A stretch of DNA of 64,000 bases from contig JAKFCY010000002.1 of assembly GCA_036676395.1 (NCBI GenBank), forward strand, positions 1,536,001 through 1,600,000, given 5' to 3'. Below the pieces are notes generated by a model. That model worked only from the letters and a program-made list of their open reading frames with translations. It did no database searches and was not told where the DNA came from. Shown here one piece after another: positions 1 to 64,000 of the stretch; positions within the stretch are counted from its first letter, which is position 1, and each line of letters begins with the position of its first letter. Source of the DNA: Bdellovibrio sp. (lineage in GTDB: Bacteria > Bdellovibrionota > Bdellovibrionia > Bdellovibrionales > Bdellovibrionaceae). The position numbers were made by a program, and so were the translations under genes.

Positions 1-399
1 AAAGAGCAAATTAAAGCTGATGTAGAAAAAATCATGTCTATCGTTGAATTATCAGGATTAGAATTACGCAAATCTAGCGAACTATCCGGCGGCCAACAGC
101 AGCGCGTAGCTTTAGCGCGCGGTTTGGTGATGCGCCCACGTATTTTATTATTAGATGAACCACTTTCAAATCTAGATGCAAAACTGCGCGAAAAAATGCG
201 CAAAGATATTCGCAAAATTCAGCAGGATTTAAAATTGACAATGGTTTATGTGACTCATGATCAGAAAGAAGCTTTTCAAATGAGTGATAAAGTCGTCGTC
301 ATGAATCATGGCAAAATTGAACAGATCGGCGCCCCCTCAGAGATCCAGAAAAACCCGGTCTCTGAATTTGTCGCCGATTTTATTAAATCAGGCGAATAG
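1..399 (+). CDS. ABC transporter ATP-binding subunit (PotA/FbpC/MalK-like), 5'-truncated by window edge
   Basis: LSGGQQQRVALAR signature, LLLDEPLSNLD Walker B, YVTHDQ H-loop; frame open from base 1. Confidence 0.9.
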   Translation, partial: KEQIKADVEKIMSIVELSGLELRKSSELSGGQQQRVALARGLVMRPRILLLDEPLSNLDAKLREKMRKDIRKIQQDLKLTMVYVTHDQKEAFQMSDKVVVMNHGKIEQIGAPSEIQKNPVSEFVADFIKSGE

Positions 400-400
400 C

Positions 401-829
401 TTATTCGCCGCACTTAACTTTGTCTTCGTCGCACTCAAAACCATAACGAATAACTTCACTGCACTTTTGCATCACTTCAGCTTTGGCCTGCGTCATTGAT
501 TTTTGAGTCGAGCTAAAAAGCCCTTTGCTATTAGTCTTGATGAAACACGTCGTTTTTTTAACGTTATCATTTTCTTTTTTAAGAGCGCCGTTTTCGGCTT
601 CAAGTTCAAAAACTTGCTCTTGCAATTGACGAACAGCTTTTTCTAAACGGTAGATACGTTTTTCAAACTCACGATTTGATGATTTTTTAGATTCAGACCC
701 AAGATCAATATAAACAATTTTTTCGCCTTTATAGCGACCTTTTTGCACTTCAACATAATCATCAGCGTTTGTGCTATGGGCGATAAATGATGACATAACA
801 GCAACTGAACAAACGATTTTTTTAAACAT
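401..829 (-). CDS. Secreted hypothetical protein with coiled coil and Cys-containing C-terminal domain
   Basis: ATG at 829 with GGAG RBS; signal peptide MFKKIVCSVAVMSSFIAHSTNA; heptad-like LEKAVRQLQEQVFELE. Confidence 0.65.
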   Translation of the reverse strand: MFKKIVCSVAVMSSFIAHSTNADDYVEVQKGRYKGEKIVYIDLGSESKKSSNREFEKRIYRLEKAVRQLQEQVFELEAENGALKKENDNVKKTTCFIKTNSKGLFSSTQKSMTQAKAEVMQKCSEVIRYGFECDEDKVKCGE

Positions 830-858
830 GGTTATTTCTCCTACTAAATTTAATCTAT

Positions 859-1521
859 TTACTGACAAGAAACTTGAGACGACTGAACGGCTGCAGCTAA
901 ATCAAAGTGCTTTAGCCAAACTTTAAAAAATTCGCTCGGCGTATCAGACACACCATGATTTGCGACTGAATCGATTTTAGGAGCTGATACTCCGCAAGAC
1001 TGAATTTCTTTAAATAGCGAAATATCATTAACGATATTAATACTTAATCCATGTAACGTAATACCATTTTTAATTTGCAAACCACAGAACGCAATTTTTC
1101 CAAGGTCTGTATAAACGCCAGGTTGGTCACATAAATCAATCGTCGAATTGATCTTTAATTCATTCAAAGTTTTTTGTGTGGCTTCAAATAATGATTGCAC
1201 AAAACCTTTAACCGAAATTCTGTGCTGTTTCAAATCAACAATTGGATAGATCACTAACTGGCCAGGATTATGAATCGTAGCAAGACCCCCACGTGAGATT
1301 TTATGTACAGGATACATCCATGGCTTTACGCAAAAGCTATTCACATCAGCTTTGTGAGCGCGTAATCCCAAGGTCATCACCGTTGGATGTTCTAAACCAA
1401 GAATGTAAGATTTTTTATCTGTAGCTACTTTCGCATGATATTGATATTGCAACTCTAAGGCTTTATCAAAATCGACTAATCCTAAATACTGTGATTCGAC
1501 ACTATTGGAAAACTTCAACAC
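859..1521 (-). CDS. lipB: Lipoyl(octanoyl) transferase LipB
   Basis: LEHPTVMTLG, RGGLATIHNPGQLVIYPI, KIAFCG, HGLSIN, SCG motifs; probable GTG start at 1521 after AAGGA. Confidence 0.88.
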   Translation of the reverse strand: MLKFSNSVESQYLGLVDFDKALELQYQYHAKVATDKKSYILGLEHPTVMTLGLRAHKADVNSFCVKPWMYPVHKISRGGLATIHNPGQLVIYPIVDLKQHRISVKGFVQSLFEATQKTLNELKINSTIDLCDQPGVYTDLGKIAFCGLQIKNGITLHGLSINIVNDISLFKEIQSCGVSAPKIDSVANHGVSDTPSEFFKVWLKHFDLAAAVQSSQVSCQ

Positions 1522-2473
1522 GATCGCTTTCCTTAAAACCTGCGCCGGAGTGAATGACACCGACAGCACCATCATTACCAAAATAGCTGATAATTTCTAA
1601 AGTGCCTTTGGCGCGGCCTTGAACTTTTCCTAAATTATAGCCAGCTTCAGGGTCAAAAATTTCAGAAGAATCTTCAACCACTTTTAATAAGTCACCGACT
1701 TGTACACCAGAAATACGCCCGACATTTAAATAAATTTTATCACCGCGAATAGCCGCAATTCGGCCTTCCCAGGTTACATCATCCATGGTTTCTTGAATTT
1801 GTTGCGAAAAATCCAGAAATGCATCTTTAATTAAAATTTCTACTAATTCAGGATTTTTCAAAAAGATTTGATCTTCAGCCGCACGCTCGGCCACTCGAGT
1901 GTTTTTTTCTTCAAGGGTCACAGTTTTTACCGTGTGATAAATTTCTTCGCCAGTGCGCACGCTATGAATTCTTAAACGTACCACGACTTCATAACTTGCA
2001 TCTAAATTTCTGACTAAACCGATTTGTTCAGCTTTTTTCTTTAAACGCACATCGATGATTTGGCCTTCGATAATCGAACTGATTCCCGATTTTTGCGAAT
2101 CCTGAGCTAAACGTTTTAAATCATATTCATCATTTTTAATATAATTTTCAGGATTAACTGTAAGCTGATCTGAATCCATCACGATAAACTTTTCGCTTAA
2201 ATTTAAATCATTAATAAATGCAATGCGCGCATTTATACGGGCAACTTCTGGGCGTTTAAGAGTGTCTTTATCCAAGAACGGCAAAACCACCAGGCGTTTT
2301 TTCATCGACTTATCCTGAGAGTTCGTTCGATAGTCGACATCTTTAATTTTTCGACGAATGGCTACGGGCTCATTAATTTTTGTCTCTCCAGTGGCTGGCG
2401 CAAACGCGGCACAACCCGAAAGTATGACCGTAAAACTTAAGGCACTTAAAATAAAAAAATTTAATGTTTTCAT
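1502..2473 (-). CDS. Lipoprotein, CsgG/FlgT-like fold
   Basis: Lipobox LSGC; RLVVLPF N-domain; C-terminal IYLNVGRISGVQVGD resembles FlgT C-domain. Confidence 0.55.
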   Translation of the reverse strand: MKTLNFFILSALSFTVILSGCAAFAPATGETKINEPVAIRRKIKDVDYRTNSQDKSMKKRLVVLPFLDKDTLKRPEVARINARIAFINDLNLSEKFIVMDSDQLTVNPENYIKNDEYDLKRLAQDSQKSGISSIIEGQIIDVRLKKKAEQIGLVRNLDASYEVVVRLRIHSVRTGEEIYHTVKTVTLEEKNTRVAERAAEDQIFLKNPELVEILIKDAFLDFSQQIQETMDDVTWEGRIAAIRGDKIYLNVGRISGVQVGDLLKVVEDSSEIFDPEAGYNLGKVQGRAKGTLEIISYFGNDGAVGVIHSGAGFKESDRVEVFQ

Positions 2474-2496
2474 AGTGCTTATATCTTACCTTAAAA

Positions 2497-5400
2497 TTAG
2501 ATTTCGATAAAGTCCGTGCGACCAAAAACCTGATGAACTTCTTCAAAAAATGCATCCGAGATCTGTATGCGTTTAGGCGATTCTGTCTGCATCTCTACCG
2601 TCTTTTCATTTAGACTTAAGACTAGCCGAACATTTGTTTCGCCCTGAAAAGTATCAAGAATTGTATCTAGCTTTTCAAAATCGCTCGTCTCTAATTTATC
2701 TAATCTAAACGACACGCGTTTAGTTTTTTTCATAATTTCGTCAAATGGCGCAATATTATCGACGATAATTTTTGCCGAACCTTCATTGATTTCTAACCCT
2801 CCACCAATAAGAAGTGGTCGTTCATCTTTTAAAAAGCTTCCGCATTTTTCAAAAGTATCCGGAAAAATAACTAACTCTGCTGTTCCCGTTAAATCTTCAA
2901 GTTTTGCAAAAGCCATGCGCGTGCCTTTTTTAGTGATCATCTCGCGATTCTCAATAATCAGACCGGCAACGATAACACGTTTTTTAGAGTCTTTTTGAAA
3001 GCGGTTCCATTTGCCACTTTCTTTTTTTGCAGCCTCCGCAGCTTTTTCTTCAGGAGTCATATCATGTTTATGAAGGTCAACGATTTCGCAAGTCGTCCAA
3101 ACTTTGGCTAATTTTTCAAAACCACGAAGAGGATGATCACTTAAGTAAAATCCTAAAACTTCTTTTTCATAGGCTAAAGATTGGGTGCGCGACCACTGTT
3201 TAGTGTCTTCAAGTTTGATAGCTTGTTTTTCGCCGCCCATATCAAAAAGACTGACTTGGCCGACATCTTTATCTTTTTGTGCGCCAATCGCGTAATCTAA
3301 GAATTTAGAATAGCCCGTGAACAGCTGAGCACGATGCACGCCAAAACCTTCGAAAGCTCCGGCCTTAGTCATGCACTCAATCACTTTTTTATTCACTCTG
3401 CGTAAATCAACGTTTTCAAAAAAATCATCAAGGCTTGCAAATTTTTTATCTGGCTGACGGTCACGAGCTTCAATAATCGCTTCAACAGCGGCAGAGCCCA
3501 CACCTTTAATACCACCAAGACCGAAATAAATAACTTCGCCTTTTACCGAGAATAAATAATCAGAAAAATTCACATGCGGAGGTCTAACTTCTAATCCGCG
3601 TTTTTGCGCATCTTTTACATATTTAACAACTTTATCAGTATCACCGACTTCGGTTGATAAGAGGGCTGCGAAAAATTCTGCCGGGTAATGATGTTTTACC
3701 CAGGCAGTTTGTGCCGTAATTACAGAATAAGCTGCCGCATGCGATTTATTAAAACCGTAATCGGCAAACTTATACATTAATTCGAAAAGCTCTTCAGATT
3801 TTTGCTTATCGTGACCTTTTTCCAACGCCCCTTTCATGAAACGTTGGCGATGTTGATCCATTTCTTCTTTGATCTTTTTACCCATCGCACGACGAAGCAT
3901 ATCGGCTTCACCAAGAGAGTATCCGGCAATAATCGAAGCAATACCCATAACTTGCTCTTGGTAAACCATGATACCATAGGTTTCTTCCAAGACTTGTTTG
4001 GTTTCAGGTAATAGGTATTCTACCGGTGTTTCACCGTGTTTACGCTTGGTAAACTCTGGAATATTCGCCATCGGACCTGGGCGGTACAGTGACGTGATCG
4101 CGGTAATATCAGCAAAGCTTGTAGGCTTAATTTTTCTGGTGGCGTCGGTAATACCTTCGCCCTCGAACTGAAACACCCCGGCTGTATCACCGCGTGATAA
4201 TAATTCATAAATTTTAGGATCGTTGATCGGAATATTTTTTTCTAAAACATCCAGACAACGATTTTGTTTAACTAATTTTAAAGCATGATGAATATGAGTT
4301 AAAGTTTTAAGACCCAAGAAGTCGAATTTAATTAATCCGATTTTCTCAGCATGCTTCATATCATACTGAACAACGTTTTCATCATCTGCGCCTTTATACA
4401 TTGGCGCATGTTTTACTAAACTGCCATCGGCGATAATAACACCCGCAGCATGAATGCCGGCATGGCGAACTAAACCCTCTACACGAAGAGCAAGTTCAAC
4501 TAATGTTTGTACAGTAGGATTAGACTCCATCGCCTCACGAATACGAGGCTCTGCCGCTAATGAATCTGTTAAATTAATCCCTAACTTATCAGGAATTAAT
4601 TTTGAAACCACGTCCACTTCAGGAAAAGTCATACCCAATACGCGGCCCACATCTTTTAGAGCTGCGCGAGTTTGTAATTTTCCGTAAGTGATAATTTGTG
4701 AAACTGAAGCAGAACCATACTTTTCAGTCACATACTGAATAACTTCCTGACGGCGATCCTGACAGAAGTCGATATCGAAATCGGGCATCGAAATACGCTC
4801 TGGATTTAAAAAACGCTCAAACAGTAGAAAATTTGGAATCGGATCAAGATCAGTAATACGCAAACTGTAAGCGACTAGTGAACCAGCTCCCGATCCACGG
4901 CCTGGGCCTACGGGAATATCGCGATTTTTTGCCCAGTTAATGAAATCCATAACGATCAAAAAATAACCGTTAAATCCCATGCGATCGATAATATTTAATT
5001 CAAAAGTTAAACGGTTAAAGTAATCTGGTTTTTTTTCTTCAGGAACTTCCTGGCCCACGGCTTTAAGTTCTTCGAAGCGTACTTTTAAACCTTCGGTTGC
5101 ATGATGCAGAATCTCTTCTTTAACTGTACGACCTTCAGATGTCGGAAAGCTTGGTAAATGGTAAATCGCTTTTCCGTTTTCATCTTTAAGTTTAAATTTA
5201 ACATTACAACGATCAGCAATAACTTGCGTGTTCGTTATAGCCTCTGGCAAATCTGAAAAAAGCTTCGTCATGCTTTCAGTTGATTTAAAATAAAATTCAG
5301 AACTTCCTAGTTTGTATCTAGATTCGTCGGCTAAAGTTTTATTCGAACCGATACAGACTAATACTTCTTGCGCGATTTGATCGTCTTGCGTGATGTAATG

Positions 5401-6045
5401 CACATCATTTGATGCAACGATTGGAACATGACAAATCTTTGAAGCTTCTAAAATAAAATTATTAATCGTTTTTTGCGCATCACTGCCTTGCGGAAGTGTA
5501 CGCGACAATTCTAAATAAAAACGATCATCAAAAAGTTCTTTTAATTTTCTAACTTTGGCTAACGCCGCTTCTGGTCCTTCTTTTAAAAGTGTACCAATGA
5601 CTTCACCACGCGTTGTTCCGCTCAAACAGATTAAATCTTTCGAGTACTCTTTTAAAACGTCGTAATCAATTCTTGGCTTCCAGTAAAAACCCTCTTGGTA
5701 ACCCACCGATGAAAGCTTACAAAGATTTTGATAGCCTTCTAGGTTTTGTGCCAGAAGCACTAAACGCTGTGGTCCTAAAGTAATCTCAGAATATTTTTGA
5801 TTGGGATCTTGTTTTTTATCTAAACGTGAACCTGGAGCCACATAGGCTTCAAGACCAATCAATGGTTTTACACCTTTATCTTGGCAGGCAAAATAAAACT
5901 CAATCGCTCCGAACATGTTTCCATAATCAGTCAAAGCTACGGCAGGTTGTTGGTAATCGGCCGCTTTTTTAGCGATCGCCTTGACCCGACACGAAGCCTC
6001 TAAAAGGGAGTACTCAGAATGAACATGTAAGTGCGAAAATGACAT
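2497..6045 (-). CDS. dnaE: DNA polymerase III alpha subunit
   Basis: HLHVHSEYSLL PHP start, GRGSGAGSLVAY, RISMPDFDIDF, KFDFLGLKTL, YGFNKSHAAAY; 1182 aa. Confidence 0.99.
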   Translation of the reverse strand: MSFSHLHVHSEYSLLEASCRVKAIAKKAADYQQPAVALTDYGNMFGAIEFYFACQDKGVKPLIGLEAYVAPGSRLDKKQDPNQKYSEITLGPQRLVLLAQNLEGYQNLCKLSSVGYQEGFYWKPRIDYDVLKEYSKDLICLSGTTRGEVIGTLLKEGPEAALAKVRKLKELFDDRFYLELSRTLPQGSDAQKTINNFILEASKICHVPIVASNDVHYITQDDQIAQEVLVCIGSNKTLADESRYKLGSSEFYFKSTESMTKLFSDLPEAITNTQVIADRCNVKFKLKDENGKAIYHLPSFPTSEGRTVKEEILHHATEGLKVRFEELKAVGQEVPEEKKPDYFNRLTFELNIIDRMGFNGYFLIVMDFINWAKNRDIPVGPGRGSGAGSLVAYSLRITDLDPIPNFLLFERFLNPERISMPDFDIDFCQDRRQEVIQYVTEKYGSASVSQIITYGKLQTRAALKDVGRVLGMTFPEVDVVSKLIPDKLGINLTDSLAAEPRIREAMESNPTVQTLVELALRVEGLVRHAGIHAAGVIIADGSLVKHAPMYKGADDENVVQYDMKHAEKIGLIKFDFLGLKTLTHIHHALKLVKQNRCLDVLEKNIPINDPKIYELLSRGDTAGVFQFEGEGITDATRKIKPTSFADITAITSLYRPGPMANIPEFTKRKHGETPVEYLLPETKQVLEETYGIMVYQEQVMGIASIIAGYSLGEADMLRRAMGKKIKEEMDQHRQRFMKGALEKGHDKQKSEELFELMYKFADYGFNKSHAAAYSVITAQTAWVKHHYPAEFFAALLSTEVGDTDKVVKYVKDAQKRGLEVRPPHVNFSDYLFSVKGEVIYFGLGGIKGVGSAAVEAIIEARDRQPDKKFASLDDFFENVDLRRVNKKVIECMTKAGAFEGFGVHRAQLFTGYSKFLDYAIGAQKDKDVGQVSLFDMGGEKQAIKLEDTKQWSRTQSLAYEKEVLGFYLSDHPLRGFEKLAKVWTTCEIVDLHKHDMTPEEKAAEAAKKESGKWNRFQKDSKKRVIVAGLIIENREMITKKGTRMAFAKLEDLTGTAELVIFPDTFEKCGSFLKDERPLLIGGGLEINEGSAKIIVDNIAPFDEIMKKTKRVSFRLDKLETSDFEKLDTILDTFQGETNVRLVLSLNEKTVEMQTESPKRIQISDAFFEEVHQVFGRTDFIEI

Positions 6046-6167
6046 TTCTTAACTATACTTTTTGAAGAGTTATGTTTCAAAACAACTGTGAGTAGCGCAG
6101 TGTATAAACTGCGATTAAAGTTTCAGCACTATTTGCAGCAAATCAGACTATGTTTTACGCTCTTAGA

Positions 6168-7178
6168 ATGAAAATATACTCAGATATCACACAAACGATT
6201 GGCGCTACTCCGTTAGTTAAACTTCAAAGACTGAACAAAGGCTTAAAAGCTGAACTTTTATTAAAGTTAGAATTTTTTAATCCCCTAGGATCTGTTAAAG
6301 ACCGTATTGGTCTGAACATGATTTCTGAAGCCGAAAAATCTGGAGATCTAAAACCAGGCATGACCGTTATCGAACCCACGAGCGGTAATACCGGGATTGC
6401 CTTAGCTTTTGTGTGTGCAGCTAAGGGTTATGCGCTGACTCTGGTTATGCCAGAAACGATGTCACAAGAACGTAGAACGTTGTTACTTTTATTAGGTGCT
6501 AATCTTATATTAACTCCAGGGCCGCTCGGGATGCGCGGGGCTATTGCTAAAGCCCTGGAAATTTCTGACACCGATAAATCAAAAAAATATTTTTTACCGC
6601 GCCAATTTGAAAATCCGGCAAATCCCGCAGCTCACGAAAAAACCACAGCCCTTGAAATCTGGAACGACACTGACGGAAAAGTCGATATCGTAGTTTCTGG
6701 TGTTGGCACAGGCGGAACAATTACCGGTGTGGGAAAAGTTCTTAAACAGAAAAATTCTAAAATTCAAATGGTCGCAGTTGAACCCACTGAAAGCCCTGTC
6801 TTAAGTGGTGGCAAACCATCGCCGCACAAAATTCAAGGCATTGGTGCTGGATTTATTCCGGTGATACTTGATAGAAAAATTATTGATCGTATCGAACAAA
6901 TTTCAAGTGAAGACTCGTTAGCCATGGCCCGTAGAGTGATTAAAGAAGAAGGCATTCCCGTTGGAATCAGCTCTGGAGCAGCGATCGCGGCAGGATTAAA
7001 ACTTGCGGCCTTAGATGAAAACCAAGGTAAGAATATCGTTGTTATCGTTCCGAGCTACTCTGAAAGATATTTATCAACACTTCTTGCAGAAACAGAACGC
7101 ACGCAAGCGCAAAGCTTAACAACATCAACTGTAAGTGAAGAGTATTTAAAAAAAGTGGCTGTTCAAGAAGGGATCTAG
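6168..7178 (+). CDS. cysK: Cysteine synthase A
   Basis: [13 protein letters not shown] lysine, [35 protein letters not shown]. Confidence 0.96.
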
Positions 7179-7534
7179 CGAGGTATATAAACTTGCGCCA
7201 AAACATGGGCCACGTTAATGACCAAACAAAGACCAAAAAACAGCAGCATTTGCGGGTTGTTTAGCTTAATTTTAAACATGATGCGCATTAAAAAAGTGCG
7301 CATGATAAAATCGAATAACCCATACATCACTCCTTGCGAAAATCTGAAGCCAAAGTCATTTGTGATTGGCGGTGGCATGACCAGTTTAAAAACAAGAATA
7401 TTGGCCATTATGGCAGTCAGGGTTGTAACTAGCGCCCAAATCTTTAATGATCGCTTCCACTCAATATCTAAGATGCGCTTAAATAAAACCGCATCAATGA
7501 CAAAAAAAGCGACGAATAAAATTTGGCTTAGCAA
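7175..7534 (-). CDS. Small integral membrane protein (about 4 TM)
   Basis: Hydrophobic segments; TTG directly after guaA stop. Confidence 0.55.
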
Positions 7535-9073
7535 TTATTCCCACTCAATAGTTGCAGGCGGTTTTGATGTAATATCATAAACTACGCGGTTAATACCTTT
7601 AACTTTGTTAGTGATTTCATTAGAAACTTTTTTCAAAAATCCTTGCGGAAAATCAAACCAGTCAGCGGTCATTCCATCAATTGATGTCACCGCGCGAAGC
7701 GCAAGTACTGAATCATAAGTTCTGCCATCACCCATTACACCCACTGTTTGCACTGGTAAGATCACGCAGAAGGCCTGCCAGATTTGATCATAGATACCAT
7801 CACGGCGCAGAGCCGAGATATAAACATCATCTGCTTTTTTTAAAATTTCCAATTTTTCTTTAGTCACTTCACCGATCACACGAATGCTTAAGCCCGGCCC
7901 CGGAAAAGGATGGCGGCCGATCATATCTTGCGGAAGACCTAACTCTAAGCCAAGTTTACGGACTTCATCTTTAAATAAATAACGAACCGGTTCTACAAGC
8001 TTAAGATTCATTTTATCCGGCAAACCACCCACATTATGATGCGACTTAATAGTTACGCTGCCACCAACGCTTGAAATACTTTCAATAACGTCAGGATAAA
8101 GAGTACCTTGTGCTAAAAATTTAATTTTACCTTGAGTGTGTTTTAATTCATCTTTGATAACTTCATCAAAGGCTTCGATAAATGTTCTACCGATGGCTTT
8201 ACGTTTTTTCTCAGGATCAGAAAGACCTGTTAACGCAGATAAAAATTCTTTTTCTTTATCTACGCCGTGAACATTTAAACCAAAATCTTTATACTGAGTT
8301 AAAACTTTTTCGAATTCATTTAACCGAAGCAAGCCGTTATTGATAAATACGCAGTGTACGCGCTCTGCACCTAGTACTTTGGTAAGTAATGTCGCTACAA
8401 CACTAGAATCCACACCACCCGATAAAGCACACAATACATGGTCATCAGGGCCTACAGTTTTTAAAATCATGTCCGTACATTCACTCACTAATGATTTTGC
8501 ATTCCAGTCAGCTTTAACTTTAAAATTTTCTAAAAAGGCCTGAAGAATTTCTTTACCATATTCTGAATGAGAAACTTCAGGATGGTATTGCAAAGCCCAA
8601 TAGCGATCTGAATAAAAACCTGCAATATGATCTTCTGTGGTACACAGCAATTGCGAATCTGAAGGGATTTTTGTAACCACGTCGCCATGGCTCATCCACA
8701 CGTTCACTGTATTTGGAATATTATTAAAAGTTTTTTTCCAAACTACCGGTTTATGGCCGTATTCACGATGTTTTGCCGATTCAACCGCGCCACCCATTTG
8801 ATGCGCTAACAGCTGCATGCCGTAACAAATTCCTAATACCGGAGCGACTTCTAAAACTTCTTTAACATTTTTAGTCGGAGATTCAGATTCATAAACTGAA
8901 AATGGACCGCCACTTAAAATAATCGCGTCAGGTTTGAAATCTCTAATATCTGAAATTTCTGTTTTATAACTTTTAATTTCACAGTAATAACCTAATTCAC
9001 GTAAACGACGAGCAATAAGCATGGTTACTTGTGAGCCGAAATCTAATATCAAAACTTTTGAATGCTGTAACAT
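7535..9073 (-). CDS. guaA: GMP synthase (glutamine-hydrolysing)
   Basis: LGICYGMQ, QYHPEV, ALSGGVDS, IKSHHNVGGLP, RHPFPGPGL, SKPPATIEWE. Confidence 0.99.
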   Translation of the reverse strand: MLQHSKVLILDFGSQVTMLIARRLRELGYYCEIKSYKTEISDIRDFKPDAIILSGGPFSVYESESPTKNVKEVLEVAPVLGICYGMQLLAHQMGGAVESAKHREYGHKPVVWKKTFNNIPNTVNVWMSHGDVVTKIPSDSQLLCTTEDHIAGFYSDRYWALQYHPEVSHSEYGKEILQAFLENFKVKADWNAKSLVSECTDMILKTVGPDDHVLCALSGGVDSSVVATLLTKVLGAERVHCVFINNGLLRLNEFEKVLTQYKDFGLNVHGVDKEKEFLSALTGLSDPEKKRKAIGRTFIEAFDEVIKDELKHTQGKIKFLAQGTLYPDVIESISSVGGSVTIKSHHNVGGLPDKMNLKLVEPVRYLFKDEVRKLGLELGLPQDMIGRHPFPGPGLSIRVIGEVTKEKLEILKKADDVYISALRRDGIYDQIWQAFCVILPVQTVGVMGDGRTYDSVLALRAVTSIDGMTADWFDFPQGFLKKVSNEITNKVKGINRVVYDITSKPPATIEWE

Positions 9074-9082
9074 AATGTAATT

Positions 9083-10546
9083 CTATTCCAATCTGTAATT
9101 CGGAGCTTCTTTTGTAATACTCACGTCGTGCACATGCGATTCTCTTAATCCAGAGCTTGTGATTTGCACGAACTGCGCTTTACTTTGTAATTCTTCGATA
9201 TTGCGAGCGCCGATGTAACCCATTCCTGATTTTAATCCGCCCACTAACTGATGAATGATACCGCTGGCGTTACCTTTATACGGAACTTTTCCTTCGATAC
9301 CTTCGGGTACTAATTTATCTTCGTCATTTGTGTCCATTTGACCGTAGCGATCTTTTGACCCCAGAGCCATGGCGCCAATTGAGCCCATGCCGCGATAAAC
9401 TTTATAAGTGCGGCCTTGGTATAAGACCGTTTCACCCGGAGACTCTTCAGCACCGGCTAATAAATTTCCGATCATCACTGAATTTGCGCCTAACGCTAAA
9501 GCCTTAGTCACATCACCAGAGTATTTAATCCCGCCATCAGCGATAATTGTTTTACCCATTTTTTTAGCGATCGCAGAACATTTCATGACCGCAGAAATTT
9601 GCGGCATACCCACACCAGCAACCACGCGTGTTGTACAAATACTTCCTGGGCCTACACCCACTTTTACAACATCAGCGCCGTGTTCAATCAACATTTTCGT
9701 GGCGTCTTCAGTCACCACGTTACCCGCAACAAGAACTACGTCTTTATATTTGCTGCGAACATACTTTACCATTTCGATCACATTTTTAGAATGGCCATGA
9801 GCTGTATCTACGCAAATCACATCAATATGATTTGCCACAAGGGCATCAATACGATCAGTGCTTCCAACACCAACGCCAACGGCAGCCCCTGTAATTAAGC
9901 GGCCGCGACTGTCTTTTGTTGATTGCGGGAATGCCTCTGATTTTTCGATATCTTTAATGGTAATTAAGCCTTTTAGTTGTCCTTCTTTATTAACAACAGG
10001 CAATTTTTCAATGCGATGTTTTTGTAAGATTTTTTTTGCATCATCTAAAGTTGTGCCTTCAGGCGCCGTCACTAAATTATCTTTAGTCATTATCGCACGA
10101 ATCGGTTGATTAACATTTGTTTCAAATCGCAAATCACGATTTGTCAGAATTCCCACAAGCTTACCTTGTGAAGTGATCGGAACGCCTGAGATTGAATACT
10201 TCGCCATCACTTTTAAGGCTTCATGCACGTAATGATCCGGCGATAGCGTGATTGGATCTTGAATCATACCTGATTCATACTTTTTAACTTTTTCAACTTG
10301 AAAGGCCTGGTCTTCGATCGACATGTTTTTATGGATGATTCCAAGCCCACCGTTTTGCGCCATGATTCTGGCAATGCGATGTTCGGTCACTGTATCCATA
10401 GCTGCCGAAATAACCGGAGCATTAAGAAAAATATCTTTGGCGAAAAAACTTTTTGGAACAACTTCAGTGGGAACCACTTCAGAAAATTGGGGAACTAATA
10501 AAATATCATCGAAAGTTAAAGCAAGATCGAAAGTCTTGATGGACAT
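9083..10546 (-). CDS. guaB: IMP dehydrogenase
   Basis: SAAMDTVTE, DTAHGH, GPGSICTTR, ADGGI, YRGMGS, ESHVHDV; ATG at 10546 with GAGG RBS. Confidence 0.99.
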   Translation of the reverse strand: MSIKTFDLALTFDDILLVPQFSEVVPTEVVPKSFFAKDIFLNAPVISAAMDTVTEHRIARIMAQNGGLGIIHKNMSIEDQAFQVEKVKKYESGMIQDPITLSPDHYVHEALKVMAKYSISGVPITSQGKLVGILTNRDLRFETNVNQPIRAIMTKDNLVTAPEGTTLDDAKKILQKHRIEKLPVVNKEGQLKGLITIKDIEKSEAFPQSTKDSRGRLITGAAVGVGVGSTDRIDALVANHIDVICVDTAHGHSKNVIEMVKYVRSKYKDVVLVAGNVVTEDATKMLIEHGADVVKVGVGPGSICTTRVVAGVGMPQISAVMKCSAIAKKMGKTIIADGGIKYSGDVTKALALGANSVMIGNLLAGAEESPGETVLYQGRTYKVYRGMGSIGAMALGSKDRYGQMDTNDEDKLVPEGIEGKVPYKGNASGIIHQLVGGLKSGMGYIGARNIEELQSKAQFVQITSSGLRESHVHDVSITKEAPNYRLE

Positions 10547-10580
10547 AGTGAGTACCTCTTGTGTTGTACTCAAAAGTGTA

Positions 10581-11081
10581 TCAATACCACGATTTATAGA
10601 GCAAATAATTATCAGCAGACTGGTCGAGGAACTTGATTTCTTCCTCGGTGAGTCGACGTTTAAATACCGCAGGACGACCCACTATTAATGAATAGGGTTC
10701 GAACTTTTTGCCCTCAGTGACTAAACTTCCAGCACCGACCACTGAATGCTCACCGATTTCAGCTCCATCCATAACGATTGAGCCCATACCGATTAAACAT
10801 TTACGGCCAATAGTACAGCCGTGAAGAATCACATTATGGCCGATCGTAACGCGCTCAGCGACTTTGCAGGCAAACTTACCGTAAGTGCCATGCAGAACAG
10901 AACCGTCTTGAATGTTAGTCTCAGCACCAATGGTGATCGGCATCACATCACCACGAATGGTTACATTATACCAAACAGAGGCGTGATTACCTAAAACCAC
11001 ATCGCCGATGATACGCGCGTTGTCAGCGACGAATACATTTTCTCCAACGATTGGTTTTTTGCCGCGGGCTTCGATAATCAT
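10581..11081 (-). CDS. Gamma carbonic anhydrase family hexapeptide-repeat protein (YrdA-like)
   Basis: IIGDV, RGD, TNIQDGSVLH, TIGHNVILHGC. Confidence 0.92.
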   Translation of the reverse strand: MIIEARGKKPIVGENVFVADNARIIGDVVLGNHASVWYNVTIRGDVMPITIGAETNIQDGSVLHGTYGKFACKVAERVTIGHNVILHGCTIGRKCLIGMGSIVMDGAEIGEHSVVGAGSLVTEGKKFEPYSLIVGRPAVFKRRLTEEEIKFLDQSADNYLLYKSWY

Positions 11082-11629
11082 TAGTGTAACAATTCTTTCT
11101 TAACAGCAACATTACGCTGATTCATCACGATGTGAGCTGTTTCATCCATTGAAGTTGTCGACATGACTTTAGATTTTTGAATAAAACTTTTTGTCGCAAA
11201 AAACGGAACTTTTAAATGTAAACATAAGCTCATCGCTTCATCTGCACGAAGTTTGATACTTTGGTATTTTGCATGACCTGTCATAAAAATACGAACGTAC
11301 TGGTGGTTACCAGTGATCTCGATAAACACACAGCGCTCAATACGAATATCTAAGCTAGATAATAACTTTTCTAAAAACGCATGCGGTGTAGTCGTAACTT
11401 GTGTGGGGCTTGATTGTGACAAAGCTACACCCGCTTCTATTTGCGTCACCGCTACCGGAAGCGTGTGTTCGCCAAGCACATCTTTTAAGATTAAGAACGG
11501 ACGAGCGTTGTCATTATTTAAACTTAGGCCGTAAGGTTTTAACTCGACTAAATCATCATCATCAAAACCAAACTTTTCGTCTTGCTGAGAGTTAAATAAA
11601 AAATCGGCTTTAATATTTTCAACTACCAT
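11081..11629 (-). CDS. Bifunctional nuclease family protein (DUF151-like)
   Basis: PFLILKD..LPVAVTQIEA, TPHAFL, LRADEAMSLCL resemble DUF151 motifs. Confidence 0.7.
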   Translation of the reverse strand: MVVENIKADFLFNSQQDEKFGFDDDDLVELKPYGLSLNNDNARPFLILKDVLGEHTLPVAVTQIEAGVALSQSSPTQVTTTPHAFLEKLLSSLDIRIERCVFIEITGNHQYVRIFMTGHAKYQSIKLRADEAMSLCLHLKVPFFATKSFIQKSKVMSTTSMDETAHIVMNQRNVAVKKELLH

Positions 11630-11631
11630 AA

Positions 11632-13005
11632 TTATTGAACCAATTCACCACGAAGTACATTCGGCGTCGAAGAAATAATACGAACCGGAACTGTTTTGCC
11701 GATCAAATCACTTGAACCTAAAAAGTAAACTGATTTGTTCTGCGTGCTACGACCAAACGCTTTACCTTGTTCATTCACGCTCTCAACTAATACTTTTAAA
11801 GTTTGGCCCGTGTATTTCGCTACCAGTTCAAACGCTAATTTATCATGCACATCAAACAAATGATTTAGGCGGCGATTTTTAACTTCTTCAGGCAATTGGT
11901 CTTCAAATTTTGCAGCTTTTGTAAATGGACGTGGTGAATACATGAAAGCAAAGATTGTTTCATAACCAATTTCTTCAACCATTGTCACTGTGTCATTAAA
12001 TTCTTCTTCAGTCTCGCCAGGAAAACCGACAATGATGTCTGTTGATAAAACTAAATTAGGAATAATTTTTTTCATCTGGTTGATTTTAGCGATGTACTCT
12101 TCGCGCGTGTAATTACGGTTCATTCTATCTAAGATACGAGTGTTACCACTTTGAAAAGGCAAATGAACGTATTCGCAGATCTTATCCTGGTGATCAGCCA
12201 TAACGTGCATTAATTTTTCATTAAAGTCTTTAGGATGAGATGTCGTGTAACGAATTCGTTCGATATCAGTCTCAGTGGCTACTTTTTTTAATAAATCTGC
12301 GAAATCAAGACCGTCTTCAGATTCATAAGAATTTACGTTCTGTCCAAGTAACGTCACTTCTTTAACACCGCGTTGAATTAATGTTCTAACATCCATCATG
12401 ATATGCGAAAGAGGACGAGATTTTTCGCGGCCACGCGTGTACGGAACGATACAGAATGTGCAAAAATTATCGCAACCTTTAGTGATGTTTACGAATGTTG
12501 ATACCCCTGGATTACGAACTAGGGTTTCAACATGGTAAGGCGCACGGTGTTCAAATTTTGCATTTACGGCTTTAGTGTTCGTCTCGAACACTTGAGTGAC
12601 CAGGTTTGGTAATTGGTCGATATTATCAGTACCGAATACGAAATCGATCAACGGTTGGTTTTTAATTAAATTTTCTTTTTCTTGTTGGCCGACACAGCCA
12701 CCAACGCCAATTTTAAGATTTGGATTTTTCTTTTTTAAAACTTTAAAAGTTCCAACTTCAGAATAAACTTTATGAACGGGCTTTTCACGAACAGAGCACG
12801 CGTTGATGATAATTAACGAAGCTTCTTCGGCCGTTTTTACCGGAGTAAAATTAGCCATTTCTAAAAGAGAATGCATTCGTTCTGTGTCGTTTACGTTCAT
12901 CTGGCAGCCGTACGTAGAAATATAAACGCCGCGCCCTAAACCCACATCGCTGTTAAGGTAATTTTTAGAAATTTCAGGCATAGAATCAACATTAAGATCC
13001 GTCAT
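11632..13005 (-). CDS. miaB: tRNA-2-methylthio-N6-dimethylallyladenosine synthase
   Basis: TYGCQMNVND, CSVRE, radical SAM GCDNFCTFCIVP, LLGQNVNSY, DIIVGFPGET, TRAM domain. Confidence 0.97.
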   Translation of the reverse strand: MTDLNVDSMPEISKNYLNSDVGLGRGVYISTYGCQMNVNDTERMHSLLEMANFTPVKTAEEASLIIINACSVREKPVHKVYSEVGTFKVLKKKNPNLKIGVGGCVGQQEKENLIKNQPLIDFVFGTDNIDQLPNLVTQVFETNTKAVNAKFEHRAPYHVETLVRNPGVSTFVNITKGCDNFCTFCIVPYTRGREKSRPLSHIMMDVRTLIQRGVKEVTLLGQNVNSYESEDGLDFADLLKKVATETDIERIRYTTSHPKDFNEKLMHVMADHQDKICEYVHLPFQSGNTRILDRMNRNYTREEYIAKINQMKKIIPNLVLSTDIIVGFPGETEEEFNDTVTMVEEIGYETIFAFMYSPRPFTKAAKFEDQLPEEVKNRRLNHLFDVHDKLAFELVAKYTGQTLKVLVESVNEQGKAFGRSTQNKSVYFLGSSDLIGKTVPVRIISSTPNVLRGELVQ

Positions 13006-13132
13006 TGCGTTTGCTTCCTTTGTACTTGAGAAATTTGAACCCCCGAGATATAAAAAACCCCTCTGTAACAGTCAATGAATACTCTCTAAACCGTGTATTA
13101 AAAACTCTGTTTACAAGAATGAGGATTACCTT

Positions 13133-13726
13133 ATGAAACCACGTTATAAAATTAGCCAAAAATGGACCCCGTTCCCTGTTGAGTTCAGCGAACAAATTAG
13201 ATTAGTTTTTGTGCAGAATTTCGAAAAAGACATGGGAAAAACCATGAGCTTATCGGTGGATGGCCGCATTTACCAGAAGGAAATAACGCTACGTGTTGGT
13301 CTTCATTCAAAAGGTGAACTTAAGCACTTTAACATCGAAGCCTCAGTAGATCTTCCTCCAAATCCTGCAAAAGATGAAAATAAAGTTTTTGAAACTATCT
13401 CTATCGCCGTCGATGCCCTAGCAAGTCTTGTGGCCGAATACTTTGAAAATGACCGCGAACTTGAAATTCCATTCACATGGACTGAAACAACTTTTGAAGG
13501 TAAAAAAGTTTGGATTCAACACTCTACAGAAAACCCAGACCTTGAGGCTGAAGCCAATAAACTATTGGGTCTAGTTGATGACGAAGAAGGCGTGTTAAAA
13601 GATGCTGCTGATGAAAAATCAGAAGACATCCTAGACGCTACCGAAGAAGAATTTGATGAGTTTGCCGAAAATCTTTCAAGCGAACCACAAATGTTCAAAA
13701 AAAAGAAAAAGGATGATTTACACTAG
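13133..13726 (+). CDS. Hypothetical protein with acidic C-terminus
   Basis: 197 aa ORF with GAGGA RBS; ends KKKKKDDLH. Confidence 0.7.
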   Translation: MKPRYKISQKWTPFPVEFSEQIRLVFVQNFEKDMGKTMSLSVDGRIYQKEITLRVGLHSKGELKHFNIEASVDLPPNPAKDENKVFETISIAVDALASLVAEYFENDRELEIPFTWTETTFEGKKVWIQHSTENPDLEAEANKLLGLVDDEEGVLKDAADEKSEDILDATEEEFDEFAENLSSEPQMFKKKKKDDLH

Positions 13727-13751
13727 CTGAAAAATCAGCCACCATAACCGT

Positions 13752-14102
13752 ATGGCTGAAGTTAGAGATATTCCTGCAGGCACTACTCTTTTCTACGAGG
13801 GCGAAATTCCCGACAACATGTATGTCGTGAAAAAAGGCGGCTTCGATATTCTCAAAAAAATCGATGGTAATGAAGTTAAAGTCAGCGAAGCCAAAGAAGG
13901 CCAACTGATTGGTGAAATGGCGTTATTTGATTTAAAGCCACGTTCAGCAACGATCAAATCCAATCAAGACTCATCAGTCGTGGTATTACCTTATGTAAAT
14001 TTATTAGATCAGTTAGATAAATTACCAGCTTGGGTAAAAATCGTCATGCGCACGTTATCTGATAACTTACGTAAAACCACAGAACAAATGATGAAGAAGT
14101 AG
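13752..14102 (+). CDS. Stand-alone cyclic nucleotide-binding domain protein
   Basis: LFYEGE, MYVVKKG, IGEMALFDLKPRSAT phosphate-binding cassette. Confidence 0.9.
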   Translation: MAEVRDIPAGTTLFYEGEIPDNMYVVKKGGFDILKKIDGNEVKVSEAKEGQLIGEMALFDLKPRSATIKSNQDSSVVVLPYVNLLDQLDKLPAWVKIVMRTLSDNLRKTTEQMMKK

Positions 14103-14124
14103 CGATTTTTTAAAAATTGCGAAT

Positions 14125-14153
14125 AAAAAAAGGGAAGTTTAACTTCCCTTTTT
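14125..14153. terminator. Bidirectional intrinsic terminator
   Basis: AAAAAAAGGGAAGTT-T-AACTTCCCTTTTT between convergent genes. Confidence 0.85.
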
Positions 14154-14179
14154 CGTTTCTAGATTTGCAGAACAAGGAT

Positions 14180-15022
14180 CTAGTAATCCCCGTCATCATC
14201 CATACTTGGCGCATCGCCAATACCACGGATTTCGTCAGAGAATGATTGAACTTCATCGTCGTTGCCATCGTTTTCGTTTAATGCTGATTCATCGATTTCA
14301 AGTTCTTGGATAGCCATTAAGAATTCTTTTTCTGATTTAAGATCTTTTCTAATCATCTCTAAGAATTTATCTGGGTAACGAGATGTTAAATCTTCAACGT
14401 ATTTTTCTAATTTACCATCAATTAAAATAGCTTTTCTGATTTGGATTTTCTTCCAAAGTAATAAGTAGTGAAAACGGCAGTAACCTTCAACGCTCGCTAC
14501 TTGATCGCAATCACGTACGCGGCATAAACGACGGCCTTCAGAATCGGTAAGATAAATTTCTTCATCTTTTTGCTCTTCTTCGTCATCGTCAGAAATGTCT
14601 AAGTTTTCGTCTTCATCAACTTCTTCAACTTCTTTTAAATCATCTTCGTAATCAGAGATTTCTGAATCGCCAAAATTATCATCAAATAGATCATCATCTT
14701 CTTCGGCAGTTGCTTTTTTCTCAGTCTTTTTAGATTTAGATTTAAGCTTAGCGTCAGCCTTCGGAGCCTTAACGCTCTCAGCCACAACTGCTTTAGTTTC
14801 AACTTTTTTAGGAGCTTCGGCTTTCTTTAAAACAGGCTTTGCTTCTTTTTTAAGAACAACTTTTGCTTTAGGTACAGGCTTAGCAATAGGCTTAGCTGCC
14901 ACTTTTGCCTGAACTTTAGCTTTTACCACAGATTTAGCTGCTGGTTTTGCCTTAGTTGCGGGCTTCGCAGTCGCTTTTGTAACAACTTTTGCTTTAATTT
15001 TAGACGCAATCTTTTTAGCCAT
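14180..15022 (-). CDS. Hypothetical protein: Lys/Ala/Pro-rich N-terminus, acidic linker, Cys/His finger-like domain
   Basis: ATG at 15022 with CAGGAG RBS; AKPA/KAK repeats, D/E tract, CRVRDC...YCRFH. Confidence 0.75.
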   Translation of the reverse strand: MAKKIASKIKAKVVTKATAKPATKAKPAAKSVVKAKVQAKVAAKPIAKPVPKAKVVLKKEAKPVLKKAEAPKKVETKAVVAESVKAPKADAKLKSKSKKTEKKATAEEDDDLFDDNFGDSEISDYEDDLKEVEEVDEDENLDISDDDEEEQKDEEIYLTDSEGRRLCRVRDCDQVASVEGYCRFHYLLLWKKIQIRKAILIDGKLEKYVEDLTSRYPDKFLEMIRKDLKSEKEFLMAIQELEIDESALNENDGNDDEVQSFSDEIRGIGDAPSMDDDGDY

Positions 15023-15143
15023 GAGTACTCCTGAAGTAATATACAAAATAGCGTTGCGACATAATGCAAATACTGTCAACCGCTTTTATTGAAGTTCTTT
15101 TCGCTCTCGTGTTAAATTGATTTTTTAACAAAGGAATAAGTCT

Positions 15144-16322
15144 ATGGAAAAAATCGTAATCGTATCAGCACAACGTACTCCTGTTGGAAGTTTTCAAGGT
15201 CAATTATCTACACTTGCGGCACCGCGCTTAGGCGCAATCGCCATTAAATCTGCTTTAGAAAAAGCTAATGTTAAAACGACTGAAATTGATGAAGTGATCA
15301 TGGGCCAAGTATTAACTGCCGGTGTTGGACAAGCTCCCGCACGTCAAGCAGCGATATACGCTGGCATTGCAAACTCTGCAGTGTGCATGACGATCAATAA
15401 AGTTTGCGGATCTGGCTTAAAAGCAGTGATGCTTGCAGCCGATTCGTTACGCCTAGGTCATACAACGATCGCGGTTGCTGGCGGACAAGAAAATATGTCA
15501 CTTGCTCCTCACTTATTAGAAAATTCTCGTAATGGTTACCGCATGGGTTCAGTGCAAATGATCGATTCAATGGTTAAAGATGGCCTTTGGGATCCTTACA
15601 ATAATTTTCATATGGGAAATGCTGCTGAAATCTGTTCGCGTGAATTTTCATTCACTCGTGAAGCGCAAGATGCATTTGCTATTGATTCATATAAAAAAGC
15701 TCAAGCAGCAACAGCTGCAGGTCATTTCAAAAATGAAATCGCAGAAGTTACTATTGAAGGCAAAAAAGGTAATGTAGTTGTTAACATCGATGAAGAACCA
15801 ACTAAAGCGATGTTTGATAAAATGCCAGGTTTAAAACCTGCGTTTGAAAAAGACGGAACAATCACTGCAGCTAATGCTTCAAAAATTAACGATGGCGCAG
15901 CAGCTGTTGTATTAATGACTGAATCAGAAGCTAAAAAACGCGGCTTAAAACCATTAGCTACAATCATTTCGCAAGCTACTTTTGCTCAAGAACCTAAATA
16001 CTTTACTACAGCTCCGGTTGGCGCGATTAAAAAATCACTTCAATTTGCATCACTAAATGTAAATGACATCGATTTATTTGAAATCAATGAAGCATTTGCA
16101 AACGTGACTATGGCTGCACAAAAATCTTTAGAAATTCCAGCTGAAAAAACAAACGTACACGGTGGTGCGATTGCGATTGGTCATCCCATCGGTGGATCTG
16201 GCGCTCGTATTTTAACTACCCTTGTTCACTCACTTCACACTCGTAATGCAAAACGTGGCCTAGCTACATTATGCATCGGCGGCGGCGAAGCAGTTTCTGT
16301 AATCATTGAAAAATACAACTAG
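15144..16322 (+). CDS. atoB: Acetyl-CoA C-acetyltransferase (thiolase)
   Basis: [25 protein letters not shown]. Confidence 0.95.
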
Positions 16323-16330
16323 AGGATATT

Positions 16331-17029
16331 ATGTCTACTAAAGTTTATGCTAATGCAAAAGAAGCCCTAAAAGGTGTCGCAGATAATATGACATACTTAG
16401 TGGGTGGTTTTGGTCTTTGCGGAATTCCAGAAAACTGCATCGAAGCCCTTCGCGATTCTGGTGTTAAAAATATTACTTGCGTCAGTAACAACGCCGGCGT
16501 TGATGATTTTGGTTTAGGTTTATTACTAAAAACCCGTCAGATTAAAAAAATGATGTCTTCATACGTTGGCGAAAACGCGACGTTCGAAAAACAATTTATG
16601 TCAGGTGAATTAGAACTAGAATTTTGCCCGCAAGGAACCTTAGCAGAACGATTACGTGCTGGTGGCGCTGGCATTCCTGCATTCTACACACCGACTGGTG
16701 TAGGAACTAAAATCGCCGAAGGCAAAGAAGTTCGCCAATTTGATGGCCGTGACTTCGTTTTAGAAAAAGGTATCACCGGAGACTTTGCATTTGTTAAAGC
16801 CTGGAAAGGCGACAAATTCGGAAATCTGGTTTTTAGAAAAACAGCCCGCAATTTTAATCCGATGATTGCTACTGCCGGAAAAATCACAGTAGCTGAAGTT
16901 GAAGAATTAGTTGAAATTGGCGAATTAGAGCCTGATCAAGTTCACACTCCTGGCGTATACGTGCAAAGAATTTTCAAAGTTACTAACCAAGAAAAACGCA
17001 TCGAACAACGTACTGTGAGAAAAGGTTAA
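16331..17029 (+). CDS. scoA: 3-oxoacid CoA-transferase subunit A
   Basis: [42 protein letters not shown]. Confidence 0.95.
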
Positions 17030-17032
17030 CTT

Positions 17033-17689
17033 ATGCCATTAAATAAAGAACAAATTGCACAAAGAATTTCTCAAGAAGTACAAGATGGCTACACAGTAAA
17101 TCTTGGAATCGGCATTCCTACTCTTGTTGTAAATTATATCCCACCAACAAAAACTGTTATGTTTCAGAGCGAAAACGGATTATTAGGCATGGGCCCTTTT
17201 CCTCTGGAAGGCACTGAAGACGCTGATCTTATCAACGCCGGAAAACAAACTGTCACAGCATTAAAAGGCGCAAGTTTTTTTTCAAGCGCAGATAGTTTTG
17301 CAATGATTCGCGGTGGCCACATTGATTTAACTGTACTGGGTGCGATGGAAGTCGACGAAAACGGAAGCATCGCTAATTGGATGGTTCCAGGTAAAATGGT
17401 TAAAGGCATGGGCGGCGCGATGGATTTAGTTGCGGGTGCAAAAAATGTAATCGTAGCCATGCAACATGTAGATAAAGAAGGTAATTCAAAACTTCGCACA
17501 AAATGCACACTGCCGTTAACAGGCGTAAAGTGTATTAAAAAAATCGTTTCTGATTACGGCGTAATTGATGTCACAGAAAATGGTTTTGTCTTACGTGAAT
17601 ATGCTCCCGATCTTACAGCTGAAGCTGTTGTTAAAGCCACTGAAGGCAAAATGACAATCGCACCAGATTGTAAACCGATGACATTTTAA
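17033..17689 (+). CDS. scoB: 3-oxoacid CoA-transferase subunit B
   Basis: VNLGIGIPT, QSENG catalytic Glu, GMGGAMDLV. Confidence 0.95.
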   Translation: MPLNKEQIAQRISQEVQDGYTVNLGIGIPTLVVNYIPPTKTVMFQSENGLLGMGPFPLEGTEDADLINAGKQTVTALKGASFFSSADSFAMIRGGHIDLTVLGAMEVDENGSIANWMVPGKMVKGMGGAMDLVAGAKNVIVAMQHVDKEGNSKLRTKCTLPLTGVKCIKKIVSDYGVIDVTENGFVLREYAPDLTAEAVVKATEGKMTIAPDCKPMTF

Positions 17690-17901
17690 TGGGAGATATT
17701 TCTCTTTCATCGCTAGCTGCGGGCTTTGTTTTTGGAGTCATTGGCTTTTGGCTCTTTAAAGAAGGTAAACGTCGCACAGAGGTGCGTTTAGTCATCATTG
17801 GCATTACAATGATGGGTTATTCGTACTTCACTGGTTCGCCTCTCGCTGATTGGGGCATAGGCCTTGGGTTATGCGGCCTGGCCTATTTTTACTGGGTGTA
17901 A
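17689..17901 (+). CDS. Small membrane protein
   Basis: 70 aa with three hydrophobic segments; TAATG coupling to scoB stop. Confidence 0.65.
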   Translation: MGDISLSSLAAGFVFGVIGFWLFKEGKRRTEVRLVIIGITMMGYSYFTGSPLADWGIGLGLCGLAYFYWV

Positions 17902-17998
17902 TTTAAACTGCCCGCCCTGTTTTCTAGAGTGAAAACTTGAGTATATTTTTCAAGCAAGTCACATTTTTGAGCTAGTGCCGAAGCGATACTGTGTTAAT

Positions 17999-18014
17999 TG
18001 GCCTTCACCTTGCT
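17999..18014 (+). promoter_or_regulatory. Sigma54 (-24/-12) promoter
   Basis: TGGCCTT-CACC-TTGCT has the invariant GG/GC and spacing of TGGCACG-N4-TTGCW, 35 nt before the ATG at 18050. Confidence 0.65.
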
Positions 18015-18049
18015 TTAGTGATCTTCCGAACACATATCGGGAGATATAA

Positions 18050-18715
18050 ATGAAAACTACACTCATCGCATTACTACTACTTTTATCAACTCAAAGCTTC
18101 GCACAAAAGCCACCATCAGCAGCTGTTACTAGCGTACAAATCGATGGCTCTGGCTGTGAAGCTGGTTCTGCGAATGCTCTTATCACCTCAGACTTAAATT
18201 ACTTAAGCGTATTATATGATCGCTTCTCTGTAGAGCTTGGCAAAGGCACTGCAAATCCAAAAGATTCAAACGACGAAAAATCTTGCTCGATCGTTGTAAA
18301 TATCAACGTTCCACATGGTTGGACTTTTGATTTTGATACTGTTGATTACCGTGGTTTTGTTGAAGTTACAAACTCAGGTGCTTTAGGTTACCAATTCATT
18401 AAGGCTGAAATTGAAGGCGGAAGATCTTTTGGTTTTGAACAAAAAGTATTTAAAGGACCAATCAACAAAAATTATGTTGTATCAGTTAAAAATCAAGCTC
18501 CAGGAATTTTTGGAAGCCTTGGTGGTATCGGTAAAATCGGCGGAGCTGTAGCTTGTTTATCCGGCGGTCAAAACATCCGTGTAAAAATCAAATCACAAAT
18601 CGGCGTTAAAAGCTTAATTAAATTCTTAAAACCAAGAGCACGTCTAGTGATCGATTCAACAGACGCGTCTATGGCGCAAAGATTAAAATTCAACTGGAAA
18701 CGTTGCGGCGGTTAA
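18050..18715 (+). CDS. Secreted DUF4360-like protein
   Basis: Signal peptide; GSGC, K.C.I.V.INVPHGW, DYRGF, terminal WKRC pattern. Confidence 0.75.
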   Translation: MKTTLIALLLLLSTQSFAQKPPSAAVTSVQIDGSGCEAGSANALITSDLNYLSVLYDRFSVELGKGTANPKDSNDEKSCSIVVNINVPHGWTFDFDTVDYRGFVEVTNSGALGYQFIKAEIEGGRSFGFEQKVFKGPINKNYVVSVKNQAPGIFGSLGGIGKIGGAVACLSGGQNIRVKIKSQIGVKSLIKFLKPRARLVIDSTDASMAQRLKFNWKRCGG

Positions 18716-18716
18716 T

Positions 18717-20204
18717 CTAACCAATCTCTTTTACAGATGAAAACCGAAGAGGCAGCTTTGAATCAGCTGCCTTTTTATATTCTTCGCCACCTAGCGTGTG
18801 CACATGTAAAGAATTCGTTTTACCTTTTTCTGATAAGGGCTGACCTAGCGTGAAAATAATTTTATCACCCGTTTTGCCTAAACCATTTTCGATTAACATC
18901 TGTTCAATTTGCGTGATAATATCTTTTAAATTCGTGTAAGGCTTTAAAGCTAGAGTTTGTAAACCCCATAAAATTTCTAAACGATTTAACACTTCAATAT
19001 CTGTTGTCACAGCAACGATTTGAGCTTTCGGGCGAAAGCTAGAAATAATTTGCGCGGTTTTTCCTGAAGTTGTTAAACACACAATCGCTGAAGCATTTAA
19101 TTTTAAAGCTGAAAGCGCAGAACTTGCTGCAATCGCCGCAGGCGTTGATAACAATTCATTTTCTAAAGAAATTTTATAATAATTTTCTTCGTTCTTTTCA
19201 ACTTCAAGAATGATTTCATGCATAGTGCGAATCGCTTTAAACGGGTATTTACCGCTTGCGCTTTCTGCAGACAACATTAAGGCATCAGTGCCATCCAGCA
19301 CGGCATTGGCCACATCTGTGATCTCGGCGCGCGTTGGGCGTGGATTTTCAACCATTGAATCCAGCATTTGTGTTGCTGTGATAACGGGTTTTCCTAATTG
19401 ATTGCAAAGTTTAATAATTTTTTTCTGAGAACTTGGCAAACGGCTTTGGCCAACTTCAACGGCTAAGTCTCCGCGGGCGACCATGACGACATCTGATAGG
19501 CGCACGATCTCTTCTAAATTTTCAAGAGCCTCTAACATTTCAATTTTAGCTACGATTTTGGCCGGCGATTTATGAGCGTCAATAATTTCACGCAATTGCC
19601 TGATATCTTTACCAAAACGCACGAAACTTAAAGCGATAAAATCTACGCCATGTTTCAAACCGAAATCTAAATCTTTTAAATCTTTTTCAGTCATCGCTTC
19701 GACAGGCAAAAGAATACCTGGTAAGTTCATGCCTTTTCGGTTTTTTAAGATGCCGCCGTAAATCACTTTAGCTTCAAGAGCTTTTTCGCCGACTTTCAAG
19801 ACTTCAAGCTCAATCAAACCATCATCAATTAAAATTTTATTTCCAGGTTTTGCTGCTTTACAAAGCTCTTTGAAATCACTTGGGATCAAACCCTCTTTAC
19901 CCAACACATCTTCGATGGTCACTGTAACTATTTGATTTTGCGCTAATGTGATTGAGCCTTTTTCAAAAAGACCAACACGCACTTTAGGGCCTTGCAAATC
20001 TTGTAAGATAGTGACCGGCGCATTTAATTCAATCGATTTTGCACGTACGGCGTGAATCACTTTTAAATGATCTTCATGAGTGCCATGGCTGAAATTAAGC
20101 CTGGCTACGTTCATGCCGGCGCGAATAGCCTGAGCGATATTTTCAGGGTCTTGAGTTGCGGGTCCGATTGTGGCTACGATTTTTGCTCTACGATGTGCTA
20201 ACAT
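18717..20204 (-). CDS. pyk: Pyruvate kinase
   Basis: KIVATIGP, ARLNFSHG, DLQGPK, AKIE, MVARGDL, ATQMLDSM, PTRAE. Confidence 0.98.
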   Translation of the reverse strand: MLAHRRAKIVATIGPATQDPENIAQAIRAGMNVARLNFSHGTHEDHLKVIHAVRAKSIELNAPVTILQDLQGPKVRVGLFEKGSITLAQNQIVTVTIEDVLGKEGLIPSDFKELCKAAKPGNKILIDDGLIELEVLKVGEKALEAKVIYGGILKNRKGMNLPGILLPVEAMTEKDLKDLDFGLKHGVDFIALSFVRFGKDIRQLREIIDAHKSPAKIVAKIEMLEALENLEEIVRLSDVVMVARGDLAVEVGQSRLPSSQKKIIKLCNQLGKPVITATQMLDSMVENPRPTRAEITDVANAVLDGTDALMLSAESASGKYPFKAIRTMHEIILEVEKNEENYYKISLENELLSTPAAIAASSALSALKLNASAIVCLTTSGKTAQIISSFRPKAQIVAVTTDIEVLNRLEILWGLQTLALKPYTNLKDIITQIEQMLIENGLGKTGDKIIFTLGQPLSEKGKTNSLHVHTLGGEEYKKAADSKLPLRFSSVKEIG

Positions 20205-20221
20205 TGAACTACAATAGCGAT

Positions 20222-20890
20222 TTACTGAACGAAAGTCCTCTTAAAAAAAGTTTCTTTGTTTTTACGCTGTTGTTCACGAATACGACGAGCACGCTCGGCT
20301 TCTTGTTTTTTCTGTTCTTCAACAGAAGCAATTCGGCGGTTTAAAATCTGCTTATGCACAGCCACATCTTGCTTGAAGCTTTTATTGTAAATAGGCGAAA
20401 TGTTTTTGTATTCAGCTTTTAAGGCATCAACACTATTATAAAAACCAGCTAATTTTTTAATAAACGGTTCACGGTCTAAAAGATATCTTTCAGTCTCGCC
20501 GTCACTAAACTTAAAGACATAAAAATCCTTACCATCAATCACTTCGATCTGGCCTTTGGTAATATCGGCATAAGACGGAAATTTAGTCAGCGGAACACCT
20601 TTTACATGCACAGCGCTCTTTGTACCCAGCACAATGAACCCACCAACAACAGGTTCAAGATTAAGTTGTGTAAAGTCAGTAATTTTTACGACCGCATTTT
20701 TTAAAAAAACGAAGCTTGTTTGGTTAATGACTGATTTATGACGAGAAATTGATTTAATAGTGCAAGGCAGAGTTTGTTTTACGTAACAATCAGCTGGCTG
20801 ACTTACGATTTCATCATCTTTAACCGCCACAGCTTTTGCCATTGCATTAAATGATAAAGATAAAAGAAATACCGCCACAAGTTGTTTCAT
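20222..20890 (-). CDS. Secreted hypothetical protein with RRIAS motif and C-terminal coiled coil
   Basis: Signal peptide MKQLVAVFLLSLSFNAMA; 1 nt after the upstream stop. Confidence 0.65.
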   Translation of the reverse strand: MKQLVAVFLLSLSFNAMAKAVAVKDDEIVSQPADCYVKQTLPCTIKSISRHKSVINQTSFVFLKNAVVKITDFTQLNLEPVVGGFIVLGTKSAVHVKGVPLTKFPSYADITKGQIEVIDGKDFYVFKFSDGETERYLLDREPFIKKLAGFYNSVDALKAEYKNISPIYNKSFKQDVAVHKQILNRRIASVEEQKKQEAERARRIREQQRKNKETFFKRTFVQ

Positions 20891-20891
20891 A

Positions 20892-21500
20892 TTATTCTAC
20901 CTTTAACCCACTGAAATCGCTCTTAAGAATTCCTTCAATTTTGCGTGAATCTTCTTTGCGATTGAGTAATGCGTACGACTTTGATAACCACTGCAGGCCC
21001 TTACCTGTCCAATAAGACTCTGGATAGCGCAAGACCATATTATCCAATGTATCTATGCACACTTCAGATAATTTTAAATTTGAACACTGAAGCGCAATTG
21101 ATTCGTAATCAGCACGCGCTAAATACTCATCATTAGCTGTAGATTTTTTAATTTTTTCAACCATGACCAATGCTTCTTTGAATTTTTTCTTTTGTTTTAG
21201 CTCGGTTACGCGCATGAAATAAAATTCAGACAGATCAACATCTTTATGTTTTATTTTAGACAATGACTTTTGCACATCAGAATCAACTGAAGCGATGCCA
21301 CGCGCATTAAAATGGCTTAAACTGTTTAGCTCAGCTAATTGAATTTCCAGCTTTTTTTGCTCTAAAGCTTGCGACAAGAATTGGATACGTTTTTTGTCGA
21401 TTTCTGAGCCTTCTATATAAATGTCAAAACAAATATAAAATGACGATAGGCCAAAAAGTAGAAATAAGCTTAAAAATAGATATTGATAGCTTCTGCTCAT
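20892..21500 (-). CDS. Membrane-anchored TPR-like hypothetical protein
   Basis: N-terminal TM, RGIAS, YPES..TGKGL..L..SY TPR-like helices. Confidence 0.6.
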   Translation of the reverse strand: MSRSYQYLFLSLFLLFGLSSFYICFDIYIEGSEIDKKRIQFLSQALEQKKLEIQLAELNSLSHFNARGIASVDSDVQKSLSKIKHKDVDLSEFYFMRVTELKQKKKFKEALVMVEKIKKSTANDEYLARADYESIALQCSNLKLSEVCIDTLDNMVLRYPESYWTGKGLQWLSKSYALLNRKEDSRKIEGILKSDFSGLKVE

Positions 21501-21507
21501 GTATCAC

Positions 21508-21534
21508 ATTTCGGCAATTATAAGACTAAAGTTA
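21508..21534 (-). promoter_or_regulatory. Sigma28 (FliA)-like promoter
   Basis: TAAC-N15-GCCGAAAT versus consensus TAAA-N15-GCCGATAA; ATG 7 nt downstream. Confidence 0.55.
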
Positions 21535-21624
21535 AGAAATTCCTTAATGTTATGCAGAAAAAGATGACTGAAAAGCAGTAACTCATTAGGTTCATAGTTC
21601 GCATTTACAGTGTTTGGGGATTCG

Positions 21625-21912
21625 ATGAACAAAGCAGAGTTAGTTACCGCAGTTTCTGATAAAACTAAACTTTCAAAGTCTCAAGTTGAGACAATGATCA
21701 ATACCACCTTAGAAGTTATCCAAAAAACTGTGTCTAAAGGCGAAGAGGTTAAGATCGTAGGTTTTGGTTCATTTCAAGTGCAAGCCCGCAAAGCTAAAAC
21801 TGGTCGTAACCCAAAAACCGGCGAAACTCATAAAATTCCAGAATGCTCTATTCCCCGCTTCAAGCCAGGCAAAGAATTCAAAACCCTTGTTGGCAAAAAG
21901 AAAGCTACTTAG
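21625..21912 (+). CDS. hup: HU family DNA-binding protein
   Basis: MNKAELV, GFGSF, GRNPKTGE, PRFKPGKEFK. Confidence 0.93.
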   Translation: MNKAELVTAVSDKTKLSKSQVETMINTTLEVIQKTVSKGEEVKIVGFGSFQVQARKAKTGRNPKTGETHKIPECSIPRFKPGKEFKTLVGKKKAT

Positions 21913-21915
21913 AAC

Positions 21916-23502
21916 TTAAAATTTATCAAATTTAGATTTAAATGCTGATGGCCATGAATCGATGATTTCAACCGTCTCGTAATACGATTGTGTAAATAAC
22001 TTACCCTGCAAATCTTTTAACAAAAGTTGTTTATGTTGTGGCAGTTTTAAAATTTTCTTTTGAAACGCAGTATAGACTTTTTCGCCCATAATACCACCCA
22101 AAATATTTGCTGCAGTGACGTGGCTTTTTTTATTTCTTAGACTTGATTTTTTCTTATTTAAAAACGACAAATCCTGAAATGTCGCAAAACGCACTTCATT
22201 TAATTTCTGCTCTAGAGCCAACACTAATGCCTCTTTACCTTTATCAGAAAACTGCTCTGATCGTAAGGCCGTTCGTATATCATCAAAGGTGTCTGTTTTT
22301 TTCTTAGGATTAATAATCTTAGTTAAAAAATAGGTCAGCATTTCAAGCCAGATATTTTTTAAAAAATCTTTTTTACCGTCGATGATAGATTTTTTATAAA
22401 CACCCAATTTGTACAGAACAAAAAGAGCCGCTACTTTTGAAATCTGATTTAATGAAGGGCGCGCTACAAACCCCATTTGCTGTTCTGGGCAATAAAAAGA
22501 CTGGCCCGACAAGAGTAGTTCTTTATAATAAGCGCGTTCTAGCGCAGGAAGTTTTTGAATTTTATTAAATAAAACTTCGTCATTAACTGAATACACACTC
22601 AAATCATCCACTTTAATATGAATATTCAACATTTTATTTAAAACTTCTACCGCTTGTGAAACGTGATCAGTTAAGTCGTAATCATCAACTTTTATTTTTT
22701 TATCGTGTCCGGTTTCAAGATAGAGTAAATAATCCTGCCATTTTACCCACGGCAATACTGACATCAAGGCCCAGCGGTTGGCTGATAATTTAACAAAATC
22801 AGCGCCGGATGGATCTTTATGTTTTTTTAATAATTTAAAGTACAGATTTTCAGGGCTTTGAAGCAAAACCACTTCTGAAAGTTTACGATTAACTTTACGC
22901 ACTTCTTGCGGAAGATGTTTGCTTGCTAAATGAAAATCACCAAACTGCACTAATATTTTGCGTGTAGGATTAGCTTTAATCGCCGTATTGATTACTCCGG
23001 CAGTAAAACGGTCCTGGTCTGCAAACTTTCGTTTAGTCATCGAATTTAGGGCTATGATCGGCACTTTATTTTGACTGGCCCATTTCATTAAAGGACGCGT
23101 GAACTCCCACGGGAATCCCCAAGTCTTCTTCCATTCGATTTTTTTTAAAAATTCACGCTCGTTCAGATGACCAGACAAATAGGCATTCAAAACTTTTTGA
23201 TGTTCTAAAAAAAAACACTCTAAGCCTAAGCACACATTTTGAGCGCCTAGCTTGCGTGCGATTCTAAGAACGGCTCTGGTTGACTGGGCCTGGGCATGAA
23301 AATCGCCAATATATACAATTTGGCTTTTATCCATTTGTTTAAACAGCTCTTGCTTACGCCCGATTTCCCATTGCGAGCGATTGAGCTCTTGTTCGTACTC
23401 TTGCTGGTATTTTTGAATTGAGCGCGTTTGATTCCCGATTAAATCTTCAACCTTGCTGCGAATTCTCATGTAGTAGTCGTACTTAACTTTAACCAGAGGC
23501 AT
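21916..23502 (-). CDS. ChaN/Tiki-like domain protein with helical C-terminal extension
   Basis: YIGDFH, LGLECF, WGFPW..RPL..A...VPIIALN, FGDFHL; no signal peptide; start may be 23469. Confidence 0.6.
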   Translation of the reverse strand: MPLVKVKYDYYMRIRSKVEDLIGNQTRSIQKYQQEYEQELNRSQWEIGRKQELFKQMDKSQIVYIGDFHAQAQSTRAVLRIARKLGAQNVCLGLECFFLEHQKVLNAYLSGHLNEREFLKKIEWKKTWGFPWEFTRPLMKWASQNKVPIIALNSMTKRKFADQDRFTAGVINTAIKANPTRKILVQFGDFHLASKHLPQEVRKVNRKLSEVVLLQSPENLYFKLLKKHKDPSGADFVKLSANRWALMSVLPWVKWQDYLLYLETGHDKKIKVDDYDLTDHVSQAVEVLNKMLNIHIKVDDLSVYSVNDEVLFNKIQKLPALERAYYKELLLSGQSFYCPEQQMGFVARPSLNQISKVAALFVLYKLGVYKKSIIDGKKDFLKNIWLEMLTYFLTKIINPKKKTDTFDDIRTALRSEQFSDKGKEALVLALEQKLNEVRFATFQDLSFLNKKKSSLRNKKSHVTAANILGGIMGEKVYTAFQKKILKLPQHKQLLLKDLQGKLFTQSYYETVEIIDSWPSAFKSKFDKF

Positions 23503-23583
23503 TGCACTATGTTAATAAATGATTGCTTGATTTCAACCTTTAATCGTCAAAAGATAATATTTAATTCTTAAGGAACCTGACAT

Positions 23584-24750
23584 ATGAGTAAAAAATTAAA
23601 CTTTCTGCTTTTGAGTTTCATCGCATCCGCTGGCGTTTATGCCTACCTTTCATACCATCATTACATGGTTAAACTAGGTCTTGGTGGCACAAGCCTTTGC
23701 CAGGTCAGTGACACGATCAACTGTGACGTGGCAGCCCTTAGCCAGTACGCCGAAATCCTCAACATCCCTATCGCTGTCATTGGACTGAGTTATTCAATTA
23801 TTATGTTAGGCGTTTTTCTTTTTGCCAAATTTGGTTGGTTTGAAGAAAGCGAAGGCTACCAAACTATCGTGAAGAGCTTAACTGCATTTTCAGCGTTTAT
23901 TTCTTTAGTTTTACTGGGCATTTCAATTGTGCAACTTAAAGTGTTCTGCCCGTTCTGTATTGCTGGTTATGTTCTTTCTTTTGTAATAGTTTTTCTAACT
24001 TGGTCGCTTTATTCTGATACTAAATTTAGTTTAAATTTTTCTGCATTGTCTGACGAAAAAGGAATCTTAGGAACACTATTAGCCGTGCCACTGTTGGCTT
24101 GGTTTATTTCAGGCTCAGTGCGCGACAATTACGGTTTAGATCAAATGCAAAAAATCGTTCCCGAAAAAATTTTTCAATGGCAAAAATCTCCGGTCGTCAC
24201 ATTTGATGATACTGTTGGTTTAATTAAAGGCAGCACCGAAGCCACAGCTCCAGTACTTGTTGAATTTGCTGACTTTAAATGCCCACACTGTAAATCTGCC
24301 GCTAATACGATCAAAAATTACTTATCCGGCAATAAAAATGTGAAAATGGTTTTTAAACCCTACCCGCTTGATGGCGTTTGTAATCCGCATATGCCGCAAA
24401 AAGGTGATGGCTCACGTTGTGAATTAGCAGGCTGGGCATTATGTGGCGAAAAATTATTTTCAAAAGGCTGGGATGTTCATTACTGGATTTTTGATCACCA
24501 AGAAGCCATGATGCATGATTCAGACTTATCTTCACATTTAACATCAATGGGTAAAGATCTGGGCATTGATACTGCACAACTTAAAACTTGTGCTACCTCT
24601 GCCGAGACTTACGATATCATCAAAAAAAGTGCTGCTGAGGGTGAAGCTGCTAAAATTACTGGAACACCGGCGATTTTTGTTAATGGCAAAAAACTGGAAT
24701 ACGGCCAATTTATTGACGTACTTCGTGGTGCTATTCAAACTTTGAAATAA
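23584..24750 (+). CDS. VKOR-DsbA/thioredoxin fusion (disulfide bond formation)
   Basis: VKOR loop cysteines (CQVSDTINC) and CPFC in TM part; DFKCPHC and GTP cis-Pro in thioredoxin domain. Confidence 0.9.
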   Translation: MSKKLNFLLLSFIASAGVYAYLSYHHYMVKLGLGGTSLCQVSDTINCDVAALSQYAEILNIPIAVIGLSYSIIMLGVFLFAKFGWFEESEGYQTIVKSLTAFSAFISLVLLGISIVQLKVFCPFCIAGYVLSFVIVFLTWSLYSDTKFSLNFSALSDEKGILGTLLAVPLLAWFISGSVRDNYGLDQMQKIVPEKIFQWQKSPVVTFDDTVGLIKGSTEATAPVLVEFADFKCPHCKSAANTIKNYLSGNKNVKMVFKPYPLDGVCNPHMPQKGDGSRCELAGWALCGEKLFSKGWDVHYWIFDHQEAMMHDSDLSSHLTSMGKDLGIDTAQLKTCATSAETYDIIKKSAAEGEAAKITGTPAIFVNGKKLEYGQFIDVLRGAIQTLK

Positions 24751-24753
24751 TAA

Positions 24754-25305
24754 TTATTCGAGATTAAAAAATTTAAATACGACTTCTAAGGCCTGGTTCA
24801 GATAGTCATCAAATACGATGAAAAAAGTTGCGCCAAGTCCTTCGAAGATTTCAATCACTACGGCTGAAATCACAACGACTACTGTTGAAAACCAAACTGC
24901 TTTAACTAACATTGTTGTCGATTTAATATCTGATAGGCGTAATTCTTCCTGACAAGTTTCAACCTTGCGCATGACTGATTTCAGCTCTTGAAAATGATCG
25001 CGGTATCTTTCGCGCAATTCATTTTGTTTTGATTTTGTAAGTAAACTCATTCCCGGAAAATTTCTTTTCGTACGAATGGCAAAAATCAAATCGATCGCAT
25101 GATTTACATAGCGGTCAATACGCTCTTTAAAATTCGGGTAATCAGAATCGCGTTCTAAAAAGTCTTTTAAATAGTTGATGGCACGGTCATATTCTTCGTT
25201 CACTACAAACGTTAAAACGTTGTAACGAACTGTATCCGGCACGCCGAGATCACTGATATCCAGGTCATTGACGGCTCGCTTATCTTTAAATGACATTGCA
25301 CCCAT
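24754..25305 (-). CDS. Hypothetical protein with C-terminal TM segment
   Basis: Helical soluble domain followed by hydrophobic segment; ATG at 25305. Confidence 0.65.
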   Translation of the reverse strand: MGAMSFKDKRAVNDLDISDLGVPDTVRYNVLTFVVNEEYDRAINYLKDFLERDSDYPNFKERIDRYVNHAIDLIFAIRTKRNFPGMSLLTKSKQNELRERYRDHFQELKSVMRKVETCQEELRLSDIKSTTMLVKAVWFSTVVVVISAVVIEIFEGLGATFFIVFDDYLNQALEVVFKFFNLE

Positions 25306-25312
25306 AAGCCTT

Positions 25313-25339
25313 ATATCGGCCTTTGACAGGCAAAACTGG
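25313..25339 (-). promoter_or_regulatory. Sigma28 (FliA)-like promoter
   Basis: CCAG-N15-GCCGATAT; ATG 7 nt downstream. Confidence 0.5.
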
Positions 25340-25447
25340 AGCAAAATCTCGGGATTTAAGTCTAGTTTTATGGGTTAAAGGCCTGAACCTATTTCGGGTC
25401 GAGGTCTGGCTATGTGATAATTAAGACTGTTACTTCAGGAGGAAGTT

Positions 25448-26470
25448 ATGGATTTTGAACTTAAGCATTTAGAAATGGTTCAAGGTGATACTCAATCCGC
25501 ACGTGCACAGGATGTGACTCGTTCGATTGGCTCTTCACAAGTTTTAGAAGACTTAACCGGTCAAATCGAAGAACTTCAGAGTAAAATTAAAGTCAGCTAC
25601 CGTAAATTATTACTTTACGAAACTGAAAATCAAAAATTAATTCAGGAAAAAAATTCTTTCTTTTTCGAGAATAAAGTTTTCGCTGAACATAATTCTATTT
25701 TAATAGAAAAGAATAAAGTTTTACAAAGCACGCACGATGAAATGGCCACGTCGATCGAGAAAAAAACTCTTAAAATCGAAATCGCTGAAAAACTAATTGA
25801 AGCGCAAAAAACTGACTTAGGCCGCCTTTCTAAGTTTCATGAAAAGGTTAAGAACATCATCAAGCCGTTTGTTGAAAATTTAAAACAACAGATCACGGTT
25901 TTGACAGCTGAAAATGCGCAAAAAACACGCCTTATCACTCAGTTAGAAACTTACCAGGCTGAATTACAATTAAACATCACAGTCCAAGCTCAAACTATCG
26001 AGACAAATTCGAATCGCTATGCGCACGAGAAAAAAGCTTTGATTCAAAGCTACGAAGAACAAATTCACTTTTTATCAAAAGAGATCGTTGAACAGCAACA
26101 AAGAACACTTGATGCTAATAACGAGAACTTACGACTAAAAAAACAAGTTGAAACAAAACATTTCGTAGAAAATGAACTTGTTAAGTACAAACGTGTACAA
26201 GACGAAAATATCCAAACTGTGAACGCATTACGCTTAAAAGAAAATGAATTAAGCCGTCAATTAACAGAGAGTCATGTTTCAGAATCTAATCATAAAAACC
26301 AAATGATTAGCATGACTGGCGAAATGGAACGTCAGCGCGAATTGCTTGACGCCACTAGAAAACAATTAAGTCACAAAATCACAGAAGTTGAAGATTTAAC
26401 ATTGCGACTTAAAATGTTAGAAAAGTTAAACTCTAATCTTTCTTTAAATTTAAAAGATCATCAGACTTAA
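25448..26470 (+). CDS. Long coiled-coil protein
   Basis: 340 aa E/K/Q/L heptad-rich; AGGAGG RBS. Confidence 0.7.
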   Translation: MDFELKHLEMVQGDTQSARAQDVTRSIGSSQVLEDLTGQIEELQSKIKVSYRKLLLYETENQKLIQEKNSFFFENKVFAEHNSILIEKNKVLQSTHDEMATSIEKKTLKIEIAEKLIEAQKTDLGRLSKFHEKVKNIIKPFVENLKQQITVLTAENAQKTRLITQLETYQAELQLNITVQAQTIETNSNRYAHEKKALIQSYEEQIHFLSKEIVEQQQRTLDANNENLRLKKQVETKHFVENELVKYKRVQDENIQTVNALRLKENELSRQLTESHVSESNHKNQMISMTGEMERQRELLDATRKQLSHKITEVEDLTLRLKMLEKLNSNLSLNLKDHQT

Positions 26471-26771
26471 TAGCGTCTGATAGAGTCGAATAGGTCTTCA
26501 TATTCATGCCTTTAAGCTCTAAAAGGCGATAGAAGTCATGCTGAAGGCCTACAATTTTAGCTTCTGGAATCACATTAATTGATTCAAAAAACGTGGTAAT
26601 ATTGGCCGATGCCGTGAAGTTTAACCCATCAAGGCAAAAGACGACCTTACGGCCTTTAAGCTTTTGCTCACACACATCTCTAAATGGTTTATTTTGATCT
26701 GGCTCGATTCGGCCTTTTATTTCAACAACAGTAACAGTGCCTACTTCATAGAACTTTGCTTGCATATTCAC
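26433..26771 (-). CDS. STAS-domain protein (anti-sigma factor antagonist-like)
   Basis: VTVVEIKGRI, VVFCLDGLNFTAS, RLLELKG. Confidence 0.75.
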   Translation of the reverse strand: MNMQAKFYEVGTVTVVEIKGRIEPDQNKPFRDVCEQKLKGRKVVFCLDGLNFTASANITTFFESINVIPEAKIVGLQHDFYRLLELKGMNMKTYSTLSDAIKSDDLLNLKKD

Positions 26772-26865
26772 CCGCCTATTAGGCTTATCGTTTTTATTAG
26801 AAATAAGTGAATAGACCTCAGTCTTGAAGTGACAAATAATTATTCTCTTTTTAGACTTTTATTCA

Positions 26866-29277
26866 GTGAATTACACCTGGATCAGACTCCTATTATTAAT
26901 CGGATTAAGCTTTGTCACCAAAGCCTTGGCCCAGACAGGACCACCAACGTCTCAAAAAGCGGCCGTATCAGCACCTGTACAGGCCGATTCTCCTTCGCTA
27001 ATTTCATCTAAGATTTCTGGTTTTACTATTACGGCCGAAAATCTTTATCGCGATTTAGAAAAAGACATCATTCAAATTTCTGGCAGCGTACAAATCATTT
27101 ATCAAAATCAACATTTCAGCGCTGATTTTGTTGAAATCAATCTAAAGAAAAAACACGCCTACTTTCGCGGGCGCGTAAATATTCAAACTATTGAATACAA
27201 CGTCGGCGGCGACGAAGTTAGTCTTGATTATTACTCAAATCAGGCCTTGATCGTTAACGGCTATGTGCAATCTAATAACATTACCTTTAAAGGTAAACTG
27301 ATCGAACAACGTGGTCCGACGACGTTCTTTATTGCTGATGCAGATTTTACAACGTGCACCAACTGCCCTTCGACCTGGAGTTTTCAAGGCAGTCAGATTC
27401 GCGCCGAACTTGGCGGGTATGCGTTTTTAAAAAATACGTTTTTAAAAGTCAGTGATGTTCCTATTTTTTGGCTTCCGTACTTAGTGTTACCACTTAAGAA
27501 CGAACGTCAGTCAGGCTTTTTATTTCCAGAGTTTGGCTATATCCGCAATCGCGGTTTATTTTTCTCTGAAAGTTTTTTCTGGGCGATATCAAGATCGCAA
27601 GATTTAACCTTCACTTTGAAAAACTATGAACTGGGTGGATTAAAAGAACTTATTGAGTACCGCTATGCTTTGAGTGATTTTAGCGGTGGCCAGTTAAATG
27701 TGGCGCACTTCAATGACACCGTATTTTCTGCTGACTATGCAAAAACCGGACAAATTAACGAGGGCACTACTTTTCGGCGTTGGGCGATTCAAGGCTATTC
27801 ACAACAAGAAATTAACGATGTTGCTCAGGTTCGGGTAAAAATTAACCAAATCAGCGATCTTCAGTACCCTAAAGATTTTTATGAAGAATTTAAAACTTAT
27901 GCCGAAGGTGGTTTAGAAAATAGATTAAATATTTCTGCTCATAGTCATCATGCCCTAGGTCAGTTCGATTCGATCTATTATAAACATTTACTTGAAAGCG
28001 ATCCACTTCAGTCAAACTCTTCGGCGGTTCATGCGCTACCCGAATTAAAATTTGACATCACAACGACTCAAATTGCTGACTCGCCCATTTATTTTAAATT
28101 AAATGCCCAATACGATAATTTCTATCGCAAAAACAAGTGGGATGATATTTCTACTTTAGATAGCCAAAAATATGTTACCAATATTGCGAACAATCCGGCC
28201 TGCGCCCACAATGCAAGCACAGGCTGCATATCAGTTTACGATGGCACTTTTAATCAAGGCAACGACATCCTGCGCACTGGCCAGCGCGCATTCTACAAAG
28301 CTTCATTACTTACACAAAGTTTTACCCCAGTAGATTATTTAAATATTTCGCCCGAAGTTTCTTACAACGAAGCTCATTATTTTTTCTCAGAAGGCGATGA
28401 CCGGTATAATTCACGTCGTTATGCCCAAATTGATATTAATTCACGCAGCCGGATGTACCGAATTTACGAATCCGACAATCAAGACACTAAATATAAGCAT
28501 GAGTTAATTCCTGAACTTTCATACACTTATATTCCTTTTGTTGACCAAGATGCCCATCCATTTTTCGGAAACATTGAAAACGGCGAATATTCTTTTTCAT
28601 CACGCAATAACTTGGCCGACTCTGATTTAAATACGCCTTATGGTTTGCAATACGACTATTATGACCGCATTTATGATCGACACTTGGTGACACTGACCTT
28701 TTTAAACCGTGTCATAAAAAAACGTATGTCTGACAAATCTTATAAGAATATTTTAGATTTTCGTTTAGCACAGTCTTACGACCTCTACCAGATTCAAAAC
28801 AAATACAGTCAAAGCAACCAACCCTTGTCTGATTTATCAGGAACACTAAATTTAAATATTGATCAATTTACATTTGCAAACCAATTCAATTATTATCCGT
28901 ATTTGTCTGCAACCAATTCAACAACATCGCTTTCATATCTTAACGATCAACAACAGTATTTTAAAATCGGTTACAACTCAAACCGAGCGCAAGGTCCGCG
29001 CGTTGATGATGTGGTCTTAGCCTTAGGTTTTGTAACAAAATATATTAATGTCTTATCAGGCTTTATCGTCGACACAAGCGAAGATCGCAGCAGTGATTCA
29101 AGACTTAAAAAGTTTTCTTTAATTACCCAGTTAAAACCCCCGGGCGAATGTTGGGGAGTTAATTTTTACCGCGAACAACAAGTTGGTCTAGAAGCTGAGT
29201 GGCGCGTGCGTTTTGATTTTTCTTTCGACGGAAAACCACCAAAGATTATTCCGCCGGACGAGTTAAAAATTCAATAG
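26866..29277 (+). CDS. lptD: LPS-assembly protein LptD
   Basis: Signal peptide, OstA-like N-domain, FTTC..C, PIFWLPY, RQSGFLFP, large beta-barrel with C-terminal CW. Confidence 0.88.
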   Translation: MNYTWIRLLLLIGLSFVTKALAQTGPPTSQKAAVSAPVQADSPSLISSKISGFTITAENLYRDLEKDIIQISGSVQIIYQNQHFSADFVEINLKKKHAYFRGRVNIQTIEYNVGGDEVSLDYYSNQALIVNGYVQSNNITFKGKLIEQRGPTTFFIADADFTTCTNCPSTWSFQGSQIRAELGGYAFLKNTFLKVSDVPIFWLPYLVLPLKNERQSGFLFPEFGYIRNRGLFFSESFFWAISRSQDLTFTLKNYELGGLKELIEYRYALSDFSGGQLNVAHFNDTVFSADYAKTGQINEGTTFRRWAIQGYSQQEINDVAQVRVKINQISDLQYPKDFYEEFKTYAEGGLENRLNISAHSHHALGQFDSIYYKHLLESDPLQSNSSAVHALPELKFDITTTQIADSPIYFKLNAQYDNFYRKNKWDDISTLDSQKYVTNIANNPACAHNASTGCISVYDGTFNQGNDILRTGQRAFYKASLLTQSFTPVDYLNISPEVSYNEAHYFFSEGDDRYNSRRYAQIDINSRSRMYRIYESDNQDTKYKHELIPELSYTYIPFVDQDAHPFFGNIENGEYSFSSRNNLADSDLNTPYGLQYDYYDRIYDRHLVTLTFLNRVIKKRMSDKSYKNILDFRLAQSYDLYQIQNKYSQSNQPLSDLSGTLNLNIDQFTFANQFNYYPYLSATNSTTSLSYLNDQQQYFKIGYNSNRAQGPRVDDVVLALGFVTKYINVLSGFIVDTSEDRSSDSRLKKFSLITQLKPPGECWGVNFYREQQVGLEAEWRVRFDFSFDGKPPKIIPPDELKIQ

Positions 29278-29284
29278 TTTCAGG

Positions 29285-30694
29285 CTACTCACTTTTAATC
29301 AAAGTGCAGCCAAGGTTTTCACCACGATACTGAGCGATCGCTTTTTGACCAAACAAGCCACTACCAAATTGGGCTGTCACTGTTCCATCTTGGTTAACTT
29401 TAAGTTCAGGTAAAACTTTAGCAATGGCTTTAAGATCTTTTTTGCAAGCTGCTTCACTGCGCCCAACAACCAAGCGGCAAGAGCAGTATTCTTTAGCGCC
29501 ATACGCCCGCATTAAATGCGGAAAACTAGTTCCCAGCTCACTGTTTGTATCATCAGCCGACTGGTCAGCCCACGTTTTTGTAATTGCTGCTTTTTCTGCG
29601 AAAGTTTTAGAGTCTCCCACTGTTTCATAGCTGTAACCTTTAGCTAAAATAAATTTTTTGGTGGCCGCGTAAAAAGCCAAGCGATCAAAATCTTTTTCAT
29701 CCATCGCTAATTTTACCATCACTAAATTTTGTGACGGACTAGACATCACGATCTGACCTTGAAACCCATACATAATCACTGAATCTAAAGGTAAATCATT
29801 ATAAGCCGATGGCTGATTTCTGCCTTCTATCGGAAGATTTGTAATCGCTTGCATAGAGTAGGCTTTATTTTCAGGGTTTCCCTCTTGAACTTTTTTCTGA
29901 ACACCGTCGGCAACTTTATTCAAAAGTTCTATGTACCTAGCTGGAATAATTTGCTTTCCGTTCCAGACACCTTTGTTCATTACAAGTTGGCCCATTTTTA
30001 AAAAATCAGGCGCTGACATATAGATGTAAGCAGAACCTACAAAAGTGCCATTCATATCTTGTTCAAAGGTGGCATTGATTCCCAACGGTTTGAACAATTT
30101 TTCAAATGGATAATTATCATAAACTTCTTTGTTACCAATGGCGCTTTGTAAAATCCCTAACAAAATATTTGTGTCACCACTTGAATAATTAAAATACTCA
30201 CCCGGCCCACCTGTAGGGGAAAGCGGATTTCTTAGCATGTAATCCACATAACCTTTGGCATGGCCATCCAGATATAACATGTTTGTTAAATCTAAATTTA
30301 AAGGAAGTCCTTCAAAGGCTTCTTTATATTTAATTCCTGAAGACATACCCAGAACATCAATAATGCGCGCATTGTTCTGAAACGTAGGAAGATATTTTTT
30401 AACGGGATCATTAATTGAAAGTAATCCTTCGCCTTCAGCGATACCAATTAGAATTCCCGACATGGTTTTTGCGGTCGACCAAGAAAGATGTTTTGTTTTT
30501 GGTGTATATTCACGTGCGTAATATTCGTAAATAAGTTTTCCGTCTTTATAAATAATCACCGCATCGGTGTTGGCTTTTTTGGTGTCGCGAAGTGCGGCAG
30601 TTAACTCTTCTTCGGGTGCTGCTGCCTTAGATATCGACGCAATAAATATGGCACATAACAATATGGATACGATCTTTGAAAACCCGTTTTTCAT
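29285..30694 (-). CDS. Secreted serine hydrolase, beta-lactamase/class C-like (paralog 1)
   Basis: Signal peptide; SWSTAK (SxxK), FNYSSGDTN, GFQGQ. Confidence 0.88.
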   Translation of the reverse strand: MKNGFSKIVSILLCAIFIASISKAAAPEEELTAALRDTKKANTDAVIIYKDGKLIYEYYAREYTPKTKHLSWSTAKTMSGILIGIAEGEGLLSINDPVKKYLPTFQNNARIIDVLGMSSGIKYKEAFEGLPLNLDLTNMLYLDGHAKGYVDYMLRNPLSPTGGPGEYFNYSSGDTNILLGILQSAIGNKEVYDNYPFEKLFKPLGINATFEQDMNGTFVGSAYIYMSAPDFLKMGQLVMNKGVWNGKQIIPARYIELLNKVADGVQKKVQEGNPENKAYSMQAITNLPIEGRNQPSAYNDLPLDSVIMYGFQGQIVMSSPSQNLVMVKLAMDEKDFDRLAFYAATKKFILAKGYSYETVGDSKTFAEKAAITKTWADQSADDTNSELGTSFPHLMRAYGAKEYCSCRLVVGRSEAACKKDLKAIAKVLPELKVNQDGTVTAQFGSGLFGQKAIAQYRGENLGCTLIKSE

Positions 30695-30812
30695 AATGAA
30701 TACTCCCTGATATGAAAACGATCTCTTAATTAGAATGTTTGCACCAGTTATGTTGCATTCAGTCGACTTTATTCATAGCACTGCATAGATTTTCGGGGCA
30801 ATTCGCCAGCGA

Positions 30813-31226
30813 TTAGACAATTTCATCGAGCGAAATGAAGTGCAGCTTACCGTCACTGAGTACAAACACCACATAACCTTCAACTTTTATGTTACACACA
30901 CAGTTTCGACGTCGCTCTCCAAGTAAGACATACTTTAGCCGCTGGATTTGTTTTGTTCCTATCCGCTCAAATGCGCGCCAGTATTGATCCAGATACTTTA
31001 CTTCAAGGAGCACTCGCCGCTTTCCTTTTTCAACAACAAGATCAACTTCAACACCATCAAACTTAGTGCGTTCAGATGAAATGCTCCAGCCGTTTGATAG
31101 AAAATACTTTCGCACTACAGCTTCAGCGTCTGCTCCGCGCTGGTGAAATTTATCTGTTAGTTTAGAGGTGTTCTTTGACGCCGCCGAAGGTTTTTCGGTG
31201 GTGGATGGTTGGTTTAAAGTTTTCAA
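30813..31226 (-). CDS. yraN: YraN family PD-(D/E)xK nuclease-like protein (start uncertain)
   Basis: G..AE, EVDLVV, LLEVK; downstream of rnhB as is common. Confidence 0.7.
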   Translation of the reverse strand: MKTLNQPSTTEKPSAASKNTSKLTDKFHQRGADAEAVVRKYFLSNGWSISSERTKFDGVEVDLVVEKGKRRVLLEVKYLDQYWRAFERIGTKQIQRLKYVLLGERRRNCVCNIKVEGYVVFVLSDGKLHFISLDEIV

Positions 31227-31797
31227 TGGCTGTGCGGTGAATTTCGGTCGCGTAGCCTTTGTGTTTTTCAAATCCATATACAGGGAATTCCTTTGCAAGC
31301 TCTGCCATTAACTGATCACGCGCCACTTTGGCGATGATAGAAGCTGCAGAGATGCAACGCATGTGCTGATCCCCTTTGATAATAGGTAACTGTTTGTAGT
31401 CTTTAAGATCCGAAACACGGTCACGTCCGTCGATCAGAAGTGTTCCGTTCTTGATATTTAACTGATCTTTTAGTTTTTCTTCTAAAGAGCGAACAGCTCT
31501 TGTCATCGCCAGATAAGTGGCTTGCAGAATATTGATCTCATCAACTTCTTCAACTGAAGCCCAGCCCAGAGCCCAATGGTGATTGGCGCGAATTTCTAAA
31601 GCTAAGGCTTCACGTTTTTCTTCTGACAGGGTTTTTGAATCAAGAAAATGTTTTACAGGGAATTGATCATTTAAAATGACAACGCCGGCACACACTGGGC
31701 CGGCGAGGCATCCACGCCCTACTTCATCGATACCGATAAATGGGGTTGGAAGATCTTTTAACGTCTTACGGTTAAAAGTATTATTTTTTTGAATCAT
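31162..31797 (-). CDS. rnhB: Ribonuclease HII
   Basis: [44 protein letters not shown]. Confidence 0.97.
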
Positions 31798-32224
31798 TAG
31801 ATGAAGTAGCTACTAATTCAGACTCGATACGAGCTGCTTTACCATCTAAATCACGTAAGTAATAAAGTTTAGCGCGACGTACTTTACCGTGAGCAACTAA
31901 TTCAACTGAATCAATAGCTGGAGAGTTGAACGGGAAAGTTCTTTCAACGCCTACACCCGCAGAAATTTTACGAACTGTAAAAGATTTGTGAGCGTGACCT
32001 TGAATTTTAGTCACAACGCCTTTGTATAACTGAACGCGTTCTTTTTCACCTTCGATAATTTTAACGTATACGTTAACAGTATCACCTGGAGCAAAAGTTG
32101 CGATTTTTGCATTTTTAGTCGATTTTTGAGTCATGCGCTTAACGAAATTAGTTTCAGTTCCTTTTGCTGGAGCTGCTTTTTTCATTTTTTTAGAAGTCGC
32201 TTTTTTTGCTGCTGCTTTTGCCAT
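31781..32224 (-). CDS. rplS: 50S ribosomal protein L19 (Lys/Ala-rich N-extension)
   Basis: [41 protein letters not shown]. Confidence 0.97.
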
Positions 32225-32283
32225 AAATAGTCCTTATTCATTTGGACCTCAGGTCCAATTATCTTTCAAAAAGAAGTATTGTG

Positions 32284-32856
32284 TTACCATGACCCTAGGA
32301 GTCGGTCAAGACAGATACTTACAGCCGCTCTTACACAAAGATGTCTGTAATCGTCTTTAGAATCACCTTTGATTGGGTCTAAAACCGCATGGCAGTTACG
32401 CATGAAATCCTGAGTTAAGCCAAAACCTGTTCCAAAAACAAGCATATAAGGGTCATCATCCTGCTCTAAAACGTTTTTAAAGCGCTCAAAGGTGAATTTC
32501 TCCTGCCCAGGCAGGTTGCGTGCGTGAGTTGCAACGATACGGGCATTAGGGTGACCCCAATCTGCCATGGCCTCATGAACATTACTTGCCGTCCTTACAT
32601 CTGTCAGAGCCGTCTTACGCATGGGATTTAATCTGGCCCCCTCGCCGGTTCTCCAGTGATCTAAAACTCGGCCAACAAACATTTGTTGCTCTTGCATCGG
32701 GTGAACCAGGTAATACCGTTCAACACCGTACACGCGACAACTTCTGGCGATATCATGAATATCGAAATTTGTAATATTGGTCGCGCAAAGATCCCCTTGG
32801 CGATCAACAATCGGATAATGAAGCAAGGCTACGGCTAAAGGTGCTTTACGTTTCAT
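32284..32856 (-). CDS. SPOUT RNA methyltransferase (Tm1570/DUF2168-like)
   Basis: ALLHYP, TNFDIHDIAR, LVFGTGFGL, PI.G...YRHLCVRAAVSICLDRL. Confidence 0.85.
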   Translation of the reverse strand: MKRKAPLAVALLHYPIVDRQGDLCATNITNFDIHDIARSCRVYGVERYYLVHPMQEQQMFVGRVLDHWRTGEGARLNPMRKTALTDVRTASNVHEAMADWGHPNARIVATHARNLPGQEKFTFERFKNVLEQDDDPYMLVFGTGFGLTQDFMRNCHAVLDPIKGDSKDDYRHLCVRAAVSICLDRLLGSW

Positions 32857-33677
32857 AAACTTTTAACCTCGTTCAAATGCTGATCTAAATCTTGGCGAGT
32901 TAAATCCACAGCTTTTAACTCTTCATCTGTGATTTCACTTAAAAATTTCAAATGATTTTTAAGCTGTGTACTTACTAATTCTTTTTCTGCTTTTAAAAAC
33001 AAATCGCGGCGTTTTTTCCATGTGATTAATAAACCCATATGGTGTTTCCAAATCGCGATTTTTTCATGATGTCCTGACAATAAAACGTCAGGCACTTTTT
33101 CATTTCCCCACAAGGCAGGCTTTGTGAATTGCGGAGCTTCTAATAAACCATTATGAAATGAATCCGCAATCACCGACTGGTCATGGCCTAATACCCCCGG
33201 AATAAAGCGAGATACACTTTCGGTAAGCGCTAGCGAGGCCAGCTCTCCACCACTTAATACGAAATCACCTAATGAGATTTCTAAATCAATATGGTGATTT
33301 ATAATTCTTTGATCAATGCCACCGTAGCGTCCACTTAATAAAACTAAATGATCATACTTAAGTAATTTATGAATAGTGGCTTGCTCTAATTTTTCTCCTT
33401 GAGGAGATAGGTAAATACGTAATGCCGATTCAGGTTTGTAATCAGCAGATACATATAACTCATTAAAACATTTATCGGCGATCTCGGGGCGTAAAATCAT
33501 GCCATCGCCGCCACCGTAAGCCGTATCGTCGACTGAGTTATGCTTATTGTCTGAATATTTTCGTAAATTAATAATGTTAAACTCTAAAAGTTTTTTATCT
33601 GCTGCTTTTTTTAAAAGCGCATCACTTAAGTAACTTTGAATAAGCTCTGGAAAAAGAGTCAGGTACGTGAATTTCAT
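32853..33677 (-). CDS. trmD: tRNA (guanine37-N1)-methyltransferase
   Basis: LTLFPE, VDDTAYGGGDGM, LSPQG, GRYGGIDQR, SLGDFVLSGGE. Confidence 0.96.
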   Translation of the reverse strand: MKFTYLTLFPELIQSYLSDALLKKAADKKLLEFNIINLRKYSDNKHNSVDDTAYGGGDGMILRPEIADKCFNELYVSADYKPESALRIYLSPQGEKLEQATIHKLLKYDHLVLLSGRYGGIDQRIINHHIDLEISLGDFVLSGGELASLALTESVSRFIPGVLGHDQSVIADSFHNGLLEAPQFTKPALWGNEKVPDVLLSGHHEKIAIWKHHMGLLITWKKRRDLFLKAEKELVSTQLKNHLKFLSEITDEELKAVDLTRQDLDQHLNEVKSL

Positions 33678-33679
33678 AA

Positions 33680-34195
33680 CTATTGGTTCAGATCCAAAAG
33701 ACCTTCGGGTAGATCCATCTGAATAGTTTTATTTTCGTGATCGATTTCTACAATAAAGGCATCCACAAACGGAATTTCAAACACGTTACCACTTACTGAT
33801 GTCACAACTAATAAGTCTTGCGCGGTGTTTGATGAAAAGCCCGTAATGATGCCGATTTCACCTGCGGTTTTATCAACGACTTTGAATTTTTCGATTTCAG
33901 TTAGAAACATTCCTTCGTCTTCATCTTGAGAGAAGAAAAAGTCAGCGGGTAAATAAATTTGTTTTCCAATCAATGCTTCTGATTGATTACGATCAGTCAC
34001 GCCCTTGAGCTGCACTTTAAGGCCGTCTTTGTGTTCAGCAGCCTTAATGACTTCGTAAGGAGTTTCTTCGATGTAAACTTCGTCAATTAAATCCACCCAG
34101 GAATAATCTTTGGAAAAGAAAATAATAAAGACATCGCCACGTAAACCGTGGGCGTCTTTGATTTTTCCGATGAGGCGCATTTCTTGTTTTTCCAT
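33680..34195 (-). CDS. rimM: Ribosome maturation factor RimM
   Basis: IGKI..AHGLRG, DRNQSEAL, QDLLVV, IPFV, LPEGLL; operon position. Confidence 0.92.
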   Translation of the reverse strand: MEKQEMRLIGKIKDAHGLRGDVFIIFFSKDYSWVDLIDEVYIEETPYEVIKAAEHKDGLKVQLKGVTDRNQSEALIGKQIYLPADFFFSQDEDEGMFLTEIEKFKVVDKTAGEIGIITGFSSNTAQDLLVVTSVSGNVFEIPFVDAFIVEIDHENKTIQMDLPEGLLDLNQ

Positions 34196-34221
34196 TGATG
34201 ATTGCTTGTAGCACTTAGGAT

Positions 34222-34253
34222 AAAAAAAAAGGAGAGTTTTCACTCTCCTTTTT
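34222..34253 (-). terminator. Intrinsic terminator between khpA and rimM
   Basis: AAAAAGGAGAGT-GAAA-ACTCTCCTTTTTTTTT on minus strand. Confidence 0.8.
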
Positions 34254-34275
34254 AAGTACTTTATCTATATTGAAA

Positions 34276-34515
34276 TTATTCAACGATATCTAAGTGATAG
34301 CGTTTGTTTAACTTGGTACCTGCAGCTCTGATGATTGTTCTCATCGCAGCAGCTGTTTTACCCTGTTTACCGATGACTTTTCCAAGATCTTCTTTATCCA
34401 CCTTAAGGGCTAAAAGAGTAGTTTGCTGTCCAGGAATCTCATCAACTTCAACATTTTCAGGCTTATCAACTAAAGACTTCGCCATGTGCTCAACAAGTTC
34501 TTTTAAGTTATCCAT
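34276..34515 (-). CDS. khpA: KH-domain RNA-binding protein KhpA
   Basis: LVDKPE, DLGKVIGKQGKTA; between rpsP and rimM. Confidence 0.93.
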   Translation of the reverse strand: MDNLKELVEHMAKSLVDKPENVEVDEIPGQQTTLLALKVDKEDLGKVIGKQGKTAAAMRTIIRAAGTKLNKRYHLDIVE

Positions 34516-34632
34516 GTTCCCCCCAGAAACCATATCCAAGTTTGACAAAATATTTAGCAGACCTCAAGGAATTTCACAGTTCTTTGACCAGAAACGCCCC
34601 ATAACGAGATCTACTCTATATTATTGTTTCAA

Positions 34633-34938
34633 TTACGCTTCTTTTTTAGCGTTCTTGTTTTTTGTTTTAGCTGGAGATTTTTTACGTGCAGGTAAAGTGA
34701 TTCCACCTAATTTAAGAACGTGTCTTGCAGTTTCAGAAGGCTGTGCACCTTTAGTTAACCACTCTTGAGCTTTAGTTGTGTTTAACACAACTTTAGTTTG
34801 CTTACCTTTTGGAGTTGGAATGTATGTTCCTAATACTTCGATAAATTTGCCAGTTACATAACGGCGAGAATCAGCCACTGTGATTCTGTATTTAGGATCA
34901 TGCTTAGCTCCAACGCGTGCTAGACGAATAACAACCAT
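34633..34938 (-). CDS. rpsP: 30S ribosomal protein S16
   Basis: MVVIRLAR.G, YRITVADSR, GKFIE.LG.Y, WL.KGAQPSET. Confidence 0.97.
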   Translation of the reverse strand: MVVIRLARVGAKHDPKYRITVADSRRYVTGKFIEVLGTYIPTPKGKQTKVVLNTTKAQEWLTKGAQPSETARHVLKLGGITLPARKKSPAKTKNKNAKKEA

Positions 34939-35039
34939 TTGAAATACCTCTCATATGAAGAAAAAAAAGCTTTCTAGCTTTCTCAAAGACTAAGTTTTTA
35001 TATCTTATATCGCGCAAGATCAAGCGATTAAAACGGAAA

Positions 35040-36407
35040 TCAAAAAGGAAAGCCAGGTCCTTTGCCGCCCATTCCACCGAATGGATTGCCTTTTCCTTTA
35101 CCACCCATGCCCATTTTCATCATTCCACTCATCATTTTTTTCGCTTCTTCGAACTGTTTGACCAGTTTATTCACATCTTGAACTTGGGTTCCTGAGCCAG
35201 AAGCGATTCTTTGACGCCGCGAGCCATTGAGGATTCTGTGATCATTACGCTCCTGAATGGTCATTGAATTGATAATGGATTCGATTTTTTTGATTTCAGT
35301 ATCTGGTGGGGTCATGTTTTTCATCTGTTTAGAGATCTCGCCCATACCGGGTAGAAATTTCAACATACTTTCAAAACCGCCCAGTTTTTTTAGCTGCTGA
35401 ATCTGCGCCAGGAAGTCTTCTAACGTGAATTCATTATTCATCATACGTTTAGCAGAACGTTCAGCTTCTTTCGTATCTATCACGTCTTGAGCGCGCTCTA
35501 CCAATGATAGAACATCACCCATATCTAGAATTCTTCCAGCCAAACGATCTGGATGAAACACTTCTAATGCAGAAACCTTTTCGCCAACACCTAGAAATTT
35601 AATTGGAATACCCGTTACTTCACGAATAGATAAAGCAGCACCACCGCGCGCATCGCCGTCTACTTTTGTTAAAACTAAACCTGTTAAGTTTAATTTTTGG
35701 TGAAATGTTTCTGCAACATTCACAGATTGCTGACCTAACATCGCATCAGCGACTAATAAAATTTCAGTCGGCGTGATGACTTTCTTAAGATCAGATAATT
35801 CGTTCATCAACTCTTCGTCAATTTGTAAACGCCCCGCTGTATCGACTAATAAGACGTCGATCAGTTCATCTTCAGCCCATTTGATGGCGTTTGTTAAAAT
35901 ATCAGCAGGCTTATCGCCTACTTTAGATGGGTAACAAGAAAAGTTATTTTGTTTTGCTAAAGTTTGTAATTGGTCAATGGCTGCCGGGCGGTAAACGTCG
36001 ACAGGAACAAAACCTACTTTTTTTCCTAGTTTCTGGCGAATATACAAACCTAGTTTTGCAGTGGACGTAGTTTTACCTGCCCCTTGCAGGCCTACCATCA
36101 TAATCACTGATAGTTTTTCGCGAACGTTGATATCAACTTTTTCGCCACCTAATGTTTGCACCAATTCGTCATGGACGATTTTTGTAAACATTTGGCCTGG
36201 GTTTACGTTAGCAATAACTTCAGCACCCAAGGCTTTAGCTTTCACACGGTCGATAAAGTTTTTTACGACTTTAAAATGAACGTCAGCTTCTAATAAACTT
36301 AGACGAATTTCTTTAATTGCTTCTTCGACATTAGTCTCAGAGATCTTGTGCTGACCTTTGAGTTTTTTCATTGAACCTAAAATTTTATCTGATAAGCCTT
36401 CAAACAT
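35040..36407 (-). CDS. ffh: Signal recognition particle protein
   Basis: GLQGAGKTT, DTAGR, TKVDGDARGG, Met-rich M domain with SMT..ER. Confidence 0.99.
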   Translation of the reverse strand: MFEGLSDKILGSMKKLKGQHKISETNVEEAIKEIRLSLLEADVHFKVVKNFIDRVKAKALGAEVIANVNPGQMFTKIVHDELVQTLGGEKVDINVREKLSVIMMVGLQGAGKTTSTAKLGLYIRQKLGKKVGFVPVDVYRPAAIDQLQTLAKQNNFSCYPSKVGDKPADILTNAIKWAEDELIDVLLVDTAGRLQIDEELMNELSDLKKVITPTEILLVADAMLGQQSVNVAETFHQKLNLTGLVLTKVDGDARGGAALSIREVTGIPIKFLGVGEKVSALEVFHPDRLAGRILDMGDVLSLVERAQDVIDTKEAERSAKRMMNNEFTLEDFLAQIQQLKKLGGFESMLKFLPGMGEISKQMKNMTPPDTEIKKIESIINSMTIQERNDHRILNGSRRQRIASGSGTQVQDVNKLVKQFEEAKKMMSGMMKMGMGGKGKGNPFGGMGGKGPGFPF

Positions 36408-36410
36408 AGT

Positions 36411-37205
36411 CTACCACCGTGCAAATGATCCCTTTAAAAGGGAATATATCGCCATTAAATAAGTTACGCCCGTAGCTAATAAACACACAACAACAGTTGT
36501 CATAAGATCAACATCACTTACGCCAACCATCGAATAGCGATAGCCATTTATTAAATAAAACACCGGATTTAAGTGACACACCTTTTGCCAAAATGGATGT
36601 AACCCTTGAATCGTCATGAACACTCCGCCTAAATATGTCAGCGGAATTAAAATAAACGTTGAAAATGCACTTAACTGATCGAATGTTTTTGCAATGAAGG
36701 CGATAAAAATTCCGCAGAACGAAAAGATCAATCCGCAAAGAATTGTGAACATCACAAAAAGCAAAGGATGTTTGATCGGCAATAATTCGCCGACCATAAA
36801 ATAATGGAAAATCATTCCAACAGCACCCGTTATAAAAGCAACAACCGAACCACGAATAATTCCGCCAATACCCATAGCCCAAATGATTTGATGATTAGAA
36901 ATCGGAGCTACGCGAATATCTTCAAGATCTCCTGAGAATTTTGACGTTACAATTGAAGATGATGAATTTTGGAATGAGTTATTAATTAAACCCATAATCA
37001 TCAGGCCCGGAATCAAAAATGTAATATAGGGTAAACCATTCGGAAGGTTTACTTGTGAACCCAATGACACACCAAAGATCAATAAATACAAACTAGAGCT
37101 TACGATCGGGCTTACTACAGTTTGAATCATCACTTTCATGAAACGTTTAATTTCACGGCGGATTAAAGTTAAAAATGGAATCCAGTTATTAATTGTTTTT
37201 TCCAT
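36411..37205 (-). CDS. ABC-2 transporter permease (YadH-like)
   Basis: REIKRF, YITFLIPGL, PLTYLGGVF, NPVFYLINGYRY. Confidence 0.9.
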   Translation of the reverse strand: MEKTINNWIPFLTLIRREIKRFMKVMIQTVVSPIVSSSLYLLIFGVSLGSQVNLPNGLPYITFLIPGLMIMGLINNSFQNSSSSIVTSKFSGDLEDIRVAPISNHQIIWAMGIGGIIRGSVVAFITGAVGMIFHYFMVGELLPIKHPLLFVMFTILCGLIFSFCGIFIAFIAKTFDQLSAFSTFILIPLTYLGGVFMTIQGLHPFWQKVCHLNPVFYLINGYRYSMVGVSDVDLMTTVVVCLLATGVTYLMAIYSLLKGSFARW

Positions 37206-37206
37206 G

Positions 37207-38076
37207 CTATTGGTTCACTACTTTCGTAAAGGCTTCTTCTAACTTACCTTCAGTCATTTGAATATCGGCCACATCGGCTATAGAAATCTTATGTTGCACA
37301 AGCACGATATTTAAACTTTCAGCTGCAGAAGTTAGAATTTCTTTAACATCACCATTTGTCATTTTGATATGAATTTTTTTAGTCGAATATTTAGCAATGA
37401 CTTCTTTCGGGCTTCCGCAGTAGTTCACTTCGCCTTTGTTGATAATCGCAATGCGGTTACAAAGATTTTCGGCTTCTTCTAAGTAATGGGTCGTAAGCAA
37501 GATCGACATGCCAGCTTTTTGTAATTCTGCTACAAACTTCCATAATGATTCACGTAATTCAACGTCTACACCTGCTGTCGGTTCATCAAGTAGTAATAAC
37601 TTTGGTGAATGAACTAAAGCTTTTGCAATCATCAAACGGCGTTTCATTCCGCCTGAGAGTTGTTTGACTTTCTTGTGGGCATGGGGTTTTAACGCCAGAC
37701 GATCTAATAAAAATTGAATACGATCACCGTTATTCAGAATGCCGTAATAACCTGATTGAAATTCTAAAATTTCAGTCACATCGAAATAACCTGTGTTGAT
37801 CACTTCTTGGTGAACGACGCCAACGTTTTGTTTAATTGCACGGGCGTTGTGAACTACATCAAGGCCAAAAACATTTAATTCACCTGAAGTAGGTTTTTCT
37901 AAAGTTGTAATTGTAGAAATTAAAGTGGTTTTTCCTGCGCCGTTTGGCCCAAGTAAACCAAAAATCTCGCCTTCGTTAATATCAAAACTTACACCTTTTA
38001 AAGCATGCACTGATCGAGATGCATCTTTGGCATCGGTATAGGTTTTTTTAAGGTTTTTAACTTCTAAAGCTTTCAT
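37207..38076 (-). CDS. ABC transporter ATP-binding protein (YadG-like)
   Basis: GPNGAGKTT, LSGGMKRRLMIAKAL, LDEPTAGVD, TTHY. Confidence 0.92.
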   Translation of the reverse strand: MKALEVKNLKKTYTDAKDASRSVHALKGVSFDINEGEIFGLLGPNGAGKTTLISTITTLEKPTSGELNVFGLDVVHNARAIKQNVGVVHQEVINTGYFDVTEILEFQSGYYGILNNGDRIQFLLDRLALKPHAHKKVKQLSGGMKRRLMIAKALVHSPKLLLLDEPTAGVDVELRESLWKFVAELQKAGMSILLTTHYLEEAENLCNRIAIINKGEVNYCGSPKEVIAKYSTKKIHIKMTNGDVKEILTSAAESLNIVLVQHKISIADVADIQMTEGKLEEAFTKVVNQ

Positions 38077-39677
38077 TATCTGGCTCTCGAAATCGAAGTC
38101 GCAAATTCGACATCTGGGTTTTCTTTTTTAGCCCAGTTCAAATCCCACTCTTGGTTTAATAATAAGACCGGTTGATCAATCATGTCTCTGAATAGAGTAA
38201 AATTACCTTTTAACTCAGCAACGGGTTTACCGTCTTGAGTTCTTGGCCAACGGGCTACCGTGAATGGCAAGCGGTTCAATTTTACTTCTAAGTTGTATTC
38301 ATCCATTAATCTGTGCACTAAAACTTCAAACTGTAACTCACCGACCGCGCCGATTAAATATTCTTGCGGGCCGTAAACTGGATCAATAAATAATTGAATC
38401 GCGCCTTCTTCAGATAAATGATTTAAGGCTTGTTGTAGTTTTGTTCTGCGAAGTGCATCTTTTACAGTTAATTTTGCAAATAACTCTGGCGCAAATTTTG
38501 GAATATCCTCAAAACGAACTTTACCGTTTGCTGAAATGCTATCGCCGATCGCAAAGTTTCCGGTATCGCCGACACCCACGATATCACCAGCATAAGCGAC
38601 ATCGACAGTTTCTTTATCAGCAGCTACGAACTGGCTTGAATAAGACAAACGTAATTCACGCTGTAAGCGCGCGTGGTTTACTTTCATACCACGTTCAAAT
38701 TTGCCTGAGCAAATGCGAACGAAGGCAATACGGTCGCGGTGGCGCTTATCCATGTTGGCTTGAATTTTAAATACAAAGCCTGAAAAATTGTCTGACAATG
38801 GATCAACTTCACCCACTGATTTGGACGGACGTGCTTTTGGACCGGGTGCAAATTCTGTAAAGAATTTTAAGAAAGTATCCACACCGAAGTTTTGCTTTGC
38901 CGAACCAAATGTAACCGGAGAAATTTTTCCGGTTAAAAATTCATTCACATCAAATGGTGGAAGAGCTGATTCAATTAATTCTAATTCATCACGCACTTGT
39001 GCCGCAGTTTCTGCATCTAAGTATTTATCTAAGATTGGGTCTTGCGGGCCAGATAGGTCATGCTCAGTGTATTCATCACCTTCACGGCGCTGATCGTAGA
39101 AATACACTTTTTTATTTAAACGATTGTAAATCCCTTTAAAACGCTGGCCGATGCCTAACGGCCAAGTCACTGGGTAACATTGCATATTTAGCGTACGTTC
39201 GATTTCGTCGATCAAAGTAAGTGGATCTTTTCCTTCACGATCTAGTTTGTTTACGAAGGTAAAAATTGGAATATCACGCAGACGACAAACATCATAAAGT
39301 TTTTTCGTACGATCTTCGACCCCTTTGGCTACGTCAATTAACATACATGCAGATTCAACGGCCATTAATACACGGTAGGTATCTTCAGAGAAATCTTTAT
39401 GGCCGGGAGTATCTAAAAGGTTAACTCGTAAATCAGCGTAATCAAAAGTCATTACCGATGAAGTAATCGAAATACCTTTTTGTTTTTCTAGCTCCATCCA
39501 ATCTGATGTGGCTGACTTTGTTCCAGACTTACCTTTTACCTCGCCAGTTTCGTGGATTACCCCACCGTGGTATAAAAGTTTTTCGGTCAACGTGGTTTTA
39601 CCCGCATCTGGATGTGAAATAATGGCAAACGTACGACGACGTAGAATCTCTTTTTGGTCTTGAACTGATAATGACAT
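38076..39677 (-). CDS. prfC: Peptide chain release factor 3
   Basis: RRTFAIISHPDAGKTT, SDWM, DTPGHKDFSEDTYR, FKIQANMD..HRDR. Confidence 0.98.
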   Translation of the reverse strand: MSLSVQDQKEILRRRTFAIISHPDAGKTTLTEKLLYHGGVIHETGEVKGKSGTKSATSDWMELEKQKGISITSSVMTFDYADLRVNLLDTPGHKDFSEDTYRVLMAVESACMLIDVAKGVEDRTKKLYDVCRLRDIPIFTFVNKLDREGKDPLTLIDEIERTLNMQCYPVTWPLGIGQRFKGIYNRLNKKVYFYDQRREGDEYTEHDLSGPQDPILDKYLDAETAAQVRDELELIESALPPFDVNEFLTGKISPVTFGSAKQNFGVDTFLKFFTEFAPGPKARPSKSVGEVDPLSDNFSGFVFKIQANMDKRHRDRIAFVRICSGKFERGMKVNHARLQRELRLSYSSQFVAADKETVDVAYAGDIVGVGDTGNFAIGDSISANGKVRFEDIPKFAPELFAKLTVKDALRRTKLQQALNHLSEEGAIQLFIDPVYGPQEYLIGAVGELQFEVLVHRLMDEYNLEVKLNRLPFTVARWPRTQDGKPVAELKGNFTLFRDMIDQPVLLLNQEWDLNWAKKENPDVEFATSISRAR

Positions 39678-39826
39678 AAGCAAATAGTTATAGACATTTT
39701 TTAGGGTTGATTCAAACAGTTTGACCCTTCAAGGCAGGTGCATTAGAAGTAAAAGTCTGATTTTGATGACCTAAAATCAACTCATGGTGGTTTGGAGCCA
39801 CCGTCTGACAACTGAAAGAGGTTCAT

Positions 39827-40768
39827 ATGACTATTAATGCGGCAAACAGCAGCACAAACGCAGCTCAATATTTTATCACTACATTCTATAAATTTATCCC
39901 GATTTCTAATGTTGAAAACACGAAAACTTGGTTCAATAATTTGGCAGAAAAGCACAATATCAAAGGCCTAATTATTTTAGCGCCTGAAGGCTTTAATTCT
40001 ACGGTGTCAGCTCAATCAAAAGAGAATTTAGAAAATTTTAAAAAAGACCTATTAGCTCATTTTAATTTAACCGCACTTAATTTTAAAGATTCCGAATCGC
40101 ACAAATCGCCATTTCGCCGCTTCGTTGTAAAATTAAGACCAGAAATCGTGACATTAGGAACTCCTGATCTAGTGCCGCCAGAAGGGGTAAATCGTCATTT
40201 AACGCCCACCGAATGGAATGAAGTTTTAAAAAAAGAAAAACCAATCATTATCGATACGCGCAATTGGTATGAATATAAAATCGGTACATTCAAGGGGTCA
40301 TTAAACCCAAACACCGAGAAATTCACTGAGTTTCCGCAGTACATGGATTCACAAAATATTTCTAAAGATCAAAAAGTTTTAATTTTTTGCACTGGCGGAA
40401 TTCGCTGCGAAAAAGGAATTCTAGAATTAACTGAAAAAGGTTACAGCAATGTTTATCAACTTGGTGGCGGAATTTTAAATTACTTAAAAGAATACCCGAA
40501 CGATGAATTTGATGGTGAATGTTTTGTTTTCGATCACCGCGTGTCTGTAACTCAAGATCTAAAACCAACTGACAAATATTATCTTTGCCCTCATTGTGGC
40601 CAACCTGGAAATACGGCGATTGATTGCAAACGTTGCGACACGCACGATCATATTTGCGAAGACTGTGCTAAAATTGAATGGAAGAAAGACACCTGCTCGA
40701 AAGACTGTGCTTACCATTACAAACTTCATCCAGATCGCAAAGCGCCGCGCCAACCGCGCTCGTATTAA
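39827..40768 (+). CDS. trhO: tRNA uridine(34) hydroxylase TrhO (YceA rhodanese family)
   Basis: FYKF, EGFN, EIV, IDTRNWYE, FCTGGIRCEK, GGILNY, CFVFD.R, Cys-rich tail. Confidence 0.9.
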   Translation: MTINAANSSTNAAQYFITTFYKFIPISNVENTKTWFNNLAEKHNIKGLIILAPEGFNSTVSAQSKENLENFKKDLLAHFNLTALNFKDSESHKSPFRRFVVKLRPEIVTLGTPDLVPPEGVNRHLTPTEWNEVLKKEKPIIIDTRNWYEYKIGTFKGSLNPNTEKFTEFPQYMDSQNISKDQKVLIFCTGGIRCEKGILELTEKGYSNVYQLGGGILNYLKEYPNDEFDGECFVFDHRVSVTQDLKPTDKYYLCPHCGQPGNTAIDCKRCDTHDHICEDCAKIEWKKDTCSKDCAYHYKLHPDRKAPRQPRSY

Positions 40769-40792
40769 TTATTTTATTTCTTCGAAGAAGAA

Positions 40793-41359
40793 TTATTTTT
40801 CAGATTCGAAGCGCACTTTAAATAAAATGGCGCTCGCTACTGGTTTGTTATCAACCATTGCAGGTTTGAATTTAGATTCACGTGCAAGATTTAGCGCAAC
40901 TTCATCTAAACCATAAGGTAAAGAATTTCTAAGCTTTGCACTTCTGACTTGCCCGTCTGAGCCAACAACAAGTTCAACTTGCGCAACTCCTGAATAATCG
41001 GCTCTTCGCGCAGCTTCTGTGCGATTTGCTTTTATCTTTGTCAGCAGCACCGCTGGCGTCGTAATCGCCGAATCACTGGCCAACTCTTCAGCGATCTGTT
41101 CGTGACTTGTACCGCCGATAGGGGTTTTAGTTTCGTTTGACAGCTCTTTTGATTTATCCGCAAGTTCATTTACTCTTTCGGATTTTGTTTTTTCAAGCTT
41201 ACTATCGTTGGGCTTCACAATAGGCGTCACATAAGAAGTCACTTCAATATTTTCGTATATTTGATCTGTTGGATTTGCCAATAACATGATAATAGCTGCG
41301 GCAAGCATATGAAAGCCTCCGGATAGTATTAAAAATTTATATTTGCGCGATCCCGACAT
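40793..41359 (-). CDS. TonB family protein (energy transducer C-terminal domain)
   Basis: S...H TM motif; ARR..SG.A.V...V..DG.V, LDEVAL, FKPA. Confidence 0.8.
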   Translation of the reverse strand: MSGSRKYKFLILSGGFHMLAAAIIMLLANPTDQIYENIEVTSYVTPIVKPNDSKLEKTKSERVNELADKSKELSNETKTPIGGTSHEQIAEELASDSAITTPAVLLTKIKANRTEAARRADYSGVAQVELVVGSDGQVRSAKLRNSLPYGLDEVALNLARESKFKPAMVDNKPVASAILFKVRFESEK

Positions 41360-41395
41360 AATTTAACTTATATCGAAAAACACACCGAATAACAA

Positions 41396-41959
41396 CTACT
41401 GCATAAGGTTTGAAGGCCGATAATCGCGATTACGTTCTTCTTCGATCGCTTCTTCTTCTTCAAGGGTAAGGTTTTCTTCACGGCGAAAGTGATCTTTTAA
41501 TTCTAAGTACTGCTTACCGATCATTACACGATCTTCAACATCGCTCTCTTTTTTAAATGCAGGAAATATATCAGACTCTTCTTCTTTAAGATGATGTTCA
41601 ACTAGCTCGGCTAAAACTTTAGCTCGTGCCGACCATAACTCTGCGCCTTCTGACATTTTTACTTCTTCCACCATATGTTCGGCTAATTCGTGCTCTACGT
41701 CGCCTTCCAAGCCATCGATGCGAAGCTCTTTGTTTTCGTCTTTTAAAAAAGTGTACAGGCTTTCTTGTTCTGATCTTGCATGCACTAATAATAACGGTAC
41801 GAATTGATCAAAGATTCTTCTGCGGGTGCGAATTGGCGTGTCTAAGTCTTTTAAAATACCAATAAATCTTTTCAAGGGCTCGTGATCCGCTAAAATTAAT
41901 TTAATGATATCCTCTTTAGAACTATTAGTAGAGGCTTTTTTTGCAGTTGATTTTCGCAT
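41396..41959 (-). CDS. Hemerythrin/HHE-domain protein
   Basis: DH, HARSEQESLY, EH, LVEHHLKEEE..IFP. Confidence 0.88.
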   Translation of the reverse strand: MRKSTAKKASTNSSKEDIIKLILADHEPLKRFIGILKDLDTPIRTRRRIFDQFVPLLLVHARSEQESLYTFLKDENKELRIDGLEGDVEHELAEHMVEEVKMSEGAELWSARAKVLAELVEHHLKEEESDIFPAFKKESDVEDRVMIGKQYLELKDHFRREENLTLEEEEAIEEERNRDYRPSNLMQ

Positions 41960-41983
41960 AAGTACTCCTTTTTTTAAAGTCGA

Positions 41984-42394
41984 CTATGATTTTAAAGCAA
42001 CTCCAGTGCCACTGGGATGCGGGTATTTTTGTCTGAGTTGGTGACATTCTTGGATACGCTGAATGATCGTATTCGATAAATCGTCGTGATAAAACCCGTA
42101 AGATTCAATGTATAATCCTTTAACGTCATCTTCGATCAGTGATCTGATCGCGTACATGATCGCTTGATCATCAGGATCAGAAGTGTTTTCAAAACGTAAG
42201 ACTTCGTCGAAAAAAATATCGTTGGGATAAAGTTCTAATTTACCTTCTTCACAAGTGAAATGATCAAAACGTGCCACAAGATTATACGTATAACCTTGTT
42301 TCTGCAAACGTTCGATGGCTTCTCGAAGCCCGTACATTTCGCCCGTGCCAGCGCGAATCATATCTTTCGGCAAGACTGTGGTGACATGTTCCAT
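41984..42394 (-). CDS. Conserved small hypothetical protein (family often mislabelled phosphoribosylpyrophosphate synthetase)
   Basis: EAI..L...GY, RFE..SDPDD.AI.YAI, KG....YG pattern. Confidence 0.7.
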   Translation of the reverse strand: MEHVTTVLPKDMIRAGTGEMYGLREAIERLQKQGYTYNLVARFDHFTCEEGKLELYPNDIFFDEVLRFENTSDPDDQAIMYAIRSLIEDDVKGLYIESYGFYHDDLSNTIIQRIQECHQLRQKYPHPSGTGVALKS

Positions 42395-42412
42395 TTTATG
42401 ATTTCCGTTCGT

Positions 42413-42481
42413 AAAAAAAGAGCCTTATCTTACGATAAGACTCTTCCAACTCGTTACTTTTTCAGAGCAACGAATTTGATT
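42413..42481 (-). terminator. 3' element copy 1: AATCAAAT, hairpin, GTTGG, GNRA-capped terminator
   Basis: AAGAGTCTTATC-GTAA-GATAAGGCTCTT-TTTTT preceded by stem TCGTTGCT/AGTAACGA. Confidence 0.8.
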
Positions 42482-42526
42482 CGGATGTATGTGTGTGTGC
42501 CTGTCTTTTACTTTTACAAGTAAAAA

Positions 42527-42718
42527 CTATTTATTAGATTTTTGAGATTGGCTTGTGTCTGATTGTCTTTCACCGTATTGCGAATCGCGTGAAGTTTGAC
42601 CCGTGCTAGAGCTTCTGTCTGCATTTGGAGTTTGGTTCGATTTATTTGTCTGACCAGATTGTCCACCTTGTTGATTTTGATTTGCGTTTTGATTTGACAT
42701 GTTATTATTTTGTGCCAT
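42527..42718 (-). CDS. Q/N/S-rich disordered microprotein (copy 1)
   Basis: AAGGAG RBS; 63 aa almost without hydrophobic residues; paralog at 42973-43176. Confidence 0.75.
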   Translation of the reverse strand: MAQNNNMSNQNANQNQQGGQSGQTNKSNQTPNADRSSSTGQTSRDSQYGERQSDTSQSQKSNK

Positions 42719-42771
42719 TTTTATTCTCCTTGGTTTAATTCGATTTTATCGAAAGTTACTTTAAGGTCATT

Positions 42772-42787
42772 TACAAGTTCTGTTCCA
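42772..42787 (-). promoter_or_regulatory. Sigma54-like promoter (copy 1)
   Basis: TGGAACA-GAAC-TTGTA, identical 16-mer at 43215-43230. Confidence 0.55.
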
Positions 42788-42895
42788 AACTCTAATGTTG
42801 TTATTTTTGAGATGAAATAAAATGCTGCACCTAGTTCCCATAATTTTGACCCATAAAGGTTCACAATAAAAATTTTATGTTTCGCGAAATCAAAT

Positions 42896-42964
42896 AAAAA
42901 AAAGAGCCTTATCTTGCGATAAGACTCTTCCAACCATTGTCTTTTTAATTACAATGATTTGATT
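42896..42964 (-). terminator. 3' element copy 2: AATCAAAT, hairpin, GTTGG, GNRA-capped terminator
   Basis: AAGAGTCTTATC-GCAA-GATAAGGCTCTT-TTTTTT preceded by stem CATTGT/ACAATG. Confidence 0.8.
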
Positions 42965-42972
42965 TAAAAAAT

Positions 42973-43176
42973 TTATTTACCTGATCTCTGTTGTTGGCTA
43001 CCGCCAGATTGCCCTTGATTAAAACTTGAATCACGCGTCGTGCTGCCAGTACCGGTGCTTGGGTTTGTCGTAGAGCCTTTATCTAAATTTGGATCTTGGC
43101 CGCCCGATCGATTAGCTTGATCACCCTGTTGACGCTGATTTACATTTTGATTTTGGTTGTTAATATTTTCTTTCAT
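42973..43176 (-). CDS. Q/N/S/G-rich disordered microprotein (copy 2)
   Basis: GAGGAG RBS; NQN.NQ.QQG.Q and RDS shared with copy 1. Confidence 0.75.
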   Translation of the reverse strand: MKENINNQNQNVNQRQQGDQANRSGGQDPNLDKGSTTNPSTGTGSTTRDSSFNQGQSGGSQQQRSGK

Positions 43177-43214
43177 TTTAAATCTCCTCGTAAAAGAAAC
43201 TGTTAAGCCTTAAA

Positions 43215-43230
43215 TACAAGTTCTGTTCCA
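43215..43230 (-). promoter_or_regulatory. Sigma54-like promoter (copy 2)
   Basis: TGGAACA-GAAC-TTGTA. Confidence 0.55.
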
Positions 43231-43339
43231 GCACTCAAAGCTGCTAATTTTGAACTGAAGCACCTTTGCTGCGGCTAGTTTCACAAACTTGTCCCAAGAA
43301 AGGATTCGAAAAATTTCAGACAAGGTGTATAATTAAACC

Positions 43340-43777
43340 ATGAAGACTTTAAATGACTGGCTTTCGGCTTATGGCGAAACACATAAAAATAAAATCAATA
43401 GAACAATTCATTTAATATGTGTTCCGCTAATTTTATTCAGCGTTATCGGAATTTTATGGTGCATCCCCAAAGGATTTTTATTTCCAGATATTAAATATGT
43501 AAACTGGTCACACTTAGCGATGTTGTTAGCCTTGGTTTTTTATGCACGTTTAGGCGTTAGACCTTTTTTATTAATGTTTAGTACATTTGCAGCAATTCAT
43601 TTAGTGCTGATGCTTCTTGATTCAAACACAACGCAACTTCTGACATTGAATATCACAATATTTGTTTTAGCTTGGATCGGCCAATTTTATGGTCATCATA
43701 TAGAGGGCAAAAAGCCCTCGTTCTTTCAAGATCTACAATTTTTATTGATCGGCCCGCTGTGGGTCTACTATCACTAA
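43340..43777 (+). CDS. Mpo1-like/DUF962 membrane protein
   Basis: YGETH.N.IN..IHLICVP, WIGQFYGHHIEGKKPSFF.DLQFLLIGP. Confidence 0.9.
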   Translation: MKTLNDWLSAYGETHKNKINRTIHLICVPLILFSVIGILWCIPKGFLFPDIKYVNWSHLAMLLALVFYARLGVRPFLLMFSTFAAIHLVLMLLDSNTTQLLTLNITIFVLAWIGQFYGHHIEGKKPSFFQDLQFLLIGPLWVYYH

Positions 43778-43882
43778 AATCGATTTATACCGTTGCATCA
43801 GGCCTTTAATTAGGCAGATTTATTAAAACTAATGCGTGACTTTAAAAGGCCCTCGCCTTATCTTAACGTCACATCAGTCAGT

Positions 43883-43959
<77 letters not shown>

Positions 43960-44378
43960 ATTTTTTCTCAAAGTCTTTTGAGAATTATTAAATCCACAGA
44001 CATACAAGATCAGATTAGAAGAACCCCATTATTAAAAAATACATTACCGAATCAACGATCACTCAGGTGATTTGCAGCCATTTTTTTTGGAGCATCGTTA
44101 TTTCTGCTGCTTTAATTTATACGTAGCCAATCAATCTACTTATCTAATGCATAATGACCTTCGTAACATTCTTTCCTTTTGAAGATTCAAATTCAACTAA
44201 TGCTAGCTCGCTCGATTTGATTTTTAAGGTAATCTTTCTTAAGGACGGATGAAGTCTCTTTTTTTTAAGCTAAGTTGTTTGGTTTTTGACAAGCATTCAA
44301 GTAAAAAATCCTCAATTTTTTTTCATTTGTTTTTTTTGGTTTGATTCTTCAGCAAATAAAATGCTATTTACGTCCATT

Positions 44379-45356
44379 ATGAATAAACAAATCTTAATAG
44401 CGGCGTCTACTATTCTTTTATCTATTAATACTCTAGCTAGTAATTGTGATGGCGATCCATTACTAGGTATATGGAAATCTGAACTTATTACGAAAACTGA
44501 AGATAAATATGACCCTTGCGGTAATAGAGAAGTAATCAATACATCGGAGTATGATTTTATCAGCATCGATGGAAAAATAACCGGCTCTGGTTTCCAAAAT
44601 AATAGAATGAATTACAGTAATCCTTCTTGTCCTTCGAAAGAGCGTCGATGGATTTTCAAGCTTATAACACCTAAGAATGGCAATCTAATTATGACCGCAG
44701 ACACGGGCCAGAGTGCTGAATTTAAATGTGATCTAAAAGGCGCAACTATGACTATAGAAGGAAAAGTATTTAATAAAACAAGTGATTCAAATATTCCTAC
44801 AACTCCTAATGATCCAAACGCACCTTTTGTTCCAGAAGTATGCTGGAACTGCCCTGTTTTAGTTAATCACCATCCACTTCAATATCCTCCACCTGGAACG
44901 TCTGAAATTTGCAATCCAGAAAACTTACAAGGAACCTGGAAAGAGACAAAAGATTTTACCGACGCTGAAGGAGAATATTGTCAATGGAAGCATAAAACTG
45001 TAGAAGTCATCACTTTTGACATGAGTGGAAACAACCCCTACATTCAGGGCCCACAGCTAAATGGTCGTGGTTACATCAAGGGCGAACACACTTTGTTGAA
45101 GAAAGCCGACGGTTGGAATTGTAAAACAGTTATCGAAGACCGTGAATATACAAAGATCGAGATGGGTAAGTTAAATAGTGGACATACGACAGGAGATTTA
45201 ACAATCCATGATATACGGCCTAACCCTAATTATCCTATGAGCACTAAAATAACGGGTATGGATCTTTTTCCAGCTTGCACTGTTTATGGCGGCAAGTTTT
45301 TGGTTTTTGGTTTTTGGTCGCGCCGAAAAGAGAAGATTAGAAAAACAATAGCTTAA
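44379..45356 (+). CDS. Secreted Cys-rich protein with two lipocalin-like (L-x-G-x-W) modules
   Basis: Signal peptide MNKQILIAASTILLSINTLA; LLGIWK and LQGTWK; Pro-rich linker. Confidence 0.6.
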   Translation: MNKQILIAASTILLSINTLASNCDGDPLLGIWKSELITKTEDKYDPCGNREVINTSEYDFISIDGKITGSGFQNNRMNYSNPSCPSKERRWIFKLITPKNGNLIMTADTGQSAEFKCDLKGATMTIEGKVFNKTSDSNIPTTPNDPNAPFVPEVCWNCPVLVNHHPLQYPPPGTSEICNPENLQGTWKETKDFTDAEGEYCQWKHKTVEVITFDMSGNNPYIQGPQLNGRGYIKGEHTLLKKADGWNCKTVIEDREYTKIEMGKLNSGHTTGDLTIHDIRPNPNYPMSTKITGMDLFPACTVYGGKFLVFGFWSRRKEKIRKTIA

Positions 45357-45380
45357 GCTAGCAAAGCTCTTGCATCCTAC

Positions 45381-45412
45381 AAAGCCCCGGTGATGTACCG
45401 GGGCTTTTTTTT
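45381..45412 (+). terminator. Intrinsic terminator
   Basis: AAAGCCCCGGT-GATGT-ACCGGGGCTTTTTTTT. Confidence 0.88.
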
Positions 45413-45540
45413 ATTTAAATCCTGCTTCACGCGAGTGAACAATCAAAGCCCATCGGGAGTTTTTGAACTTTTCTGAAAACATTGCTGTTTTATTCAAGCA
45501 TCTAAAATTAGCTTATGACAAAGCGACTACAATCAATTAC

Positions 45541-46194
45541 TTAATTATTTTCTATTTTTTTTATTTCATATTGTCTACAGCCCTTCGAACCCTCTCGCTG
45601 CTTGGCGATTAATTCAAATAATCTTTTACTTTCAATCACAGAAGATGCTCTGTACATGTAGTAATGGGGAAGCGCCGGGTGATTTTCCCACTTTGCTTTC
45701 GGATAAACACCCCCCAGCAATTCAGCTCCTCCCGCAGCATCACAATAATCCCAATTAGCACCGGCGCTCTGGTCAGGTGAAGTGATATAAAAAGTAATCG
45801 CCTGCTCATTAGGTTTCGTGCAAGTAAAGTTGTCGTTGTTCATTAAACTTAAGTCAGCGTGTCCAAAACAGCCCAAGTTACAAGATTTTTCTAAAATCGG
45901 CTCAATTGTTTCTGTTCTAAAATAGTAAGGAAGTTCTTCCTCAACAGTTTTTGAGAATTCATAAACGATGTGCTTTTGAGAGTTATTTTTCCAGTCTTTT
46001 AGAAACGTCGCGTCTGGCTTGAATCCGCCACTACATACATAAGTCGTCGAATGAGTATTACACTTACTCTTCCAAACGAAGGTAACAGATGGATCATTTT
46101 TATGATCATCGAGGGAACAACCTTCTTTGAAACTATTTGCTTTGAGAGTAAAAAACGAAAGTAACGCAATTACAAACGTGACTTTGTAAGCCAT
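45541..46194 (-). CDS. Secreted Cys-rich hypothetical protein
   Basis: GGGGGA RBS; signal peptide-like N-terminus; 8 Cys. Confidence 0.6.
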   Translation of the reverse strand: MAYKVTFVIALLSFFTLKANSFKEGCSLDDHKNDPSVTFVWKSKCNTHSTTYVCSGGFKPDATFLKDWKNNSQKHIVYEFSKTVEEELPYYFRTETIEPILEKSCNLGCFGHADLSLMNNDNFTCTKPNEQAITFYITSPDQSAGANWDYCDAAGGAELLGGVYPKAKWENHPALPHYYMYRASSVIESKRLFELIAKQREGSKGCRQYEIKKIENN

Positions 46195-46422
46195 GCTTAT
46201 CCCCCCATTTAATAGAGTATCTGTTATTGTTATTGAACTATAGTTTAAAAAAAGAATTACCAGATTGAGACGCCGAAAAAGGCCTGATCAAAGGCATACT
46301 GACCCTTCTGTTTCAATCACGCCTTCAATCTATTGATCTCGAGCTTATTCGCCTACAACAGTTTCTAGGTTCTGTTGATTTGACCCCGTACCAAATTTTT
46401 TTCTGATGAGTTTTAAAAAATT

Positions 46423-47823
46423 TTATTCAGACTGCGTTAAAACACAGCCAAATTTTTGCCCGCGGTATACAGCTTTTGCCTTTTTAAATAAACCTAAGCC
46501 CAACGTTGCCGTCACAATACCATCATCTTTAATTTTCAAACGCGGAAGCACTGGAAAAGATGTTTTCATATCTTCTTTACAAGCTTTCTCGCTACGGCCG
46601 ACAACCAAACGACATGAACAGTATTCCTTAACGATATAAGCACGTAATAAGTGTGGCACAACTAATAGCGACTCCATTGTGCCGCGATCTTCTGGATCTT
46701 CATACTCTTGGTCATCGGGCTGATAATTAGTTTTAGCTAGAACCCGATTAGAACTACCCACAGTTTCAAAAGCTAAGTTTTTTGAACGCACAAGTTTTGC
46801 AACAGCTTTATAAAAAGCTTTCCGATCCAAAGCTTTTTTATCACGCGCAAGCCTTACAACAACGAATTGCTGTGAAGGACTGGCCGCCACAATTTGCCCC
46901 TGATGGCCGTACATAATTAAAGTATCTAGAGGTAAATCATTATACGCAGATGGCAGGTTACGCCCTTCGATAGCGCGATTCGTCGTTAACTGAATTGAAT
47001 AGGCTTTGTTCACTTCGTTAAATTCTTGAATCTTGTTATGCACCCCGGGTGCCACCGTATTCATAAGTTCAAAATAACTTGGTGAAAATAATTGCTGACC
47101 GTTCCAGACACCTTTATTCATTAGAAGCTGACCTAATTTTAAATAGTCTGAAGGCTTCATGTAAATATATGATGAGCCAACAAAATTACCCTTCATATCT
47201 TGCTCAAATGTTGCATCAATTCCCATCGGGTTAAATAACTTCTGCCACGGGTAATTATTATATTTAGCCTGATTGCCGATCGCTTTTTGCAGGATACCCA
47301 TCAGTAGATTAGTGTCGCCACTTGAATAGTTAAAATATTCACCCGGCTCGCCCACTTTTGATAAAGGCATCTTTAACATAAAATCAGTGAACCCCATTTT
47401 TTGCCCGTCAAGATACAGCATATTTGTTAGATCTAAATGTGACGGAAATCCCTTAAAGGCTTCTTTAAAATGAAGGCCCGAAGACATTTGTAAGACATCA
47501 ACGATGCGGGCATCATTTTTAAATTCAGGAAAATATTTTTTTACAGGGTCATCAATTGAAAGTAACCCTTCTTTAGCAGCGATTCCGATCAACATCGCTG
47601 TCATTGTTTTAGCCGTCGACCACGATAAATGTTTTGTATTCGGCGTGTATTCACGCGCGTAATATTCATAAATGACTTTGCCATCTTTATACACCAGCAC
47701 AACATCTGTATTGGCTTTTTCTGTATCACGCAGAAGTTCGGTTAATTCTTGTTGCGCGGTTTTTGCTTGCCCCAGAATTGAAAACAAAAAAGTTACGATA
47801 AACAATGTGCTGATGGTTTTCAT
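46423..47823 (-). CDS. Secreted serine hydrolase, beta-lactamase/class C-like (paralog 2)
   Basis: Signal peptide from ATG 47823; SWSTAK, FNYSSGDTN, GHQGQ; colinear with 29285-30694. Confidence 0.88.
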   Translation of the reverse strand: MKTISTLFIVTFLFSILGQAKTAQQELTELLRDTEKANTDVVLVYKDGKVIYEYYAREYTPNTKHLSWSTAKTMTAMLIGIAAKEGLLSIDDPVKKYFPEFKNDARIVDVLQMSSGLHFKEAFKGFPSHLDLTNMLYLDGQKMGFTDFMLKMPLSKVGEPGEYFNYSSGDTNLLMGILQKAIGNQAKYNNYPWQKLFNPMGIDATFEQDMKGNFVGSSYIYMKPSDYLKLGQLLMNKGVWNGQQLFSPSYFELMNTVAPGVHNKIQEFNEVNKAYSIQLTTNRAIEGRNLPSAYNDLPLDTLIMYGHQGQIVAASPSQQFVVVRLARDKKALDRKAFYKAVAKLVRSKNLAFETVGSSNRVLAKTNYQPDDQEYEDPEDRGTMESLLVVPHLLRAYIVKEYCSCRLVVGRSEKACKEDMKTSFPVLPRLKIKDDGIVTATLGLGLFKKAKAVYRGQKFGCVLTQSE

Positions 47824-47901
47824 ATTAATTTTTTCGGGACTTTCTAGATCTGAATCGAGTCCAGTAGTCGAGAAAACATGTATCGAACTGAGAATTAACA
47901 T

Positions 47902-47938
47902 AAAAAAAGGGTTATGAATTTCTTCATAACCCTTTTTT
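47902..47938. terminator. Intrinsic terminator (symmetric A/T tails)
   Basis: AAAAAAAGGGTTATGAA-TTTC-TTCATAACCCTTTTTT. Confidence 0.85.
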
Positions 47939-47964
47939 GTTTTTAGTATTGTAGGCCGTTTCTA

Positions 47965-48528
47965 CTATTCAACAGTGCATTCCATGCTTTCGTGCAATTC
48001 AACACTTTGTCCGGTTTTTGCGTTGGTAATCAAACCAGTCAACAAAATGCTTCGTTTTTTAGAATCAATAATTTTGATTTTAGCATCAAGTTCAACATCA
48101 ACTTTTAAACGAAGTTTTTTGCTGATGGATTCAGAGCTAACGATACTTGCGTCTGAAACTGTTTGAAAATCTTTTCCAGTGACATCGATTTCGCCTTGCT
48201 TAACTGAACATGAGAAATCTTCGCTCAATGAATCATTGTTGTTTGTGCAAGATCCTTTTGGCGAAAGGTATAATCCTAAAGCAATGGGTGCCAGGTTCTC
48301 ATCAGACGCGCGGCCAGTTAACTGATTTACACTATTAAAACCAGCTTGAAAAAACCATGAGGCGTCTATGGTGATATAGGTGCCATTAAAGCCGATAGCT
48401 CCATCGCGGTTGATAAACATATCAGCTTGGCGAAATGATATGACTTCTGTACATTTCAGGCTTTCAGCTAAAGCGCTAAAAGATATAAGACTTGTTAATG
48501 CGGCTACTGTTAATGATTTAATTTTCAT
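47965..48528 (-). CDS. Secreted beta-rich hypothetical protein
   Basis: GGAG RBS; signal peptide MKIKSLTVAALTSLISFSALA; 4 Cys. Confidence 0.65.
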   Translation of the reverse strand: MKIKSLTVAALTSLISFSALAESLKCTEVISFRQADMFINRDGAIGFNGTYITIDASWFFQAGFNSVNQLTGRASDENLAPIALGLYLSPKGSCTNNNDSLSEDFSCSVKQGEIDVTGKDFQTVSDASIVSSESISKKLRLKVDVELDAKIKIIDSKKRSILLTGLITNAKTGQSVELHESMECTVE

Positions 48529-48632
48529 AAGGGAATCTCCATTTCTTAGAGATAACCTAACTTAGGTTTAATAATTAAAGTAATGAATAGTACTGCTGAT
48601 TATCATTAATCATTTTAATGATGCGCTAACTC

Positions 48633-49148
48633 CTATAGAGCGAGACGCTTAGTCTTAACTAAAATCTTTAACAGCAACAGAGCAACCATCGGCCCCACTA
48701 AAAGCATGTAATACCAGTTTCCGGCGACTCGGCCAGCGTAGCTTGCAAAAAAGATGAACCACAAATAGTACATGCCAAACGTGTGTAAAGTTCTCCAGCG
48801 CTTGATTCCTAATTTTTGAACTGAAAAATCATTCGAGGTCATCGTCATGGCAAAAATAAACACATAACCAAGTCCGCCAAAAATAATGGTCGTTGGCTGC
48901 GCCACTTGATAAAACAATTCAGGATCAATTTTGTATAGCATGGCAAACAGGATTCCGTGACAAAGATGTGAAAAAGCAAAACTTAAGCCGACAGCGCGTC
49001 TGTTCTTCATCCAAAAGCCAAATTTATTTTTTAGAAGAAATCGTAAAGACGATGTCATGAAGGCGAGCAGAAATAACAACATAGATATGCGAGCTGTTAC
49101 TTGTATACCTAAACGTACCCCTTCTTGCAGAGTCAGATCCGTCATCAC
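48633..49148 (-). CDS. MsrQ/YedZ-like ferric reductase-type heme membrane protein
   Basis: NRRAVGLSFAFSH..H, TSND, RWRTLH..G.YY. Confidence 0.75.
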   Translation of the reverse strand: MMTDLTLQEGVRLGIQVTARISMLLFLLAFMTSSLRFLLKNKFGFWMKNRRAVGLSFAFSHLCHGILFAMLYKIDPELFYQVAQPTTIIFGGLGYVFIFAMTMTSNDFSVQKLGIKRWRTLHTFGMYYLWFIFFASYAGRVAGNWYYMLLVGPMVALLLLKILVKTKRLAL

Positions 49149-49168
49149 TTTAGTCTCTCCTTATACGA

Positions 49169-50314
49169 TCAGCGTAACAACGCTTCGATTCGTTCGCAAG
49201 CTTTACCATCCCCAAAAGGATTCTTCGCTTTCGACATCTTGTCGTAAACTGCTTTATCGTCAAGAAGCTCGTTCACTGTCGCAATGAAGGCCCCTTTTTC
49301 AAGCGGAGCTAAGCGCGAAGTGCCTGCCGCAATGGCTTCAGGACGTTCGGTATTTTCTCGAGCGATAAGCACTGGTTTTCCAAGCGATGGAGCCTCTTCT
49401 TGAACCCCGCCCGAGTCTGTGATGATGAAATGGCTGCGATTCATTAGATAAACAAAGGGAATATAATCGACCGGATCAGAAAGCCAGATTTGACTGGTTT
49501 TACCACTAGCCTCTTTAATCCAGGTGGCATGACTTTCTAAAATTTCACAGGCGTTCTTTCTGACTTCAGGATTTAGATGCAGAGGGATTAAAAATTCAAC
49601 GTCTGAACGTTTAGACAATTCTAGGATGGCCTGCATAACTGTTTTAATATTTTTTTCAAATGATTCACGTCGATGAAGTGTCACTAAAATAAGTTTTTTG
49701 TTTTTATTTAAAAACTTAAACTGAGATTCAAACTCTTGCGTAAGAACCGGTGTATTTTCGATCGTACTTTTAACTTCAAAAAGCGTATCGATTCCGGTAT
49801 TTCCGGTCACATGAATAGTTTTAACATCGACGTGTTCAGCCAGAAGATTTTTTTTAGCTTCTTCAGTAGGTGCCAAATGAATGTTACCGATAACTGATAG
49901 GGCTTTGCGATTAAATTCTTCAGGAAATGGTGAATAGATATTATTTGATCTTAAACCAGCTTCTAAGTGAATCACTTCGATTTTATTATAGAAAGCCACA
50001 AGCCCACCAGTAAAGCTACTGGTGGTGTCGCCTTGAACAATAATGCTATCAATCTTGTTGTTATCAATTATTTCTTGCAGGCCTAACATCACACGCGAAG
50101 AAAGCGCTGTGAGTGTCTGGCCTGGCTTCATTAAATCTAAGTCAAAGTCTGGGGTAATTTTAAAAAAACTTAATAAGGGTTTAAGCATTTCTCGATGTTG
50201 ACCCGTTGAACAAACCAGCACCTTAAATTTTGAATTTTTTTTAAGTTTCAAAATGAGCGGTGCTACTTTAATTGTTTCAGGCCGGGTTCCAAATACAAAG
50301 AGAAGTGTTTTCAT
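49169..50314 (-). CDS. wecB: UDP-N-acetylglucosamine 2-epimerase (non-hydrolysing)
   Basis: FGTRPE.IK, TGQHREM, VQGDT, HLEAGLRS, PFPEE.NR, TLHRRE, TDSGGVQEEAP, TERPE. Confidence 0.97.
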   Translation of the reverse strand: MKTLLFVFGTRPETIKVAPLILKLKKNSKFKVLVCSTGQHREMLKPLLSFFKITPDFDLDLMKPGQTLTALSSRVMLGLQEIIDNNKIDSIIVQGDTTSSFTGGLVAFYNKIEVIHLEAGLRSNNIYSPFPEEFNRKALSVIGNIHLAPTEEAKKNLLAEHVDVKTIHVTGNTGIDTLFEVKSTIENTPVLTQEFESQFKFLNKNKKLILVTLHRRESFEKNIKTVMQAILELSKRSDVEFLIPLHLNPEVRKNACEILESHATWIKEASGKTSQIWLSDPVDYIPFVYLMNRSHFIITDSGGVQEEAPSLGKPVLIARENTERPEAIAAGTSRLAPLEKGAFIATVNELLDDKAVYDKMSKAKNPFGDGKACERIEALLR

Positions 50315-50325
50315 TAAAATTACGA

Positions 50326-51600
50326 CTAGTTCTTAAAGTAGTGGTCTTTAACAATGTCTTCGGTTTGTTGTTTTCCAACCGGAGAAAAACCATTATCATT
50401 TGAACCAATTTTAGTCGGATCTACAGCGATATCCCAGAAATTAATACCTTTAAACCAAGGCCATTGCGGTGTCCAAAACGAATCAAAGATCGCCTGAAAA
50501 GCGGCTGCTTGATGGGGAACATTAACGGTACCTGTACCTGCATAAGCAAACGGATCAATAAAACCTGAATCTACCGAGCGAAAGCCGATCTCTTTGATAA
50601 TCGCTTCTTTATGATGATCTAAAGTTAATTCGATTTGCATAAAGCCATTATCTAATTGTGTAGCGTAAGAATCTGAACGCGATTTCAAAACACTAACTAA
50701 AGCACTATAATCAACTGGTAATGTCTGATTTTTAGAAGCTAATGAACGGTAAATATCAAGACCTACAGAATCCAATTCTTTCCAGAAACTAACCAGATCA
50801 TTCCAGATTTTTAATTCTTCAGGATTTGTGGGATTAGCAAGGTCAACTAAACGGTAACGCCATCTTTCAAATTCACCACCAGAAGCGGCAAAACCATCGG
50901 AATTCACAGTATCGTCAGTAAAGTTAATATCATACATCAAACGAGCCGCCGGAAGTTTAGCGCGCACATAACGAAGAAGTTCTAACCAACGACCCGGAAA
51001 GCCGTAAGGAAACTCTAGCCACTGATCTTCAATACCCACTGTCATAGAATAAAGCTCGGCACCGATTGTGAATTCATCAACTTTAGCTAATCTAGCCACA
51101 GTAAGGTACACATCTAAGTACACACGAAATGATTCAAACCAGCGATTAGGATCTTGTGGTTGAATATTACCGTGCCACCAAGTCTTGATAGAACCATCTG
51201 GTTGTTTTTCAAAATAAGGAAATTCGCCGTTGGGGCCGATCACGAAAAATATCGGACGTAATCCCACAGTCATACCTTGTGATTGAATGTACTTAATTAA
51301 ACGAAGCATGCGTTTAGCTTCAGCAGCGCGTTCTGCTGGCGGCGTTACCGGCACGATTTCAGAAGAAAAAGGCCCTTTCATAATCGCACGCACATTTAAA
51401 ATAATATGGTTTGAACCCAAACGTTTTGCGTGATCAACGGCATTTTGAGCCAAAGTTTTTGGTTCAACAGAAGTTGCCGTTGCATCATAAGCAAAGCCTT
51501 CAGATTCGGTTAAATTAAAACCGGCAACATAACTGCCCCAGGCCACACTATGAAGTGCAGCAACTATTAAACTTGTAAAAATAAATCGCGAAAATTTCAT
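50326..51600 (-). CDS. Secreted GH113-like TIM-barrel glycoside hydrolase
   Basis: Signal peptide; WFESF, FTIGAEL (acid/base), FW.ELD.VGLD.Y, KEIGFRS (nucleophile), PWFKGINFW. Confidence 0.72.
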   Translation of the reverse strand: MKFSRFIFTSLIVAALHSVAWGSYVAGFNLTESEGFAYDATATSVEPKTLAQNAVDHAKRLGSNHIILNVRAIMKGPFSSEIVPVTPPAERAAEAKRMLRLIKYIQSQGMTVGLRPIFFVIGPNGEFPYFEKQPDGSIKTWWHGNIQPQDPNRWFESFRVYLDVYLTVARLAKVDEFTIGAELYSMTVGIEDQWLEFPYGFPGRWLELLRYVRAKLPAARLMYDINFTDDTVNSDGFAASGGEFERWRYRLVDLANPTNPEELKIWNDLVSFWKELDSVGLDIYRSLASKNQTLPVDYSALVSVLKSRSDSYATQLDNGFMQIELTLDHHKEAIIKEIGFRSVDSGFIDPFAYAGTGTVNVPHQAAAFQAIFDSFWTPQWPWFKGINFWDIAVDPTKIGSNDNGFSPVGKQQTEDIVKDHYFKN

Positions 51601-51613
51601 GATATTCCTTTAA

Positions 51614-53332
51614 TTATTTACGTTTTAAAAAACTGACTTTAGGTGACTGGGCTTTACCGCCGATAACAACATGAGCGTTTAGACCCTCTGGTGTTAAGTG
51701 ACCGCGCAATTGAAACCACGTTCCACCTTTTGAATTACGGCCCGAAGTTAAAATCAGAACCCCATCAGTGCCTTTTGTTCCGATGTTAAATTCAATTGTT
51801 AAGCCGTCAGGACTATCTAAGCGACCTAATGTGTAGCCACCGAAACTAGTCACGATAACTTTCACGCGCATTGGGCCAGAGGCTAAATGCAATGTGCCCT
51901 CATACGTGCCATCCACTTCGCCGCCCGGGCCTTGGAAGGTCTCCCACATATCAGGAAAACTTTGAACTTTCTGACCTGTAAATACTTGTGAACCAATACG
52001 AATATACGGATCAATTAATTTAATCTGACCTTTGTCGTTCACCATAAACTTAATTGGCGGATTCATCTGATCGTCAGAATCAGGCTCACGCTCTGAAGCT
52101 ACGAAACTTGCGATTTCACCACTGTAAGTAATGTTATAAAATGTTTTATAGATGGCGCCTGATTCAGAACCGATCGCTGCTACTAACATGTTTTCACGCG
52201 CATAAGAAATTGTGAAAAACCATTTTTCGCCTAATTCATTTGTTAGCTGGTAGTTACCTTGTAGGTTTAATTTTTTAGCCATAACAGGAACTGCAGCACG
52301 CGCTAACCATTTTGACATTTCGTCAGCATCTTTAGTCATTCCGATTTTACGGGCATGCGCTACAATAGCTGTTGAATAATTCATGTAGTTATCAGCATAA
52401 ACATGCGTTGGTACTTTTTCTTGCACTGTCCATTGCTGAATTAAATTTAAAGTCGAACGAATTTTTAATGTGCTAAGAGCTTGAGAAAATTGCTGCTGAT
52501 TTAAAACAACTTCTAAACGAACCGATCTTAGTAAAAGTTCTACAATCGCATCACCTACGGCGTTTGTTAACCAGCCCGGCGCTGTGTCTTGAAAAGACTC
52601 AACCTGGGCATTTAGTAACAATAAACGGTGTAAATATTCATGAGAGTTGTCTTTATTATCAGTGTTCAAAGCATAAATATCTTGATTTAAAATCTCTAAA
52701 TATTCTGAAACTGAAGCCGGCATCATTAATTTACCGATCCAAAAAGTGACTTCGTGTGCCGGTAAATTTTTATTACGTAAAATTAAAATCGCAACATCTG
52801 TGATTAGACGGCGGTATCCTAATAAAATGTGCACTTGATTTTCTGAACGTGCATCAATTAATGGTAAGGCTGCTTCAATGTTTTTGGCCATTACAGCTAA
52901 TTTCATCTGATCTTTAACAAATGAAATCTGGTAATTTAAGTTATCTAAGAAACGGCTTAATGTGTTCGCATCCATCCACTTAACATAGTACTGAATTTTT
53001 TCAGTAGAATCTTTCGTGATATCTAACCAACGCATTCCAACACCCGTCATTTTCAGACCTAGGCGTTCAGTCATTTTTGGGTAGATTTCGTCTAATTTAA
53101 GACTTACCGAAAGACTTGTTAAGTCATCTAACATATAGAAATACTTTTCAAACGTGGGTTGATCACGCATTTCTGAAAGATTCATTTCAATATCAAGCAT
53201 GACTTCACGTAATGCGATTCTGTTTTGTTGGGCTTTTTGCATTAACTCAGCAGGTTCAGCTAAGTTAATTGCAGCCATTGCCCAGACAGGTAAAAGCAAG
53301 GCGATTGCTATTCTCGAAATTAATTGTTTCAT
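51614..53332 (-). CDS. Secreted hypothetical protein, helical N-region plus beta-rich C-region
   Basis: Signal peptide; ATGA coupling to the upstream gene. Confidence 0.65.
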   Translation of the reverse strand: MKQLISRIAIALLLPVWAMAAINLAEPAELMQKAQQNRIALREVMLDIEMNLSEMRDQPTFEKYFYMLDDLTSLSVSLKLDEIYPKMTERLGLKMTGVGMRWLDITKDSTEKIQYYVKWMDANTLSRFLDNLNYQISFVKDQMKLAVMAKNIEAALPLIDARSENQVHILLGYRRLITDVAILILRNKNLPAHEVTFWIGKLMMPASVSEYLEILNQDIYALNTDNKDNSHEYLHRLLLLNAQVESFQDTAPGWLTNAVGDAIVELLLRSVRLEVVLNQQQFSQALSTLKIRSTLNLIQQWTVQEKVPTHVYADNYMNYSTAIVAHARKIGMTKDADEMSKWLARAAVPVMAKKLNLQGNYQLTNELGEKWFFTISYARENMLVAAIGSESGAIYKTFYNITYSGEIASFVASEREPDSDDQMNPPIKFMVNDKGQIKLIDPYIRIGSQVFTGQKVQSFPDMWETFQGPGGEVDGTYEGTLHLASGPMRVKVIVTSFGGYTLGRLDSPDGLTIEFNIGTKGTDGVLILTSGRNSKGGTWFQLRGHLTPEGLNAHVVIGGKAQSPKVSFLKRK

Positions 53333-55101
53333 GGGTTTTGTTCCTTATAGACCGGTTCAGGTCGTTTTGATTTTGTGTTCGTTTTTAAAAATTCTTCTAA
53401 ACTAATAAATTTATAACCAAGTTTTTTGATCTCGCGCAGAATGTATTCAAGTTCTGCCGGATCACCCGGAAACTCACCGCGGCCACCATCTTCGTAAGTT
53501 GTTAACAAAAAGGGATGGTAGAAAAACGAAGCCCAGACATCACGTAAGACTAAATTACGTTTTGCATCGATGATGATTTCTTCTTTAGAACGAGGAACCA
53601 CAACATGGGCGTTCACAAAAGGCTGTGAATTGCCTAAATTTTCTGGAATCAATCTTTGACCATGAACATCGCCGTAAATTTCATATGGAAACATCTGCCC
53701 GCTCCAGCGTTCAGATTCATAAACGACTTCTAAGTTTTTAAAATATTCAGTACGTAAATTATAACCGTTAGTTAGCGCACTTAAAAACTGAACGTCTTTA
53801 TTTTCATTTGGTGTCGAGAAACCTTTAACCGAATGATTATAATAAATCACGCGCCCAACATTCCAGGTAAATACATTAGCAAAAATAATATAATCTAGAG
53901 GGCTTGCCTGATAGTGAGGGGTCAGCCACATTTGCGGGGTGATGCCTGTTTTTTGCAGGGTGTAGAAGCCATCTTCTAAACGATCAACAACATATTTAAC
54001 ACTGTCTTCTGCGATCGGACGGTTATTCACAGCATCGAAAAATTCGAAATCGCTGCCGCTTACGCCATCGTGCGGGTTTTTTTGTGCATTGTACTGGTGG
54101 GTAACACCATGCCAGATAAAAAAAGCCTGATCACGTTTTACTTCTTCGATGAAATTCATGAATGGCACTTTACGATCCATTGTGATGAATTCACCCTGTG
54201 GATCTGTTTCACCACGGTGTAACGGGTCAAAATAAATTGGAATCAGCGAAATATGAATCGGCACTTTTTCGTTTTTTAAAACATTCATTGTTTTATAAAG
54301 CTCGCCCAAAGGCATTAACGGATGAACATCTTCAATTCGAACCAATGCATACTTGCCGTTATGACGGGGTTTTTCATCTAAAATATCGAATAACAGATCA
54401 GCAAATACAAAATAGCGGTCAGCTTCATGCATAAAACTAAATGGCACATCAGCCACATAAAAATGATTTTTAGCCTGAAGCGCATAAGGCAGAATTTCTT
54501 TAGTCACATTGTGTTCTGCATGCGCTAAAATCTGAGATTTCTTGGTGTCAGTAGCTAACAAAGCTGCTTGTTCAAACGGAGCTAAAAAAATCGACCGATC
54601 AGTTTTGCTCCAGTCGCCGTACTTAAAAAACACTTCACCTTTATAAAGTACATTTTTAAAATAACTTGGTCGGCCTGTTGAGTCTAATTTTTCGCGGTTT
54701 AGCGTTGTTAAATGTGAATACTTATAGCCAAAAATTTCTTCAAAATTTGCACCTAATTGCCAAATGCTATAACCCAGCCAGGCCACACGTTTTTTTGTGG
54801 CCGTAAAATCTTGTAAAAAATCAGCCGGAATCTGATTGTTAAAATAACTGCCGATATAAAAACTGGCATGACATGTTTCGATATCGCCCTTTTTATACAT
54901 TTCAATCGGGCTTACGATTTGTTGATATTTCGGAAAATGACCCAGAATATTTTGCAATAATGTAGCGTAGGTTTTTCCCATCCAATAATTAGGTTCTTGT
55001 GAGCGATCAAAATAAACGTTCACGCAAGGAGTAGCGACGGCTTTGGCCTGAACCTGCCAGCTAGATAATACTAACATCACAGAAATAATAAAAATCTTCA
55101 C
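53329..55101 (-). CDS. DUF2334 polysaccharide deacetylase-like secreted protein
   Basis: LVRIEDVHP, WHGVTHQY, TPHYQAS, IPENLG, ASFFYHPF. Confidence 0.78.
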   Translation of the reverse strand: MKIFIISVMLVLSSWQVQAKAVATPCVNVYFDRSQEPNYWMGKTYATLLQNILGHFPKYQQIVSPIEMYKKGDIETCHASFYIGSYFNNQIPADFLQDFTATKKRVAWLGYSIWQLGANFEEIFGYKYSHLTTLNREKLDSTGRPSYFKNVLYKGEVFFKYGDWSKTDRSIFLAPFEQAALLATDTKKSQILAHAEHNVTKEILPYALQAKNHFYVADVPFSFMHEADRYFVFADLLFDILDEKPRHNGKYALVRIEDVHPLMPLGELYKTMNVLKNEKVPIHISLIPIYFDPLHRGETDPQGEFITMDRKVPFMNFIEEVKRDQAFFIWHGVTHQYNAQKNPHDGVSGSDFEFFDAVNNRPIAEDSVKYVVDRLEDGFYTLQKTGITPQMWLTPHYQASPLDYIIFANVFTWNVGRVIYYNHSVKGFSTPNENKDVQFLSALTNGYNLRTEYFKNLEVVYESERWSGQMFPYEIYGDVHGQRLIPENLGNSQPFVNAHVVVPRSKEEIIIDAKRNLVLRDVWASFFYHPFLLTTYEDGGRGEFPGDPAELEYILREIKKLGYKFISLEEFLKTNTKSKRPEPVYKEQNP

Positions 55102-56483
55102 GGTTGCACCTGAGCCTTAATATCGAGACCAAAATGTTCTGGCATACGATGTTCTGTTTTAATCCAAACAGGTCTTTGACCTGTTTTTTTACTTTCACTA
55201 AATTGTTGGTAGGCCTTCAATGCAGCGCCCACGTTGATCACGTTAGCCACCAGCCAACGCAGCGGCACTAACAGCACATGCTGTCTGGCGTTTGTTAAAG
55301 CGACAGCACGCATTCTTTGCCCCATACGCAAAACCATATTGAACATGTTCAGCGCCAGTAACGATTGAAATAAACCATGCTGTAATGCACTTTGGCCTAA
55401 CTGCAGCTGATTTAAGACAACAAAGCCAATCAGCAATAAAACTGACAATACAATAAGAAGGCTATTATAAGGGCTACGGCGATCACGCCACATAAAGTAT
55501 TTATCGACTAGGCTACCCTGCCATTGCAGGTTTTCTGTACCTTGAAAAGCAATACCCAAAGTCCAGCGAGATTTCTGGCGCATAGATGCTGACAGTGCAT
55601 CAGGAAAATATTCGCGGGTGGCAATAAATTCAGTCTGGCCGTTTTCTTTTTCGTACTGCACGCAGGCAAATTTAGATTTAAAACCCAATTTTTTAGCCAT
55701 CATTCCTAAGTGATAATCTTCGGTCAAAGTGTCTTCTTTTAAAAAACAACCATCTTGGGCCTGCATCATGCCTAACATCAGATTACGGCTTAACAAAGTA
55801 CCCACGCCGGCTGAAGGAATAGCTGCACCCATGGCTTCGCGAACCAGTAAATCTTTTGTGTGAGCTTCGGCAAATTCATCAATATAAATGCCACCGACAA
55901 ATGAAGATTTTGGAACATCAAATGAAAATACCGGAATTTGCACAAAGTCTGCATCATGGCTGACTTCGTTTAATAGTGAAAGTGAATGCGGGTGCAAAAC
56001 ATCTTCAGAATCTTGCATTAAAAATAAATCAAACTTTTTTCCGAGTTTAATTTCGTAGCTAAAAATCTTGCGAGCCACTTCATTTAACATCTGGCCTTTA
56101 GAGGTTGGTCCTTCGTGCGAATTTAAGACCACCTGAACTTGTTTTGGGTAAGCAGCTTGAAGATTTTGTGCTGCAACAACAGTGCCTATATCATTGGGGT
56201 ATACACCCAAGAAAAAAACATAGTTCTTATATTCAAGGCCACGTAGATTACCCCGAATCATGGGCGTGATAATTTCAGCTTCTTTCCAGTTAGCAATTAA
56301 AATAGCAATTTGTTTTTCAGGGGTTCTTTTGATCTGCGCAATGTAATCGACCGTCACTCGTTGGGGCTTTAAGCCACGCATTAATGCCTGTAGATCAATA
56401 AACATATCATCCACAGCAAATACCAGTGCGCCAATAACAGCAATACATACCAACGCTACAAATAACATTTCAAAATTACCCAT
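55098..56483 (-). CDS. nfrB: NfrB-like GT2 polysaccharide synthase (GT and TM part only)
   Basis: GVYPND, GPTSK, DSED, YIDEFAEAH.KD, PSAGVG, LTEDY, TREYFP, RQKSRW, WRDRR, W.KT.H..P. Confidence 0.82.
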   Translation of the reverse strand: MGNFEMLFVALVCIAVIGALVFAVDDMFIDLQALMRGLKPQRVTVDYIAQIKRTPEKQIAILIANWKEAEIITPMIRGNLRGLEYKNYVFFLGVYPNDIGTVVAAQNLQAAYPKQVQVVLNSHEGPTSKGQMLNEVARKIFSYEIKLGKKFDLFLMQDSEDVLHPHSLSLLNEVSHDADFVQIPVFSFDVPKSSFVGGIYIDEFAEAHTKDLLVREAMGAAIPSAGVGTLLSRNLMLGMMQAQDGCFLKEDTLTEDYHLGMMAKKLGFKSKFACVQYEKENGQTEFIATREYFPDALSASMRQKSRWTLGIAFQGTENLQWQGSLVDKYFMWRDRRSPYNSLLIVLSVLLLIGFVVLNQLQLGQSALQHGLFQSLLALNMFNMVLRMGQRMRAVALTNARQHVLLVPLRWLVANVINVGAALKAYQQFSESKKTGQRPVWIKTEHRMPEHFGLDIKAQVQP

Positions 56484-57208
56484 TAAAATTCTCCGCCGAC
56501 AACAAAGAGAACTTCTTCATGCGCACGTTCATGTTTTACAAAACTTTCATAAACTAAAATTTGCGCTGACCACAAATTAAATAGGTAAATACCGCGCACT
56601 CCGACACGCGCTTGCTCGGTGTCGCGCCCAAGATCTGCTTTGGGGCTGCGACGTGTGTAAATTTCTACATACGGATCTATGATAACTGCCGTTTGCTCAA
56701 GGCGATAACGTAGCCCTTGCTTAAACCAAGCCGATGTTACGGGGTTGTGATGAAACAAAGGCAGCGCGATGGCTTCAATATAAAATTCAGAAAACAGCGG
56801 AGCATTTTTAAACCGGTATTCAAAAATTTCACCCAAGAACAGACCATAACGACTTCTTCTTTCAGTGCGGTATTCGGCCAAGGCTGTTAGAGATTTCCAT
56901 AAAACAATGCGACCACCAATAACCGCCATAGTGCGATTTTTCGAATAAAGATCGTCATCATCGCCTGAAATTTTATCTTGGCGCTGCAAAACTGCACCGA
57001 TGTAGAAAACATTTCTTTCGGCCTGAAAAAGTTTGACGCGCAGTTGGGTTTCAGACAGCAATCCGTATTGCGGAACAAAAGTTGTTTCAGAGTAAATTTC
57101 AGCGACCGTATTTGCATTCGCAGGCATGCTGACGATATAAGTTGCAGCCATAAATACGCAAATTCGTAAAAACAATAAATATAAAAACGAACTTCGTTGG
57201 CTGCGCAT
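56483..57208 (-). CDS. Putative outer-membrane beta-barrel (YaiO/NfrA-like exporter)
   Basis: Signal peptide, alternating amphipathic strands, terminal Phe (VVGGEF); TAATG coupling to nfrB; start uncertain. Confidence 0.5.
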   Translation of the reverse strand: MRSQRSSFLYLLFLRICVFMAATYIVSMPANANTVAEIYSETTFVPQYGLLSETQLRVKLFQAERNVFYIGAVLQRQDKISGDDDDLYSKNRTMAVIGGRIVLWKSLTALAEYRTERRSRYGLFLGEIFEYRFKNAPLFSEFYIEAIALPLFHHNPVTSAWFKQGLRYRLEQTAVIIDPYVEIYTRRSPKADLGRDTEQARVGVRGIYLFNLWSAQILVYESFVKHERAHEEVLFVVGGEF

Positions 57209-57359
57209 ATAAGAGCGACGATAACTACAGGAAAATAATGTCATCAGCAATGCCATAAATATGATAAGTAAAAAGCTACATAAGTAGTCTTATATTGGCA
57301 CTAGCTTGGCGCACCCAAACTTAAACAAATAGCCTTTTGTTTTAAAGACAACTCAGCAT

Positions 57360-58214
57360 TCAGAGCCGCTTAGGAAAATACCCAAACGGAGCCTGAACAC
57401 TTTCATCATGCGAAGGCAGAATGATCACCTTAGGATTGGCTTCTTGAAAAGAATGAAGCTTTTGAATTTGTTCGAGCACTTTATCAGCATCAAGATCAAC
57501 TAACTTTTTTGACAACCAGAATTTGCCTAACTTTAAATCAATACCTTTTTTCTTCCATACCGTGTCGCCGATAAGAAAAAATTTATTTCCACGGTCTGTG
57601 TTTACAAATATTCCGACTGAGCCTGGCGTATGACCTCTTAATGGAACGACCACAATAGATTGATCATTATATATATCTAAACTTTCAGAAAAACCCATGT
57701 ACGGTGTCTTAGTAAACGTGTAAGGCCGCCATTTAATATTTGGGTTTGAGACTTGTGACTTTAAGACTGCCGGCGGTGTGCCTACATCTTTAAAGGCGAT
57801 CTCTTCTGAAAGAGCCCAGATATCTTTATCTAAAAAATCAACTAACCCACTGACATGATCAAAATGAAGATGAGTGATAAGGATGAAGCTAAAATCTATT
57901 TTTTCTTTGGCTAATTGCGCTTTTGCCGTTTCAGATTTTTTATAAGCAAAAGCCGGCCTGTGAAAAAAAGAAATATCCTGGAATTGGTCATCAATTTTTT
58001 CGCCAAGTCCTGTGTCGACTAAGATATTTCCTTTAGGATGTTCGACAAGAAAAGCTGAATGATTTACTTCAATTTTTTTCCATGCCCCACCTTCAAGAGC
58101 CAAGCTTTCATAAGTATGGGCCGTACCCGTTTTGATAATGCTGAGTTTGACTTTGTCTGCAGCATGCACGATAGAAGCAAAACTTAAAATCAAACCTAAG
58201 GTCATAATCTTCAT
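57360..58214 (-). CDS. Secreted MBL-fold metallo-hydrolase (AHL-lactonase-like clade)
   Basis: Signal peptide; LVDTG, THLHFDHVSG, GHTPGS, IGD, PSHD. Confidence 0.85.
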   Translation of the reverse strand: MKIMTLGLILSFASIVHAADKVKLSIIKTGTAHTYESLALEGGAWKKIEVNHSAFLVEHPKGNILVDTGLGEKIDDQFQDISFFHRPAFAYKKSETAKAQLAKEKIDFSFILITHLHFDHVSGLVDFLDKDIWALSEEIAFKDVGTPPAVLKSQVSNPNIKWRPYTFTKTPYMGFSESLDIYNDQSIVVVPLRGHTPGSVGIFVNTDRGNKFFLIGDTVWKKKGIDLKLGKFWLSKKLVDLDADKVLEQIQKLHSFQEANPKVIILPSHDESVQAPFGYFPKRL

Positions 58215-58236
58215 AAAACCATCCTTTGTTATAGAA

Positions 58237-58268
58237 ATTGTAAACCGTTGGGTATACAACATGGTCAA
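58237..58268 (-). promoter_or_regulatory. MerR-type promoter/operator with long spacer
   Basis: TTGACC-N20-TACAAT with imperfect dyad ACC(AT)GTTG...CAACGGT across the spacer. Confidence 0.7.
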
Positions 58269-58277
58269 GGGGTTAAT

Positions 58278-58652
58278 ATGTTAATCGGAGAATTAGTCAA
58301 AAAAACGCAGCTAAGCAAAGAGACCATACGTCATTATGAAGACATTGGCTTAATTCGCGGTATTAAAACTCAAACAAATGGCTATAAAAACTATCCTGAG
58401 CGACTGGTAGAGGACCTGAAACTGATTGGCCTTGCGAAAGATTTAGGTTTCACCTTAAAAGAAATCAAGTCACTTCTAAGCCTGCTGCAAAAAGGACAAC
58501 TTGGCAGAAGCAATCTGAACCAAGTGATTCAAAAAAAGATAAGCGAGATTGATCAGAAAATAAGTGCTCTTAATCAGCTTAAAGAAAGATTAAACCAAGA
58601 ACTTGCCCGAACATGTTCGCCGCAAGAAACTTTGAAAATTATGACTACTTAG
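58278..58652 (+). CDS. MerR family transcriptional regulator
   Basis: MLIGEL.K..., TIRHYE.IGL, NGYKNY, AKDLGFTLKEIK. Confidence 0.93.
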   Translation: MLIGELVKKTQLSKETIRHYEDIGLIRGIKTQTNGYKNYPERLVEDLKLIGLAKDLGFTLKEIKSLLSLLQKGQLGRSNLNQVIQKKISEIDQKISALNQLKERLNQELARTCSPQETLKIMTT

Positions 58653-59304
58653 CACTGCCGCGGGCAATACCCAGGCGGTCTTCATACGCATTAAGAACTT
58701 TTACGAACGCCGGCCGCGCTTCGCAATTAAGACGGTACTTCTCAAGATTCGGGTACTTACCCAAAATCTCTGTTTTACGAATTTCACGCAGCACGCACGT
58801 AAGAATAATATCAGCTACAGTGAAATCAGTTCCCGTAATAAATGGCTGCGCTTTTAACATTTGATCGATCGTCGGAAAAAAGCGTTCAAGAATTTCAACA
58901 TGCCAAGAACGCAGTTTACCGTGGTGGCTTGCTTCACCCTGAAGATCAGCAAAAAAAACCGGTAGCGCAAATGGCTCGATGTTATTAAGAGCCGTAATTA
59001 ACCAGCGATAAACTTGTGCGCGCCCCTGCAGGTCAGCAGGAATCAATTTTTGCGATTTTTCGGCTAGGTAAAGAAGAATCGCCCCCGACTCCGTTAGAAT
59101 ATATCCATTATCATCGATGACCGGAACTTGTTTGAACGGAGAAACCACATCAAACGAAAATTCATCTTGAAGACCATTCGGCCCGCAATCAAGCCCGATA
59201 GTCTCATAGGCGATGCTACACTCTTCAAGTGCCCACATCACACGTATATCGCGCGTATAGCCCCATAGAAATGGCGGCAGCGACTTGAAGACGTAAACTT
59301 TCAC
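58645..59304 (-). CDS. Glutathione S-transferase family protein
   Basis: RVMWALEE, PFKQVP, LTESGAILLYLAE, FTVADI, ARPAF. Confidence 0.93.
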   Translation of the reverse strand: MKVYVFKSLPPFLWGYTRDIRVMWALEECSIAYETIGLDCGPNGLQDEFSFDVVSPFKQVPVIDDNGYILTESGAILLYLAEKSQKLIPADLQGRAQVYRWLITALNNIEPFALPVFFADLQGEASHHGKLRSWHVEILERFFPTIDQMLKAQPFITGTDFTVADIILTCVLREIRKTEILGKYPNLEKYRLNCEARPAFVKVLNAYEDRLGIARGSAK

Positions 59305-59307
59305 AGT

Positions 59308-59502
59308 TTAGTTGCCTTTACGTGGCCCCCAAGATGGGCCTACATTAGAATTGTTCTCATTGCGTGGTTTGTCTTTTTGAAACTTACCAAAAGTACCAGT
59401 GGTACCGCCAGATTTTTGCACTTCGTTTTTACGCTTCAACAATTCAACAAGAGGATTGGCTTTTGAAGCGGGAGTTTTCTTTTTCGTGGTCTTCTTTTTC
59501 AT
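59308..59502 (-). CDS. Small basic hypothetical protein
   Basis: 64 aa Lys-rich ORF ending 3 nt before the GST start. Confidence 0.5.
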   Translation of the reverse strand: MKKKTTKKKTPASKANPLVELLKRKNEVQKSGGTTGTFGKFQKDKPRNENNSNVGPSWGPRKGN

Positions 59503-59598
59503 AAGTGTATAATTAACATAAAAATGAAATTACGGAACCAGTATTTGGTTCCGCGACCTCTTTTAGGCAGAAATTGGTCATTTTTTATAGTCCACCCC

Positions 59599-59925
59599 TT
59601 ATTGTGTCACTCTATTTTCGGCGGCTTTATTTTTGATAAGCACACCTTCTGGGGTTTCGGCCGTTGCCGGATCAATCATTCTTCGAACTCGAGTTACGTT
59701 ATCAACTGGAAACTCAGCTCTTTTGCCATGCTCACGAACAAGATCTTCATTTTCAGCGTAATAGACGCAGTAAACTTTATCGTCGGTGACATAACTTTCA
59801 AGCCACTGAACTTGTGGACCCATTTCACGTAATACATCGCAAGATTTAACACTTCCTTGTTGCCATTCGCTGTCAGACATTTGACCGGCCCCAGGCATGT
59901 TTCTTTCAATAATAAATTTAGGCAT
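59599..59925 (-). CDS. DUF4242 (SCO4226-like) protein
   Basis: MPKFIIERNMPGAG, QWLESYVTDDKVYCVY.A, EH...FP; AAGGAG RBS. Confidence 0.88.
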   Translation of the reverse strand: MPKFIIERNMPGAGQMSDSEWQQGSVKSCDVLREMGPQVQWLESYVTDDKVYCVYYAENEDLVREHGKRAEFPVDNVTRVRRMIDPATAETPEGVLIKNKAAENRVTQ

Positions 59926-59958
59926 TAAAGTCTCCTTTTTCTGTAAAAAGAAATAGAT

Positions 59959-59974
59959 TACAAATCATATGCCA
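59959..59974 (-). promoter_or_regulatory. Sigma54-like promoter
   Basis: TGGCATA-TGAT-TTGTA, 33 nt upstream of the DUF4242 ATG. Confidence 0.5.
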
Positions 59975-60069
59975 TTGATATTGGGGCAATTTAGTCGGCC
60001 TCTCGATTTCAAGAAAAATTTAAAACTTTCTCGATCTAATACGTGTCAACTTAACGCCAGCGTTTCATT

Positions 60070-60097
60070 TGTAAATAAATTGTTCTTTATATTTACA
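60070..60097. promoter_or_regulatory. Inverted-repeat operator candidate
   Basis: TGTAAATA-N12-TATTTACA upstream of 60155. Confidence 0.4.
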
Positions 60098-60154
60098 TAA
60101 ATACCCGTTTTAAATAACCTAAACGGGCGAATCAAACGCTAAAGGGGTTATGGC

Positions 60155-60904
60155 ATGTTTAATGAGACCGTGGATCTACAGCTCGTACTTTGTCCCGTTC
60201 GCGAACCAGAATCGAAATATATTGAATTATATAACAAAATCTATAAGTGCTGGAATAGCGTATGGACTTCGGCTTATACCGAAGTGAATTATCAGTCAGA
60301 CCACGAATCTTTGAAGTCTGATAGCTTTACCCGTCAGGATTTTGTGGCGGCTATTTTTCATAAACAGGAGTGCATTGCTTTTATTTTATTTCGTCAGGTG
60401 GATGCGAATTTAATATCTACTAAAGATGATTCGTTTTTTGCCCAATGGAGTGAAATTCATCTTAAGTCTGTTGCAAAAATAGGTCAGCAGTTGTTGATTT
60501 GTGGAAACTTGGGAATTCATCCGACGTTTCGTCAAAAGACTCTGGGAGTTTCTCTAAAAGAAATTATGGGAGGCTTAATTTCAGAAATCACATTACAATC
60601 AAATGTCAATGCAACCCTTGCGACCCCCCGCCGCGATCGTAACGTACACGGCGCCGCCTATCAATGGGGAGCTGCTCCGATAGCCCAGGATATTTCTTGG
60701 GGCTGCGGAATTCAAATCGACTTAATATCTTTTCATAAGGCAAATCTATTAAAACACCGCAATCACGCATTACGTCCGCTCATAGATAAGCTATGGCAAA
60801 ATAAAATTGTTGTAGAAAACAAAGCTCAAGAGACGCTTCAACAATTCAAGCACACTAGCCCTTATAGTCTGCAAAATTTAAAGCCAAACAAAAAGACAGG
60901 TTAA
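60155..60904 (+). CDS. Divergent GNAT-fold acyltransferase (LuxI/FeeM-like architecture)
   Basis: Y..W..VW helix, DSF, AAIF...CIAFILF strand, LGIHPTFRQKTLG (motif A-like), NVHGAAYQWGA (motif B-like). Confidence 0.5.
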   Translation: MFNETVDLQLVLCPVREPESKYIELYNKIYKCWNSVWTSAYTEVNYQSDHESLKSDSFTRQDFVAAIFHKQECIAFILFRQVDANLISTKDDSFFAQWSEIHLKSVAKIGQQLLICGNLGIHPTFRQKTLGVSLKEIMGGLISEITLQSNVNATLATPRRDRNVHGAAYQWGAAPIAQDISWGCGIQIDLISFHKANLLKHRNHALRPLIDKLWQNKIVVENKAQETLQQFKHTSPYSLQNLKPNKKTG

Positions 60905-60911
60905 AAATTTT

Positions 60912-61847
60912 GTGACAAAGATTACTTATAAACATATTCGAAAAAGCCTAAACTTTGATTTTCAGCCACAATTTTTTATAAGACAGGTTGGAACTGACTT
61001 ACTTTTACTTGCAACGATGTTTGCGTTGTTTCAAACAACATTTGCCGTGATTAATGTTTTTCTAATTCCGGCGTTTATGTTTCGCCAATTTTCGATTTTA
61101 CATGAAGCCGTGCACGGCTTAGCACATCCAAATTCTAAAATTAATGATGCGCTTGGCGTAATTTCTGGTGCTTTTTGCCTAACACCTTATGCCACCTGGA
61201 AAGCAGCTCATCTAAAACACCACTACTGGACAGGCAATCTTAATCAGGATCCAACTTTTGCCATTTTGAAACAATATGAACAATTCTCGGCACTTAAAAA
61301 AAATCTTATCGAATTTACTTGGCGTAAAGGCCTTCCGTTACTTGGTTTTTTACAGCATTTAGGTTTTTGGGTTTTTACATTTAAAAATACGGCGACGTTT
61401 AAAAATGTTTTTAGCTCAGTGATGGTTATAGCTTTATATGCTGCAGTTTTGTCTCAAACCAATCTAGCAAACGCAGTTATTAGTATTATTGGAATCTGCC
61501 TTTATTTTCGTGCTTATGAAGAAATGATCGTGCCCCAACATGTAGGAATGTATTCAGATGATGAAATAGAACACCACCCATCAGCCTGGGATCAGCAAGA
61601 GATTACCCGTTCATGGCCTTTAGCCTCGGGATTAGAAAGATATGTCGTCTTAAATATGAATTATCATACCGAACATCATCTATTTCCAGACCTGCCATGG
61701 CACCAACTGGATAATGCCCATCAACTTTTGTTGCAAGAAAATGAACCCTTAAATTTGATTTCGTTAAAATGGATGAGCGAACAACGCCAAAGACCTTTTG
61801 CCGAAGTTATTATCCCGATACCTAGCCGCAAGAAAAATGCAGCTTAA
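60912..61847 (+). CDS. Membrane fatty acid desaturase
   Basis: His boxes HEAVH, HLKHH, YHTEHH; LFPDLPWHQL; TM segments. Confidence 0.9.
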   Translation: MTKITYKHIRKSLNFDFQPQFFIRQVGTDLLLLATMFALFQTTFAVINVFLIPAFMFRQFSILHEAVHGLAHPNSKINDALGVISGAFCLTPYATWKAAHLKHHYWTGNLNQDPTFAILKQYEQFSALKKNLIEFTWRKGLPLLGFLQHLGFWVFTFKNTATFKNVFSSVMVIALYAAVLSQTNLANAVISIIGICLYFRAYEEMIVPQHVGMYSDDEIEHHPSAWDQQEITRSWPLASGLERYVVLNMNYHTEHHLFPDLPWHQLDNAHQLLLQENEPLNLISLKWMSEQRQRPFAEVIIPIPSRKKNAA

Positions 61848-61849
61848 TA

Positions 61850-62590
61850 CTAAATCATAGCCAGCTTATCCACTTCGGCATCGTAACCTAATACTGTGCC
61901 ACGTAATGAGAATACAAAGCCTTTAACTTCGTTAGAGCCTTCTTCAAAAAGTGGACAGGCAAAACCTGGTTCTACAAGAACTGATGAACATTTAAAACCG
62001 ATAGAATCATCGTTATAAATTTCTTTAAGAATATGACGAGATGAATTAATTTGGGTTGCTGTTTTCATTCTACCCTCCATCATCTGCTGAGCCGCTTCTA
62101 TTAAAGCGTTCATCACAAAAGAAGGTCGCTCCCAAAGCAGGTACCATTCAAGAGTCAGTAAATCTAAAAGCGAATAAGATGAAATTTTAAAGAAATTAAA
62201 CGTTCTAAAAAGCTGAATGCTTTCTGAACTGTATATTTCAATAACGTCATCTTTTTGCACCTTATTCCAAAACTCAGTATCGCGCAGCTCTAAGCCATAC
62301 ATTTTGATGGCTGGCTCGATATAACAGCGTTCACGGTGTTCTGACGAAGGCTGTTCAACTTGTGTAGACATTAATACAACGCTTAAAGCATTTTGCAGCT
62401 GTTTAGCTATGAATTCTTTTTTTTCAAGAGGCATAGTTCTGAAAGCGGCTATAGATTTTGGTGAATATGGTCTGCAAGCATAACCTTGAAGTCTGACAAT
62501 TTGGGCTAATCTTTGTAGGTCTGCTATCAACGACAGTTCTAAGGGAGTAAGGCGCGTGTCTAATGCAAGATTCGAAGCATCAATACTCAT
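61850..62590 (-). CDS. Stand-alone PAS/PAC-like sensor protein
   Basis: DVIEIYSSESIQLFRTFNFFKISSYSLLDLL resembles a PAS core; ACPLFEEGSNEVKGFVF resembles PAC. Confidence 0.55.
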   Translation of the reverse strand: MSIDASNLALDTRLTPLELSLIADLQRLAQIVRLQGYACRPYSPKSIAAFRTMPLEKKEFIAKQLQNALSVVLMSTQVEQPSSEHRERCYIEPAIKMYGLELRDTEFWNKVQKDDVIEIYSSESIQLFRTFNFFKISSYSLLDLLTLEWYLLWERPSFVMNALIEAAQQMMEGRMKTATQINSSRHILKEIYNDDSIGFKCSSVLVEPGFACPLFEEGSNEVKGFVFSLRGTVLGYDAEVDKLAMI

Positions 62591-62868
62591 ACTGACCTTT
62601 TAACCGACTTAGATTTCTTATAAACTTTGGCGGTGATTATATTTTTTGAATCTTCAACCATGACCTTAACCAGCTTGTCGCGGCTTAGATTCAGCACGTC
62701 AATGAGTTTTTCAAAACAGTGATTTGGGGGGGCGCATAGACCGCGCTCCCAGTTAGAGATAAATTGCACGTGAACATTGCCTAGCATATCTGCGAGTTCA
62801 CTTTGGGTTAAATCTAACCCGAGACGTTTTTGCTTCAAATATTGGCCTAAATTTAAAAATTCTGACAT
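62587..62868 (-). CDS. XRE family HTH transcriptional regulator
   Basis: LGQYLKQKR...LTQSELA..LG..QFISNWERG...P; AAGG RBS; ATGA overlap with PAS gene. Confidence 0.92.
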   Translation of the reverse strand: MSEFLNLGQYLKQKRLGLDLTQSELADMLGNVHVQFISNWERGLCAPPNHCFEKLIDVLNLSRDKLVKVMVEDSKNIITAKVYKKSKSVKRSV

Positions 62869-63021
62869 ACTTACCTTATACAATAATTTTTTATTTAGTT
62901 CAATAGGGTTAGTAATTAATACCGTAACCAGTCAACCTGTCAAATTTCGATACACTTTTAGGCTATGACTGCTCCTATAAACGAATCTGGCGCGGCATAT
63001 TCTTCGCTAACTTGAACAGCT

Positions 63022-63735
63022 ATGAAATTAAAATTCCAAATTCTAGCTATAATCCTTTTAGCGACCCAAGTGGCCGCAGCTTATCAGGAAGTGCCGTGGA
63101 CTTGGCAAAAAAGTGACTGTAAAGATTGTGGAATTAATTTTAGGATGTCGACGCAAGATTATAAAGATAATCCTAAAATGGTCGAATTTTTAAAAGCCCT
63201 ATCAACTGAAAAGCACAACATCTTAAAACTCTATAATTCAGATCCCCAAGAATATAATTTACTAGCGCATATGGCGGTTGGAATTTTAGGAAACGAATCT
63301 ACTTACTTTAATAGCATGCGATACAAAGTTAAAAGAAATACGCAGCTACCTATTCAATGGGCCAAGGATCTTAAAGCCTGGTTTGGTGACTACGAAGCAT
63401 CACCTAATAGCAAAGGCCCGACTCAAATTAAAAAAGTGCCTGACCGTATTGAACAGTTTTATAATATTACAGAAAATAACTTATGGCATCCTAAATATGC
63501 TGCTGTTTCTACGATGGCTTTTTTGATCGAAGCCTTAGTTGAACTAAAACAACGCGCGAAAAATAATAATTTAGAAATGATAACGCCAGAAACTTATGTT
63601 GATTATTTACCGTATCTTTACTTTGGTGGCAGCAAAAAGCTTGTGAATCGCACGGCAACACCCGATACAAATATTTATGTTAAAAACATGAAAAAGAACA
63701 TGAAAAAAGTCTCGGTTTTAGAGATCATTCCTTAA
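63022..63735 (+). CDS. Secreted lysozyme/lytic transglycosylase-like protein
   Basis: Signal peptide; GILGNES (catalytic E-S), SKGPTQIK (GxxQ), NLWHPKYAA. Confidence 0.55.
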   Translation: MKLKFQILAIILLATQVAAAYQEVPWTWQKSDCKDCGINFRMSTQDYKDNPKMVEFLKALSTEKHNILKLYNSDPQEYNLLAHMAVGILGNESTYFNSMRYKVKRNTQLPIQWAKDLKAWFGDYEASPNSKGPTQIKKVPDRIEQFYNITENNLWHPKYAAVSTMAFLIEALVELKQRAKNNNLEMITPETYVDYLPYLYFGGSKKLVNRTATPDTNIYVKNMKKNMKKVSVLEIIP

Positions 63736-63736
63736 T

Positions 63737-64000
63737 ATGAAGACAATATTGATTATAAATGGCAGCCCCGCAGGCTCTAACGGCAACTGTAATAAACTGA
63801 TTAAGATGATTCAGAATGATTTGCCTAAATCATTCAAAACTCGAATTGTACACTTAGCCGAAGTTAAGAAGTCTGCAACTCTATATAAAGATATTAAAAA
63901 AGCTTCGGGCTTCATTTTTGTAACCGGCACCTACTGGGATTCATGGGGAAGCCCGTTACAAGAATTTCTAGAAGAAATGACTGATCTTGAAGGCACACCC
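63737..64000 (+). CDS. Flavodoxin-like NAD(P)H-dependent oxidoreductase, 3'-truncated
   Basis: MKTILIINGSPAGSNGNC...FIFVTGTYWDSWGSPLQ; not in the ORF track because it runs off the window. Confidence 0.8.
   Translation, partial: MKTILIINGSPAGSNGNCNKLIKMIQNDLPKSFKTRIVHLAEVKKSATLYKDIKKASGFIFVTGTYWDSWGSPLQEFLEEMTDLEGTP

Follow-up and report, generated by a model that had tools for sequence, protein, structure and literature searches.

The question raised by this locus is whether the genes that it holds are used by a predatory soil bacterium, Bdellovibrio sp., to make and to sense a chemical signal. The locus lies in a stretch of 64,000 nucleotides that was analysed as a whole (the window) and combines an enzyme resembling quorum-sensing signal synthases in shape with an O2-dependent helper enzyme and a two-protein sensor; it may represent an undescribed system of chemical communication (Table 1). 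No description of the cassette was found in the literature. In a phylum-level survey, no AHL synthases were predicted in Bdellovibrionota while the presence of quorum-sensing regulators was left open. A preliminary description of the locus, made from the sequence, had proposed an acyl-signal circuit without precedent. The four open reading frames listed there with their translations are present exactly as given, and the layout could be reproduced from the sequence in all its details: the gene of the 249-aa protein SYN and the desaturase gene are separated by 7 nt (60905-60911), the stops of the converging units are 2 bp apart (61848-61849), and the TCAT on the plus strand at 62587-62590 reads ATGA on the minus strand, so that the stop of the HTH gene overlaps the start of the PAS gene. 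Since the arrangement recurs in other genomes, it goes beyond chance. Just upstream of the cassette lie genes for a hydrolase of the MBL fold that is exported, for a MerR regulator, and for a GST.

Table 1 Features of the locus, with positions counted from the first nucleotide of the window
Feature	Position	Strand	Remarks
SYN, synthase candidate	60155..60904	+	249 aa, ATG start; GNAT-fold acyltransferase of an undescribed family, LuxI/FeeM-like structure
Membrane fatty-acid-desaturase-family diiron enzyme	60912..61847	+	311 aa, GTG start; variable "tailoring" slot
PAS receptor candidate	61850..62590	-	246 aa; helical at ~1-100, divergent PAS fold at ~105-246
XRE-type HTH	62587..62868	-	ATG 62868 gives 93 aa, TTG 62883 gives 98 aa (ORF 62587-62883)
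Inverted repeat TGTAAATA-N12-TATTTACA	60070..60097		Perfect 8-nt arms; candidate XRE/PAS operator 5' of the SYN gene
Candidate SYN promoter: -35 TTTACA, 17-nt spacer, -10 TAACCT	60092..60120	+	By-eye reading
Second inverted repeat CCCGTTT-N10-AAACGGG	60104..60127		Between promoter and start codon; partly conserved in L071
Upstream region of the HTH-PAS operon	62884..63021	-	Block CTAAATAA...TTATT..TATA immediately ahead of the start codon, conserved in the L071 alignment

SYN matched no Pfam or NCBIfam family, its profile gave chance matches only against PDB sequences, and the ESM Atlas returned only clusters of "hypothetical protein". Its predicted structure is confident and has the mixed α/β fold of the GNAT proteins. 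In Foldseek, this model is matched best by EsaI, RpaI, and LasI, all AHL synthases, and by FeeM, which makes N-acyl amino acids, with 175-190 residues aligned to the solved AHL synthases. The GNAT-like character that had been called by eye was missed by every sequence library and is upheld by structure prediction, the structure search of the SYN product having returned the LuxI/FeeM/GNAT fold. Long-chain acyl synthases are placed first in the Foldseek ranking; in VIA, ordinary GNAT N-acetyltransferases that modify amines or antibiotics equal the AHL synthases in score. The structure of a GNAT toxin, 7byy, was also among the Foldseek matches (E 1e-4). In GNAT enzymes, the pyrophosphate-binding loop of motif A, between β4 and α3, reads Q/R-x-x-G-x-G/A. 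The β4-α3 loop of SYN, R126-QKTL-G131-V-S133, is one residue longer, and its R126 is nearly invariant among 123 family members.

No relationship between the SYN family and LuxI is apparent at the level of sequence. The model PF00765 (Autoind_synth) did not match SYN at E ≤1 or any of the 123 family members at E ≤0.01. It did not match anything in the whole genome either, a search that is weak because 14 control genomes were equally silent. In an alignment of six LuxI sequences, residues R23, F29, E44, D46, D49, R70, E101, and R104 (TraI numbering) are invariant. Comparison of the SYN family alignment with this alignment by hhalign gave a collinear but insignificant match (probability 1.2%, E 0.046), and comparison of the family profile with TraI alone gave a probability of 0.3%. 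In this insignificant alignment, E101 and R104 of LuxI tentatively fall on I115 and N118 of SYN, F29 on the invariant W37, and D46 on D56, which agrees with the earlier remark that the canonical Arg and Glu residues of LuxI are not evident. SYN was thus rejected as a member of the LuxI family on three grounds: the missing PF00765 match, the low hhalign probability, and the lack of the LuxI catalytic residues. Neither PF13444 nor any NCBIfam model matched SYN, and PF13444 found nothing among the family members. That the PF13444 model works in this organism follows from its detection of a separate gene elsewhere in the genome (5.9e-27).

The second gene of the plus-strand unit encodes a protein that matches PF00487 (E=1.2e-30, 107.6 bits vs a cut-off of 29.7) and carries the three His boxes HEAVH, HLKHH, and HTEHH. 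It obtained no equivalog-level NCBIfam assignment (best 55 bits vs a cut-off of 380 bits), its weak matches below cut-off in NCBIfam being to the GntB arginine hydroxylase and the Delta5 DesA models, and it had no match among PDB sequences. In the preliminary description, this desaturase was a fixed part of the circuit. That view had to be given up: a desaturase is present in only 18 of 62 cassettes, and in sister cassettes its slot is taken by a heme-oxygenase-like diiron enzyme (PF14518). The genome itself has a second cassette (locus L068) in which the synthase goes with a heme-oxygenase-like enzyme, and loci L109 and L115 have the PAS-SYN-HDO type of cassette. In most relatives, the slot is occupied by such a soluble heme-oxygenase-like enzyme and sometimes by an acyl-CoA dehydrogenase. 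The desaturase is not core to the cassette, and because it is replaceable, the "unsaturated N-acyl" product that had been suggested is one possible chemistry among others.

The 246-aa protein encoded on the minus strand was not matched by the HMMs of the Pfam PAS clan, DUF4479 being its only match, below cut-off (E 0.028), and a profile of 28 members of its family found nothing among PDB sequences. As with SYN, the resemblance had been called by eye, no sequence library detects it, and structure prediction upholds it: the structure search returned a PAS fold, of a divergent type, with a five-stranded antiparallel sheet and flanking helices. VqmA and RpfR are among the fold matches listed. Sensing of O2 or redox state is common among PAS domains, as titles among these matches show. 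The autoinducer-binding fold of the LuxR type was absent from the 50 best structure matches, a result with which a distant relationship is still compatible.

The HTH protein matches PF01381 (HTH_3; E 1.6e-9, 38.1 bits vs a cut-off of 23), and its 93-aa version, starting at ATG 62868, is in the size range of the shorter homologs (89-94 aa). The protein is a member of a dedicated subfamily that has the signature QF(I/V)SNWERG..PP and is encoded next to PAS genes throughout the phylum; it is weakly similar to antitoxin and RmrA-type HTH models. In one genome (locus L080), the HTH and PAS proteins are fused. This natural fusion supports the split one-component regulator that had been proposed; its generality does not stand, as a histidine kinase is found instead in 11 of the 62 cassettes. 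A prediction of the PAS-HTH complex, run without controls, gave a score of 0.00, which counts neither for nor against such a complex, and a weak search for fused PAS forms of at least 435 aa found none.

Across the phylum, the synthase and PAS families were found in 118 and 133 of 401 Bdellovibrionota genomes, respectively, with a genome-level co-occurrence of 97/21/36/247 (both, synthase only, PAS only, neither). The synthase gene is paired with a PAS gene in 49 of the 62 cassettes and with a histidine kinase gene, in most cases one for a multi-transmembrane protein, in the 11 mentioned above; a PAS or kinase gene thus lies near the synthase gene in 60 of the 62. Of 12 kinases that were examined, 10 are predicted to have 3-7 transmembrane segments at the N terminus and lack a periplasmic domain. 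Comparison of the kinase sensor regions with the PAS family revealed no similarity, the best E value being 0.07. In a test of co-inheritance, most well-supported clades recurred in both trees. The synthase gene and the gene of its putative receptor are genetically linked and co-inherited, and both the type and the phylogeny of the receptor track the chemistry-defining enzyme. Some genomes contain 2-4 divergent cassettes, and extra "solo" receptors also occur. The conserved unit is minimal, consisting of the synthase, one redox enzyme, and the receptor; the 62 neighbourhoods showed no conservation of genes for transport, resistance, a carrier protein, or additional biosynthetic steps. A search for related loci, with a reach limited to close relatives, gave eight loci, all in Bdellovibrionota. 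Co-occurrence of the genes across the phylum, a check proposed in the preliminary description, is borne out, the desaturase being a part that is not fixed.

Upstream of the SYN gene, the arms GTAAATA and TATTTAC of the first inverted repeat are kept in the ortholog locus L071, with a diverged spacer, and this is the one copy of the exact 7+7 repeat (N12) in the 3.4-Mb genome. The right arm of the repeat overlaps the candidate -35 hexamer. Both hexamers and their 17-nt spacing are conserved in L071; a consensus promoter scan did not call this promoter, which is a by-eye reading only. The repeat may serve the XRE/PAS regulator as its operator. No operator half-site common to the cassettes was found, and enrichment of inverted repeats was weak. 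The relaxed motif TAAATA-N10-16-TATTTA was not enriched on contig C2 (12 occurrences vs 7-13 in shuffled sequences), and no strong inverted repeat was found upstream of the HTH-PAS operon (62884-63021).

The reading to which we give about even weight is that the four genes are one copy of a phylum-wide cassette that makes and senses a small, lipophilic signal of the acyl type. SYN would acylate an amine acceptor, with acyl-CoA or acyl-ACP as the donor, a reaction inferred from that of the AHL synthases and FeeM, to which it is closest in structure. With the catalytic residues of LuxI missing, SAM is probably not the acceptor. The O2-dependent diiron enzyme, here a membrane desaturase, would determine the identity of the signal by acting on either the acyl chain or the acceptor. 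The product would be bound by the PAS protein, which may form a two-protein transcription factor with the ATGA-coupled XRE HTH, a partnership supported by the observations above. This factor could bind the conserved inverted repeat over the -35 of the synthase promoter, which would place the synthase under feedback control. Where a lineage lacks the PAS/HTH pair, the polytopic membrane histidine kinase encoded beside the synthase would act as the sensor. All predictions of the first proposal that could be checked were borne out. Of the circuit as it was first proposed, the GNAT and PAS folds, the co-occurrence, and the missing LuxI residues remain; the fixed desaturase, a universal PAS+XRE receptor, and the lack of precedent do not.

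The wider proposal, that Bdellovibrionota hold an unrecognised, phylum-wide family of cell-cell signalling systems with new LuxI/FeeM-fold synthases, interchangeable diiron enzymes, and PAS+XRE or kinase receptors, is put forward tentatively, as somewhat more apt to fail than to hold. If it is true, a new synthase family and a new receptor type would be added to the few known bacterial signalling chemistries. Several orthogonal channels and "solo" receptors would be possible in one genome, and a handle would be obtained on how predatory bacteria coordinate their behaviour, as they could time attack or exit together or tie signalling to oxygen. The diverged synthase/receptor pairs with their swappable tailoring enzymes would be a natural set of possible orthogonal signalling parts.

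Several known systems resemble parts of the cassette. Like the LuxI/LuxR systems (EsaI, LasI, TofI, BjaI, RpaI), it has a GNAT-fold synthase, to which these are the closest in Foldseek, adjacent and often convergent synthase and receptor genes, several copies with extra "solo" receptors per genome, and a palindrome that overlaps the candidate -35 hexamer before the synthase gene. Unlike in those systems, the receptor is not of the LuxR type and a diiron redox enzyme belongs to the unit. FeeM (PDB 2g0b; PF13444, which includes OlsB-type enzymes) shares the GNAT fold with SYN but belongs to a family that SYN does not match and of which the genome has its own member elsewhere; we know of no FeeM-type cluster with a dedicated PAS/XRE receptor. 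PAS-domain receptors in quorum sensing are already known from VqmA/DPO of Vibrio and RpfR/BDSF, both proteins being among the fold matches, and the architecture is therefore better seen as a variant with precedent. The CqsA/CqsS, LqsA/LqsS, LuxM/LuxN, and AgrC-type systems combine a synthase and a polytopic histidine kinase in the membrane; the kinase-containing cassettes are similar to these in architecture, with a different synthase family. In the pvf (Pseudomonas virulence factor) system, the non-heme diiron oxygenase PvfB is reported to be integral to autoinducer biosynthesis (PMC10194917). By its role, it offers a precedent for a signal-defining diiron enzyme, although the scaffold enzyme of pvf is an NRPS and not a GNAT-fold protein, and PvfB is an N-oxygenase of another family.

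Much of the same evidence could be explained if the PAS/HTH pair or the kinase merely turned a pathway on in response to a precursor, a product, or an environmental cue. FeeM, one of the best fold matches, stems from a gene cluster for N-acyl amino acid antibiotics; natural-product clusters typically show variable redox tailoring, the hosts are predators, and a regulator beside the operon with a candidate operator at the promoter fits equally well. The explanation is serious but unlikely, since the conserved unit is minimal and none of the transport, resistance, carrier, and biosynthetic genes listed above is conserved in its neighbourhoods, the receptor follows the chemistry-defining enzyme, and parallel cassettes with "solo" receptors look more like signalling families than like antibiotic clusters.

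The presence of a membrane enzyme of PF00487, with its weak match to Delta5 DesA, raises the further idea of membrane aminolipid remodelling. SYN would then be an N-acyltransferase resembling OlsB or GlsB, the lipid would be modified by the desaturase or a hydroxylase, and the PAS protein or kinase would sense oxygen, redox, or the state of the membrane. The fold that SYN has in common with FeeM/OlsB-type enzymes is consistent with this, as is the frequency of O2 and redox sensing among PAS domains. The multi-transmembrane kinases moreover call to mind DesK, a membrane-sensing kinase that controls a desaturase. A second (O-)acyltransferase is absent from the 62 neighbourhoods, however, and the genome already has a separate gene of the OlsB/FeeM type (PF13444). 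The patchy spread (118 of 401 genomes), with 2-4 divergent cassettes in some of them, is unlike that of a housekeeping lipid pathway, and substitution of a membrane desaturase by a soluble enzyme between sisters does not suit lipid remodelling, which is considered improbable.

It is still harder to believe that the cassette is directed at an exogenous compound, for example by N-acylation and oxidation of a prey-derived amine, signal, or xenobiotic once the PAS/HTH sensor or the kinase has detected it. This would accord with the VIA scores of the ordinary amine- and antibiotic-modifying acetyltransferases, with the common detoxification layout of a sensor beside modifying enzymes, and with the MBL-fold hydrolase, MerR, and GST genes just upstream. 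These three genes are not conserved with the cassette in the 62 neighbourhoods, the top Foldseek ranks are held by long-chain acyl synthases, and both the fusions and the co-variation of receptor and tailoring enzyme point to an endogenous product. That the locus is a toxin-antitoxin pair of GNAT and HTH proteins or serves in anti-phage defence was already disfavoured and is scarcely credible: to the match with 7byy and the antitoxin- and RmrA-like features of the HTH can be opposed that the HTH gene is coupled to the PAS gene on the strand opposite the GNAT gene, that the PADLOC matches reflect generic HTH similarity only and are lacking for the other three proteins, and that 249 aa and a conserved diiron partner are atypical of GNAT toxin pairs.

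Two results stand under all these rival readings as well as under that of a signalling cassette. The swap between a membrane desaturase and a soluble heme-oxygenase-like enzyme in sister cassettes is one of them. The other is a GNAT-fold family that is both large and uncharacterised and has a diiron enzyme as its conserved partner; this family comprises 893 clusters at the 50% level, none of them with a Pfam acyltransferase match.

The four genes listed in the table can be read as a cassette consisting of an acyl-signal synthase and its receptor. We give this reading about an even chance, the product, its release and the response to it being purely proposed. An ORF listing recovered all four reading frames of the preliminary description. 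The synthase gene is separated from the desaturase gene by 7 nt, and the stop codons of the two converging units are set apart by nucleotides 61848-61849 only. The sequence TCAT on the plus strand at 62587-62590 corresponds to an ATGA overlap of the HTH stop with the PAS start. An in-frame ATG at 62868 would give an HTH protein of 93 aa, matching the 89-94 aa of the shorter aligned homologs. The desaturase carries the three His boxes HEAVH, HLKHH and HTEHH.

Coordinates of the cassette genes and of a candidate operator in the window
Feature	Position	Strand	Description
Inverted repeat	60070-60097		TGTAAATA-N12-TATTTACA; upstream of the synthase gene; candidate operator
Synthase ORF	60155-60904	+	249 aa
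Desaturase ORF	60912-61847	+	311 aa; GTG start; PF00487, E 1.2e-30
PAS-like ORF	61850-62590	-	246 aa
HTH ORF	62587-62883	-	98 aa; XRE HTH, PF01381, 1.6e-9

Sequence methods (Pfam, NCBIfam and profiles against PDB sequences) gave no recognisable match for the synthase. An AlphaFold model built from an alignment of 25 homologs was confident (pLDDT 85.9), and its top Foldseek match was the AHL synthase EsaI (E 4e-6), followed by the N-acyl amino acid synthase FeeM (1.6e-5) and then RpaI, LasI and BjaI. The model and this ranking bear out the LuxI/FeeM/GNAT fold that had been expected for the protein; the placement as LuxI-like inside the GNAT fold is suggested by them, not decided. Membership of the LuxI or FeeM family by sequence was rejected, as neither the synthase nor any of 123 diverse family members matched PF00765, PF13444 or another acyltransferase family. 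Profile-profile comparison of the Bdellovibrionota family with six annotated AHL synthases from plasmid records, an alignment of which shows the canonical invariant residues, gave a probability of 1.2 %. In this collinear but insignificant alignment, LuxI F29 falls on the family-invariant W37 and D46 on the nearly invariant D56, while E101 and R104 fall on I115 and N118, in agreement with the earlier remark that the Arg/Glu pair of LuxI is not evident here. As this pair is absent, SAM would be an unlikely acyl acceptor. Invariant residues of the synthase family are W33, W37 and R159; D56, F58, D92, S93, F95, W98, R126, G172 and W214 are also conserved. The family comprises 893 clusters at the 50 % level with E ≤ 0.001 (700 at ≤ 1e-10), and no name for it was returned by the homolog search, the ESM Atlas or the cluster look-up. 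The only PF13444 (OlsB/FeeM-type acyltransferase) match of the genome lies in a 284-aa frame well away from the window (G000:C2:744175-744459; 5.9e-27) and is probably an aminolipid N-acyltransferase.

The same sequence methods gave no recognisable match for the 246-aa PAS-like protein. Its AlphaFold model, made from 28 aligned sequences, was likewise confident (pLDDT 88.1), and the best 50 rows among its Foldseek matches were all PAS or LOV domains, as were the best 50 of an independent search of 48,161 chains. The PAS fold anticipated for this protein was thus found in two structure searches, and the domain is very divergent. The N-terminal 100 or so residues, predicted to be helical, were hardly covered by the fold searches.

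Of 49 PAS cassettes, at least 36 have an XRE-type HTH gene next to the PAS gene (30 by similarity to the HTH of the window and six more by Pfam). The signature QF(I/V)SNWERG..PP shared by these HTH proteins marks them as a dedicated partner family. In a locus from the genus of the window (L080), a single uninterrupted 361-aa ORF joins an HTH (residues 5-76, 35 % identity to that of the window, E 1e-10) to a PAS-like part (residues 139-269, 27 % identity, E 5e-9). This fusion is the strongest argument that the HTH and PAS-like proteins of the window would act as one regulator. The PAS-like family extends beyond the cassette, with up to six paralogs in some genomes. In each of two relatives, one paralog lies within a PAS-synthase-PF14518 cassette and the other five have unrelated neighbours, e.g., NifU/cysteine desulfurase, an HD domain protein, an HNH nuclease or an Omp85 protein, with an HTH beside only one of the five. 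Such paralogs could represent "solo" receptors; alternatively, the family as a whole might just have a general sensing function.

Across 401 genomes sampled evenly from the phylum, 118 contained the synthase family and 133 the PAS-like family; 97 genomes had both, 21 the synthase only, 36 the PAS-like protein only and 247 neither, related genomes not being independent. Neighbourhoods of approximately 12.6 kb around 60 synthase hits, chosen from 132 listed matches and mostly the higher-scoring ones, were mapped by HMMs, clustering and Pfam, giving 62 cassettes with the window included. A PAS-like gene was located within 2.6 kb of the synthase gene in 49 of these, a histidine kinase without a PAS gene in 11 and neither in two. 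The kinases of the PAS-less cassettes are mutually homologous and approximately 465 aa long; 10 of 12 kinases examined have three to seven predicted N-terminal transmembrane segments, with no recognisable sensor domain in those 10. A kinase lies within 3 kb of the synthase in 11/13 PAS-less versus 15/48 PAS cassettes. In CqsS, LqsS, LuxN and AgrC systems a polytopic kinase is encoded beside the signal synthase, a layout that the PAS-less cassettes resemble.

A redox "tailoring" gene of any kind was present in 51 of the 62 cassettes: a heme-oxygenase-like enzyme (PF14518) only in 30, a desaturase only in 15, both in three and an acyl-CoA dehydrogenase in three, two of which also have PF14518. 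One cassette has an FAD oxidoreductase as a neighbour and one has a radical-SAM enzyme; the former is halogenase-like (L077:3700-5085) and the latter adjoins the PAS gene (L034:7383-8501). Sister cassettes of the synthase tree alternate between the desaturase and the heme-oxygenase-like enzyme, and in sister pairs with 100 % support (L073/L075 and L041/L042) the membrane-bound PF00487 and the soluble PF14518 enzyme occupy the same position. Two unrelated O2-dependent diiron enzymes thus substitute for each other in one slot, and the system does not have the desaturase as its core. Fusions of the synthase to PF14518 (in L063 and in two of 123 family representatives) and to an FAD-binding domain (FAD_binding_4, 770 aa; L033:4354-6666) tie the redox enzyme to the pathway of the synthase. 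On the receptor tree, seven changes were counted for the desaturase versus 12.2 in shuffles and 10 for the heme-oxygenase-like enzyme versus 16.4, none of 500 shuffles being as low; since relatives share labels, this sorting suggests that the receptor may have co-diversified with the tailoring type. Well-supported pairs mostly recur in both trees; L064/L070 do not.

The genome of the window contains a second, diverged cassette on another contig (L068; G000:C3:13752-26390), in the order hybrid PAS histidine kinase, PF14518 enzyme and synthase (244 aa), with converging PAS-like (269 aa) and HTH (93 aa) genes; this HTH is 63 % identical to that of the window. Four cassettes are present in a relative (G140), including a tandem pair: two complete units of synthase, PF14518, PAS and HTH approximately 5 kb apart (L065; G140:C11:30898-43539). 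In both trees each is the closest relative of the other, the whole unit having been duplicated in tandem recently.

The arms of the inverted repeat are kept in the closest ortholog locus, with a different spacer. The exact 7+7 repeat occurs once in the 3.4-Mb genome (rough chance estimate, approximately 0.1). Its right arm overlaps a conserved TTTACA, followed 17 nt later by a conserved TAACCT; read by eye, these are a putative -35 and -10, which a consensus scan did not call. Across cassettes, the best perfect arms averaged 6.4 nt versus 6.18 in controls (one-sided p 0.004); arms of at least 7 nt occurred in 25/55 cassette regions versus 79/297 controls and arms of at least 8 nt in 8/55 versus 42/297. 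No shared half-site was found among the upstream regions compared, and an inverted-repeat operator common to the cassettes is at most weakly suggested.

Other readings of the locus were weighed. Its product might be a metabolite akin to the FeeM-type antibiotics, under local regulation and without a signal function, which is possible but rather unlikely; remodelling of membrane aminolipids seems improbable, and the modification of an exogenous compound more doubtful still. A toxin-antitoxin or defence module, for which PADLOC gave no match, is very improbable. As a synthase with a cognate receptor, the cassette shares the familiar logic of known systems; new in it are the synthase family, the receptor family and a swappable diiron enzyme as a built-in part. 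The accessible part of a bioRxiv survey of 82 genomes predicts no acyl-HSL synthases in Bdellovibrionota. No published description of a Bdellovibrionota synthase/PAS cassette was found in the accessible portions of the literature, where supplements could list the genes under other names. Judging from the available excerpts, precedents are pvf for a diiron enzyme in autoinducer synthesis (PMC10194917) and VqmA, also from PDB titles, for a PAS-domain receptor.

Several neighbouring genes were recorded. The synthase gene shares an upstream region of 229 nt with a divergent gene for a 108-aa SCO4226-like nickel-responsive protein (59599-59925, minus strand; PF14026, 1.6e-23). Divergent from the HTH-PAS operon is a 237-aa ORF (63022-63735, plus strand) whose N-terminus resembles a signal peptide and for which Pfam gave no match. 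A 302-aa metallo-beta-lactamase-fold hydrolase (57360-58268, minus strand; PF00753, 4.8e-17) has a hydrophobic N-terminus resembling an export signal, and its gene overlaps by approximately 20 nt that of a divergent MerR-family regulator (58248-58652, plus strand). AHL lactonases have the same fold, so that this hydrolase, encoded at a distance of 2 kb from the cassette, might conceivably degrade a signal; the other neighbourhoods compared do not have it beside the cassette. Further upstream, a 461-aa membrane protein and an overlapping 257-aa ORF are encoded at 55098-57256 (minus strand). A glutathione S-transferase gene (58645-59304, minus strand) lies approximately 850 nt upstream of the synthase gene, and in a distant relative a second one (L112:4205-4873) directly adjoins a synthase paralog that has no receptor; this may be coincidence.
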